A stretch of DNA of 64,000 nucleotides from Oikopleura dioica (GCA_907165135.1 OU015567.1:6510001-6574000); one strand, 5' to 3'; shown: positions 1 through 64,000, counted from the first letter of the stretch. Numbers and translations are program-made. Notes: generated from the sequence alone by a model not told the origin.

Positions 1-835
1 TCGAATGATAGTACGATTAGAGTTTGGAACTACGAGGATGAAGAAAAGGTACCTTCTTATTGATTTCATTCGCTGATCTTTAGGTTCGTTCATCAAAACT
101 CAAAATTCACAACGATGCGGTCACCTCTCTTTCCCTCCACCCGACCCAAGATTTTATCCTCTCCTCGAGCAACGACAAGTCGTGGGCATTCACCGACATC
201 TTCGCTGAGCGAGAAATTGTCCGGGTTTTCGATGAGGATCGCGTTTCTTGCGCCCAGTTCCATCCTGACGGTCTCATTCTTGGAACTGGAACGAGCAGAG
301 CCGAAGTTAAGATTTGGGATTTGAAGTCGTCGTCGAATGTAAGTCTTTTTTCATCGTGAAGATTAATGTGATAAATCTTAAAGACTGAGAATGCCAAGCC
401 CGCTGCTTCGCCGTTCAAGGGCCACTCTGGACCAGTCGAAACGATGTGCTTCTCAGAAAATGGTTATCACCTGGCCACGGCGTCTCGGGATAATGAAGTT
501 CGCATTTGGGACTTGAGAAAGCTCAAGCTCTTGAAGACGATTACCTTGTCCGACTCTTTCAAAGTCAGCCACGTCACTTTCGACCAGTCGGGAACTTACT
601 TGTCCGTTGCTGGCGGAGATGTGCGCGTTTTCAAGGTCAAAGAATGGAACGAGGTAAATGTCGCTTTTCATTCCATTTGATTCAAATCCGCTAGATTTGC
701 CGATACACTGCGCATACGGACGATGTCACAAGCAGCTCCTGGGGCGCTCTTGCTACAGAGCTCGTGACTTGCTCTCTTGACAGAACTGTCAAGGTCTTCT
801 CCCTCGAAGATAACCAGGGATCGAAATTCGCTTGA
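1..835 (+). CDS. PRPF19: Pre-mRNA processing factor 19 (PRP19), WD40 C-terminal part; 5' end lies outside the window
   Basis: Exons 1-48, 84-338, 384-653 and 695-835, joined by GT-AG introns of 35, 45 and 41 nt, give SNDSTIRVWNY..AQFHPDGLILGTGT..VKIWDLK..FKGHSGPVETMCFSENGYHLATAS.DNEVRIWDLRKLK..FDQSGTYLSVAGGDV..HTDDVT..SLDRTVKVFSL, matching the PRP19 WD40 repeats. Confidence 0.93.
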
Positions 836-1155
836 AACTCTGAATTCTGAATCTAGGAAAATTTCATCCTGCCATTGAACGTAAATATCCTTAATTACTG
901 TCAATCCAAATGAAGTCAGAATTTCGGACGTTTTCAGAAATTTTGCGATGCTCTCAAATTTTGATGCAGGAAGCAGATCAAGATCAGATTTTTTCTTTTC
1001 ATTTTTTATTAGGAGATTTTTTGGCAGTTTGCAGCTTATGGAGTCTTTGAGAAGATTTAAGTTGAAATTGAATAAATTTACAGCTAAAGTTGAGAGAAGT
1101 GTTTTTGAAAGTGATGACTTGATTGATTGCTTTGATGGATTCGTTTCAGTGGAGT

Positions 1156-2525
1156 TTACTTGAATTGTTTTCCAAAGAAGAGAGAAGGATGAATGGCGAC
1201 TTTGTTTGTTCGCATGTAGTGATCGTAAGCCATGGCAGCTTGGAAGTCTCGGACCATCTGGTTATGGGCTGCGGTCATGTTCACCATTGTCGTTTGGTAT
1301 CGGGTGACCATCTGCTGGAGCATTCCTGAAAAATGACTATTAGAATCTCTTATAAAACATGAACATAATCAAAACGAGAATAGAACTTACGGATTTCTTG
1401 CATCTGGCTATCTTGGAAGCCCTTTCGAATGTCGTCCTCGTTGAATGTCGCGCCTTCTCGATCCTCTTCCTTGATGTCTTTCTCCTTCAACGGAGGAAGC
1501 ATTGTATCGCAGTCAGCTGGAGAGTCTGGCAGCTTCTCGACGTCGATGATTTCGTCGGTCTTTTCGGCCTAAAATTGTGAATTAAATTTTGATAAAAAGT
1601 TGTTTGAATTATGATTAGTAATAAAAATTACCTTGAGCGGATTTTCTTCATTGAATTTTTGGACGAAAGAAGCCACGATTTTCTTCTTTTCTGGAGCCGG
1701 GAAGGGTTTCTTTGGAACGCTGGTCGACGATTTACACGAAGCAGATGGCTCTGGCGATGAGATGAAACTTTCGTCGATCACCAAAGTGCCTGGCGAAGTG
1801 GGAGATCGTGGAGGAATGGCGGAGGGTGACGGTGCTGGGAGCTCGGAAGCGCTGAAACTTGATGTTGAGAACCGAAAATATGGAAAGAAGTCTTACCTTT
1901 GCTCGTTGATTGCGGGTAACGCAGAGACACCAATTTGTCGTCTGAGCTGAGGGCGACTTTGCACAGTGACTTGAGGCAAGGCAAGCTGCGGCTTCCAGAC
2001 TCTCTCAGTTTTGACGATTCCTCTTTGTGGCTTCATTGGAGGAGCTTGAATCGCGAGAGCTTGTCGGAATTGCGGGTGGAAGTAGTTGGGAGGGATGACT
2101 GGATAGGCTGGCAGCGGTGTCGGGACGACGACCGGAGTGGTGACTCGAGTGTTTGGTGGAGTCGGCGGCACTTCCCGGCGAGGAGCAGGGGTTGCGGTCG
2201 ACATCTGACGACGGACTCCATCCAAGTTGGTCTCTTGCAGCGGCAGCTCTTTGTTGTCTTTTCTGAATTTAAATGTAAGCTCGAAGATTTCCACATTGAA
2301 AATGAGTTCTTTAAGTTTTCAAATTTTGAATTAGACTTACTTGTACTGGTTTCGTTCTCTCTGGAACCAGTTGGTGACGAAGGAGAGCGGCAAATCAAGC
2401 TCAGATGCGAGAGCTTGCTTCTCGTATTTGGACGGGTAGGGCTTCGTCTTGAAGACTTGGCGGAGTCTCTGTGCCTGATCTCTGCTGCATCGAAAAATCA
2501 TCTGAGGGCAATCGCTGTTGTGCAT
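1156..2525 (-). CDS. Divergent homeobox protein with N-terminal homeodomain and Pro-rich tail
   Basis: Exons 2525-2341, 2262-1897, 1851-1632, 1568-1391 and 1325-1156 join in frame through GT-AG introns. Exon 1 encodes DQAQRLRQVFKTKPYPSKYEKQALASELDLPLSFVTNWFQRER, with homeodomain L16, F20, Y25, P26, L34, L38, L40, W48, F49 and R53 in register. Confidence 0.8.
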
Positions 2526-3029
2526 TTTCAATCTTGTTTTGTTGTTTACTGATTTGATGATTTGCCTTCCGGCGCGGCGCCTAAATACGCCCCGTGTTGA
2601 TAGAGGGCGCTGTCAAACTCGCGACCGCGAACTAAGCTAGAAGGTGTTAATCCCCGCCTTCCAAAAATACCCTCCGAGATGACCTTGTTTTTCAATTTGA
2701 GAAGAATTCAGAAATGTGTGCATTCCAAAGCTCCATGTGATAATTGCAAAATTTTACTGGATTTTCAGCCTCCCTGCCAAAAATAGACTTGGTAAGTCCT
2801 GAACCAAACTGGTAACCGTTTTGGAAATCGAAATATTTTATTCGATTCATCTCTGTTTTCAAGGTAAAGTCGCTAAAATTAAAACAAGAGTTTTATTTCT
2901 ATTGAAAAAATTACGCTCTGCAAATATTGATCAATTAATAAATGAGTCTCCACTCATCTGCCATTTTTGGTATAATAGAGAAATTTTTAATAATGCATTT
3001 TATATTTTGTATATTTTTATTATCCTCAG

Positions 3030-3753
3030 TAAAAGCAGAAAATTCACTAGAATTCGAGAGAACTATCGTTGGTCCTTTATTTTCAAACTTTACACAGAAA
3101 AAGTTAGTCGTTGAATTTTGAAGATAATCCTCGAAAGAAATTCTAGTTTTTGCCAAACAACAGAATGTAACGTCGTTCGAATAAAATGCCCACTGAAATC
3201 AACATCGATAACTTGGAAGTTTCGGCACATTGTGGCGATTACAAGGGAAAGAGCTCCAGTTTGGGTGGAGTTTGAAGCGAAAAAGGCTTGTAATCATACG
3301 TATTTACGGCAGTGCGAGAATTGCAGAGAATACTGTTTTTGGTCGCCCAAGGAAATTGAAATACAGGTCTTTTTCTTACTGTACCTGAAAGCGGAGAGAT
3401 AATCTTTTAGAATTATTACGCCTTGAAAGACGATGGGCTTTACAAATGCTCTGATGGACTCGAAGAAGCTACCGGTCACTTGAACTTCATCAATCGTAAT
3501 TCTTTCATCTCCCATTTCCCGGATCAATTAAAATGACTGTAGCTAAGTGCGGATCAATGTGCGTAGCTGCAACGACGATTGTTTTGCTGTTTAGTTTCGC
3601 GATTGTCGCTGGATTAACGTTTCCCTTCATTTTTTCAAAGGTCCTTGTGTTCTGAAAACAATGATTTACATGCAGTTGATTTTTCAGGCGACAACGAACG
3701 TTGGAACTTGTGATAATCCGCGAAGAGTTACCAATTCAAGAGACGAGTCATGA
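3030..3753 (+). CDS. Cys-containing single-pass membrane protein of unknown function (5' end unresolved, probably about 2680-2900)
   Basis: In-frame exons through short GT-AG introns (e.g. 3367-3410, 3496-3542): FCQTTECNVVRIKCPLK..QCENCREYCFW..NYYALKDDGLYKCSDG..KCGSMCVAATTIVLLFSFAIVAGLTFPFIFSK (hydrophobic) then ATTNVGTCDNPRRVTNSRDES*. Confidence 0.5.
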
Positions 3754-3820
3754 ATCTCTATTTCTGCTTTTTTTTTATTTCAATAAAAGCCTATTTGATC
3801 AATCAAAAAAAAATCAAAAT

Positions 3821-3938
3821 GCTTAGCGCACGAGGTATTCCCAACCGGTCACCCATGTAAGTACTAACCCCGCCCGTCGTAGTTTAACTTCAGTGATCGG
3901 ACGAGAACTGGTTCATTCTACGCGGTATGACGCTAAGC
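3821..3938 (-). rRNA. 5S rRNA gene
   Basis: Minus strand reads GCTTAGCGTCATACCGCGTAGAATGAACCAGTTCTCGTCCGATCACTGAAGTTAAACTACGACGGGCGGGGTTAGTACTTACATGGGTGACCGGTTGGGAATACCTCGTGCGCTAAGC. 118 nt, paired ends, conserved TCTCGTCCGATC..GAAGTTAA and TTAGTACTT..GGG.GACC...GGGAATAC motifs, T4 terminator directly downstream, TTTATAAA at about -23 to -30. Confidence 0.93.
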
Positions 3939-4206
3939 GACAACTGCTCACTTTAGCCACTTTATAAATCAAGTGTGTCGTAAGCAGGATACGGTATGCA
4001 GCATACCGTATGCTGTTGCTATAAATACGAATAAAAACACTCAAATCATGTAGCAAATACTCAGCAATAATTTAAACAAGGTTGCCCTTCTGTTCTCTTC
4101 CTTGATTGCAATTTGAATAAAATCGACTCAGCAAGTGACCCGAAAAAAGATTCATATCAATGATATCATAAAAGATTTTATTGAGAAAGAAGCACTAAAA
4201 GTCGGT

Positions 4207-4692
4207 TCAAAAAGGTTTCGGTCCAGGAGCAATATCTTCTAAATAACTAAAGTGAGAATAATTGAAAGATGATTGTCTTTTTTTCAATACCTTTTCCGGA
4301 GTTGACTGCAGCTGAAGAGGTCGAAGAAGATGATGCAGTTGAAAGACGATGAGGAGGGCATGGGTTGGCTCGGCGATCATCTTTTTTCAGGCTTAGAACT
4401 TGTCACAAATTGCTATTCAAAAATTGAGATCTGTAGCCTTTCCTTCGCAGTAGCAATCAGCCTCAACTTCCACATCCAAAAGGCGCACATTAGTTCGCAC
4501 CCGAATTTTCGCCGCAAAATCGACACTATAAAATGCCACTGAACTTCTTGCCTCTCAAAGTTTACTAGAATTTTCATTGTTCTTGTTAACTTTTACGGTA
4601 GTGCCTGCAAAAAATGGGCTTTCAAATGGCAAGTGAACTTACACTTGTTTGCTCATGACGACTTTTTGTGGGAGACAGGTTTCTTGGGTCAT
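4207..4692 (-). CDS. 89-aa small protein, downstream partner of the VWA gene (copy 1)
   Basis: Exons 4692-4643, 4525-4439, 4391-4291 and 4238-4207 give MTQETCLPQKVVMSKQVVDFAAKIRVRTNVRLLDVEVEADCYCEGNLKKDDRRANPCPPHRLSTASSSSTSSAAVNSGKEDIAPGPKPF*. Differences to copy 2 in exons 2 and 4 are synonymous in this frame. A TTTCAG acceptor 22 nt before the ATG fits trans-splicing. Confidence 0.7.
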
Positions 4693-4783
4693 TTTGGAAT
4701 TTAAGAATTTCAGTCTGAAAGCAATCGAATTGAAATTTTCGCTAGTGAAAATGTTTTGTTGCAAATGGTCAGTCTTGACTTGG

Positions 4784-6105
4784 TTATTTTTCGAAAGTAG
4801 CTGTCTGGATGGTCTTTCCAATTCGCTGAAAGTGGAAGTCAGAGTGCACTTCATCAACGTAGAATGCGTCGGTTTTGAGTCCGGCATCGTGGAACATTCG
4901 TGAAACATTCGGCTTGAGGATGTCAGCCGTCTTGAAGATCACCGGATAAACAGTTTTGAAGTGACTGAAGATCGACATTAAGCTCAAGTCCTTTTCGTTC
5001 GAAATTCTACCTGTAGACCATGTTCCAAACAGCTTGTTGCTTATCAGCAGCATCTGTCAAGTCAGGTTGCCCCATCACTCGCAAGTTTTTAATTTCTAAA
5101 AGAAAAAAAGATAAAAATTCCATACAGAAAAGTTCATCTTACCGGAAGCATCAAATGCTTTATCGTCAGTAATGACAATGAGCACTCTGTCGACGTCCTT
5201 CTTATTTGTCTTGGAGGCCATCAGTTTGCTCGAGCTTTCTTTGAACTCCTTAGTCGTGATGTCTGAAAAGAACAGTATGAAAAACGCCCGGAAGAGGGAA
5301 ACAATCTAAGCCGGGAGAAGCAGCGTCGCTCAGCTACATTGTTCGACTCTAGAATGAGAACAATCGTAAGTTTTACCTTGAAGAGCGAGGAATAAGTTAG
5401 AGGATCCTTTGAGCAACTCTTCCGTGTTGAAGAAGCCGTCCAATTGCGTGTATGCGTTTTCGCAAAGAGCGCTTTATTTCATTATTATTTATCAACACCG
5501 AAATGAAATTTACCTGGAGCTAAAGGTCGGTCCCATTTTCCAATGAAACTGTCCAGGGGCTGCCATACCCAGTCGCCCCTTCCAGAATCCAGGCTTCTTG
5601 GAAACCTTCTCAAACGCCTTTTTGACATCTCCTTTCGCCTCTTCCATTTCCTTGTGCTCGTAGTATCCGTAGCCAGGCTCGTAGTTCTTGATCAACTGGT
5701 CGCAGCCGGAGAATTGGACGAGAGTAAAAGTAATTGGCTCTTGAGATCGATCTCGCATGAGCTTGTAGTCGACCAGTTTGATGGTGTTTTTGATGAAATC
5801 AAAGATTTTCTCCTTGAACTTGTCTTCCATCGATTCCGAGCCGTCGTAGAGAATGACGACTTCCAATGGCTTGTGACATCCCTGAGGAGTCTTGATATCG
5901 CAAAGACAGTTGTCCTGAATTTTCGATATTCTAGTGACTCATTTAAAACATTTTCTCGTTTTACCTCGTAGATGAGATCCTCCAGTCCAGTCAGCGTTCT
6001 GACTTCAAACTTCGCCCTGACCGTGAAGGTCTGATCGGACCAGGAAGATCCGTCTTTGACGCAAATCTCCTTCTTGAATCCCAAAAATCTAGATTCCTTC
6101 GACAT
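4784..6105 (-). CDS. VWA (von Willebrand A) domain protein, copy 1, apparently intact, no signal peptide
   Basis: Spliced product contains VVILYDGSESM (MIDAS DxSxS), ITFTLVQFSG and VLIVITDDK; short GT-AG introns all in phase; stop TAA at 4784-4786. Confidence 0.8.
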
Positions 6106-6594
6106 GCTGATCGAACTGCTCTTTCAGAAGTGAGTGAGATGTTCAATGGAAAGGACTGGTTATATATAGTTGCCTCGCCAAATACCGCCTCGACTCGCCA
6201 AACAGTGCTAACAATGAAACTCAGATGGATAAATTTATCCCACCTCGCAGATTTTTTTGTTGAACTAGGATGTAAATTCGGAAATACGGTATTTCAAATA
6301 CCGGAGTTTATATCGTTTTCATGACCTTCTGAATAAATTGAACTTTCGGAAGTACAATCGGGATTCCCATCCGAGATGAGCCACCTGCTTTCAAATTATT
6401 GTTGAGAACACATCATTTTTTGAAGAATCAGTCAATGAAATCACTTCTGATTTGTAAAGGGTTGAATGCTTGTTACATGTTTTAGGCGCTTCTTTCGTAG
6501 AAGGAATCCTTCATCTATTCGCTGAGACTCTCAGTGAGAGGGAGGCCATTTTTAAAGGAAATCATTACCAAAATTTTAGCTTAGTGAACACTGC

Positions 6595-9188
6595 TAGGGT
6601 CCGGCATGATTAGGACCAAAAATTTAATTTCAATGAAACTTCACGATTCCACTAATTCGACCCTAAGGAATTCAATTCCGTTCACTGATTCTCCCAAAAG
6701 CCCCCCATTCAGCCCTTTTCAGGGCTTTAACCCTTTGGGCGAGCGTGGCGTTTTTAAACGCCACGGGGAATTTGACGGGCGATTTCTCTACGAATAACTT
6801 AGCGAAATGTAAAAATTTTTACTTTTCTGGAAAATTCGGACATTTTTCTACCTAGTGATTGTTTTAAAAAAATAAATTTGCTACAAAAACTTGCTCTAAA
6901 ATCAAAAAGAAAAAGTCTGACTCGGCCGAAATAGGCGTTACTCACGCGCTTTTCCCTTCAAAAAGGGAAAACAGAGGGAGAGCGCGCGGCGCCTTCCTGT
7001 TTTTCGGCCAATCTTCAATGGCTATTTACAGTTATTCCCGACGGAGATAAAAAATAAAATTGGGATCAATGGATAGCCCAAACGATTTTCTTTTTAATAC
7101 TTCTTTTTAAATTAGAGAAATTTATTAAGAAATGGCTCAAAATTGAGAAAAACTCCGTGGCGTTTTAAAGCGCCACGCGGTTGCCAACGCATAGGACCAG
7201 GCTCGCGCCCAAAGAGTTAATGAAAATTTAAACGGAGAGCCAAGTGCGCTCTGATTGGTCAGCTCCGCCGAGCGATTTTAAATACTGCCCGAATGATTCC
7301 CTTGGTGGCTCAAATGTTAGCGCTCTCGCTTGACAAGCAAGAGGTGGTGAGGTCGAGTCACCAAAAATCAAGTTTTTTTTCATCGAATTTTCCTTCAAAA
7401 AGAAGACCATAAAATGCAAAGTCACACTTTTTTGAGCAGAAATACATGTTATTGAATAAATCTCGTTATTAAAAAAAATTAATTGTAAGATAATAACCAT
7501 AACAAACCTAGAAATAGGGATAATTTTAATTTTTATGTAAATGGGTGTGGGTGGGGTTGGGGACAAAACTGAGATTGATCACCTCAGAGTTAAATGCCTT
7601 TGTCAAGCCCCTTAAAATTAAAAATCAAGGAACGGGGCTGAGACGGCCCGAAGGGCCGTCAAGCCCCTTAAAATTAAAAATCAAGGAACGGGGCTGAGAC
7701 GGCCCGAAGGGCCGTCAAGCCCCTTAAAATTAAAAATCAAGGAACGGGGCTGAGACGGCCCGAAGGGCCGTCAAGCCCCTTAAAATTAAAAATCAAGGAA
7801 CGGGGCTGAGACGGCCCGAAGGGCCGTCAAGCCCCTTAAAATTAAAAATCAAGGAACGGGGCTGAGACGGCCCGAAGGGCCGTCAAGCCCCTTAAAATTA
7901 AAAATCAAGGAACGGGGCTGAGACGGCCCGAAGGGCCGTCAAGCCCCTTAAAATTAAAAATCAAGGAACGGGGCTGAGACGGCCCGAAGGGCCGTCAAGC
8001 CCCTTAAAATTAAAATCAAGGAACGGGGCTGAGACGGCCCGAAGGGCCGTCAAGCCCCTTAAAATTAAAATCAAGGAACGGGGCTGAGACGGCCCGAAGG
8101 GCCGTCAAGCCCCTTAAAATTAAAATCAAGGAACGGGGCTGAGACGGCCCGAAGGGCCGTCAAGCCCTTAAAATTAAAATCAAGGAACGGGGCTGAGACG
8201 GCCCGAAGGGCCGTCAAGCCCCTTAAAATTAAAAATCAAGGAACGGGGCTGAGACGGCCCGAAGGGCCGTCAAGCCCCTTAAAATTAAAAATCAAGGAAC
8301 GGGGCTGAGACGGCCCGAAGGGCCGTCAAGCCCTTAAAATTAAAAATCAAGGAACGGGGCTGAGACGGCCCGAAGGGCCGTCAAGCCCCTTAAAATTAAA
8401 AATCAAGGAACGGGGCTGAGACGGCCCGAAGGGCCGTCAAGCCCTTAAAATTAAAAATCAAGGAACGGGGCTGAGACGGCCCGAAGGGCCGTCAAGCCCT
8501 TAAAATTAAAAATCAAGGAACGGGGCTGAGACGGCCCGAAGGGCCGTCAAGCCCTTAAAATTAAAAATCAAGGAACGGGGCTGAGACGGCCCGAAGGGCC
8601 GCTAAGCCCCTTAAAATTAAAAATCAAGGAACGGGGCTGAGACGGCCCGAAGGGCCGTCAAGCCCCTTAAAGTTAAAAATCAAGGACTATCAAGGAAATC
8701 AAGGCCCTAATTTGTGATTCCGCAACAAAAATTGAAGAAAGCGAATTCTAAAAATTATTTCCACAAGAGTACAAGACCCTCGCCCAAGTCTAAGTGAGCG
8801 TTCTCCAGTTTTTCCTTGAAGAGCAAGCTTGGAGGGTGTCCTCCGTGTCAGCCAATCAGAGCGCCGCGCTGCTTTCCCAGGAAAATCAAAATAAAGAGTC
8901 GGACTTTAAAATCAATTCACAAAAAAAGTCCAGTGAGTTAGAAGAAGTTAAAAAAGCAAAATTTCTTATTTTTCTATAGTCTTTCTAAAATGACTAGGCC
9001 TGGAATTGTGAGCGACCTAGAAACCCAAAAAACCGAGAGAAATCGGCGATTTAGAAGATTTGCCGGGCTTTAAGTGCCGGCATATTTTTCGCCGTATTCG
9101 ATAACCTAGGTTATCCTATGATTTTCTTTGGGGGTGTTGTTTATTTTGCCCTTTGAAAAATCGAGTCCTCCGATCGTGTCGGACCCTA
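6595..9188. mobile_element. Non-autonomous hAT-type DNA transposon (2594 bp) carrying an internal satellite
   Basis: TIR TAGGGTCCGGCATGAT / reverse complement of right end TAGGGTCCGACACGAT (14 of 16); exact 8-bp TSD AACACTGC at 6587-6594 and 9189-9196; no transposase ORF. Confidence 0.82.
7602..8686. repeat. 56-bp tandem satellite, about 19.5 near-identical copies
   Basis: Unit GTCAAGCCCCTTAAAATTAAAAATCAAGGAACGGGGCTGAGACGGCCCGAAGGGCC; variants are almost only 1-nt homopolymer length changes. Confidence 0.98.
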
Positions 9189-9293
9189 AACACTGCTCTC
9201 TTCCTTGATTGCGGTGGCAATAAAATCGACTGTAAGTAATAAGAGATTCGTATCATGAAATATTTTATTGAAAAAGAAGCACTAAAAGTCTGT

Positions 9294-9792
9294 TCAGAAA
9301 GGCTTTGGTCCAGGAGCGATATCTTCTAAATAACTAATTTAGTGAAAATAACTGTAAGATGATTGTCTTTGTATCATTACCTTTTCCGGAACGGATTGTA
9401 GCTCAAGAAGTCGATGAAGAAGATGCAGTTGAAAGACGATGAGGAGGACATGGGTTTGCTCGGCGGTCATCTTTTTTCAGGCTTAGAATTTGTCACAAAT
9501 TCTTTCTCAAAAGTGCGATCTGTAGCCTTTCCTTCACAGTAGCAATCAGCCTCAACTTCCACATCCAAAAGGCGCACATTAGTTCGCACCCGAATTTTTG
9601 CCGCAAAATCGACACTATAAAATGCCACTGAACTTGTTGTCTTAACTTGTTGTCTTAAAGTTTACTAGAAGTTTCATTGTTCTTGTTAACTTTTACGGTA
9701 GTGCCTGCAAAAAAAGGGCTTTCAAATGGCAAGTGAACTTACACTTGTTTGCTCATGACGACTTTTTGTGGGAGACAGGTTTCTTGGGTCAT
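9294..9792 (-). pseudogene. Small partner gene copy 2, truncated by a premature stop
   Basis: Same exon structure as 4207-4692, but TCA(Ser) is TGA at 9403-9405, removing about 18 C-terminal residues. Confidence 0.6.
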
Positions 9793-9883
9793 TTTGGAAT
9801 TTAAGAATTTCAGTCTGAAAGCAATCGAATTGAAATTTTTGCTAGTGAAAATGTTTTGTTGCAAATAGTCAGTCTTGACTTGG

Positions 9884-11188
9884 TTATTTTTCGAAAGTAG
9901 CTGTCTGGATGGTCTTTCCAATTCGCTGAAAGTGGAAGTCAGAGTGCACTTCATCAACGTAGAATGCGTCAGTTTTGAGTCCGGCGTCGTGGAACATTCG
10001 CGAGACATTAGGCTTGAGGATGTCGGCCGTCTTGAAGATCACTGGATAGACAGTTTTGAACTGACTGAATATAGAAAGTAATCTCAAGGCACCTTTACCC
10101 GACCCTACCTGTAAACCATGTTCCAAACAGCTTGTTGCTTATCAGCAGCATCTGTCAAATCGGGTTGCCCCATCACTCGCAAGTTTTTAACTTCTTCAGG
10201 AAAAGAATAAAATTAAAAACAGAAAAGTTCATCTTACCGGAAGCATCAAATGCTTTATCGTCAGTAATGACAATGAGCACTCTGTCGACGTCCTTCGTAT
10301 TTGTCTTGGAGGCCATCAGTTTGCTCGAGCTTTCTTTGAACTCCTTAGTCGTGATGTCTGAAAAGAACAGTATGAAAAACGCCCGGAAGAGGGAAACAAT
10401 CTAAGCCGTGAGAAGCAAAATCGGTCAGCCACATTGTTCAACTCTAGACTCTAGAATCGTTAATTGTACCTTGAAGAGCGAGGAATATGTTGGAGGATCC
10501 TTTGAGCAACTCTTCCGTGTTGAAAAAGCTGTCCAATTGCGTGTATGCGTTTTCGCAAAGAGCACTTTATTTATTCATTATTTATCAATCCCGGAATGGA
10601 CATTACCTGGAGCTGAAGGTCGGTCCCATTTTCCAATGAAATTGTCCAGGGGCGGCCATGCCCAGTCGCCCCTTGAATCCGGGATTCTGGGATACCTTCT
10701 CAAACGCCTTTTCAACATCTCCTTTTGCCTCTTCCATCTCCCTGTGCTCGTAGTAGCCGTAACCAGGCTCGTAGTTCTTGATCAACTGATCGCAGCCGGA
10801 GAATTGGACGAGAGTAAAAGTAATTGGCTCTTGAGATCGATCTCGCATGAGCTTGTAGTCGACCAGTTTGATGGTGTTTTTGATGAAATCAAAGATTTTC
10901 TCCTTGAACTTGTCTTCCATGGATTCCGAGCCGTCGTAAAGAATGACGACTTCCAATGGCTTGTGACATCCCTGAGGAGTCTTGATATCGCAAAGACAGT
11001 TGTCCTGAATTTTTGATACTCAATCGAATATACAGTATCTCGTTTTACCTCGTAGATAAGATCCTCAATTCCAGTCAGCGTTCTGACTTCAAACTTCGCC
11101 CTGACAGTGAAGGTCTGATCGGACCAGGAAGATCCGTCTTTGACGCAAATCTCCTTCTTGAATCCCAAAATCTAGATTCCTTCGACAT
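9884..11188 (-). pseudogene. VWA gene copy 2 with an early frameshift (may be a sequencing error)
   Basis: One base missing at codon 7-8 (A4 at 11167-11170 vs A5 in copy 1, + strand); all later exons are open and in phase. Confidence 0.5.
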
Positions 11189-11577
11189 GCTGATCGAACT
11201 GCTGATCGACTGCTTTCAGAAGTGAGTGAGATGATCAATGGAAAGGACTGGTTATATATAGTTGCCTCGCCAAATACCGCCTTGACTCGCCAAACAGTGC
11301 CAACAATGAAATTCAGATGGATAAATTTATCCCACCTCGCAGATTTTTTTGTTGAACTTGGATGTTAATTCGGAAATTCCGGAGTTTTTATCGATTTCAT
11401 GCTGAATAAATTGAACTTTCCCATCTCAAATGGACCATCTGCTTTCAAATTATTGCTGAGTTCGCTAGATGCTTTGGGTGTTTTTTATTTGTATTTATTA
11501 GCTAAAGAATCAGTCAATGAAATCACTTCTGATTAACATGGAGCTAAATGCTTGTTGCATGTTTTAGGGCCTAAAAT

Positions 11578-12144
11578 TTAGGCGCTTCCTTCATAGAACG
11601 AATCTTTCATCCATTCGCTGAGAGGGAGGCCATTTTCGCCTTCAGCAGCATCAATTTTGTTCATGAAAGCTTCCTGCTCATCGAAATGTTCAGGCGCTTC
11701 GAAGCAGTTTCGGCAGACAGAAGTTGTTTCTGCACCGTTTTCTGAATAATAAATATGAAAATCAATAAAAAAAAGTGCGAGCAAACGGTCTCTCTCCATT
11801 CGATTGCATTCGGTAGCACTAGGCATTTGCGGGCAAGGACGAAGATTGTGCCATCGCTCCATCAGGCAGACATCGACCTGTTTGCACCGCGACTCTACTC
11901 TGTAGATCTTCCCTCCTCGTCGTCGTTCGACCATGCTGCAGACCTTGTCTTCTCGGCAAGACACTGGGCCTCCTTCTCGCTCCCAAGCTTGCTCTCTGCA
12001 TTCTTTCCAGGAGTTGCCTTCGCACTTGAAGCACATTGGCCCGGTCATTTGCTTCCCCCAACGAGCGGTGTTGAAATTATTGTCCTCCAGTACTTCGATT
12101 TGAGCGAAGACGACGGTGCCGAAAACGAGTCCGAAAAGTTTCAT
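11578..12144 (-). CDS. Secreted Cys-rich Ly6/uPAR three-finger-like protein
   Basis: Signal-like MKLFGLVFGTVVFA; CFKCEGNSWKEC..C...KVCSMVERRRGG..RCKQVDVC..EC..SVCRNC; one ~45-nt GT-AG intron near 11743-11787. Confidence 0.72.
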   Translation of the reverse strand: MKLFGLVFGTVVFAQIEVLEDNNFNTARWGKQMTGPMCFKCEGNSWKECREQAWEREGGPVSCREDKVCSMVERRRGGKIYRVESRCKQVDVCLMERWHNLRPCPQMPSATECNRMERDRLLALFFIDFHIYYSENGAETTSVCRNCFEAPEHFDEQEAFMNKIDAAEGENGLPLSEWMKDSFYEGSA

Positions 12145-12416
12145 GTTTTTTTTTTACTTTTGCGTGTTTCAGAAATTGATTGTCTGATGGTCTAAGAGAA
12201 AAGTACGGACTTATTTATGACCCATTGAGATAGCGCCACCGCTGGATTAACTTATGCAAAAATATACGAATTACGCAAAACCAAAAGCTCATTTTATTGT
12301 TTTAGACATAACTTCAATTTGCTAAAACGTCGTTGAAAGTGACGTTGGACCACTAAGGACGCGGAAAGTCTCCTTGCGATCATGCAAGTTCAACTTTCAT
12401 TTTGGATATTTCTTTT

Positions 12417-13596
12417 CTAAAGAGTACAGTAATCAACAGGAGCGACATAAATGATTGGGAATCCATATTCAGCCATTTTATGGCCACCAATAACATTAGA
12501 CGAGACAATATTCTCTTCTAAGTCTTTCTAGAGCTCAGAATAAATTTGTAAAAACTAAGAGGTAATATTTTTTCCCAAGAATATCCGAGAATCTAACATT
12601 TTAAAGCTCTTTACTAAAATAACTTTTTGAATTGATTTTGATTGTGATAGCTCGCCATGAGTTCCAGGAAATATGATGATAGAATCATCGAATAATATGG
12701 TTGATGGAGAATAAACAGCCTAAAATTAGGACGCGACGACTATTGTTGATAGTTATTTTACCTTGAAAAGATAGCCAATAACTGACCACTTATTGTTCAT
12801 CAATCGCCAAATTTCATCCAGTGGGTTGCCGATTTTACTATCTAATCCTCCGATAGTCAAAAGGCTTCCAGATGGTAACCCGACCGCAGAAAAGGAGTGA
12901 ATCCACCTAAAAATTAATCTTACTTATCATTTTTTCTCGTTTACTCTGGATGCATTTGTAGCAAAATCCAGCCATCGTCAGTCAATTTCTCAACTGCGCC
13001 GTATGCATATTTTCCTCCGACAACAGTAGGCCGACCATTGTAGAAGGCTAATTCGCCCATCGAATGGATCCCTTCCGGAGCACTAATTTTTGCTAATGAT
13101 TGTCCATCGTACAGCTCACAGGTTTCAACAGCATTAAATTCATCAAAGCCAAAGCAAACCATTGCTAAAAGGGGTTGAATGTACATAAAATTTCATTGAG
13201 AGTAACCTTTACTGCCTTCATTAATAGCTAAAACTGCATGTCCATAGTTATAACGATAAGAAAGCCGGGCAGGTAGTTCTCTGAATTCGCACCTTTCCAA
13301 TCGAGCAATCTATAAAATTTTAAAGCCCTGTCTTTTTGCTTGTACTAATTACCCTATGTCCATCATAATATCCTCCAAAGATATGGAGCTGGTTATCAAG
13401 CAGCGCATGTCTGGAAAAAAGAATGTTAAAAAACGATTCCTCGAAGGCTACTTTTTTATTGATCGACCATCCATCAGCAAGTAATGCATATGGACTCATC
13501 GGTCCAGAACCAGCACTTTTTATAGGCAATATCACATTCATCTGGAGCGATGAATCAGAAGAGAAGATAAAGTTTTGAACCTCCACATTTCCAGAC
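12417..13596 (-). CDS. Kelch-like beta-propeller exons (3' part of a larger gene)
   Basis: Six exons in consistent phase, no stops: LHIFGGYYDGHR|IARLERCEFRELP..|MVCFGFDEFNAVETCELYDG..VVGGK..|LLTIGGLD..EIWRL..|..FPIIYVAPVDYCTL*. Confidence 0.8.
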
Positions 13597-13835
13597 TTAA
13601 GGGATCATCCCCCGATTTTTCAAAACTTTGGCACCGGTCATTATCGCCTATGATTAGATTCCTCGTGTTCTGAGGATCATTTTGATGTATGATAGTACCC
13701 CTTTTCATAAATGCATCCCCGAAATTTTGGCTCCCAAAGTTCGGGAAAATGCATGTAAATTGTACTTAGCGTGAAAATCGCATTTTTTTTTCGATTTTTC
13801 ATTGTCATCGAAATAACACAAACAAGGGGAGGGGG

Positions 13836-13941
13836 TCGAAACTATTCTGCATGCAGAATTATTTCGTCGGAAAATAGCCCTTTTTTCGACGAAACTATTC
13901 TGCATTTTGCAGAACTATTCTGCATGCAGAATAGTTTCGAA
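13836..13941. repeat. Array of palindromic units (CTATTCTGCATGCAGAATAG core)
   Basis: GAAACTATTCTGCA recurs three times (one copy as GAACTATTCTGCA); includes a perfect 20-bp palindrome. Confidence 0.8.
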
Positions 13942-14328
13942 GGTTTCCCCAAACAAGGGCTCTTTCGAAAGCTTAGAATGTGAAGATTACGAATATAATA
14001 ACCGCATTAAAATTTTCAGCCAATTGTTGGCGCTAGAGAGCATTCAAACCCCCAAATAACGCCAAAAATCGTTTCAAAAAGTTTTACAACTATAATTTTT
14101 TTATTCACTTATCCGATCATGCTGATTCTACCAAAAAATATAGATTAGCGTCTATACTTTTAGATAAACCAAAAAGATTTTGGATCCTAAAGCCCAAAAA
14201 AAAGTAGATACGATTTGAAAATGACCTAAAATGGCCATTTTTCAAAATGTTAATCACTTTGACGGCCTGTAATGCATAAGCGAATGATTCTACCAGAATT
14301 TGCTCCTTTTGAAGCGGGCTTTCTAATG

Positions 14329-14610
14329 CGGGGAGACGGACGGTGCCGGTACCAAATTTAGTACCCGGTACCAAAATTGGAACCCGGCACCAAAAATTGG
14401 TACCCGGTACCAAAGTCAAACATTTTTTCTGACTCATCAAAAAACTAATGTCCGCTCCGCGGCTGAAGTGTAAGAAAACTTCATTTATTGACCGAATACA
14501 CCTTTTAAAATCAATTTCGGCTCGGTATCCTGACATTATTTTGGTACCGGGTACCAGAAATTTGGTACCGGGTACCAATTTTGGATTGGTACCGGCACCG
14601 TCCGTCCCCG
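14329..14610. mobile_element. 282-bp MITE with subterminal GGTACCCGGTACC arrays
   Basis: TIR CGGGG(AG)ACGGACGGTGCCGGTACCAA; flanking direct repeat CTAATG at 14323-14328 and 14611-14616. Confidence 0.85.
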
Positions 14611-14692
14611 CTAATGCGCACAAAACCAGCTTCCTACGTATGCTCAAAAAAGTAGATAGAGGTCAAAGTTGACGAAATGGGGGATCCCTTAA

Positions 14693-17600
14693 ACTTGAAG
14701 ATCCTGATCTTTTTGTTTTTGAATGTTTCAAGTCCTTTTATATTTTTTATTTTTCGTTGCTTATTGAATTCGATAAAAGATGATTTTAAAAGAGAATTTG
14801 AATTAATTTTCAATTCTGTCGATCCTGATGCATTTTTTGTGAAATAAATCGTCCGTCAAAATAATCTGAATCCACCCAAAGGGAGCTCCTATGAATGCCA
14901 ATCGTAAAAAGTTGCTTCCGTTAAAAAATTGGGCTTCGATGATTTTTCTATCTTTTGAAAAGCTTAAATTCTTCGGAAAATAGATTTGCAGCTCAAAAGT
15001 TTCTGTCACATTAAACTTCATTTGAACAGTCGAAATGTGTTCTAACTCTTCGAGAGAAGAGAATAAGTTGTTTGGGATGATCGTTTTGAAGAAACAGCTG
15101 GGGCGAGGAAAACGTGGCTGGGAGACAGCATTCTTGGCGAATGCTGGAAAAACATCGTCGTGGAAGGCGAAAAACGGATTGCTGGTCACGTGCATTTTCT
15201 TTTCAGCCTTTTGTTGGACAAATTCTAGCTCTACTTGTTCTTTCAGTGGGATTTTATGCCAGTAAATTCAACGCCAAAATGTCTAACATTGTCAAAATTG
15301 ATAAATCCCCAACAAAATGATAGACAATCTCAAAAGTAGCATCAAAAACGTAGTTCTGAATGTAAATTCGTTCATTATTGACTATTGCATTCGCGAAGTA
15401 CTCGCATTCATCGTTGTTGATTCCACTCTGATCCGTGTATAAAGGATCATTTGGAGCAAATAAATTCGAGGTACAGATGGCAGGGTTCGGTAATTTGAGC
15501 TCACGCTAAAACTCAAGGAAACAAAGCTTGAGACTCACGTTTTTAATTTGAGTTTTGAGAACTCAGAGATGAGAAATCAATTCTGGCGATCCATGAGCCA
15601 ATCAAGGAAGCGCTCGCTTAATTTGAGTTTTGAAAACTCAAAACTCTCAAATCTCCCAAAACTCAAAGCTCTCAAAATCTCAAATCTTCTCAAAATGATT
15701 TCTCAAGTCACTTTGAGTTCTCAATTTGAGGAAATTTGAGCGTCTAGCCAAAATGAGTTTTAGCTTGAGCTCAAATTACCGAACCCTGACAGATGGACAC
15801 TTCATCGTATTCTACAAGAGAGCCTATCCACTCTCTGGCGAGAGTCAGAAATTTTCCATCTGCTTCTAGCAATACTGAATACAGCGTGTTTGACAGGGCG
15901 ATACTTCTTGACACGAGAATCAAAAGCAACTTTCCCGAATCGATCTTTTCGGCGTTGAAAATATCATCTTATACCATTTCATCTTATCAAAAAATTTCCA
16001 ACCCTTTTCAAAGGAACGACATGGACCGGGTCCAAGTCTCTTAATTCCGCAGGCAAGCCAACTTCGCCCTTCTTCCATCCTCTCTCCAATTCTTCACTTC
16101 TTCTTATTCTGTTTAAAGCCATCGTTGTCGAGAGTTTGATATAATGATCACCCATTCTGACACTCATCAGATAAAATACGCCATTAAAACTGGCCGACGA
16201 AACTTTCGCATTGAAATGATTACTGGCGATGTAGCCCTGAGCTTCTTCAAAACGATTCAAATTGAAATCAGGAGCGTAGTAGAAGCATTTCTCCGAACGT
16301 CCAGTTGGAGCGCTTTTCACGGTCAAAAATATCGGCAATCAATTTTCTAATCCTCAATTTTCATCTCCCTCATTTTTGACCTTTTTCAAATTGCGACGAC
16401 GGGGAAAATGTTTCTATCCTTTTCTTTTCGGCGTATCTGAATCTGATGAGTACCAATTGATGATCCAAAATGAAAAAGAAAGAATCCTCTTTAAAAATAT
16501 CAGTAAAAAGGACGATAAGAAAAATGAACATACACTCTTCTGTGGCGATTAAGAACAAAAAGTGAAACATCACCATTTTCCCTGAGTATCATTAAATTTC
16601 CAATCGCATCGACCAAGTAATGCTCCCCAGAAAGAAAAGTAGCACCAGTTGACTTCGCTGTTTTTATTGATCTGTTAATTGTGAGCCAGTTTTTCAATAA
16701 AAACGTTCATAAGGAAGCAAAGAATCTGAAGCTTTCAATATATTTTGCTTTTTCTTTCCACTAAAATCGGTAAAAACAATCGGGAACTCTTTTTGTTCCT
16801 CATTTTTTGAATTTTCCCAGCGACCAGTTATCAGTTTAATGTTTTCTTTCCCAAAAGTTTGTGCGGCTGTGGAACTCTTTTGCAAGTCAAAAGCAGGAAT
16901 CATTTTCTGTCGCGATCCAAGTTTTTGGCATTCGTAATAAGGACAAGGACAGCCAAGAGGACAATACTTTTGAGTTGGACAAACTTCTCCAGCGGATTCA
17001 GAAGTTCTAGTCAGCTCGAAGCAGATCGACTCACAGGGAGCAATCGGGTAAGTCCTTGTTGATTCCAAAACTAAGGTTTCTGAACAAAGATGTCGGCAAA
17101 TTTTCTGATCGTAAAGCTTTTTCTTTTGACAGCGGCGGAGATTCACTTCGTTTTCTTCGTCAGAGTAAACGAGATGCTTTTTTTCTTTTGATTCGATTTT
17201 AGAAATCGGGCCTGGGAGGCTGAATTCTTCCGTTTCATAGCACTGCTTCATCAGGTGCCCACAGTAGTCCATCGTGGCAATTTGAACGCATTTCTTGTAG
17301 TTTCGGTTACAAGTTGTTGTCAGAAAAGTCGAAACACCGCGAGATAGCTTCAATGAGTAGAAATTCGCTAAAAATATCAAAACAAAAAGGGAACTTATAG
17401 CGATAAATTACCAATAAGCATGATCGTTATCCAAAAAACTGACCCAATTCCAAGATATGTGACCCTTTGAGGCGTTGTCGAAAAACCATGGCGAGCAAAG
17501 CTCAGTCGGGCGTTGACTTTTTTCTTCCATGTCTTCTTCTTTTTCAAATCTTGTTTCTGCGTATGAATGCTTCGGATTGTTAGAATTTCTTCTGGAAGCA

Positions 17601-17760
17601 AAAAAACTTGGCCATTCATCTGATGAAGAAAACCGATGCAATGGCAATCCAAACACTTTGAAGAAATAGTCAATTCCAAATTATTTTATTAAATTTATAC
17701 CTGAATTTTCGCCTTATTAATTTCACTTGTATTTGTTTCCGTTTCTTCTTCAATAGTCAT
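14693..17760 (-). CDS. Type II membrane protein with Cys-rich region (GCPCPYYEC); probably the 5' part of the kelch-like gene. Joins near 15255, 14810 and 15975 are unresolved
   Basis: MTIEEE..KIQ|CLDCHC..VTYLGIGSVFWITIMLIA|NFY (TM) then CPTQKYCPLGCPCPYYECQK; long open frames at 16694-17380, 15979-16338, 15960-15255 (once the MITE is removed) and 14803-15240. Confidence 0.6.
15481..15788. mobile_element. 308-bp hAT-type MITE inserted in a coding exon
   Basis: About 35-bp TIR CAGGGTTCGGTAATTTGAGCTCA(C/A)GCTAAAACTCA; exact 8-bp TSD ACAGATGG at 15473-15480 and 15789-15796; the empty site reads EVSICTSNLF in frame. Confidence 0.93.
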
Positions 17761-17982
17761 GGTAAATTGGAATAATCTCTAGCTGCGCAAGGAAATTTTT
17801 TTTAACAAATTGTAAAAATGGCAAAAAAACTCGATGGTGCGAATCGCGGACGGTACTTTTTCTGACAGCTCGACATTCAAGTCTTCCCTCACGACTTAGC
17901 GTCATATCATATGAGTTTCTTTTCGGGTCACTTGCTTTGTCAACTTTATTCAAAATACAATCAAGGAAGAGAACAGTGTTCA

Positions 17983-20164
17983 CTAAGATAAAATTTTGGG
18001 AATGATTTCCTCGGAAATATTGAGCTGCGACATTTTGTTGCTCATCTTTGTCGCTAAGCAGCTTTGGTGCTGATCGCTAGAAGTCGCCGAGCAGTTTTTC
18101 GGATGCCATTTGTGGAATAAACTTGGATCGTGAGCGCGGATTATGTTCAACTGAAAATATTATTTATGAAAAAAATTTTTTCGTTCATTTACTTTTTTGG
18201 AAATGCACTCGTCTGCGAATTCAATATCTTCTCCTCCCCATCCTTTCAGGAAGGTGTTGAGTCCATTTGTGAGTTGGTATGTTTTCTTGCTCATAGCAAC
18301 CATTCCGTAAGAATACAGTCGCCAGTAGCCGTTTTCGTCGGTTATATTTTGACCAGCGTTGATTTCAAACTGACTTCAAGGGAAAAAATTTTCAAAAATA
18401 CCAAGAAAAATTCTTACCTGAAGAAAACGGGGAAGAAAACGGAGTTTTCAACGGTCAATAATCTGACTCGATCGAGAATGTCTGCTTTTAAAATGAGATC
18501 CACGTCGGAAACGAAGAAGACCTCCTCTTCTTCCAGCATCGATATTCCCTGGTTGATGCAATCAGCTCGATTGAAAGGCAGATCTTGACAGGGCACCGTT
18601 GATATTTGCTGGTTTCCGTACTCAATGGGAAGTTTGGAGGCGAGATATTCGGAGATATCATCAAGTTCGGCGTTGACCACGGCGACCACGAGCTTAAGAT
18701 TGCCATCTTCTGCAGAAAGCTCTTGATACTGGTCTATGAATCGATGAAATGTGTCTCCACGGCCACTTATTGGAACGATAATTGTCAGAGATCTTTTTTT
18801 GATCAGAGAATCTTTCGTGATTTTACTTGGTTCTGTCATCCAGGTCTTGCAGTTCATTTCTTGAATGAAGACGTCAATCGAGTCGCTGAATTCATCAGAA
18901 AATTGGACGACGAAATACTCATTGTTATGCCCGTAGTAGACATTCTTATCTGTGATTTCATTTCCCCAGCCTTTTTGGGTAAGAGCATTTTGCAGATTTC
19001 TCGGCGGCCGCATGACAAAAGCCGGCGCGACTTCTGAATATCGCTTTTCCCAGTGCTCGCCCCAATCTTCTATTTTTCGGTAAAGAATTTTATTCAGCAT
19101 GCTGACTTCCAATTCGCCTTTCATTGAACTTTCCTTGAATCTGGAAATGTACAATGACAGATTTTTGGCTCGATTCTTGAGCAGTTCTTTTCTGATTTCT
19201 CGCTGGTTTTCTGGCGTTTTTGCTGCATGGAGAGTTATTGCTGGTTCGATGATATCTTCTCCCAGATCATCTGGGACTTTGAAATTATCGCTGTACCCGA
19301 CATCGCCTGGTTCGACGTTTTTCTTCCAGTTATTGTGCATGAGCGCGTTCATTTCATAACTCTTGGTGCAGTAGACATCGAGTTTCTCCCAAATGCATCT
19401 GCAGAGCTCAATATCTTCATGATTCGTGTACAGCTGTTTCGTACAAGCGGGAACATGTGGTTTCATGTCCCTGACCAAAGCGCTGGAAAAGATCATTCCC
19501 GGGCCTCCCATGCAGTAAAACTTGCCAGGTGGGATGAAATCATCGGCGTCGCGGCCAAAACCTGGGCTTCCGATGAGATGATGTTTTGAAGAGTCAATTT
19601 TTGACAGGAAACGAGAAAGATTTTCCCACTGAATAACAGAATCGTCGTCGATTCTCATGAACCAGTCGTATTCGTCAGCCAAAGAACCGAAATGAGCTAG
19701 AAAGATGAGTTTAAAGAATGGTTACTGTTTCTTACAGAGCATTCTGAAGGACTTTTCTTGCGGTGGATAGATGTAGTCATCGACAGAAAGCGTTGTTGTC
19801 AACCCTTCGAAGCCTTCAATAGGGCTGGAGAAAAATCGAAGAGTAGCTTCTTCCTCATTTATCTCTTTTAGCCAAGTTTCTAAAAGGTTCTTCTTTGATT
19901 TCTTCTGTTTTAAAAGGTACCTTTTATAGCAGCGCCGCGAGTTTTTAGATAATCAGGAGTAGTCATGATTCCGATGAAGACTTTTTTCTTTGGCCATTTC
20001 TCTTGTTGGGTGATCTTCGATGCTCTCGATTGATTTGAAGGTCTCTGCCATTCTCTAAAGTTGCAAGAAGAGAGTTTCAAGAACTGGAAAGCCTCTCCTA
20101 TCACAAAGCCAATAACGATTGATAGAAAAAGGTTCCATTTAAAAACGCGGAAAAACTGCCGCAT
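17983..20164 (-). CDS. CHSY1: Chondroitin sulfate synthase (CHSY family)
   Basis: N-terminal TM segment; VFIGIMTTPDYLKTRGAAIKETW, YPPQEKSF, YDWFMRIDDD, YCMGGPG, HEDIELCRC, FFVSDVDL, FFPVFFSQF, GWGGEDIE, LFHKWHPKNC; GT-AG introns. Confidence 0.92.
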
Positions 20165-20697
20165 TTTTTTTGTTTTGAAAGTTCGCTTGACAGACTGGAA
20201 TTTTGAATTCACTACTCTCGCTGTTTTATAGCTGCTTCTGTTTATAACAAGTGACACTCGCGAACTTGAGGTCGGCCATTAGATTCATTTCTATTTTCTG
20301 ACGGAAAAATAACAACGATGTTTTTTTGCTTGAAGAAGCCAAAACCGAGCATTTCCATATTCCCGGCGCTCTTTTCCTACCGTACTTGAAAAATGAACGT
20401 AAAACCTCGGTTGCCCAGGGCAATCGCCCATATTTTCAAATATTTGTTACAAGGTGTTTCCCAAAATCCAAATTCGAAAATTGTAACATTCGATTTTTTC
20501 TCTAGATCTTTTGGAGGCGTGCTCGTTTTTGCCCCAAGCGCGTGTCAGAAGGAAAAAAGATAGAGACAGAATTTTTTTCTTGAGATTTTTGGAGAGCGCA
20601 ATTGTCCGCGCCCTGCACAATGACCCTTAATTAACACCGCCTCAGCAAATAAGGAGAACTCAGAAATCTGAATCAGAAGAACTGCTAATTAGAAAAG

Positions 20698-23507
20698 ATG
20701 CCGGACGAAACGGTTAAAGTTATCGTGCGATGTCGGCCGATGAATTCGAGAGAAAAATCGCTGAAATGTGATGTCAGTGTCGATGTCCATTCGGATATTG
20801 GACAGATTCAGCTGAAAAAGGTGGGATTTTTTAGTGAAATTTTCTTTTGAAAGACATTTTTTTTTAATTGATATTTTTTTTTCAGTCTGCGAATTCGTCA
20901 GAACCGCCAAAAGCCTTCACATTTGACGGATCCTACGGAGTCGATTCGGACACAGCAAATATGTAAATATGCGATAATTTATCGCCGATAAAGATGTTTT
21001 CATTGAGCGCTAAAATAATATTTACAGCTACGAGGATGCCGCTTACAATTTAGTGGAAGGGGTAATTGAAGGATACAATGGCACTGTGTTTGCTTATGGC
21101 CAGACTGGATGTGGAAAATCCTTCACAATGCAGGTAGCTTACGTTGCAGTTTCCCCAACAATACTCAACACTTGAAAATTAAGGGTATCCAAGCTCAACG
21201 AGGCGTGATTCCACGAGCCTTCCAGCACATTTTTGAAGCAATAGCCGTCGCGGAAAACACAAAATACCTCGTTCGCGCGAGTTATTTGGAAATCTACAAC
21301 GAGGACGTCCGCGATTTGCTCGGAAAAGACATCAAAACGAAGCTAGAACTAAAAGAAAATCCAGACAAAGGAGTTTACATCAAAGGCCTGTCGAATTCGA
21401 TCGTAAATACTGTCGAAGAGTGCGAGAAGCTGATGGAAAAGGGCTGGAACAATCGATCAGTCGGGGAGACGCTGATGAACAAGGACTCCAGTAGATCTCA
21501 CAGTATATTCACCATCAACATCGAAGCAGCAGAGCAAGTCGAAGGGCAGAAGGACAAAATTCGCGCTGGAAAGCTGAACCTGGTCGATTTGGCTGGCTCT
21601 GAGAGACAAAGCAAAACAGGCGCTACTGGTGCCCGGCTGAAAGAAGCGACGAAGATTAATTTATCGCTCTCAGCTTTGGGAAATGTTATTTCAGCGCTGG
21701 TCGACGGAAAATCTAAGCACATTCCTTACAGGTAAACTTCGACATCGTCTTTGTTTAATCATCTAATTCTAGAGACTCAAAACTGACCCGTTTGCTGCAG
21801 GACTCTCTCGGTGGCAACACGAAAACGCTCATGATCGCCTGCATCTCTCCTGCTGACAACAACTACGACGAGACCTTGTCTACTCTGCGATACGCCAACA
21901 GAGCGAAAAATATCAAAAACAAGCCTAAAATCAACGAAGATCCAAAAGACGCCCTTCTCCGGCAATACCAAGAAGAAATCGCCCAACTCAAAGCTATGCT
22001 GGAAGGAAAACCGCTGCCAAATATGTCTCCTGGTGCAACTATCGAATCGTCAGGCGATGTTAAAGCTGGAAGAACAGATTCTAGCGTGGATTTAGACGAA
22101 GAAAGAGAAAAAATACGAGAAGAGCTGAAGCGCGAATTCGATTCTGAGTTGAAAAAGCTGAAATCGGAGGGAAAAACGGAAATGACCGCAGATGTGATTC
22201 ACAAATTAGAGGAGCGCGTTGGAGGAGCACTCGTCGGCGGAGAAGACAAAAACAACGAAGAGAAGAAGAAAAAAGTCAAAAACAGGAAGAAAAAAGCTGA
22301 CGAGCGGAAAGAGCGAATCAGGAACTATGCTAACGATGTGAGTCTTCCTTGATTTCAGAATTTTCAATTATAAATTTTAGCTTCGCTCATCTTGGCAAAA
22401 TAAGGTGAAAAATATAGAATCTTTCATATTTTTTACGTACTAGCGCTTTTTTACCGCAAAATACCAACCCTCAAACATAGAAAAACTAAAATTAAGGATG
22501 ATATGGGAGGCTTGCTACGAGTCTACGACGATGTGAACGATCAGGTTCGAAGACAAGCAATCGTCATTGAGAATTTGAAAATGAGGCTCAAGCAGAAAGG
22601 TTTCCATTGATCCTCTTTTAATCTCAAAGATGGATTTAGACAGCGAAATCAACGATCTAAGCAGCGAGTTCCAGGAGACAAAAGAAGAGTATCTCGACGA
22701 CATCCGCGAAGCTACCCGAGAAAATGACTTGCTAGACGCTCTACTCAGTAATCTTCCCTTTTGATACAGTTTTTCACTTGATTTTAGGACAAATACAGCC
22801 ACTGATAAGACGAGACTCGAATTATTACTCGATCGAGAAGATAAAAAGCCAGTGCGTTTGGAACGACGACCAGAAGAAATGGGTTCTTCCGAGGCCGCAA
22901 ATTCTCAACGTAAGTTCTTTCTCCTCGCCTAGAGAAACGAGTTGATTATTAATCAAAGGATCGCCTTCCACAAATGAACGGCAATGCAAGTCGGAGCGTT
23001 CCACGAGGATCGTCAAGAGGGGGCTATCCTCAAGAACCACCGCCCAGTCGCTCGCAGGTAAAAAGAGAAAACAAAGAGAAACAAGAATCAACTTTTCGAA
23101 AAAAGAGATATCGTATTTACACCGTTTCTTCAAATGCTTTCCAAGCGTAAGATCTGTAAAAAAAATAATATAAGCGTACAAAGACGATTTATGAAATGGC
23201 ACTGTCCCCGAGGCGGCGACCCAGGGTAAACTTGATTTTTGGGTGAGATCATTTTTTATATAATTATTCCTATATTGCTAGTTTTATACTCAACCGTAGT
23301 GCTCATTGCTTTATTCTTTGAGTCCACGATTAAGCTTCTCTTCAGTCATATGGATCAGTAGAAGACCCGTACAACCAGCGCGCGTATCATCCTCAATACG
23401 GAGCAGTTCCGAACTCTTCTAGCGAGTCGCTCTCCTCAAATGTGGACCCTTTACCGCCGCCAATGCCCATCAAAAAGCCTTCAAAACTGAATCCTCTGTT
23501 CAAGTGA
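20698..23507 (+). CDS. KIF17: Kinesin-2, KIF17/OSM-3 type
   Basis: [105 protein letters not shown]; head-to-head with CHSY across about 530 bp. Confidence 0.93.
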
Positions 23508-24119
23508 AACTCTTACAATTTTGATTGCTGCTCGTATCCGTTTATACCTGTAATGACTAATAATAAAATATCTATTATTCAAAGATCATAAGTTGTACTG
23601 TTCTCTTCCTTGATTGCAATTTCAAATATAGGCGACTTTGGAGGATTTAATGAACCATTAAATATATTTTTTGTACACTTGAAGTTGCTTGAACAGTGTT
23701 TTGCGCGATAGTTACAGAAGGAGGGCAAAACAAACAATCAGAATATGACAGAATTTGAAAATTGAAATACAACAAAGATGATAAAATGACAGTTAAAAAG
23801 GACCCTTTTGCCTCTCATTTTTGGCTATCTGGGCAGAAAAAGATACTCAGACAGCCAAGTTTAGGAGCTCGGGGTCGTAAAATACAAACTTACTGTAATA
23901 AAGCAAGTACAGTACTTGATAAGATAGGCTAATAGGCACCGGCAGTTGGTGAAGTGTTTGAAATTGATGCCAGAGACGTTCTTGGTTGGTAAAATGTCAT
24001 CAAGATAAGGCTCAAAGGTTTGAGATAGGAAAGGGATCAAAACGGGGGGTACAGATGCGCGTCCTTTACTGTACCAATTTAGGAACGAGCGTTTTTCTTG
24101 ATAGTAATAAAGGTGGTAT

Positions 24120-24653
24120 GCGGTCATGTGGGTATTATACCCGCGTTCACTGTTCCCCCCGAACGTGGGTATTTATACCCACGTTCACTCTTTCTTCCGA
24201 ACATGGGTATTCGATACCCACGTTCACACTAACTGGCGAACGTGGGTATTTTCCAGGCGTTTTGAGAACAGTTCTGTTCTAGAGCCTCATCTGTTTCGAT
24301 GAAGGCGGGAAACACACCGATTACCGGACGTACAAAAAGGTTCATTTTACAGCTCTAACTTGAAAAATTTTGGAGAATCCTTCAAGACAGGCGCGGAGCG
24401 CATACTGTCTCCGACTTGAGAACCAGCTTCGGCCGCTGACCGGGCTGTCCTGCACCCTTAACGCTGGACTTGTCTTTTTGAGGTTAAACGTTATGTTTCT
24501 AGAGCAAGTTATTTTATATACCACCGTTCAAACAAAATTTCATTTATTGAACGTGGGTATTTATACCCGCATTCGGACATTTGAGCGAACGTGGGTATTA
24601 ATACCCTCGTTCGAGAAATCACTGAACGTTGGTATAAATACCCACATGACCGC
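24120..24653. mobile_element. 534-bp MITE with arms built of GAACGTGGGTATTTATACCCACGTTC palindromes
   Basis: TIR GCGGTCATGTGGGTAT at both ends; 3-4 imperfect 26-bp palindromes per arm. Confidence 0.8.
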
Positions 24654-24788
24654 TTACAACCAGTAATAAATAGTAGTAAAACGCGCTAATTTCAAAATGC
24701 CTAGGATTGAATTGACTCGATTATAATTAATTTCTAACGATAGAAGTAGCACGCGACGAATTTTAAACTCGACGCCGCAATAGTAATT

Positions 24789-27700
24789 TTACGTGTCCAG
24801 ATTTGTCGATGGCGTAATGCCTAATGCCCTTACACGCTCGTTGAAGAGCTGCCGTGTGAACCAGTAAAAGTCAATTTCGTAGCTGAGCGTGTTCTTTTCC
24901 AAGTAATCCCGCGCGAAATCCGAGAGGGGCTCCTTGTCTGATGTTTTTGTTTGGTTGCGCCGGAACTGGATATCTGAAAATGTCAGGTGAAAATTACTGG
25001 GCGAAAATATGGCTCAGGAGATTTGTCACTGTGGCGGCTTCACAAGTTGCTTAATTATGAAACTTAAAATAAACGATTTTTTTCAACCCAATTCCGAAAA
25101 TTTGGGACTAAACCAATTTATGGAAGTGCATTTTTGGATTACGAATAAGATTGCTACATTTGGCCTACCGGCAAATCAAAACCCTGATCCATAAAATCAA
25201 CTCCACAAATTGGTTTAACCCAAATTTTATGCCATTGCGGTCCTAAGATTGTCGATGAAACTTGCGAATGGGGCTCAAGATTGTCGATTTTTGAATTTGA
25301 TCGGACTCTTATTGACCGAAAGATGATTATCAAATCAAAAATCGTCAATCTTGGCCTCATTCTCGCCAGTTTTATCGACAATCTTAGACCCGCTGTCACC
25401 AAATTTCGCAGAGGAAAGCCAATTCAGTAGAACTTGAAAGCCCTATCAACTTACAGTCAGATTTCCATGCGTCCATGGCGCCCTTGTAAAACATCGGAAG
25501 CATCGTTTCAAAAAGCTGCAGCGTGTCTTCAAACTGCTCCAAAATTCCAACGATGAAGTAGTCGTTCACCACTCGGCGTTTGACGATTTCTAGCACCTGA
25601 CGTTTCACGTCCAAATCGCCCGAGTCGTAAGCTGCTTTCATCCTAAAATTGTTCATTATTTTCCGCGCTGTGGATCACTGTAACTCACGTTGCACAGAGC
25701 TTTTCTGAACCGCAGAAAAACTCGATGTAGGTCCACTGGTTGCTCACACAGTTCTTTTCTTTGTTTTTGATACAATCGTCAATGTCCTTAATACTTCCTG
25801 TTACAAGAGAATCTTTCTGAAATGGGCCACCGGTCGGTGGCTTGTCAAAAATTTGGTAAGCCCAAAAAAGGGCTTGCGCTGATTGGCTCTGCTAATGGAG
25901 CACTTGTTCCCAAGGAAGTCTGGCTTCGAAAAATCGGTGTTTTCAGGCGGTAAAACGACTTATGATTTCTGTTGGAAAATGATGATGGGGCCACCGATCG
26001 GTGGCTTGTCAAAAATTTTACAGGTAACTATGGCAGTAGTTACCTGTGCTCTCTGATTGGCCCACGCTCTTTTGCGCGCGTTATGAAAGGATCGCCTGAG
26101 CCAAAATCGCTGTTTTCAGGCGGTAAGTCCACTTATGGTTTTTGTTAAAAAATAATAACCAGGTTGAGTGGAAAACTAGAAAAAGAGGGCCACCGGTCGG
26201 TGGCTTGACAAAAATTTGATCAACCCAAAAAAGGGTTTTTTTCTCTCACTTTTGGCGCTTATTGGCGCGCGCGCTGCATAGGGTTAACAATGACCGAAAA
26301 GCGGTGTTTTCAGGCGTTAAGCATACTTATGGTTACTGTAAGAAATGTTGAAAAACTAAATGATTGAAACTTACAGAGCCAAGTTTTGGATCATTTTCGC
26401 TGCGGCCCTTATTCATTCCAAATCGCATAAAAGTGTAGTGACTCTGGAACCAGGCGATGGGGTCGCGAATCATGTTCACAAAGGTCGGCTGATGCATCGA
26501 GTATCTAAAAGAAGAAAAGCTTATAAAAGAAAGTCATCTCGACCGCAGAAACACGTGTCGCGCTGTGTTTTTTGAAAGTTGTGATTTGCGGCTTTCCAAA
26601 AAGACACGCATTTTATGTACGATACATCTTGACTTTCGTGTTATGTAAAAGTGCTTACTTGTTGAAATCCATCCAGAAATGATGCTGAAGGAGGAAAAAG
26701 GGCTCTCGGTAGCGCATTTTCAAGGCTTGGATTAACGTTTCTTCGTCAGTAAATTTCATTACGCCGCTCATGATCTAAAAATAAGGTTAAGGTTTGGGCA
26801 ACAATACAGAATCGATAATGAGCTTTCATCAAGCTTCTCATTAGCCAGACGAAAAGCAGAGATTTCTGGACCAATCAGACGCTTGATAGAAATTTTCGTT
26901 ATCAAAAGAGCCATTGGAGTGAATAATTCTTATGTATAAAACACTGTAGATATGACTGTATGATACAGTCATCATGAATAATGATTCTTCACTACAATGG
27001 CTCTTTTCGATAACGAAAGTTTTCATCTAGCCTCTGATTGGTCCAAAAACCTTCATTTTGCGCTTGGCCAATCAGAAGCTTGATAAAAAATCATTATCGA
27101 GAGTATCGATTGTAGACTTTTTGATGTTTATTTTTTAATTAATTGTTTACCTTCCAATACGTAAAATTATTCTTCCGACTTAGCAAGCCGACAATATTAT
27201 GCATCGTTGTCGATCCGCACTTTGGAAGTTTGTTGTGAAAGACGAATTTCGTATTTGGAACGGGAGCGAAGTAGTCCACGTCGTAGGAGTATTTGCGCTG
27301 GGCGGGCGGGAGGCCCTCTCCAGAAGTCAGTTTCCAGCCGGGCGAGTCTGCGCCCCAGATGGACGAGAGCTCCTTAGACACGCCACCGCCAAGACCCGCT
27401 GAATAAACGGTAAATAAGCGCAATTAAAACTACTTCTGTCTAAACAACACCAAGAAAGCTACAAGTAGACAAGCAACACAAGAAAAAATGCTTCAAAGAA
27501 AAAAATTAAGGGCGTCATCACGATATTTATATAAAAACAAAATTAAGAGCAGAGTTCAAGTAATCGCTGGGTACGATGAAAAAACTACAGTACCACCAGT
27601 TTTCAAATTCGAAGAATCGCTAGAATTAATCGAAGCAATGATGGAGAATGACATGGTTGACATTCCATCATTTTGAGCCGAAACATGCAAACTAACACGC

Positions 27701-28507
27701 AACAGAGCATTTCTACGCATAAATATTTGACATAACATGCAATCAAACACAATGACTACAGTAAGAGTTGTTTCCAAACCTGCAGGGTTAGCATTATCTG
27801 TAAGGAATCAGGTTAGTGTCACGGTTTTCCTGACCATGGTTCATTTTGGTCGGATTTTTGGTTTCAAGAAAAAGCTGTGATTCTTATTGGTCATTTTATT
27901 CACCGAAACAATCTGATTGGCGAGTTTTTCGATTCTGAAATCTGATTGGAAGACGCTCCAAAGGAGAAATTTTGATTGGTTTTTCGAAGAATTTTTTCAT
28001 ATTTATTCAAATTCTGCAATTTTCGATTGTTTGGATAAATAAAAACCAATTCAATTTAATAAAATTGTGGTCTCACCTGCAACGGATTCGACTTCCTTCT
28101 CCGCCCATACAATTTCTTCCTCGACAGCTTCGACATCTTGTTTGACGACTTCAATTACCTCCTCCTCCACCTCGCGCACTTCGTTTATGATTTCCCGGAA
28201 GAAGCCAACATTTTCTTGCTGAATAAATTGGTTAAAAAAGAAGAGAAAATGGCGCCCTCAAATTAATCCAATCAATTTATCATCATTAGCCAAACAAAGT
28301 ATCAAGAAACAAGAAAATGTCAAGTTCAATGATTACCTGCGCCCTCAGCGAGTTGAGCATGTGTTCATGTCGCTTGAGAGTCCCGGAGCGTATCGAGTGC
28401 CAGACGTGCATTGTGCAAAATAAAAATATTCCAGAGCCAAGTGCGAGGTAGTACTTCTGACGTGCATTTCCCTTTCGATGGATCGCAATTTTATAATAAC
28501 TATTCAT
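24789..28507 (-). CDS. Heparan/uronyl 2-O-sulfotransferase-like protein (HS2ST/UST family)
   Basis: N-terminal TM YYLALGSGIFLFCTMHVW; 5'-PAPS-binding FVFHNKLPKCGSTT; KRRVVNDYFIVGILEQFEDTLQLFETMLPMFY; LSYEIDFYWFTRQLFNER. Confidence 0.85.
25101..25240. repeat. Fold-back repeat family member (others at 36401-36540 and 52866-53040)
   Basis: Shared GGACTAAACCAATTTAT.GAAGTGCATTTTTGGAT and AATAAGATTGCT..ATTTGGCCT..GGC.AATCAAAACCC segments; the 52866 copy is an internal palindrome. Confidence 0.7.
25820..26350. repeat. Three diverged ~170-200 bp tandem units in a sulfotransferase intron
   Basis: GGGCCACCG(G/A)TCGGTGGCTTG(T/A)CAAAAATTT at about 25824, 25988 and 26188, each followed by TTTTCAGGCG.TAA...CTTATG. 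Confidence 0.75.
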
Positions 28508-28595
28508 TTTCCTGAAATTGCCAATGTTCAATTTGCATTTTTTGCTTTGAAATGACCCGTTATACCCTTAATTTTTCGATTTTTGAGTACTATGT

Positions 28596-28769
28596 TTGCT
28601 CAAAAACCTATTTGGAAACCTGAGTCAGGGTCTGAGTCAGGGAAAAATAGCCGCATCGCGGCTTTTTCGAAAACGAAGCCGCATAGAGGCTTCGCCAAAA
28701 TAATCATCAAAACCAATTTCCTGATTCTGTTTTTCTCCTGACTCAGGTTTTTACCCAGTTGAGCAGAAG
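28596..28769. mobile_element. MITE family with CCTGAGTCAGG arms (other copies 39528-40149, 41670-41853, 42598-42817)
   Basis: Inverted arms CTG(T/A)GTAGAAAACCTGAGTCAGG; internal palindromes GAAGCCGCTTTGCGGCTTC and AAGCCGCTACGCGGCTT. Confidence 0.8.
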
Positions 28770-30265
28770 AAGCTTGCGAAGCTGATAAGAATTTTACGTT
28801 TTACTTCAAAGGATAATTTATTCGAAGCTGTTTTCACACCCGGACGCTTTAGCAAAAATATTTGATAACACCTGCATAGTACGGGAAAAATGAGATTTCC
28901 AGCCGTCAATTTCATGGCCATTCTTTTAGAATGATTCTTTGGCGTATCAGTTGCTATCAAGAGTACTGTATGCTTTTATCGATGTAAGCGAGCGCTTAGC
29001 AGTGAAAATATTGGCGGAGCGGAGCCGCAGGCCGTGTAGAACTTGCTACTTTCCTTGATGAAAAACCGCGTCTCATTATCACCTCATTCGGTTGCTACTA
29101 CTCTTCCGCCACCTTGAAGGGGTGGCGTTCTGGACTTGTTGATTTGTTCACGTAATTACGTGCCAGACATCGCTAATAGGATATGTTTATATAAACAAGT
29201 CATTAATTAAGTGCTTCGTCTAACTCTGGTTCTTTTTGGTCTTAAGGAGGTACCTTAAGAAAAGATCATTTTGATGAGGAGCTAATTCAAGAACCGCTAG
29301 AATTTTAGAATTTTAGGAGATTTCGGAAAAAGCGTAACTGGCTGCGGTTTTTGAAAAGATGAAGGGCCCGATTCCGAAATTGGATTTTCTCAAAATCAGC
29401 GCAGTGGTAAATATTCCCACGAAAAATGCACGCCGGAATGGCACCCCTTTTTCCTCCTTTTTCGAACGTATTTTTACGATGATTTGAAAGTATTATAATT
29501 TTAGGATGAACACATCACGTGATCTACTCTAGAACCAGGTAAACAAAGAAGATACCAGACGAACAAGGAGATATACAGGCAGATTTACGTTGAAGCTTCT
29601 TGGCTCTTGAAGAAAAAATGCGGCCAGAGCGCCTCCTCCGCGCCAAATCGGGGATAAAAGGATTTTTAAAACTAGGGATTAGTCTAGTGCCTCAACAACT
29701 TTTCGCAATTTTCAACATTCCGAAAGTTTTTTCCTTTTCAAAAATTTGAAAAATGATGCTTTCACCAGCTTTTGAAGGAAAAAGCTTGTTGACCAAAAGA
29801 TTGGCAAAAGACGGCTCCGGGTTAAACTCAAAATTTTACTTTTTATGACCGGAAATCAAGCTTGATTCCGAGTGAGTGTGAATCTCATATTCTGTCGCGT
29901 GTGTGGATTGGAAAGATTCCAAACGCGGCATTTTCTCGTTCGCCCATCTGCAGAATTTCAAATTTCCTGCCGTCATAAAAAATCATCACAACTTCCCGCA
30001 GAGGAACTCGCTTTCACACTATTTCAATATTTTCGCAGCTCGTCGATCCGTTCCTTTACTACGCTTCTGACTTTTCTCGAGCTCACTCTCATCTCAATTT
30101 ATTTACAGTCAGTCGCTTCTTCTATTTCTTCTCTAAATTTCAAAATCGGAATTTTCAAATTCGAAATCCCGATTATTTTTTTCTTCTTCAAACGTTCATT
30201 CTTCTTCTTGGTCTTCTTGAATCTCTTATTTTAGAAAAAAAAGACTAATTGACAAATTTGTTATT

Positions 30266-30435
30266 TACTACTACTACTACCGGTCGCCCCGATAAGCTGT
30301 CGGTTTTCGCCGATTTTCGGAGCTATTTCGGATTTTTCGTTGTTTAGTGGCGGCGAGCACCACACCGGCCCCCCGCGCTGCCCGAAGTTCAGCGTACGGG
30401 GCCGCGAGGCACTCCACCTCCACCACCACACCAAA
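30266..30435 (-). other. GC-rich, strand-specifically foldable island with a (GTA)5 tail; candidate ncRNA or SINE/LINE 3' end
   Basis: 77-nt hairpin 30423-30347 capped by cUUCGg, with G-U pairs only on the minus strand; second fold 30333-30281; tail 30280-30266. Confidence 0.45.
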
Positions 30436-31497
30436 CAAGCTCGATTCTCATAATACTAGAAGAATCTATTTTATCATTCATGCTCAATTATGTTTACCAA
30501 ATAGCGCCTGCTTCACATTTACCCCCGATTTTAGCCGCGACATTGACCATAATTACGATCTGAAGAGATGAAGATTCATGAAAAATGGAGCAGTAAACTT
30601 AGTTACGGGGAAATATGAAAAATGGCTTTTGCTCTTCCTGGCGCCAAATAGAAAATTACGAATTCCACGAACTTGAGAGCTCGAGGGAAAAGGCCATGTG
30701 TAGATAATTCAAGATTTTTCGGTACTTTGATGCTCCAGAGGGCCATCAGCTGCTAGAACATCTGTTGGGCTTGATATAAGACAAATTCTGGCTCATGAAA
30801 ATTATCAGTTTGAAAATGAAGCGGAAGAACTAGCTAAAAATCTAGATTCTGAGACTTTTTGTTTATTGATTTATAAAATGAAAAACTTCATATTAAGTAC
30901 CTAGTCGAACTTTTATTGATGGTTAGTGATTATCTAACTGCAAAAAAATATAATGTCTTCATCTGCAATTTGTTTCAAATTCTTGTTATTGATTCAATCA
31001 TGGAAATAGTAACGACTCATTTTCCATGCAACAATGAATATTAGATCGTAGGATATTTGAATTGTGATTTCTTGTTGTCTCCATCATTCATAATCATTTT
31101 CGAGCTTGGAAATATATTTTAAGAAGAAAATATATTCTTGGAAAGGAAGAGTGTGAACTTGAGCGCAATAAAAACCGGAAGCGAGCTCTATAATCCCGTG
31201 ATAAACTTGACTAAATACAAAATCGAGGATTTGAAAGAGAACGAATTCGCTTCTTTGTGGCAGCGCGTGAATCGTACGGCCGGGGTCAACGACTCCTACC
31301 GACGCACTGAAAGACGATTATTGTTTAACTCAAATATATTAAATCTGAAATACTTAAATACGCGCCGACGCTACATTTGTCAAACATTTCAAATAAAAGG
31401 AAAAAGAGCGAAAGCGGAAATTCTTTTAAAACACGGCGGTTCGGATTTTTCACTTGAAGAAAGATTGAAGATTGAGAAAAAAGAGGAGGTTGAAAAA

Positions 31498-34168
31498 ATG
31501 GCGGATTCGAACTTGGAGGACCCGAAAAAGGAAGAAAAACAAAATGGGCTGGAAAGAGTTCTCGAGTGCTTTCCGGAAATGTCGTGGTACCATTTTGGGG
31601 AGAGGTGCGAAAATTTCAGACGACCCTTTTTTAGTTCATAATTTAGATTTTTGGAAAATGCGAAAATCAAAGAAAGGTTTTAAAAGTTGTAAAATGGAAT
31701 AAAACTTAGCTTTTTTCCAGAAATTTTTCGTCAAAAAACACCATAAAGCTTTAATAGTTAATTTTTATTTCTAATTTTAATCAAACTCTTCCTTGATTTC
31801 AATTAAAGACGTTGAGTAAAAAGATATCTTCCTCGAATTTATTCTTTCATGACATCATGCTGATTATTATATTCAGAATATACCTATATTTCTGAAATTC
31901 AAATTTCGAGCAGAATGGTTATATTTGCACAGGTCAGCAATTCGCCGTCCTCAAGAGGAATTCCTCATTTGCTCTTTTTTCTTTCGCACCTCGCTGACAG
32001 ATTGTTCGCTTACTGTTACTACGGCTACATGGGAGTAGCCACAGCTGTTGCGGGCAACATTTTCTATCAATATCGCCCGAGCGAGATTTCTTGCGACTTG
32101 GGCGAGGTCTCTGAAGAATACGCTCTTTTTGCCTCGCAGAATTTAACCGGTGAAGATGCTCTTTGTAAATATTATCAACCAACCGGCTGTGCTGCTGGAA
32201 ATGGAAATGTATCGACTTGGGATGAGGACACTTTGGAGGAGTGTTTTGCAGAAAAAGAGCTTGCTGAATGCACCAGTTTCAAATACGCCGATCATAATTT
32301 TAATAAAACACTTGTCTCAGGTACAAAAATTAACTGGAATTCTAATTGATGCAAAATCGAGAAGCCGCTTGCGGCTTCGAGCAAAACAGGAAAGAAAAGC
32401 CGCGTTTTGCGCGGCTTAAGGGTGTCAACTTCGATTGAGTAAGGGTATCTCTTATGAGTCGAACGAATGCCAAAATCGATGTTGACACCCTTAAGCCGCG
32501 TAAAACGCGGCTTTTCTTTCATGTTTCGCTCGAAGCCGCAAGCGCCTTCTCGATTTTTTGCGGCTACAATCAAAATTCCAGCGAAGTTTTACCTGTCAGA
32601 AATGAGAATAATTATATTTCAGAATATAATTTGGTTTGTGGCAAGAAAACGATGCCGCTAATCTTCATCATGTTATTCAACGTCGGACTTATGGTCGGCC
32701 CGATCGTCGCTGGAAAAGTATCGGATAAACTTGGACGAACGAAAACGATATCCTTCGGTGCTTTGGCTTGTGTTTCGTTAAATTTGCTTATTGGAATCAC
32801 TGACGTAGGCGCGTGGGGATACGGTCTTTTGAGGATCTTTACCGTCATTTGCTCGTTGGTGCTTGCTCTGCCCTCGATGGTCTATCCTTCAGAAGTTCTC
32901 ACGCCGAAGTACCGATCAATGGGAGCAATGCTGGTGGTCGCCACTGCTCTCGGCGCTGGAATCTTGATCGTTGTGGCGATCGCCTGGTTCATTCGAGACT
33001 GGAGAACGCTTCATATCTTCTCATCCCTCGTGAACGTCCCTTCTATTTTCGCGCCTTTGATCATGCCCGAAAGTTACCGATGGCTCTACCAGAACAAGAG
33101 ATTTGATGAAGCAGAAAAGGCGCTTATGCACATGTCGGCAAAAACCGGCGGAAACGTCACGCAGGAGATCTTAAATGAAATCAAGGAAGAAATCCAAAAG
33201 AAAGAAAAAGAAGAGGGCGACGTGGAAATAACAGTAGAAGAAACGCTGAGCCAAAATGCTCAAGTCAAAAGGACAACTCTGACGCTGACATTCTGCCAGT
33301 TCATCCGAGGGCTGATCCAGTTTTACCTGCTTTACACCGTCGCTAGTCTCGGCGGAGATTTCTGGGTCAATAACATTATCAACAATATCATCGGATTTCC
33401 CGGTAAACTTTCAATCCCTCCTCTTCCATTTTCACCCCTTTCTAGCATGCTTTGTCTGTATCTGGATGATGAACACCCGCGCTTTTGGTCGAAAAGGAGC
33501 ATTTATTTTCGGACTCGCCTGTTGCTCGATTTCCCAGCTTCTTCGACTCGGATCACTGCTCATTGACAGTACTTTGTGCGCGATGATAGCTTCCTATCTT
33601 GGCCTCTTCGGAGCCATGGGATCAATGGCGGTTGGACAAGCCTACACTTCAGGAACGAGGAAAACACAAATATATAATTCTAATTTCATTTATCATTTGT
33701 TTATTCGTGATTTATTCACCTCGCGATAAGAGCTCTTCCCGACAACTGTTAGAATCAAAGGTCAGTGAATCCGAATTATTTTCTTTTAACCCCGTTTAGC
33801 AACGGCGGTTATCTACACTGGTGCGATGGGTGGCTCCTTTTTGGTTCCAATTTGGATGGTCTTCGATAATTTCATCCCCTGGCTGGCCACTTCGCTCAAT
33901 TTTGCTCTCATGAGCATTGGAGGTTTGTTCTCTTCAACCTTGATTTATCAGCCCTTTTTTGTAGCATTTATGTGCTTCAAACTCCCAGAAACATTCGGCA
34001 ATCCAATGACAGAAACCATCGCCGATTTTGAGAAGATTTACGAAAACAAAACGCACCCACTCGACGAGCCAGACTCTGAAGTAGACAACGATTGCATTTT
34101 TTGGTCTCTTACTTTGTTGTTTTTAGGAACTGCTTCTCAAAAAACCCGACAGCCCACCACTAAATTAG
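31498..34168 (+). CDS. SLC22 organic cation/anion transporter-like MFS protein
   Basis: GLERVLECFPEMSWYHFGER|LFAY; EYNLVCGK; GKVSDKLGRTK; YPSEVLTPKYRS; MPESYRWL; FGRK; YTS|ELFPTTVR; KLPETFGNPMTETI. Confidence 0.9.
32350..32561. mobile_element. About 210-bp palindromic MITE in an SLC22 intron, with a 71-bp TTAA|GGGTGTC element (32420-32490) at its centre
   Basis: Arms GCAAAATCGAGAAGCCGCTTGCGGCTTCGAGC..AAAAGCCGCGTTTTGCGCGGC and their reverse complement; TTAA at 32416-32419 and 32491-32494. Confidence 0.85.
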
Positions 34169-34303
34169 ATCGATGCCGCTAAAAGGTCAATGACTTGGAG
34201 CATTCCCTGCACCAAATAAGCTGGAATACGAACTTCGTTGTATAGAATTAATAAAATATTAATAATAAATAAATTATTTCAAAACTTGTCAGTTTTGAGG
34301 GGT

Positions 34304-34382
34304 ACTGAATTGTGCCGCTCTGTGCCGGTTAGATTTGGCGGTACTCGGCGGCACAGGACGGCGCAGAGCGGCACAATTCAGT
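34304..34382. repeat. 79-bp fold-back (mini-MITE-like)
   Basis: ACTGAATTGTGCCGCTCTG ... CAGAGCGGCACAATTCAGT perfect 19-bp inverted repeat. Confidence 0.75.
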
Positions 34383-37300
34383 GTCTCCCGTTTTTTGCGG
34401 GAAAAAGAATAGATTTACTGGATGATGAGTTTTTGCGCGGCAATTAGCAGTTGCCGGTTCCAGAGTCGGAGATTGGAATTGACATTTTGGTTTCGTGCTC
34501 GCGCCAGCACCGCCGAATTATGCGTCCGTTAGTCGCTCTGGAAACTCTTTTACTAAGCGGCTGTTTTCGTCACCACGTTTCTCTGCTAAGCCCTTTTTTG
34601 ATGTGTGGCCTTTCCAGAGGAGTCCCACGTCTTGAGCTTCCATGATCGCTTGGCATTTCAGCTTCGTTTACGAGCATCGTCTTTTTTCGAGCTCATGCTC
34701 AATTTTAAATGCTAATTGGAAGTAAAATGTTAGATGGATTCTAGTTCTCAAACTTCCAGACGCGAAAATCAAGGAAGATCGGCATCTTCTTCTTTCTCAT
34801 ATCAGACATTGGCAATTCTTCCAGAGCTCCAACCGACGAAGAAAAGCGGACATCTGACGTCTCTCCCTCCACCTACCGACAAAAAGGCAGCTAGAGTCCC
34901 GTTCCGATTCCCAAGTCATCGGCGGCGCCGCCCGCCACGCAGGAGACCATCTCCATAATCGACCTTTGCAGAGACCTTTTCTGCCAAAAATAAAAATTAT
35001 TCAACTAATTGACGCGCAAAAAAACACCACCACCAGCTGGTGCTAGAGAAATCTTCGCCGACAACAATTCACTAACAGAAAAAAAAAAACATGATGGAAG
35101 GGAACAAACTACCAAGTATGGCGAGCATATCAGCTGGCCAGTTGAATTTGAAGCTTCATAATTCAGGTACTATCAAATTATACCAATTGATACTGTACCA
35201 ATTGGTACAATTTATACTGTAATTTACACTGACGCAAGTAATTATTGAAAGCCTTAACGTAATCGTTATTAATTTTGAAATGAAGAAACTTTGGTCAACA
35301 AGGTTAAGGGTATCATTAACTATTTTCAGCCAACATTGTTGACACCCTTAATTGACCATTTTTGATCATGGTTTTCGAGTATAGAATACTGGGTTCATAA
35401 ACAAATCAACTCCGTGAAATGACGGTAAAAGTCAACGGATATTAAAAACTTAGAAGAATTCGTTCTAAAGAATCATAACTTTCCCCTCCAGGAAAAAGTG
35501 TCACATAGACGAAAGACATTCATCTAGCGGCTCGAATGACCTTTAATACTTTTTCCGATGAGAAGTTATGCTTCTCTATCCGAAAGGCTAGACGGAAATC
35601 CAGCCTAACCAGCCCCCTGATTGGGATATTGGCTAGTTTTTAAGTCTCGCAGCCTGCCGAGTAGACAGACTGTAAAAGAGGAGTGTTTCGTTTTGTCGGT
35701 GAACATAGACGAAGCTTTTCTATGGAAATTCTGTGCGTCTAATCTTACGATTCGTATCACTCAAGTAAATGATCACCCGGTGCTTCTTTCTTATATATTT
35801 TTTTGCAAAGAAGTTTCTCTCTTGATTTGTGTGCGTTCTCTTGAGGGATTTAGCGAGAATGAAAAAGAAGGAAAAAAGGGTTTTCGGCGTGACCCTTGGG
35901 TGATATTTGGCGGATTCTGGCGGGTGAATGGCGTCTATTCCACGGGCGAATGCCAGCCTCATTCTCCCAATTACCAGGACAAATAACAACTCCCTGCTTT
36001 TGAAGTTCAACGCAGACTAGAGTCACCTTATGATAACCTTTGGGACGCAGCAGAAGGTTCTTCGAGGCAGCCTCGAAGGTCAGAGATTTTCAACGACTTT
36101 CCTACTCTTTCAGACGAGAATTCTGAACCTTTTCAATCAGGATGCTTTTTCAAAGTTGATTCTTTCAGAGAAAATTTTGAGAAAAAAGGGCTAAAAAAGG
36201 GCTTGAGATTTTCCGTTTTGAAGACAAAGAAGAGAATGCATTTGATACAGAAACCAATCATATTCCAGGCCTATCTGCTAGTTGGAGAATGTTTCCATGG
36301 AGCTCTGAAGTCGGAATTTTTTGCTGTTCTAGGGCAGATAATAATCAGTGATAGAAAATAGAGACAAGATTTTGATGGCTCTTGTCAAAAATAGTCTGTT
36401 TTTGGGGACTAAACCAATTTATTGAAGTGCATTTTTGGATCAAGGCTTTGATTCGCCAGTAGGCCAAATACAGCAATCTTATTGGTTATTCAAAAATGCA
36501 CTTTTATAAATTGGTAAAGTCGGTTTTTTGGCTACTAGAATATGCTTTTAGACAATTTTATTGCATCCTTCATAATCCTAGTCTTTCGATAGTATCTCAT
36601 TGTACTGTTCGACAATTAAGGTGATAAACTGTATATTTCAACAGCAAGTCATTTTGAGATATCTGCTAGACTTCGTTGAGAAAAAGAGCTGCGTTGACTG
36701 TGGCGTTTTGTGGCCGTCCAGTGTAAATATCACCAGCGATTGCACTCGGAAAAAAACTTGGAATGAGAATAAATCTATAAAAAATAAAATAAAACTGCGT
36801 TTGCTCAAATCATCTGCAACACTAAAAAACACGCTTTTGATCTTCATTTTTTAAATTTTCAAAATTTTGACGAATATATTTTCGGAAGCCTTCTTCTTCT
36901 TCGTCAAGGCATGAATCGTATTTGCGAATAAAATTTGGGAAAATACGGCACCTGGAACAACTCCTAATCCAAATGACTTTTAACTCAGATCAACGCTGAC
37001 ATTCGCTCCCCGTCGTAAATTCATAAAAGCTCCTCAATTCATTTCTACTCCGCAAATATTGTACCTACAACTAGCCAACTCAGCTGTGTTTCAGAAAAAG
37101 CGGCCTGAACAAATTGGATCCAAACATGTTTGAAAATACGAAAAAAGGAAATCGCAAAAAATCGAAAAAAACCGCGCTGCTCTGACCTTTGTCCTCTTGT
37201 CGCCCAATTTGCGGTGATTTGCGGGCCGAACCTAAAAAACCGGATGTTCAGTCGGTCTCAAATCCGTGCATTTCCAATCGCCGATTTCATGGGCGCGCTT

Positions 37301-37653
37301 CCGCCCATTTCTGATCAATGTACTGCTTGTTCCTCCAACACGCGCGTCCCTTTCTTTCCCATATCGCAGTTGCTAAGGGGCTTATATTGTACACTTGGGG
37401 ATTAAGCTTCCTTATCGCGCAGTACGGAACATTTCCGGGTAGCACCAGCCGCACCTGCTTCGCGGACCCCGCTCCGCGCAAAACTAACCAGTTTAGCTCA
37501 CTTCACGAGCGCTGACCTTTTCGCCACCGCCGGAACAGAATATAGAACCAGAAATCGCTAAATACTCACTTTCTCAAAATAACAATGCGGTCAGACAAAA
37601 AAATGAACTGAAATGCAATACAAAGCAGAGTTGCAAATTTAGCTTTCTTTTTT

Positions 37654-38022
37654 CTGAGCTGAGCTGAGTCAAAATTCATCTGAGCTGAGCTGAGCTGAGC
37701 TGGACTATTTCAGAGGTTACTGAGCTGAGCTGAGCTGAGCAGACCTTTTTTTAAGGTAGTTGAGCTGAGCGGAGCTGAGCGGACCCTAATTAGAGCTGAG
37801 CTGAGCTGGTTGAGCTGATCTGAGCTATTTTTACTGTTTTAAATAGTAAAATTGTGTTAAAATCATTGAGCTGAGCTGAGCTGAGAAAAGTGATCATTGT
37901 CTGAGCTGAGTTGAGCAGGATAGATCTTGTTTGAAAATAATTGTGCTGAGCTGAGCGAAAATTGTCTGAACTGAGCTGAGCAGATCAGATCATTTTCAAA
38001 AATCATTGAGCTGAGCTGAGCA
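37654..38022. repeat. Interrupted (CTGAG)n pentanucleotide repeat
   Basis: Many runs of CTGAGCTGAGCTGAG separated by short spacers. Confidence 0.9.
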
Positions 38023-41000
38023 TTATTAACTATCTTGGACTCATTGAGTCGCTCATTTTTTAAATCGTGAATCATCATCCCCTCTTTGATCCCTTCCCTG
38101 CTCCAACGGAAACCGATTGAACATGCCCCCAGGCGCGTGAGAATAAATTTTAATTTCTCGCGCTCTGAAAAGATGACCTTTTCCATGTTCGATGTATCAG
38201 TTTGACGTCGCTAATAATCGCCAATGCTCTTTCCTATTCTTCGAGTCCGCTACAACTCGGCGGGGGAGCGAATCAAAGACGCTCTCCTGCTGATAATATT
38301 GCGCCAAACATGGCCAAGTTTGGGGCTGATAATTGGCCTCAAGGCTTCAAGTTTTTAGTATAAGCAAAAATGATTGTAAAAATGGGTCGAAAAAGGGTTG
38401 AAATTGAGTCCTCATTAACAGCCTTTTTCTCAATTTTTCTTCTAAAAAATCTCTCATTTTTGATGAAAAAAGCGGTTTTTTCAAGTCACAAAATCGAAAA
38501 TGAAAAGCGAAAGGGCGAGAAAGAAAAGGCTCTCGGCTTTTGTCATTTGCATGATATTTTGTTCTTCATAATAAATTACGATTACGATCTGGCGAGAGGG
38601 ACATCGCGAAGGGCAGAATAATTCATTCCAAATGTCGAGCAACATTTCTTCTCCAGGAGCACTCGCCTCGGGCGGAAATGGCCAGTGAGAAATTTCAACA
38701 AAGTCGATATATTTTAATATCTCCTTTTCGCGGTTTTCAGGAAGTGAAGGAGAAAAATGGAAATTGAATTAACGGACATGCAAAATTTATTTGTCCGGAG
38801 CTGTGTCGCGCGAGATGATGACATTTTCAAAAGTTGCAAAAGTTGTCAAGTGGAAAAAAATAGTTTGCGCTTTATTTATTGAAAAAATATTAATTGAAAA
38901 TTGAAAATTGGAAAATTAAAAATTTTGAATTTTGAATCACTAGAATAATCTTTTTTGAATTTTCCCAGCTCAATCGAAAAACAGATTACTGCTCAAGAAA
39001 TTGTAATTAGCCAAAATCGAGGCTAATCTCTTGCGATTTTTTCTGAGAAAATTCGGAAAAATCAGCTGGAATACAACTAATGAAAAAGTATCATCGTCCC
39101 AAAACAGCGCTAAGCGGATCAAGAATCCTCCTGCTCCGAGGAGGACGCGCTTCAGGGCCCCGGATTCCCGGATTTAACACATTCACTTCCACGAAGGCGA
39201 TCTCAGGAGAATCACCAGTGCGTGTAATTTTCCACATTTTCGTGCTTTCATAATACAAGATTAAAAATACACAAGAATACAAAAATCAAATCATGAAAAG
39301 TGATAGCCTTGACAAGAAGGCGAAACGAGAGCTGTTTTCATAACTCACGTACTCTTGGAAATAGTCCACTTGATCATAAAAGGTGTCGAAGATAATTTGA
39401 GGCTGACCTTTGGAATGTGAACGACCTTATTCTTACACGATATAACCGTTTCCGATAGTCCTCTCTTCGGAAAATCAGTACGCCATCGAAAAGTTTAATT
39501 GTCGAAGTTGACTTTTTTTTTTAATTCTAGGGCTCGGAGTCCTGTGTGGAAAACCTGAGTCAGGGTTCTGGAAGAGCTGGCTGAAGAATTGACAAAAAAG
39601 ATAGAAATGGTACTTATGGCGAAGCCGCTTTGCGGCTTCGTTTTAAAAAAAGCCGCTACGCGGCTTTTATCAATGATTTGCTAGGACCCTGACTCAGGTT
39701 TTCTACAGAGGTTTTCGTGTAGAAATTTTTATTTTCGCTTAATTTTCCATCAAAAATTCGCTTCACTCATCATCATTTCTGATGTTTGTAGCCTTGAAAC
39801 TTGACTGTAACTCGACTGCATAAGAGCATATTTACAGTAGTTAAAGTAAGTTAACCCGGCTCTGGAGAGAGTGAGTCGAGATAAAATATCGCCGCCAGTT
39901 TGGATTTGATTCCTGCGCAAATGTCAGCGGCTCAGCGAGTTACATCTATTTGAATTGACAATCGCGATAGCAAACCTCCTTCCAAAAATATTCCGCATCG
40001 TCAATTTTACTTTTACGACTTCTGTAATACGAATTCTATGACGCTCTTTTTCCTATCTTTGTTTCATCGTTTTCATTTCACCGCGTTCAAAACCTGACTC
40101 AGGCTTTCTGAACCTGACTCAGGCTTTTTACACAGGTTGCCGAGCCCAGAGAGCCTCTCCCAGAGAGGTCTACTTTCTGATGATGATTTCGAGCTCGAAT
40201 CATTCATTAACATTTCGCGAAGCGCCACAAATACGTCCCAGCTGGGGTAACGAGTTCTGAGGTCGATTAATTATCGAATTAATAACAAAAGTAATTGACG
40301 ATAAAGGCGTAAGTCGCTTTATGACTATGGGCGGCCGACCCGGGTGTTTGAAGTGGTAACTTGTAAAAATGAACTTGTAAAAAACGAGCTCAATTAATAA
40401 TTGCAGCGAGTTCCCAGACCATAACTTTCAAAATCACAAAGACAAGTTTAGACATTTTCTTTCCGACGAAACGTTATTTCAAAAAAAAAGAAGCATGATC
40501 AGATCTGAAACGTTTGCTTCCTGACATCAAACGCGCACAGGAGATCACTCACAACAAGCTCATAATAATTCTTCATAATCCAAAATACCAACATTGTCGA
40601 TTAGACTTAAATTTTCCAGTCCGAAATTGTCGACAACTCTTCCTAAATAGGGCCCAAGATAGTCGATTTCAAAATCCCGAAATCAACTATTTTGGGAAAA
40701 AAGAAAATTTTGGGTAGAAAACATCTATTCGAAATCCGCTATCTTGGGCTCAAAAAATCATATGAAATCGACCATCTTGGTTTAACTTATTTGTTTTTTT
40801 TTTCTTTATTTTAGATAAAATATTAAATTGATTTTGGGAAGATAGCGTAAAATCAACTTTTCCGGGTACGTTGCCAATGGAAAATTATCTTTGCTGGTTG
40901 ATCCCTTTTTCGTCTAGCTGGCCGAGCGGTAGCAAGGTAGACGTGTTCGCAGTGGGAGGATTGACCTTTATGGATAAATGCCAGGGAGAACGTCCTCTTC

Positions 41001-44000
41001 TTTTTGAAGATTTCCAATTTCTCCGCCCGTCCGCCGTTTTCTCTCTGTTTGGCGCCCTCCTCTCATCCCTTCCATTAGCAGCAATTTGCCACGCTCCAGT
41101 CCAACTCGCGCCGATGTATTCCTCGCTTCCTTCAAAGGTCATGTTTGTGATTGCTTTGATGGAATTTACGCCAAGTTGAAACTCGCTCCACCACCACCTG
41201 GAGAACAAGAAAGAATCAAAATATCATCCTTATAGTCTTTTTAAAGCAGTTTCTAGCGTGAAATCAGAATTTTAACCGCTTGAAGTTGGTAATTTCAAAT
41301 TTCTAGAACTTCTTTCAAATCAGTCCCAAAACTTTGGTCAATCAGCGAAGACGGGTAAAGGGTATCTTCCCTCTTTTTTGAAGTCGAGGATAAATAAAGC
41401 ATTTCAATTTTTATGAGGATTTACTTCCACATAAATTTGCGCCACATCAAAAATCAGCGTCAAAGCGAATCGCCGACGGATTTTGATGTTGTAAGAGGAA
41501 GACTTCTTCCCGGTCAAGGGACTCGAAGCCAAGGGCGTGTGCCTAAACAGTAAAATTAATAAATTTTGCTTTTATAATGTCGCGTCTGCGTCAATACCAC
41601 GCCACTGGCAGTTGGTTTTCCTAGCAAAAAATACCTCTTATTTTCTAAAAAGCGGTCTTTTTATAAGCTGAACTCAAAAACCTGTGTAGAAAACCTGAGT
41701 CAGGATCCTTCGTTAGAGCCTTTCATAGATTAAATTAAGGGTGTCCCCAACGATTTCACTCGACTAAGAACAGTCGGACCCGATCGTTGGGGATACCCTT
41801 AAAGCTCTTTCAGAATCCTGACTCAGGTTTTCTATACAGGTTCTGAAGCCCTGATGACTCTATAAAAGCAAGAAGGACTCTTTTTGAGTCGATTTTGAGG
41901 GTAAAATTTCATGAATAATTTTTATAATGGAAATTAAATCCAAATATGTGAAAATGCCAATAAGATGCTGTTCATAATAAGCATTAAAAAATACGATCAA
42001 GAGTCGAAAGTGATAATTTAGCGGAAGCAATAAGCGAATCCAAGTAAGGTCAAGCCAAGCAAGAAAATAATAAGGGTGATCCGTTCATCGCAGCTTACGC
42101 GTCCATAACAGTTCCTTCAAAAGGTCACAACACTTTAGGGAACATAAATAACGCCCGGCCGTGATCGACCGGGATTAAAGATAGTGGCGAAAAATGACTT
42201 CCGGGGGATTAGGCGTTTTTACTAGTTTCACATAGAACGGGAGGCGTCGCGGCTGATCCAGCCGGCATTGATCCTGTAGGGCAAAAGAGCTGGGAGAGGA
42301 TTTCCATCGACATTATTACCAAGTTCCTTGAAGATGACTATTTTCCAGTCCCAAGAGATTGACGTCAAAAATCGGCTGGAAAGTCTCTCTCTCCATACTT
42401 TAGCCCTAATACTTTGCATATGCCGAGTCGGACAGGAAAAAGGTTTCCACAAAGCAAAGTAGAGGAAAAAGAATACGAACCTTCATACTTCCTTTTTATC
42501 ATACAGTCTGATTCATACTGATATTCTTATTTAAAAAATACAAGCCTATAAGCTTGATTTTTCATTAATAATTTATAAATTTTAATAAATGATAAACCTG
42601 GGCTCGGCAATCTGAGTAGAAAACCTGACTCAGGTTTTGATGAGCGAAAATGAAAAGCCGCTCGCGGCTTTTAAAAACGAAGCAGCAAAGCGGCTTCGCG
42701 ATACAATGACTCATATCTATATTAAAATATTGGCGAAGCCGCTTTGCGGCTTCGTTTAAAAGCCGCTACGCGGCTTTTCATTTTCGCTCATCAGAACCTG
42801 ACTCAGGTTTTCTACTTAGCATCTATATTAAAAATATACAGTAAAGTAGGGTACAAATTGGAACAGTTTTAGATTAGATTCTCCAAATCCGAAAAAAATT
42901 CCCAAATCGAAAAAAAAGATTGCTTGTTGAGTTAACAACTCTCGCCCGGAGCCGATAGGAAATTTTAATGCGACAGGTGGTTAGAGTGTGTTCATTCCGT
43001 AATTATGACTGAGGCAGGCAGCGCGAGGCAGCTTTTTTACTGTCTGATACGAGGTTCCGCCAGTACATGTGTGCTTATTCAAGAATTTACGAGAGGAGAA
43101 AATGTCAAATCGCTAAACGCTCATTTTTGGTGATGTTGCTAGGGGTGGAAAGAGGAGGTTTTAACCCACAAACGGCTGGTTAACCAATAAAATGGTCAAT
43201 ATGAAAATGATAGGTTAGCTTATTAGCTTGAAAAAATCAAAAATTATTTACCAAAAATATCGTTTTGGAGCGCTAATGGGTTAATTTCCCGAAATAGCTT
43301 CTGATTTTCGGTGTTTTATGAGTTTTTGGCTTTCAACTTTGTTGAAATTGAAAAATTTATAGAAAGAAAAAAGCCTCATTTTTCCAGTACTTATAGAGAA
43401 GTAACTTGCGCGAAGTTTGACATGCAAATTTTCTCAGTTCCTGCGGCCACTGTTTTTCTTTGGTGGCGCAGTAGGGCGCGCTGCTCTGCTCCAGCCTCGC
43501 GCCACCAAGTGTGCGCTCCGTTTTTGTGCGTGTGTGATTGGGGCAGGGTGCTTCATCGAATATAATCATCTTTCTGACCGCATCAGTAGTTAGTGCGCTG
43601 CAAATGTTACCCAGATTCATTTGACCGACGCTACTACCAAAAACTACCAGTCTTTTTTATTAACAACGGAAATAAAGAAAGAGATACGAAAGAGCCAAAA
43701 GAGCTACGAGACGTAAACTTGACAAGACGCACAAAGGTTAGTAGTCATTTGAAAATGTCACGCCAGAACGTTTCCTTTCGCCAGAACAACAGTATAAAAA
43801 GTGGAGATAAAGATTAAAGCCGAGAAAATGGCAAGATACTACGGAAGGTCAGAGCCGGGGAAGGGTTAAAAGATAATAAGAGATGATTTTCTGGCGGAAG
43901 AATTAAGGGTGTCACGTGTGTAATTCTTGGAGAAAAAGGTCAGAAAGCCTTGGTTTTTGGAAAAAGAAGCGTACTAATATTCGTGAATCATCTTTTTGAC

Positions 44001-46699
44001 CGTCTTTTTCTCCAGGATTCACCGATTTTTTCACCAAAATACTTTGGCACACGACGGGTTTCGTTTACAACCGATTTTACTACTCGCCGATGCTGACAAT
44101 TAATGCAGGAGGCTTCGAACAATGCCGCATGCGGAGATTGTCAAATCATTAGTTTGCCTCTATGTTTGCCAGTTTTTCGTCCAAAAAGAAAGAAAGGCAC
44201 TTCGTAAAGTTGAGTTAACTCGACTCATCAAGAGTCGTTTAGGCCAGCTTTTCTTCCGGTTGTAACTTTTCGTCAAAAACACCTTTGGCGGCGATAATAC
44301 CGGTAGATAATTGTAATTATCTATTTTTCTGGCACATATTTTCGCTGCTTGGAAAAATTAATCCGCCGAATATAAATAAGTAGAAGACACCGAGTCTCAT
44401 GATTTGGCACCTTACGACTTATAATTGACTGAGTTACAAGAGAGCATCAAACGGAGGCTCATAAATTTTCCGCAATCACAAACGAATCTCCCATCATAAA
44501 TGGACAACTTGCTAATGACGATTGTTATTGCTCGAACTAAAGAAAACATATTTTTGGGAGACTTTCGGGAACTTGAAATCCTCAATTTTGAGGATCTCGT
44601 GGGTGATCTCAAGTTCAAGGGGCAAAGGGTCCTCCTCTTCGATTTGGAGGTTTTGCTTGGCTTGATTCAGAGTAACAACTCTTTAGAGTTGTTTCTTCTT
44701 CGAGCACTCTTCATACAGCCGAAAGTCTGCGTTCCGTTTTTATAGTTTTTTAATTTCTATTTTTCCTAATTTATAATGCTCATACAGTCAAATCTTTAGA
44801 TCGAACCCTAACCAAGGCTTTCAGCCATAAAATGGCAATATAGGGCTTTTAAGCCAATCAGAAAGCTTCTTTTTCAAAATCCCCATAACTTTTTTCGGTT
44901 TTTTGAAGGAAAAATTGTTTCTTTTTTCAAAAATCTCATTTTTCAAGTTTCAAAAACGATCCGAAAAATACACGAATGCTTCGATAAATCATTAACTCTC
45001 GATTTGTCTGTAGTTGATTTTCGACCACGGTTCGACCACAGTTGCGGCTGGTGTTGGACTATCGTCATGGTAAAATTTTAAAATTAAAGTTAGTGCCTCA
45101 TAAAGTCTATTTATCACCTCAAAGGCGGCCATGTGCTGGGCGCCGTATTTGTACCTTGGGCTTCCCATGTAAATATTATGCATGTATCCGTTGCCGCTCG
45201 ATTAGGCAATCCGAGCAGTGATCAAAGCTTAGGCGGCTAAATCAGCATGGCGACGCCGAGATGGTGATTTATTTTGTTTAACACAAACGCTGTTTGATCA
45301 CTGTATGTAAATTGCCCGAGCACAGTGGGTGCACCAATCGCGGTGCAGCACCATAGCGCCACCAGGCTCATTTCAGAAAAAAAGGGACGAATGAAAATAA
45401 TGATAATGCAAATTGAATGTCGGAAGGAGCTTTGGTCAAATAAGGGTTTCGGAAGAAGGAGCGCGGGCCAGCTTTGGTGGAGGTGCCACCGTGCCACGAG
45501 TGAACGGGAAAACAGGAAGTGCACCTGGAAAGGATGCTCCCGTTGACAAGCGCGGCGCATATCATCACTATCGATAACGCCTTCTCTGAAGCGCTCTTTC
45601 TTTTTACAGCTTTTCTTTTTCAAGGATTCTTCATTGATTCTACTTCTATTGGAAATTTGAAGCTCGAAAGATTAAGGGTTTCAGTACGTAAACTTAGGTC
45701 AAAAAGAATTACGAAAGTTTACGTACTGACACCCTTAATTTTTCGAACTATATGTCGAATAGACTCCAGAAAACTCGGGATCAAAGAGTTCTATCTCTAT
45801 TAAAAATGATTATTTGGAGGCTTTGAATATGAAAATTATGTTTCTTTTATTGATAATAAGTAGGTCCGTGTTTTATTTGGAGCTCGTAACTCCTCGAAGC
45901 AATAAATTTTAAATTCCCCTTTCGACGAGAATAAGACTGCATAATGAGCATGTTGCGCGTTTATGGTGCAGAGAGCGTGCGATATGTGATTTCATGATTA
46001 GCAATTTTGAATTTCGCTGCTCCTCCATTCCCCAATTTTCGCGAAATAAATAAACGCTGGTCTCTGGGAAACGATAACGAATTTGCACAAAAATGCATAT
46101 TCCGTGTTGATGGCGCTTGTCAAGGTCCGAAGCAGCTATCCTCTTCGCTAATCAGAGCTATAAAACACCAATTAGGGTGGTGTTCACTGCATTTTTAATA
46201 AACGCGCCTCGGGAGGGGGATGACTGTGGCCAATTCTCTGGTGGAATACAAACTCGACAAGAATTAGAAAAAAAAAAAGCAGCTGAGAAAAACTGCTTTT
46301 CAAAATTGAAATTTTAAAAACAAGGAAAAAAAAGAATGGCTACAGAATCTTCCGTTATCAGAGCTTTAATCAGAAGAGGTTAATCAGAATTTTTTTAAAA
46401 CCGGAAAGGCACTGTATCGATAAAGTACTGGACGTAAGACTACGTCGTAAGATAGATGGGGAGACGTAGCTAATTTGTCACAGCGCTCTATTGACTCTTC
46501 CACCTTCTGCGGTGGAAAAGTTCTGCGTCCTCCTAACGGCGCCTCCCGTTTCTTTCAATTTACGCCCGTATGTTTAGAGCACGAAGACCTCACGCGAATC
46601 CACAGAGAGAATTCTTCCAACTCCGAAGGTCCGAACCAGACGAGCCACCTATTGAGCCCCACCAGCGCTCAAACAGTAGTCACAGTAGAGCAGAGCACA

Positions 46700-49146
<2,447 letters not shown>

Positions 49147-49465
49147 TTTTTGTAATTTTAAAAGAAAAATTTGTAAAAACATAAACTGTTCAAAAGAAAA
49201 CTTGCTATAATCGCGTAAAAATTGCCCAACATTCAACATTATCAAAAAAAAACATTCATTCTCACTGAGAATTTTTCTCACTCATCAAAACAAAAAAAGA
49301 ATACTGACAGTAGCTGTCCGACTGTAACTTGACTTCATAGTACAAATTTATTTTTCGCCCTCTCTATGTTATTTATACACTGGCTCTCGAATGAAGCTTC
49401 ACATACTTCTTACTGTACATTTCTGTAAAATAAACACAAGAAATTGAGATGGGGAAATTTATTGA

Positions 49466-50385
49466 TCAGAAGCTAGAAATCTTCGTCTTCGGGTTGAAAA
49501 GCATTCGGACGAAAACAACTTGTCCGATTGAAACAGCAGGAATCAGAGCGGAAAGCAGGAAAGACCAGAAGTTTAGACGTTTTTCTGAAATTAGCTCGTA
49601 AGTCGTTTCCATGGACCATAGACATCGGAAGCATTAGTGTTTAACTTACCTTTATTTTCCATCAGTGCTTCGTCGATATGGGAGAAAGAGCGCATATGGT
49701 CGAGAATTCTGGAAACAGGAGATTAGACGGATACAGGATATATTCTGTATAATTTATACAGTATTTACTTATTTTACCTTAGACATTTTCGAAGCTTCTT
49801 TCTCATGTCATTCGATTGAACATGAATATTATCCCATTCCGGATGGCCTGTATGGTAGAGACTGTCAATATCGCCGTTGGCTTTATCTTCTTCAATTTCT
49901 TTCCTGAAGCTTGTGTACTCTTTCATGTACATGTCCCACTCGTCCATGTCGATTTCTGGAATTGATTAGCAGGCGAGTAAAACGACCGGTTATACCTGGG
50001 AAAAGTTCAAAGTGAACCTTCTTGTCAGTCATAATACTGAAACTGTTATCAAAACAGAACTTAGTCGGCGCCATTTCCGTCATCTTGAACAAATGGTATC
50101 CAGTCGTGTTCTTGTCAATTTTCACCAAGCTCTCTTCTTTGTGGTCAAATGCCTAAATTTAATATTCCTAAAGAAGACTTTCTTCGACCACAAAAGTTTA
50201 CCTCAAATCTTATGTCAAGTGATCCTCCTCCTTCGACAGTATATTCAAAGTGGAAGGTTTCGTTTGTCGCGTGATAGTAGCACTCAGTCTTGCCAGCTGG
50301 AACAATGACGGTGTACATTGGGAAATTGAAGAGACTCAACAACTCGTGGGCGAACTTTTGCTCCTCGGTCATGTCCTCAAAGATT
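49466..50385 (-). CDS. p24/TMED (emp24/gp25L) GOLD-domain cargo receptor; signal-peptide exon not located
   Basis: YTVIVPAGKTECYY..FEYTVEGGGSLDIRFE, KFCFDNSFSIMTDKKVHFEL, ENKEKRLNFWSFLLSALIPAVSIGQVVFVRMLFNPK. Confidence 0.85.
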
Positions 50386-50481
50386 GCTAAATTTTATCGC
50401 TCTGCTAAAGTCCTGGGGTACTTTTCTTTCAGTCAACCACTAGGTGCCCGTCCTCACTCGCTACAGGCTGCCCTAGCGCAG

Positions 50482-50670
50482 AGAAGGGTTATAATTCGAG
50501 CCTATGATTCGAGCCATCCAATATCTCTAGAATCTGGTCTAGTGGTTAGGGTTAGGGACTGGGGGTCCGGAGGGCGAAGCAACCCGGTTAAGGCCTTAGG
50601 TGGGGGGTCCTGGGGCGAAGCCCCCTGGGTTAGGTTTAGAGTTAGGGGCAGCTCGAATGATAACCCTCTA
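50482..50670. mobile_element. About 190-bp inverted-repeat element with TTAGGG-like runs and GGGGCGAAGCCCC hairpins
   Basis: AGGGTTATAATTCGAGC ... GCTCGAATGATAACCCT; internal GGTTAGGGTTAGGG and two GGGGTCC.G.GGGCGAAGC motifs. Confidence 0.6.
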
Positions 50671-50737
50671 CTACCGCTCCTAGTAGGGGTATCCTACTCT
50701 TATTCCTAGACAAGGGGGCGAAAGATGTTGCTGTCAT

Positions 50738-51108
50738 TTATAGCCAATAAACTGATAGAAAACAGTCTGGCCTAAAGTATTGTTGGTGGGTCTGCTGGAC
50801 AATGTCGGAAAGCCAGGGTCTATTTTTTCCCAAAGATACAGATGCCAGGCGCAGATTTCTGAGTTCTATGGCGAATGTTCGGCTGGAATTCTGTTTCCAG
50901 TCTTTAATTTAAGCTACAGATGTTGGTGGAACTCAACTTGGAAACCCTGAAGAGGATGTCCAGCATGAAGATGTTTCCAACATCTTGAGACGGAAAAAGA
51001 TTGCTTCAGAATTACCTTAGTTGGATCATTCTCGTCGTGCAGCGGCTCTTTAGCTTTACTCTGATCGTTTCCATTTACGGCGAAAACAAAGAGAAAAAGA
51101 ATTCTCAT
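50738..51108 (-). CDS. Possible small secreted protein, or 5' exons of the p24 gene
   Basis: Signal-like MRILFLFVFAV followed by short GT-AG intron candidates; splicing is ambiguous. Confidence 0.35.
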
Positions 51109-52067
51109 TTTCTTGTTTCAGAAATTCGAAGTTCAAAAAGCGAGTAATCGGCGAGTTCTCGGCGGAGAATCGATATCTCTTTCTGATTCGCTTAGTGCTT
51201 CTCTCCTACATGAATATTATATATCATAGAACGTGAGGATCATTTTTGGCTCGAACTACTTGGTACGCCGCGATCAACCGTAAACATCGTTACTCACTTC
51301 TTCTTCTTCCAAGGGATTACTTTCGACACATTTCTAAAGGCCAAGAATTATTCATGATTTTTGAGTACTCTTCCTTGATTTCAATCACTTTCATAAAGAA
51401 TTCCTTGCCGGAATTTCGATTCGAGCAGTTCGTAGCTGAACTTTAATCCGGAATCAGGACATTCCATGACATTCTAGGCAGATGTGACATCTAAGATGTC
51501 ATCTGTGCTTCTTCCCAGTTTCAGGAAATCAAGGGCAGTCGACGAATGGCTCTGTCTACCACATGTGGCTTAGTCTATCTTAGACATCACGGCTGTGTCT
51601 GGCCCAAATCAAATTAAAAATTTGGTCAAAATTATATACGAGTTTTTCTTCAATTCTCCATTTTTTTTCATCGAGTTTCCATTCTGATCAGTTATTTTTA
51701 GAACTACAGTTGCAGCAGATCAAGTATTCAGAGTAAGTTGTTATGTGAACATTGCCAGCACGCATTATTGATAAAGAAAAAGCTCGAAAAGCGCGTATCT
51801 ATCTTACTTTGTTGAATAATAAATCCCAAGTTTCGAGGAGTCGAATACTTTCGCCCCTTTATTTTTGCTGATCTGCCACCGGTTATTTTTCAAGCCCACC
51901 TCGCGATGATCGAGAAAACTCCTTCGCGCAGGGCTACAATAACTGGACTTGAAAGAGAACATTCCTTGACCAGTTGGCGAAGGAATTTGAGGGAGTTAGA
52001 GAAGTCCCAAAGCCATAAACATTATAGCTTGAATTATCATAGAAGAAAATTTGGATTTATGAATTAA

Positions 52068-52820
52068 GGATATAAGCTATGAATTTGAACTTTCGTAGCG
52101 CCTAAATGCGAAGTAGGATCATTTTCATTTCAAAAGCAATCCTACCCAAAAATGCACGAAAAACTCAAATCTGGTACTTTTAAAAAATTTTTTATAGAAA
52201 ATTTTCTTTTTAGAGCGTTTTCAAATCTTACGATCTCGATTTCTCGAAATTTTTCCATTGAATCGCTAAAACTAAACCGTGTTTATTATTTCAATGATGT
52301 TAAGCTAGATAATTGACGGGCTTTTATTACGAAACTTCCTCAAATTTTCATTCTAGCGCTTTCCTCTTCCTTGCTCGTGTTTTTCTTCTTTTGTGCTTTT
52401 TCGCGTGCAACCAATCAAAGCGCTCCGCTCAACCGCGCCACTCTCACGGAAAAGAGGAGTCGAGAGAGCGAGCGCCCAGCGCGCCGCTTTTTACACTATT
52501 CGCGCGCTTGGTAAGCCTCATGGAAATGGCTCTAAAATCGGTTTCTGTCGGAATTAGGAAAAATTGATCCGTCAATATTGTAGATAAGGGTTAAGAGAAA
52601 TTATTTATCGAAAAAACTGGACCGATTTAGTGGAAAAATTTCGAGGAATCGCGATCGTAAGATTTGAAAACGCTCTAAAAAGAAAATTTTCTATAAAAAA
52701 TTTTTTAAAAGTACCGGATTTGAGTTTTTCGTGCATTTTTAGGTAGGATTGCTTTTGAAATGAAAATGATCCTACTTCGCATTTAGGCGCTACGAAAGTT
52801 CAAATTCATAGCTTATATCC
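52068..52820. mobile_element. 753-bp fold-back element with ~200-bp TIRs and TTAA TSD
   Basis: TTAA|GGATATAAGCTATGAATTTGAACTTTCGTAGCGCC... and the exact reverse complement ending GCTTATATCC|TTAA. Confidence 0.92.
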
Positions 52821-54390
52821 TTAATATAGCGATGTCTTTTTTCAAGGCGGACAAAAATAGCCTACACAAAAAAGGGCCAATAAGATTGCTGTATTTGGCC
52901 TCCCGGCCAATCAAAACCCAATCCAGAAAACCTAATGGATCTGATTGTATGGATCAGGGTTTTGATTGGCCAGCAGGCCAAATAAAGCAATCTTATTGGT
53001 CATCCAAAAATTCACTTCCATTTTTTGGTTTAGTCCCGTTTTTCAGAAAGGAAGACTTAGCCGTCAATATTTTCGTTGTTACTGTAGTAGCGACTTTGTC
53101 CAATTAGCATTTTTCTACACTGGATCCTTCATGTTAAATTGCCTTTTCGATAAACAGGCTCAATTAATATTTAGGGCAAATCCGCCTTATCCAAGTTGAT
53201 AAATCCACAAAGAGAGCAGCAGCACCCGAGTTTGGCCAGCTTTCGGCACGCCGCAAGAGGCCTCGATTACCAGTAAGTGACAGCTCTCGCTCAATTATGC
53301 TCTAATCTCGACAATCTCAAATCGCACCCTAGTAAATAAATTATTTATTCAGAAAAAGAAACGGTTTCCAGTGAGAGCTCAAAGTTTTCAAACGACACTT
53401 AGTTCCGTGCATTTATTTTTCTTTCTCAAATTTATTCTGTTGCTGATTAATTTTTCATCAACGAGGAAATTCAAAGGGTACAAACTTTGTTCTGCAAAGT
53501 TATTCAAACAACGAAAGAGAAAAGAGCTCGAAGATAGGGTAAAGCTTTTACTCGCTGCGAAGAAATTTCTGAAGGAAAGAGATTTTATAGTAGACTAGTG
53601 GGGATAGTAGGGGTGTCCTCCTTAAGTGCCTTGACAAAAAACTCTCGAATGGAGAACAGTTTTAGCTCAAAGCCTAAGCTTTCTCCTGGAAAAAAATAAG
53701 GGTTTCCCTCGACTAAAAACCCAAAAATAGCTTGCTCCGAGCAACCTGACCTTTACCGGCCTGTATATCCTTAATTTGTTCATCATAAAGGAAAAGGATG
53801 CAGTCAAGGGCAGGATCTAAAAGTTCCAATTAAAATTAAGGGTGTATCTAAGATAGTTTCGGAGAAAAACTTGCTCTTGGGAGGCCTATTTTAGCAATTC
53901 TTGATGGGTTTATCCAGTCATTGAAATTTCTGAAAAAGGAGCAAACAACAGTAGAATCAACAACCTCTGATAACACTCGCTCTTCCATCCGCCGCGGACC
54001 CCAAGATCATGATCGTCTCGCTTCCCAGGCGCAGTTCTCTGGAGACGGAAATATAGGTACTCTCTTGTCTCAAGCAGCTTGTTTCAATACACTGTAGATC
54101 AATCTGCATAATGATCATAAATGTTAACAGACTCTCTTGATCTCTTTGAATATTCAACAATGCGGCGTACTACAGTTCGGACCGCGTTCACAGAAGGCGA
54201 TTATTTAGTCATAAAGACGAGTATCCAGAACTAAATTACTTTTTTTTTTCATCGAAGTTCAAATGAAAGTGCAAACAACTTGACCTTCGATTGAAAATGA
54301 AGATGAAAAAGAGAGAGGAGCATCATTATTTTTACAAAAGAGAAAAAGGGATCATTGCTTCAAGTTAAATTTTTCTTCAATTGCTTTTTA

Positions 54391-54951
54391 GATGAAATGG
54401 CTATTGCCAGGCTCCTGACGATCGGTGGGGAAAAGGAGATACATCCTTATATAAGGCCTGGTCTGTGCACGATCATATTAGGTAAGAGAGAAACAACCCT
54501 TCTTTCCTTACTTTCTCCCAGGAATTTCGGTCTTTATTCTGACCCCTGCCGTCTCAACTCTTTTGAACAAGTCGATCAGAAGCTACTGCCCAGAGCCAGA
54601 GAGCGAATTTGTCGACGAAGAATGCGAATATGTCTCTCAAAAACTCCGTCTTGGTGTCAAAGGTACTTGGAATTTCCAAGCCGCCTTTCATTGTTTATTC
54701 AAACTCAATTCCAGTGCTTTCATACGTCGGCTGGTCGCTTTTTGGGCTTGGTCTTGGCATGACGATTCTCTCCGCCTGTCAGGTGTGGTGTAGAAAATGG
54801 AGGAAAAGACTGTGTTTTTTTTTAGCTTATTCGAAACTCGGCGGAATTTAGAGAATCAATACGGAACGAGTACATTGAGTCGCTGAAAGAATCCAACAGA
54901 TACAGGCTTGAGAGGGCCTCTTCTACAGGAGTTATGGTCTCATCCCTTTAA
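54391..54951 (+). CDS. Small two-TM membrane protein of unknown function (5' end unresolved)
   Basis: In-phase exons: GLCTIIL|GISVFILTPAVSTLL..CPEPESEFVDEEC..GVK|VLSYVGWSLFGLGLGMTILSACQ|LIRNSAEF..VSSL*. Confidence 0.6.
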
Positions 54952-55139
54952 AAATGATCCATTCGGAGCATGAAAGATTAACCATGAAAAAGAATCATAC
55001 TCGAAATCGAAGCTTTCGCGAATGAAGGACACCTTGACATCTTTTAATTTCTACAAAACCGTTTTCTTCGTCGATTCAAAGACGGATTACTAGAAATTTC
55101 AAAACCTAAGGCGATTTTTTTTTTCATTTAAAAAATCCG

Positions 55140-55414
55140 GCAAAGGCGATGCTCTGTGGAGAAAAGAACTTATGATCAGAGAAATTCACAAGCAAAAGGA
55201 ATTGACGACCCAGTTCAGTTTGCAAGACGATAATATGAGGACAAATCCGTACTTTCAAATTTCACTCATGTAAGTTTCTCCCCATTTTTCGCACGAAAAA
55301 TATCCTAGAAATCGACTGAGGCTGGAAAAGCTTATAAACGACATTGCAACAGGCCAAACTGAGACGGAAAAATTTCCAGACAACGAAACGATTGTCAATT
55401 ATTATACTGTCTAA
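55140..55414 (+). CDS. Probable exons of an unknown gene
   Basis: GDALWRKELMIREIHKQKEL..PYFQISL|..NRLRLEKLINDIATG..VNYYTV* across a GTAAG..TAG intron. Confidence 0.35.
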
Positions 55415-55584
55415 AATATTTATCTCAAGCTCTTGAATAAATTTGAGAGGTTACTAAAGTGATGCCTGTTTAAGAAGGAAGCATGAAATCGCAGGTGGCG
55501 CTAGTGAGCTTAAAAAAAGGTTACGTCATTCAAGTTTTTGGTGGAACGTGTCCCTACATTTGTCCAAAACACAAAAAAGAAAAG

Positions 55585-55974
55585 ATGAAGCTCTTTTTAA
55601 TACTCGTAACAGCCGTTTTCGGGAACCAAAAATTTGACATGAAAAGTTTTCAGAGATTTATGAAAGTGAAACAGATGAAGGAAATGAAAGAACTTGGAAT
55701 TCCGCTGAGAGAAATTCTTGTTCAAAACGCAATCGCTCGAAATTTGCCGAGTTCCTTTTCAACCTTCCTCATCAACAGGCGAAAAATAAAGAAGAAAAAG
55801 AAAGAGATCGAAGAAATGACAAGGCCGAAATGGGTGAAAGTCGAATTGGAAGCTGAAAGTTTCTCGGTAGTGAAGAGCTCTTTCAGAAGTTGGCGAGATG
55901 GGAAAGTTGGAGACTATGCGGACTCTTCACTTGCTCTTTTCACAGATGAAGGACTAACAAGTCGAGTTCAGTAA
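55585..55974 (+). CDS. Possible secreted basic protein
   Basis: Signal-like MKLFLILVTAVFG, 129-codon frame ending at a GTAAGT donor or stop. Confidence 0.45.
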   Translation: MKLFLILVTAVFGNQKFDMKSFQRFMKVKQMKEMKELGIPLREILVQNAIARNLPSSFSTFLINRRKIKKKKKEIEEMTRPKWVKVELEAESFSVVKSSFRSWRDGKVGDYADSSLALFTDEGLTSRVQ

Positions 55975-55990
55975 GTGATTTCGGATAAAT

Positions 55991-56515
55991 TTAGCCCTGA
56001 AAAGGGCTAGATGTAGATTGAGAAGGTCGATCGAATTGTAGGTTTGTGATCCTTTGTAGGATTGATCCGGGTCTTCTTGTTTTTTTCATGCATGTATTTC
56101 TTGCATTCTGATACCACGCAGCAGGTACTACCCCGATGCGTGCTAGCCTCGAAGCATTTTCTGCCAAGAGTGACTCTGGCAGCATTTTTCGCTGTTTATA
56201 TAAACATGCCTGGGAAGCACAACTGTATCTAGAATAAAAAATGCTTTCCTTCTCGTTATCACTTGAAAACGGCCGTTTTTTCTCTAGATAAAATTGACGG
56301 GCTTCCCAGGCAAGAATTAATAGAAAAATTTTGTCTTTCATCATCAATTCAGTCCTGGATTCGAATTCGTAATACCAGATCGTGTCTTCGTAGCTGTCAA
56401 AACGACTTATGAAAACTTCGCCGTTGAAAAATGCTTGGCATTTCCGGAAAATGAAGACCCTGAGAAAATCCACTGGACATTGATTGACGCCAATTTCGTT
56501 GACGAATCCGTTCAA
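55991..56515 (-). CDS. 174-codon open frame of unknown function, convergent with the previous gene
   Basis: Long open frame in AT-rich DNA; no motif recognised. Confidence 0.35.
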   Translation of the reverse strand: MNGFVNEIGVNQCPVDFLRVFIFRKCQAFFNGEVFISRFDSYEDTIWYYEFESRTELMMKDKIFLLILAWEARQFYLEKKRPFSSDNEKESIFYSRYSCASQACLYKQRKMLPESLLAENASRLARIGVVPAAWYQNARNTCMKKTRRPGSILQRITNLQFDRPSQSTSSPFQG

Positions 56516-57274
56516 AAGTACCCATCAGGAACAGCTCTTCATATCTCATTTTTGGTATTTTGAAACAGCATTCTTTTCTGTCGTGTTTTGAAATTTACAA
56601 ACTAAGACTGTAATTGAGCTGAAGAAAAGAAAGAAGAAGCTTCGTCTTTTCGTTTGAGTCATTTCAATTTCGAGACTTTCCAGGGCCCATTGGCGTGTCA
56701 TGTTCGATCAAAATTCTGAAATAGAACGTTTGAGATTTTAATCCAAAGGATCATGAGATTCATGTCATGATAGCTCGTGAGCGCCGGAAGCAAAAAAGAG
56801 AGCTGGAATTTGGTTGCACAAGACTTTTCGCCCGCTCGATCCGACGTGTCTTATCGCAAGCTTTGTTTTATCTTGCTGTCTTTTTTACACTGTATTTTGT
56901 TCAATAAAGGATATTTTTCATTTTTGAAACTTTCGACTTTTTTCGTTCTTGATTCCAAAAATAGCAACTTTTGTAAAAATATTCGGCCGTGACAGGACAG
57001 GCCATCAATTATTTATTATTCTGAGACATAGTGTGTATTACACAAGCCAACTGGACCATAGATTCTAAGGGGGAGGTAGCCGCGCACCCTGTGCAAGAGC
57101 CCCCCAGTGCATCGCAATTGCAGTCTGCATAAAAATACAAAAACGAAGAAGGGAAAGAACAAAATCGACAATAAAATTTAAGAGATAAAACAGACAAAAA
57201 AGGGCGAAAACTCTCCTCGAAGCAACAAAAAAATCAATTTTCAAATCCGTTTTTTTCGAAGCTAGAATCTTCAA

Positions 57275-60200
57275 ATGCCTGTGAAGGTTCGCTCATAACC
57301 CCGAGTGTTGTTTGACCGATAATTCTAGCTCTGCACCGAAGTCGGCTTCAAAGGCGACAAGAAAAAGTTCAGTGGGGCTGTCGACAATCTCGCGAAGAGG
57401 CAATTCTATGGACAAGTCAAATCTGTTATGGTAATATTTCAAGAAGAAGTTGCTTTTTAGATGTTTGGATTCTATATTTGAAGATCGGGTGTACAGTAAA
57501 ATCGTAGTAGGTGGGTGTTAATATCTGCTGATGGGGAGCGGCTGTGAGGTCGTCGACCTCTCATGCTTTTGACGCGCTGGATTCAGAAGAACCATAAATA
57601 TTCGCGTTTATTGTTCCTTAGATTGTGTTAGACATGGGTCCATATTGATCGCCGTGTAAGATACCTTCTTTATTCATAATCCAGGAAGTTCCAAGATAGG
57701 ATCAGAAGGATCCACTTTCAAGATCAAAATCAAGAATTCCCTGTCGCTTCCGGTTTCTCGTCAAGCTCATCAAAAAAGCTGACGAGTGAGAAACTCGAGT
57801 GAGAATGAAATCAACGATAGAATGAGCTAGATGCTCTATTTTTCGAATAGTCTAATTTTCTTGCTAGCGTTGGCAATTCTCTCGGTCGTCAAAGATGAAA
57901 TAGAATGAGACGATGATTGATTGACGAGAATACTTCAGTGGCTTTGCTTTTCAACAGCTTTTAAATTCTGTCTTTCAGATTGATGGCAATAGACCTTGGG
58001 TCTTCTGCGCCGACTTTGATTTCCGTGGAAAGGCGGCTTTGATTGAGCCTGGAGAGCATGCTGATATTTCCTCGGTAACAATAATTCCCTCGAATGAAAT
58101 TTAATCCTCTGTCAAGATCTGCAACTTCAAAGTCAAGTCGATGTGCGAGCTGATAGATACCGACCGAGAAAAGCAAGGAAAGCTTGAAATCGTCGTTGAA
58201 GATGCCGAAATGAGCGTCACTGTGTTGTGATCGCGAATCTGCCGATTCCCTTATTTGGAGATTCGCCTCGTGCACCTGCTGTTCATAACCTTCGCCGGCG
58301 CAAGCCTCGTTTTCTGTTCACTCTTTAACTTGAAAACTAGCCTAATATACGCTTTTATAAAAAAACCGCGGATAATTGCTCTCCAATTCTTTTGCAAGGC
58401 AAATCGTTACCACAACATACTGGTACCAGGAAAAATCGACCCCACGGTCCTACAACACCCATTCCCAGCCAGCCATCTAGAGAAGCTAATTTGGGAAGAA
58501 AATCATCTTGGTGGACCAATTCGCCGAGAAGCAAACGCAAGTTGTGGTTTCAGCCAATCACGTGGATTAATCCTGAGCGGGAATCAAACCCTCCACGGAG
58601 GTCACTCAGCAATTTCGAAACCTATCGAAATTGAAATCTGAGTGCACCAATAAGGTAACGCCATTCAAAAGAGTCACCTAACTGCTTTTCGCCATGTCGC
58701 TCGAAACTCTCAAATGGATCCGAGAAACGATCGCTGAGCTAGATGAAGAAATAACGGCGCTCAATTCGCCAAATTCAGCAGCCACAAAAGAGAAAAAAAG
58801 AATTACAGAAGAAACTCAAGGCAAAGCTGGACATCGCCATCGACGGGATCAAAGTGGAAGGTAACGAGTTAACCAGAGAGCAGGCAAGTGCGGTCAAATC
58901 CGCGGAAAATGCCCTGAACGAATTAACATACAGCGGGCGAGATTTCGATGAAACATCGGTGTTCACTTCCAAAGTAACACAAATTTACGAAATTTATATC
59001 GCCGATGACCCAAAATTGCACGAAATCTTCGCGTCAAAGGTTAAGCTGCGCTTCAGCCCTTCAATTTACTCGCGGCTTAAAAACGCAACAAAATCGACGA
59101 AAACTTGGATTGAGCTGCGCGAGTGGTTAAATTTAACATACGATTCGGGATTATCAGCGCTGCAACTCTTAACAAGAGTAATGGAAACGCAATTCGACGA
59201 AAATTCACCGTGGAAAAAGTACGCGCAGGACATAGAAGATCGTATGGAGCCGGCTAAAGCCGCTATTTGCGCTCAAATCCGCCGAACCAAAATGAAAAAG
59301 AACCCGGGCACACAAGAAAACGACGATACTAATGCTCCAACCGCGGATGACATATTCGACTTCGTTTCTGCGAGCATTATCGCGGGGCGATTGAAAGTCA
59401 CGAAACCTTCGGTGCACGCACACATGGCCAATGAATGGGCTCAAATCTCAGACGCTCAAACAATCGCGACAAAAGTCGAATTCCTGATTTCTCAAACAAC
59501 CAATCAGGGCGGATCAGTATTTTTCGCACGCCAGAGCCAGAAACCAAAGTCAAAAATGCCAATATGCAAGTATTTTGCCTCTGGGAACTGCAGAGTCAAA
59601 AACTGCAGATTTCGTCACGAGAAACCTAAACGACAAGAAGACCGCGGTAAGAAGACCAACACTTTCGTTGCTCAAGCAAATGAAGAAGAACGTCTACCAG
59701 AGGAAAATGAAGCGTCGGTTTTTCTATAAATGCTGGTAATGAGTGCGAATTATCAGCATGCTTATCGTGCAGCACAAATATCACTAATTCTTTCTTCAAC
59801 ACAAAAATTACACTTATGATGAATGGATTTACACTAAAAGTCACTGCATTGGTCGACAGCGGATCTGACAAATGTATTTTGCCAATGCATCTCCTTCCAT
59901 CGTCACTTCACAAGTTTATCGAGCCAACTTCAATGGAATTCCGCGGATGTGGAAGAATAAAATCAATTGGTAGGATATCCGCAATAGTGAAAGCTCACCA
60001 ATCAAATTACAAATTCCGCGGTGTATGCTTTTACATCGTGAGAGAAGGTTTGCCGGCAATCCTCGGCAAAGATTTTATCATAGGGCACTCAAGCAGCGAG
60101 CACGGAAGCTTCAAAATTGCCGGTTATGGAATGGAAATAATGATTCACTCTGGCCGAAGGGTCCTATTCCCTTGGTCAGAAGTCAACGCGCTGTTTAGGA

Positions 60201-63200
60201 TGGAAGCCAGCAAATTAACGACGCAGCAAAAGGTGGAACTACTGGAGAAAACGAAAGAACTAAAACTCGACAACACAATTTTCAAAGGTGAAAATTTCGA
60301 ACGATTCATCAATATCCTCTTCCGAAAGCAAAAAGTTTTCAAAGGGCCAAACGATAAAGTAGGCCTGTTTTCGGAGCAAGTGAGGATCCCGACAATCCCT
60401 GGATTAACGAAAAGCGCTCGACCGCGGCCAATAGCCAAACATCTGCAACCGAAAGTAGATGGTAAGATGGAAACGATGCTCAATGGGAAGATAATCGAGG
60501 AGTGCCCCGACGGAAAGGGTTTTCACAGTCCACTAGTCATTGTCCCTAAAAAGACGACGATATAAGAGTATGCTCCGATTTCAAGTCCGGGCTTAACCAG
60601 TGCCTCACAGAGGAGACGGACATCTGGAACGTGCCAAATATAGATTGTTTGTTTGCGGACATTGAGACTGGAAACCACATCTTCTCTGACATTGATATAA
60701 ACGCGGCATATTGGAACATGGAAATCCACCCAGACGACCGACATAAAACGAATTTTTATTATAAGGACAAGTTGTATCAGTACATCAGAATGCCGTTTGG
60801 AATGAAACACAGCGGCGACGCATTTTGCAAATGTGTCGCAAAAATGCTAGGGACGGTGAAGCTACAAAACAACTTCAAAAGCTATGTGGATGATATATTG
60901 CTACATAGCCGTGACGAAGAAACGCATCTTCAGGTCTTGGAGCAGGTTTTGGATGCCTGTGAAAAATTCGGCGTCAAGCTGGGGGGAAAAAAGTGCAATT
61001 TCGGCCGGCGATCAACAAAATTCATGGGCCGACAAATTTCCGCGGAAGGGATAAGCATCCCAGAAGAAAACATGAAAGCAATAAAGGAATTGCAGCCACC
61101 GCGGAACAGGAAGGAATTAATGTCAGTCCTCGGAACCCTTGGTTGGTGGAAAAGCTGGATCTCATGCAACGTTGGTGACCGAGTGGCCATCAACTCATTC
61201 AGCTCAATCGTCAAAGAAATGTCTGTGCTGAACAGGCAAAATAAACCATTTCAGTGGAATGACGACGCTCAAGCGAGCTTCGATAACGCAAAAAGGATCT
61301 TGGCAAGTAATAAGGTATTTAGTCTCCCTGATTTTTCTCGACCATTTGTGGTCGTTTGCGATGCATCCAAAGTGGCTATTGGAGGAGCCATTATGCAAAA
61401 ATTCGGCAACAAACAAAAACTGATCGCCGTTTATTCGAAAACACTGTCGTCAACAGAATCGAAATGGTCAACGACGGAACGAGAAGCTTTCGCACTATTG
61501 ATGACAATCGAGAAATTTTCATATTATTTGGAGGGAAAGCCATTCTTATGCCTCACCGATCACAAAGCTTTATGCGCCTTGGACAAGAAAATAATGGCAA
61601 ACGACAAGCTCCAAAGATGGCAAGATCGACTCAGTAAGTTTCGATTTATAATTCAGTACATTAAAGGACAAGACAATTGTCTGGCAGATATATTGTCACG
61701 ACCGTGGCACAAAGTCTGTGCGAAAAACGAAAAACCAAGCGACGAACTGGCAGGAAAATTCTACAATCCGGCCGGAGAGAGCGACCTCATAATTTATATC
61801 CCGTCATGGTGCGGTGGAGGAAGTTTACCACAGAAAATGCTCCTCGAAAACAAAGAAGTCGCCGCGGAAATTTATGCTTTAAAATCAGCTGCCACAGGAG
61901 TTCTGAGCGAAAATGTACCTATCCTGGAGCTGCGGATAATTGAAAATGCTCAATCAGAAGATAAACTCATAGGTACAGTAAAAAACTTTGTAGAAAACAA
62001 AATATCCGCGGAAAAATGGCAAGTCCCAGATAGTCTTTACGGCATAGAATCATACAAACGCTGGTCGAAAAAATTGGAAATCCATCCGGAGAGTAAAGCC
62101 TTGACGATCAACTGGGGGGGAAAAGAAGTGCCTTGTGCTTCCCAAAAGCCTTATTCCTCACTATTTAAAAGCTGCTCATCACAAAGCGCACACCGGAGTT
62201 GATCGAACAAGGGAATTGCTATCATGGTCGTGGTGGCCCGACCAATTGGACGATATCCGCGGATTTGTCTCAAGTTGCGACATTTGCCTGAAAAGAAAAG
62301 GCCAGGACATGCAGAAAGGTAAACCAGATATGCAGACTCTTTACCGTGCCAAGCGGCCATGGGAAATCATTTATGTCGACTTTATACAACTCGAGCGATC
62401 GAAAACCGGTAAATCATACGCATTAACCATTATGGATGGATACAGTCGTTTCTTGTCGGTTTATCCGACTGCGAGGTGCCGAGCAAGTGACGCTGCTCGC
62501 CAAATTATGCGTCACATTCTATTGTACGATTTCCCGAAGATTATCAGCAGCGACCAAGGTAAACATTTCCGAAATGAAATGCTGAGTGAGCTTTGTCATT
62601 TGCTTGGAGTCAAGCAGAATTTACATGTTCCTTATCGCCCGGAAAGTACTGGATGCCTAGAACGATCACACCGTGTTCTCAAAAATGCGTTATATGGAAT
62701 CGCCTTGGAACGAAATCTGTGTTGGGAATTAGTTCTACCATCAGTGGTGAGTACTATGAATAAATGCAAAAATGTGGCAACGCGCGTCTCGCCATTCGAA
62801 ATTATTTACGGAAGAAAACCTTCGTTCGACGGAATACAAATGGCCGAAAACCCATCCGCGGATTCTCCAAAAACGTACGCCACTGAAATAGCCGCGACCC
62901 TAAGCCGCGTCCACAAGCTCGTCGATTTAGCTCAATCGGAAGCAGACCTCGTCGCTAAAAATAAGGGAAAATCTATAATTGAACCAATAACGATAACCAA
63001 AGGCGACAGAGTTCTGCTAAAAAGACCCATGTCCGCGGAAACGAAGGAGAGCAAGGGCGCTTGGAATGGACCCTTTGAAGTGGTGGACACTAATGGCGTT
63101 ATAGTTCGACTGGACATTAGTGGAAAGCTCAGTTGGGTACACCGACATCACTGTATTCTCTACAAGGACCGTCCACAGCACCTGGACCCGGATTATTGCG

Positions 63201-63961
63201 GCCAAAATCAACCCGAGAACCCCGTTGTTAAGAGCCGACCCGACGCTGAACCGGCCTCATCGTTCACCGAAAGATATCCGCGGCGCGTCCGGAAAAAGAC
63301 TGTACCTTTCCAAGGAAGATCATAACAAATCATTTATTATCACTATTTGATCAGAAAAGACAACGAGGATACTTCAAGTCGACGAACCCGCTCTCGTCAC
63401 CAACTTGGACTCTGCGTCGGTCAACCTTCACGCCAGTCGAATCTGGGGGGATGTTGTGATCGCGAATCTGCCGATTCCCTTATTTGGAGATTCGCCTCGT
63501 GCACCTGCTGTTCATAACCTTCGCCGGCGCAAGCCTCGTTTTCTGTTCACTCTTTAACTTGAAAACTAGCCTAATATACGCTTTTATAAAAAACCGCGGA
63601 TAATTGCTCTCCAATTCTTTTGCAAGGCAAATCGTTACCACAACAACTGATTCCACCGCAGAATTTGTCTTTCAAAAGAGACCCAAGCCTGAGCAAACTG
63701 AGCAGCCTCAGGACTACAAGGTACTCTATTTATTTCAGAACTATCCTAAACACGCGCTAGGTGAAAGCGAGATTAGAAGTGACCGGTGGAACTTGGCTAC
63801 TTTTCTCCGAGCAAGGCTGGAAAGGCGACCTAGCTGTAGTGACTACTTCTAACAACGGACGGCGAATGAGTTTTGGTCAGCTGGCGACCGTTCGTTCCGC
63901 CAAAAAAACTCTCCTTCCTCGATTAAAATCATCATCAGCATATCATATCGGGCCGGGTTGA
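57275..63961 (+). CDS. Beta-gamma-crystallin domain protein, interrupted in a coding exon by the LTR element
   Basis: MPVK|LCTEVGFKGDKKKFSGAVDNLAKRQFYGQVKSVM|IDGNRPWVFCADFDFRGKAALIEPGEHADISS|ICNFKVKSMCEL..EMSVT[LTR element]DSTAEF..DYK|VKARLEVTGGTWLLFSEQGWKGDLAVV..TVRSAKK: Greek-key F.G and SV.V..G.W..F...F.G patterns. Confidence 0.78.
58421..58430 (+). promoter_or_regulatory. Primer binding site, tRNA-Leu(UAA)-like
   Basis: TGGTACCAGG 3 nt after the 5' LTR; complementary to a ...CCTGGTACCA tRNA 3' end such as vertebrate tRNA-Leu(UAA); host tRNA not checked. Confidence 0.7.
58694..59729 (+). CDS. gag: Retrotransposon Gag (one extra A in the A7 run at 58793-58799)
   Basis: ATG 58694 MSLETLKWIRE joins the 58854-59729 frame if one A is removed; C-terminal CKYFASGNCRVKNCRFRH. 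Confidence 0.85.
59711..63325 (+). CDS. pol: Retrotransposon Pol in the -1 frame relative to gag, broken by two homopolymer indels (about 60548 and 62114)
   Basis: PR ALVDSGSD; RT YIRMPFG, YVDDILL; RNase H VVCDASKVAIGG, TEREAFAL, TDHKAL; IN AHHKAHTG..C..C, YVDFI, SDQGKHF, LERSHR, GPF motif. Confidence 0.93.
63444..63451 (+). promoter_or_regulatory. Polypurine tract
   Basis: GGGGGGA directly before the 3' LTR TG. Confidence 0.75.
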
Positions 63962-64000
63962 TCCCTGCTCCCTGCTCAGATTCTCGGTTCAAAATAGAAA

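Follow-up and report, generated by a model that had tools for sequence, protein, structure and literature searches.

A hAT-type MITE interrupts a coding exon of a gene in Oikopleura dioica, and the insertion is young and lineage-specific, being present in the lineage of this assembly only. The new observation is an exact empty site, found in a sample with the same species label, diverged by ~3%. The locus lies in a window of 64,000 nucleotides (GCA_907165135.1 OU015567.1:6510001-6574000), the window being the whole stretch of DNA that was analysed, and a second transposon interrupts the coding stretch that follows in this gene (Table 1). Is the MITE a working new intron, or has it broken the gene? 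A sequence-only reading of the window had proposed that the MITE supplies its own GT and AG splice sites and was caught in mid-conversion into an intron. On balance we infer a loss of function: the allele is probably disabled or decaying in this haplotype, rather than carrying a working new intron. The self-intronising interpretation is left undecided, with the evidence leaning against it.

Table 1. Features of the host gene and its insertions, in window coordinates (a slash within a splice-site motif marks the predicted junction)
Feature	Position	Strand	Remarks
C-terminal coding stretches of the host gene	13202..13600	minus	..NQLHIFGGYYDGHRV.. / ..ARLERCEFRELP..; from homolog alignment
TTAA-flanked transposon	13601..14688		1,088 bp, in the next coding stretch of the host gene; TTAA copies at 13597-13600 and 14689-14692
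Two apparent -1 frameshifts	14826..14896	minus	first in 14888-14896; second in 14826-14838, a six-A run
Following host exon	14897..15240	minus	EQVELEFVQQKAEKKMHVTSNPFFAFHDDVFP...; from homolog alignment
Host exon, downstream half	15314..15472	minus	TSNLFAPNDPLYTDQSGINNDECEYF...FEIVYHF; from homolog alignment
Target-site duplication, left copy	15473..15480		ACAGATGG; 8-bp direct repeat, family D18
hAT-type MITE, non-autonomous	15481..15788	minus	308 bp, 38% G+C, no coding capacity
Left terminal inverted repeat	15481..15515	plus	35 nt, first 23 perfect; on the gene strand, proposed acceptor TTTTAG/C
Proposed GT-AG intron (predicted)	15506..15779	minus	274 nt; top frame-preserving GT-AG pair by a crude score
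Second donor-like site, AAC/GTGAGT	15533..15541	minus	at 15538; 6/9 matches; possible competitor within the MITE
Right terminal inverted repeat	15754..15788	minus	on the gene strand, proposed donor TCG/GTAATT
Target-site duplication, right copy	15789..15796		ACAGATGG; codes, in gene orientation, for the ..S I C that closes the upstream exon half
Host exon, upstream half	15789..15944	minus	IDSGKLLLILVSRS...EYDEVSIC; from tblastn of homologs
Preceding host exon	16009..16326	minus	..SAPTGRSEKCFYYAPDFNLNRF...DLDPVHVVPL; from homolog alignment

The anatomy of the element is that of a MITE: it is shorter than 800 bp, has inverted ends, is flanked by a target-site duplication and lacks coding capacity. 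Its ORFs are short (38-63 aa), none of them matching a protein, and it has an internal array of short repeats of the TTTGAG/CTCAAA type. The two inverted arms are identical at 34 of 35 positions, the terminal sequence being CAGGGTTCGGTAATTTGAG. Exact copies of the 23-nt end CAGGGTTCGGTAATTTGAGCTCA occur twice in the 64-kb window, inverted with respect to each other (15481-15503 and 15766-15788), against a chance expectation of 0. The ends of hAT elements are short and inverted and start with 5'-YARNG, those of Ac with CAGGG; the ends of the MITE likewise start with CAGGG. An 8-bp duplication, as looked for in a hAT element, is present, with ACAGATGG on both flanks and a single copy in the empty site described below. 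hAT elements also have a weak target preference, nTnnnnAn, which is a soft preference and no defining rule; the duplication (ACAGATGG / CCATCTGT) has no T at position 2 and no A at position 7. With its 8-bp duplication and near-identical ends, the element is indeed a hAT-type MITE at the place where the sequence-only reading had put one.

How old is the insertion? The region 13100-19099 was compared with two DNA runs, X1 and X5, and with two RNA runs. X1 contains 94% of the sampled words; X5 carries the same species label, contains 49% of the words and shows roughly 3% single-letter divergence. A contig of X5 joins position 15472 directly to 15789 and skips 316 nt (308 + 8), with 8 letters common to both sides, and its depth of 76.6 equals the single-copy depth of that run. 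The empty allele that was to be sought in individuals thus exists, as an exact unoccupied site at single-copy depth. Precise excision was considered as the source of this site and rejected: one copy of the duplication is present there and all homologs are collinear. Because X5 has the exact empty site, the MITE inserted after the split of the two lineages, and its near-perfect ends fit a young age. A contig of X1 begins 28 nt inside the MITE and continues without mismatch into 1.37 kb of flank; the junction between MITE and flank is therefore real in independent data.

Neither a second copy of the MITE nor a transposase gene with the same ends was found in the 64-kb window, and metagenome contigs scanned for the 23-nt end gave no match. 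The summed depth of DNA contigs over the MITE core ranges from ~75x (X1) to ~470x (X5) the single-copy level; such a sum cannot be read as a copy number, and other families may share the internal short repeats. Because the summed depth is far above the single-copy level, it suggests that the MITE belongs to a multi-copy family.

Which gene has been hit? The MITE had been placed in an open frame of about 130 codons. Once it is removed, the frame consists of 60 + 72 codons and is real coding sequence, since homologs align to it ungapped without the MITE and one copy of the repeat. A search of 1.84 billion representative proteins with the 72-aa ORF downstream of the MITE gives 24 matches at E<=0.001. 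On the minus strand, longer relatives (320-620 residues) align to exons at 16326-15985, 15944-15789, 15472-15314 and 15240-14863, with a weaker alignment at 13445-13205; four of them are entered at NCBI as 'unnamed protein product [Oikopleura dioica]', and the others come from marine metagenome assemblies. The closest relative is P0045, whose residues 186-290 align without gaps to 15944-15314 (MITE and one duplication copy removed) at 71% identity, and word-index protein searches returned none above that value; exact look-ups gave no entry on record and only contigs of distant relatives. The remaining homologs are all collinear across the site after in silico removal of the MITE. Membership of the family is also seen in a collinear series of motifs: CFYYAP..NLNRF; SEWIG; NNDECEYF; SNPFFAFHDDVFP; LHIFGG. 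The window has a derived residue at two conserved positions, A for G in the SEWIG region and D for E in LLEAEG.

The host is a member of a large, fast-evolving gene family of O. dioica. The family is uncharacterised, since a Pfam search of the host ORFs and their homologs found no domain in its members. The gene is tunicate-specific, and the family looks specific to larvaceans. A language-model atlas gave weak leads for the host protein, to Kelch and Laminin_G_3, with scores under 0.9. An AlphaFold2 model meant to show whether the insertion site is a loop, built on 29 sequences, reached a mean pLDDT of only 41, too low for use. The coding differences listed between the window and X5 are 12 synonymous and 15 non-synonymous changes; the resulting dN/dS of roughly 0.4 indicates that the gene was constrained for most of the time since the lineages split. 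The remaining intervening sequences have usable GT-AG or GG-AG solutions. A further joint in X5, 16290/16372, was considered as an absent intron and dropped, as the joined sequence restores no frame.

An invariant Cys immediately precedes the MITE, and an invariant Ser follows one residue beyond the insertion point. The stretch before the Cys is variable in length within the family, P0016 having 5 extra residues there. The duplication encodes ..IC, and the IC/TS context would in this way be rebuilt downstream of the scar.

The MITE is not the only lesion of this gene copy. The TTAA-flanked transposon is absent from X5, where 13595 is followed directly by 14688 in one contig, 1,092 nt being skipped, and with the transposon removed the window aligns with P0053 residues 279-432 in one frame across the site. 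Both apparent frameshifts are located between the two transposon insertions. All 13 aligned homologs read ..NGSLWxDSDYF.., a motif that the window encodes in another frame from ~14888-14896, and a second frame change is required in the window 50-60 nt after the first (~14826-14838). In X5, the contig spanning 14688-14936 carries a net 2 extra letters, precisely the number needed to bring the frame back. The X1 contig that spans 14649-15423 carries a net 10 and shows 0 mismatches, the positions of the letters not being given; adjacent X1 contigs agree with the window gap-free. The apparent frameshifts may be true lesions or local assembly errors. For comparison, a Nanopore-based assembly of O. 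dioica, which may or may not be the source of the window, is reported to have an estimated error rate of 1.3% (PMC8008620).

How would such an allele have arisen? In the sequence of events that we favour, a hAT-type MITE from a probable multi-copy family recently entered a conserved coding exon, in the lineage of this assembly only. If the MITE stayed unspliced, translation would stop after five codons, the reading frame running as QGSVI and then a stop. The TTAA transposon (1.09 kb) interrupts the next coding stretch, with two apparent -1 shifts between the insertions. Because many paralogs exist, the loss of one host copy would be tolerated. If the gene were transcribed, use of the GT/AG pair could still take out 274 nt at the cost of 14 added residues, as in maize Ds1. 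Ordinary loss-of-function alleles caused by transposons combine the same features, namely a young insertion, a premature stop when unspliced, further lesions and a redundant family member; no difference from them is required here, and they are the default reading. This default explanation, a young exonic insertion in a disabled allele, fits all the facts. The second young transposon, the two apparent frameshifts and the burial of the splice sites in a hairpin (see below) lean against self-intronising without refuting it. It had been stated that exonic copies sitting only in decayed genes would count against the proposal. The two apparent frameshifts match that description for the one copy of the MITE in the window.

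What do the ends of the MITE offer to the spliceosome? On the minus strand the donor side reads ...TCC ATC TGT / CAG GGT TCG / GTAATT, the G of GT being 15779, and the acceptor side reads ...GAGTTTTAG / CGTGAGCTC..., with AG at 15507-15506; the sequence from the predicted acceptor junction onward is also given as CGTGAGCTCAAATTACCGAACCCTG. Putative splicing would leave 9 + 25 + 8 = 42 nt, with the stop-free translation QGSRELKLPNPAIC. The splice arithmetic of the sequence-only reading is correct in each part (donor GT at 15779, acceptor AG at 15506, 274 nt for the interval and 42 nt left, free of stops). So is its claim that the remainder is stop-free in two of three phases: phases 0 and 2 are stop-free and phase 1 has a TGA, in either orientation. 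The supposed symmetry of the two orientations is only partly upheld. The hexamers GTAATT and TTTTAG do stand at equal offsets, but the quality of the acceptor differs, with 11 pyrimidines in the 15 nt before the AG on the gene strand versus 6 of 15 in the other orientation.

The predicted donor matches CAG/GTAAGT at 6 of 9 positions. When all frame-preserving, stop-free donor/acceptor pairs around the MITE were listed, the proposed pair came first among those with GT-AG by a crude score; the list grows to 139 pairs once non-canonical G[ACG] donors are allowed. Among 5,000 dinucleotide shuffles of the MITE, 3.8% had a comparable donor/acceptor pair in the terminal 45 nt and 0.9% had one that was also frame-neutral and stop-free; the thresholds were chosen post hoc and the case had been picked beforehand from many insertions, so the result is mild evidence of non-randomness only. 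As RNA, the MITE is predicted to form a hairpin of -138 kcal/mol (z = -11 versus shuffles), and both GUAAUU and UUUUAG lie within its terminal stem of 23 + 11 bp. U1-dependent splicing makes poor use of a 5' splice site that is buried in a stable stem, and co-transcriptional binding could escape this effect. The hairpin of the MITE would likewise be expected to hinder use of the donor, with the same possible escape. We regard the donor GT (15779) and the acceptor AG (15506), both real, as a probable latent property of the end sequences, and not as a demonstrated or selected function.

Is the allele transcribed at all? An index search of RNA runs listed none with the host exons. Two raw oligo-dT RNA runs gave 0 reads on the unique sequence of 13100-19099, including a control gene, a nearby glycosyltransferase-like ORF of 422 codons that was covered in its 3' part. 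Because the control is read-free as well, the two runs are uninformative on expression; either they come from another lineage or the genes are silent there. The reads that were present give partial matches to the GGTACC-rich repeat of the TTAA element. In addition, ~15 reads match 15100-15189 and then diverge at 15189 into ..QLEENEKLH/VTSNP..; these come from an expressed paralog.

The main alternative is that the gene is functional: the spliceosome would use the GT/AG of the MITE ends, remove 274 nt and leave an in-frame insertion of 14 residues, the intron being still polymorphic between populations. We consider this possible though unlikely. It would require that the TTAA element be removed too and that the frameshifts be assembly errors. 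In its favour, the proposed pair scores best among the in-frame GT-AG pairs and leaves a stop-free remainder in the phase in fact used, and a comparable frame-neutral, stop-free pair is rare among the shuffles, under thresholds that were post hoc. The 14-residue insertion might be tolerated, because the stretch before the Cys is length-variable and the duplication restores IC/TS. The host gene otherwise looks spliceable and bears the mark of past constraint. Against it stand the sequestration of both sites in a very stable stem, a length of 274 nt versus a median intron of 49 nt in the species (PMC8008620), and the rival donor-like GTGAGT within the MITE. The same allele also has another transposon in an exon, together with the two apparent frameshifts, and the insertion parts the invariant Cys from the region of the invariant Ser. 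No junction read or transcript was found in the RNA runs, where the control gene was also read-free.

Some observations count against a broken allele. The extra letters in the X1 contig and the six-A run point to possible assembly errors at the frameshifts. The remaining introns have usable solutions and the gene was constrained in the past, and the proposed pair is the best in-frame GT-AG pair. With the control gene read-free, absence of expression is not established by the RNA runs.

An exact precedent for splicing from exons exists in maize. In PMC5432752 (citing Wessler 1991), Ds1 is described as a non-autonomous hAT element of ~400 bp that is spliced from exons; its donors lie 12, 22 and 33 nt from one terminus, its acceptor 24 nt from the opposite one. 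The likeness is close: Ds1 (with Ds) and the MITE are small (~0.3-0.4 kb) non-autonomous hAT elements lying in a coding exon with an 8-bp duplication, and in both the donors (~10-35 nt) and the acceptor (~24-25 nt) lie just inside the ends, so that an end piece and the duplication are left in the mRNA. The geometry proposed for the Oikopleura MITE, 9 and 25 nt, is almost that of Ds1. There are also differences. Splicing of Ds1 has been seen on RNA, whereas the Oikopleura MITE is known from sequence alone. The Ds1 sites all work in one orientation, whereas the hexamers of the MITE are symmetric and the acceptor context alone differs. The host of Ds1 is a plant and that of the MITE a tunicate.

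A second precedent is closer in host. In Fritillaria borealis, which belongs to the same animal class as Oikopleura, introns that have inverted ends and occupy species-specific positions have been attributed to MITE insertions into genes (PMC11282704, citing Henriet 2019). Their boundaries are mostly non-GT/AG (AG-AC, AG-AT) and rely on an altered spliceosome, whereas the Oikopleura proposal is for an ordinary GT-AG intron inside the MITE.

Introners, known from Micromonas, Aureococcus and many other eukaryotes, represent the broader known kind (Huff et al. 2016; Gozashti et al. 2022, 2025; PMC9860276, PMC12130899, PMC11282704). Like them, the MITE is a short DNA transposon with inverted ends, a duplication and splice-like sequence, lying in coding sequence. 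At the level of sequence, it would also bring its splice sites with it at insertion, at offsets of 9 and 25 nt. The differences are considerable. Introners occur as many near-identical copies that are annotated spliced introns of unrelated genes, whereas there is one copy of the MITE in the window. Introners usually make one splice site from the duplication and leave little or no scar, whereas both sites of the MITE are internal and the scar would be 42 nt. Because neither many intronic copies nor splicing is demonstrated, membership of the introners cannot be claimed for the MITE. In its boldest form the idea would be that this MITE family acts as an introner in a chordate: the GT/AG of both ends would be used, insertions would be tolerated at once with 14-residue scars, the locus would be a before-and-after pair, and the second transposon would be rescued likewise. 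We find this doubtful.

It is improbable that the allele is transcribed and the MITE otherwise processed, being retained and degraded, spliced at cryptic sites or lost with its exon, with aberrant or minor products. The numerous frame-preserving pairs with G[ACG] donors and the strong internal donor-like site at 15538 would permit it, and maize Ds1 yields several alternative products (PMC5432752); the RNA runs hold no read for any such product, the control being read-free too. That the insertion is an assembly artefact, a repeat misplaced in the exon, is scarcely credible: the DNA-run contigs do break at the MITE, as expected of a repeat, but the X1 contig crosses the junction without mismatch, the 8-bp duplication around the MITE is perfect, and X5 has a matching precise empty site.

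The mechanism proposed for the MITE is already known, from maize Ds1 (1991) and from introners (since 2016). As seen, with an allele that is probably broken, this is a well-documented case of a young insertion into an exon, in a gene copy that looks dispensable, and both the empty allele and a further insertion in that gene are on record for it. If the splicing is true, the locus would show a DNA transposon giving rise to an intron, dated and still polymorphic, in an animal noted for the fast turnover of its introns. Because the ancestral empty allele persists for comparison, the effect of the 14-residue scar would be directly testable.

The host gene, which carries the hAT-type MITE in a coding exon, belongs with its homologs to a large uncharacterised protein family, represented by four annotated members in Oikopleura dioica and dozens of ORFs from marine metagenomes. 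The family shares the motifs CFYYAP-NLNRF, SEWIG, NNDECEYF, SNPFFAFHDDVFP, and LHIFGG, and no Pfam domain was found in the host gene or its homologs. There are weak hints of Laminin-G-like and Kelch-like parts in the protein, and the AlphaFold2 model is poor (pLDDT 41).

Features of the host gene and of the ORF directly upstream (window coordinates)
Feature	Position	Strand	Remarks
Host gene	13200-16700	minus	homologs P0012-P0089
TTAA-flanked transposon, 1,088 bp	13597-14692 (including TTAA copies)		in coding stretch of host gene
Intervening sequence	15241-15313		host gene
Intervening sequence	15945-16008		host gene
Intervening sequence	about 16327-16390		host gene
Cysteine-rich ORF, 228 codons	16697-17380	minus	contains ..CPLGCPCPYYEC..

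The TTAA-flanked transposon, with the ends GGGATCCCCC... and ...GGGGGATGATCCC, is missing from the more diverged DNA run X5, and when it is taken out, the homologs align through the insertion site. Its interior is crowded with palindromic repeats containing GGTACC (14330-14610). Approximately 200 partial RNA reads per run match these repeats, so relatives of them are transcribed somewhere.

Compared with all 13 homologs, the host gene has two apparent -1 frameshifts at 14826-14896, and one of the two coincides with six consecutive A. Within this interval the X5 contig has a net gain of two letters, and the contig from X1, the DNA run close to the window, has ten additional letters and no mismatches across 14649-15423. 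The gene may truly be damaged here, or the assembly may be locally wrong. Two joints in X1 contigs, 15433/16089 and 17158/17516, skip 655 and 357 nt, respectively, and are anchored by short sides, 31 and 23 nt long; they may derive from paralogs or structural variants.

On its upstream side the host gene adjoins the cysteine-rich ORF, for which there is no Pfam match and no paralog within the 64-kb window. This ORF may belong to the host gene as its 5' part.

Is any relative of the host gene expressed? The 90-nt stretch 15100-15189 is matched, with one to three differences, by RNA reads (about 15 in run X10 and two in X11), which part from the window at 15189 and then encode ..QLEENEKLH. These reads come from an expressed paralog that has a near-identical tract in common with the host gene, possibly as a result of gene conversion.

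Two of the three intervening sequences of the host gene start with GTTGG(A/G). The best fit to the homologs would need boundaries other than GT/AG, namely AA..AG, or TT..AG / GT..AA; GT-AG or GG-AG boundaries come at a price of one to four residues. Relatives on genomic metagenome contigs (L001, L002) are continuous ORFs from which these intervening sequences are missing; thus, the introns of the host gene are lineage-specific.
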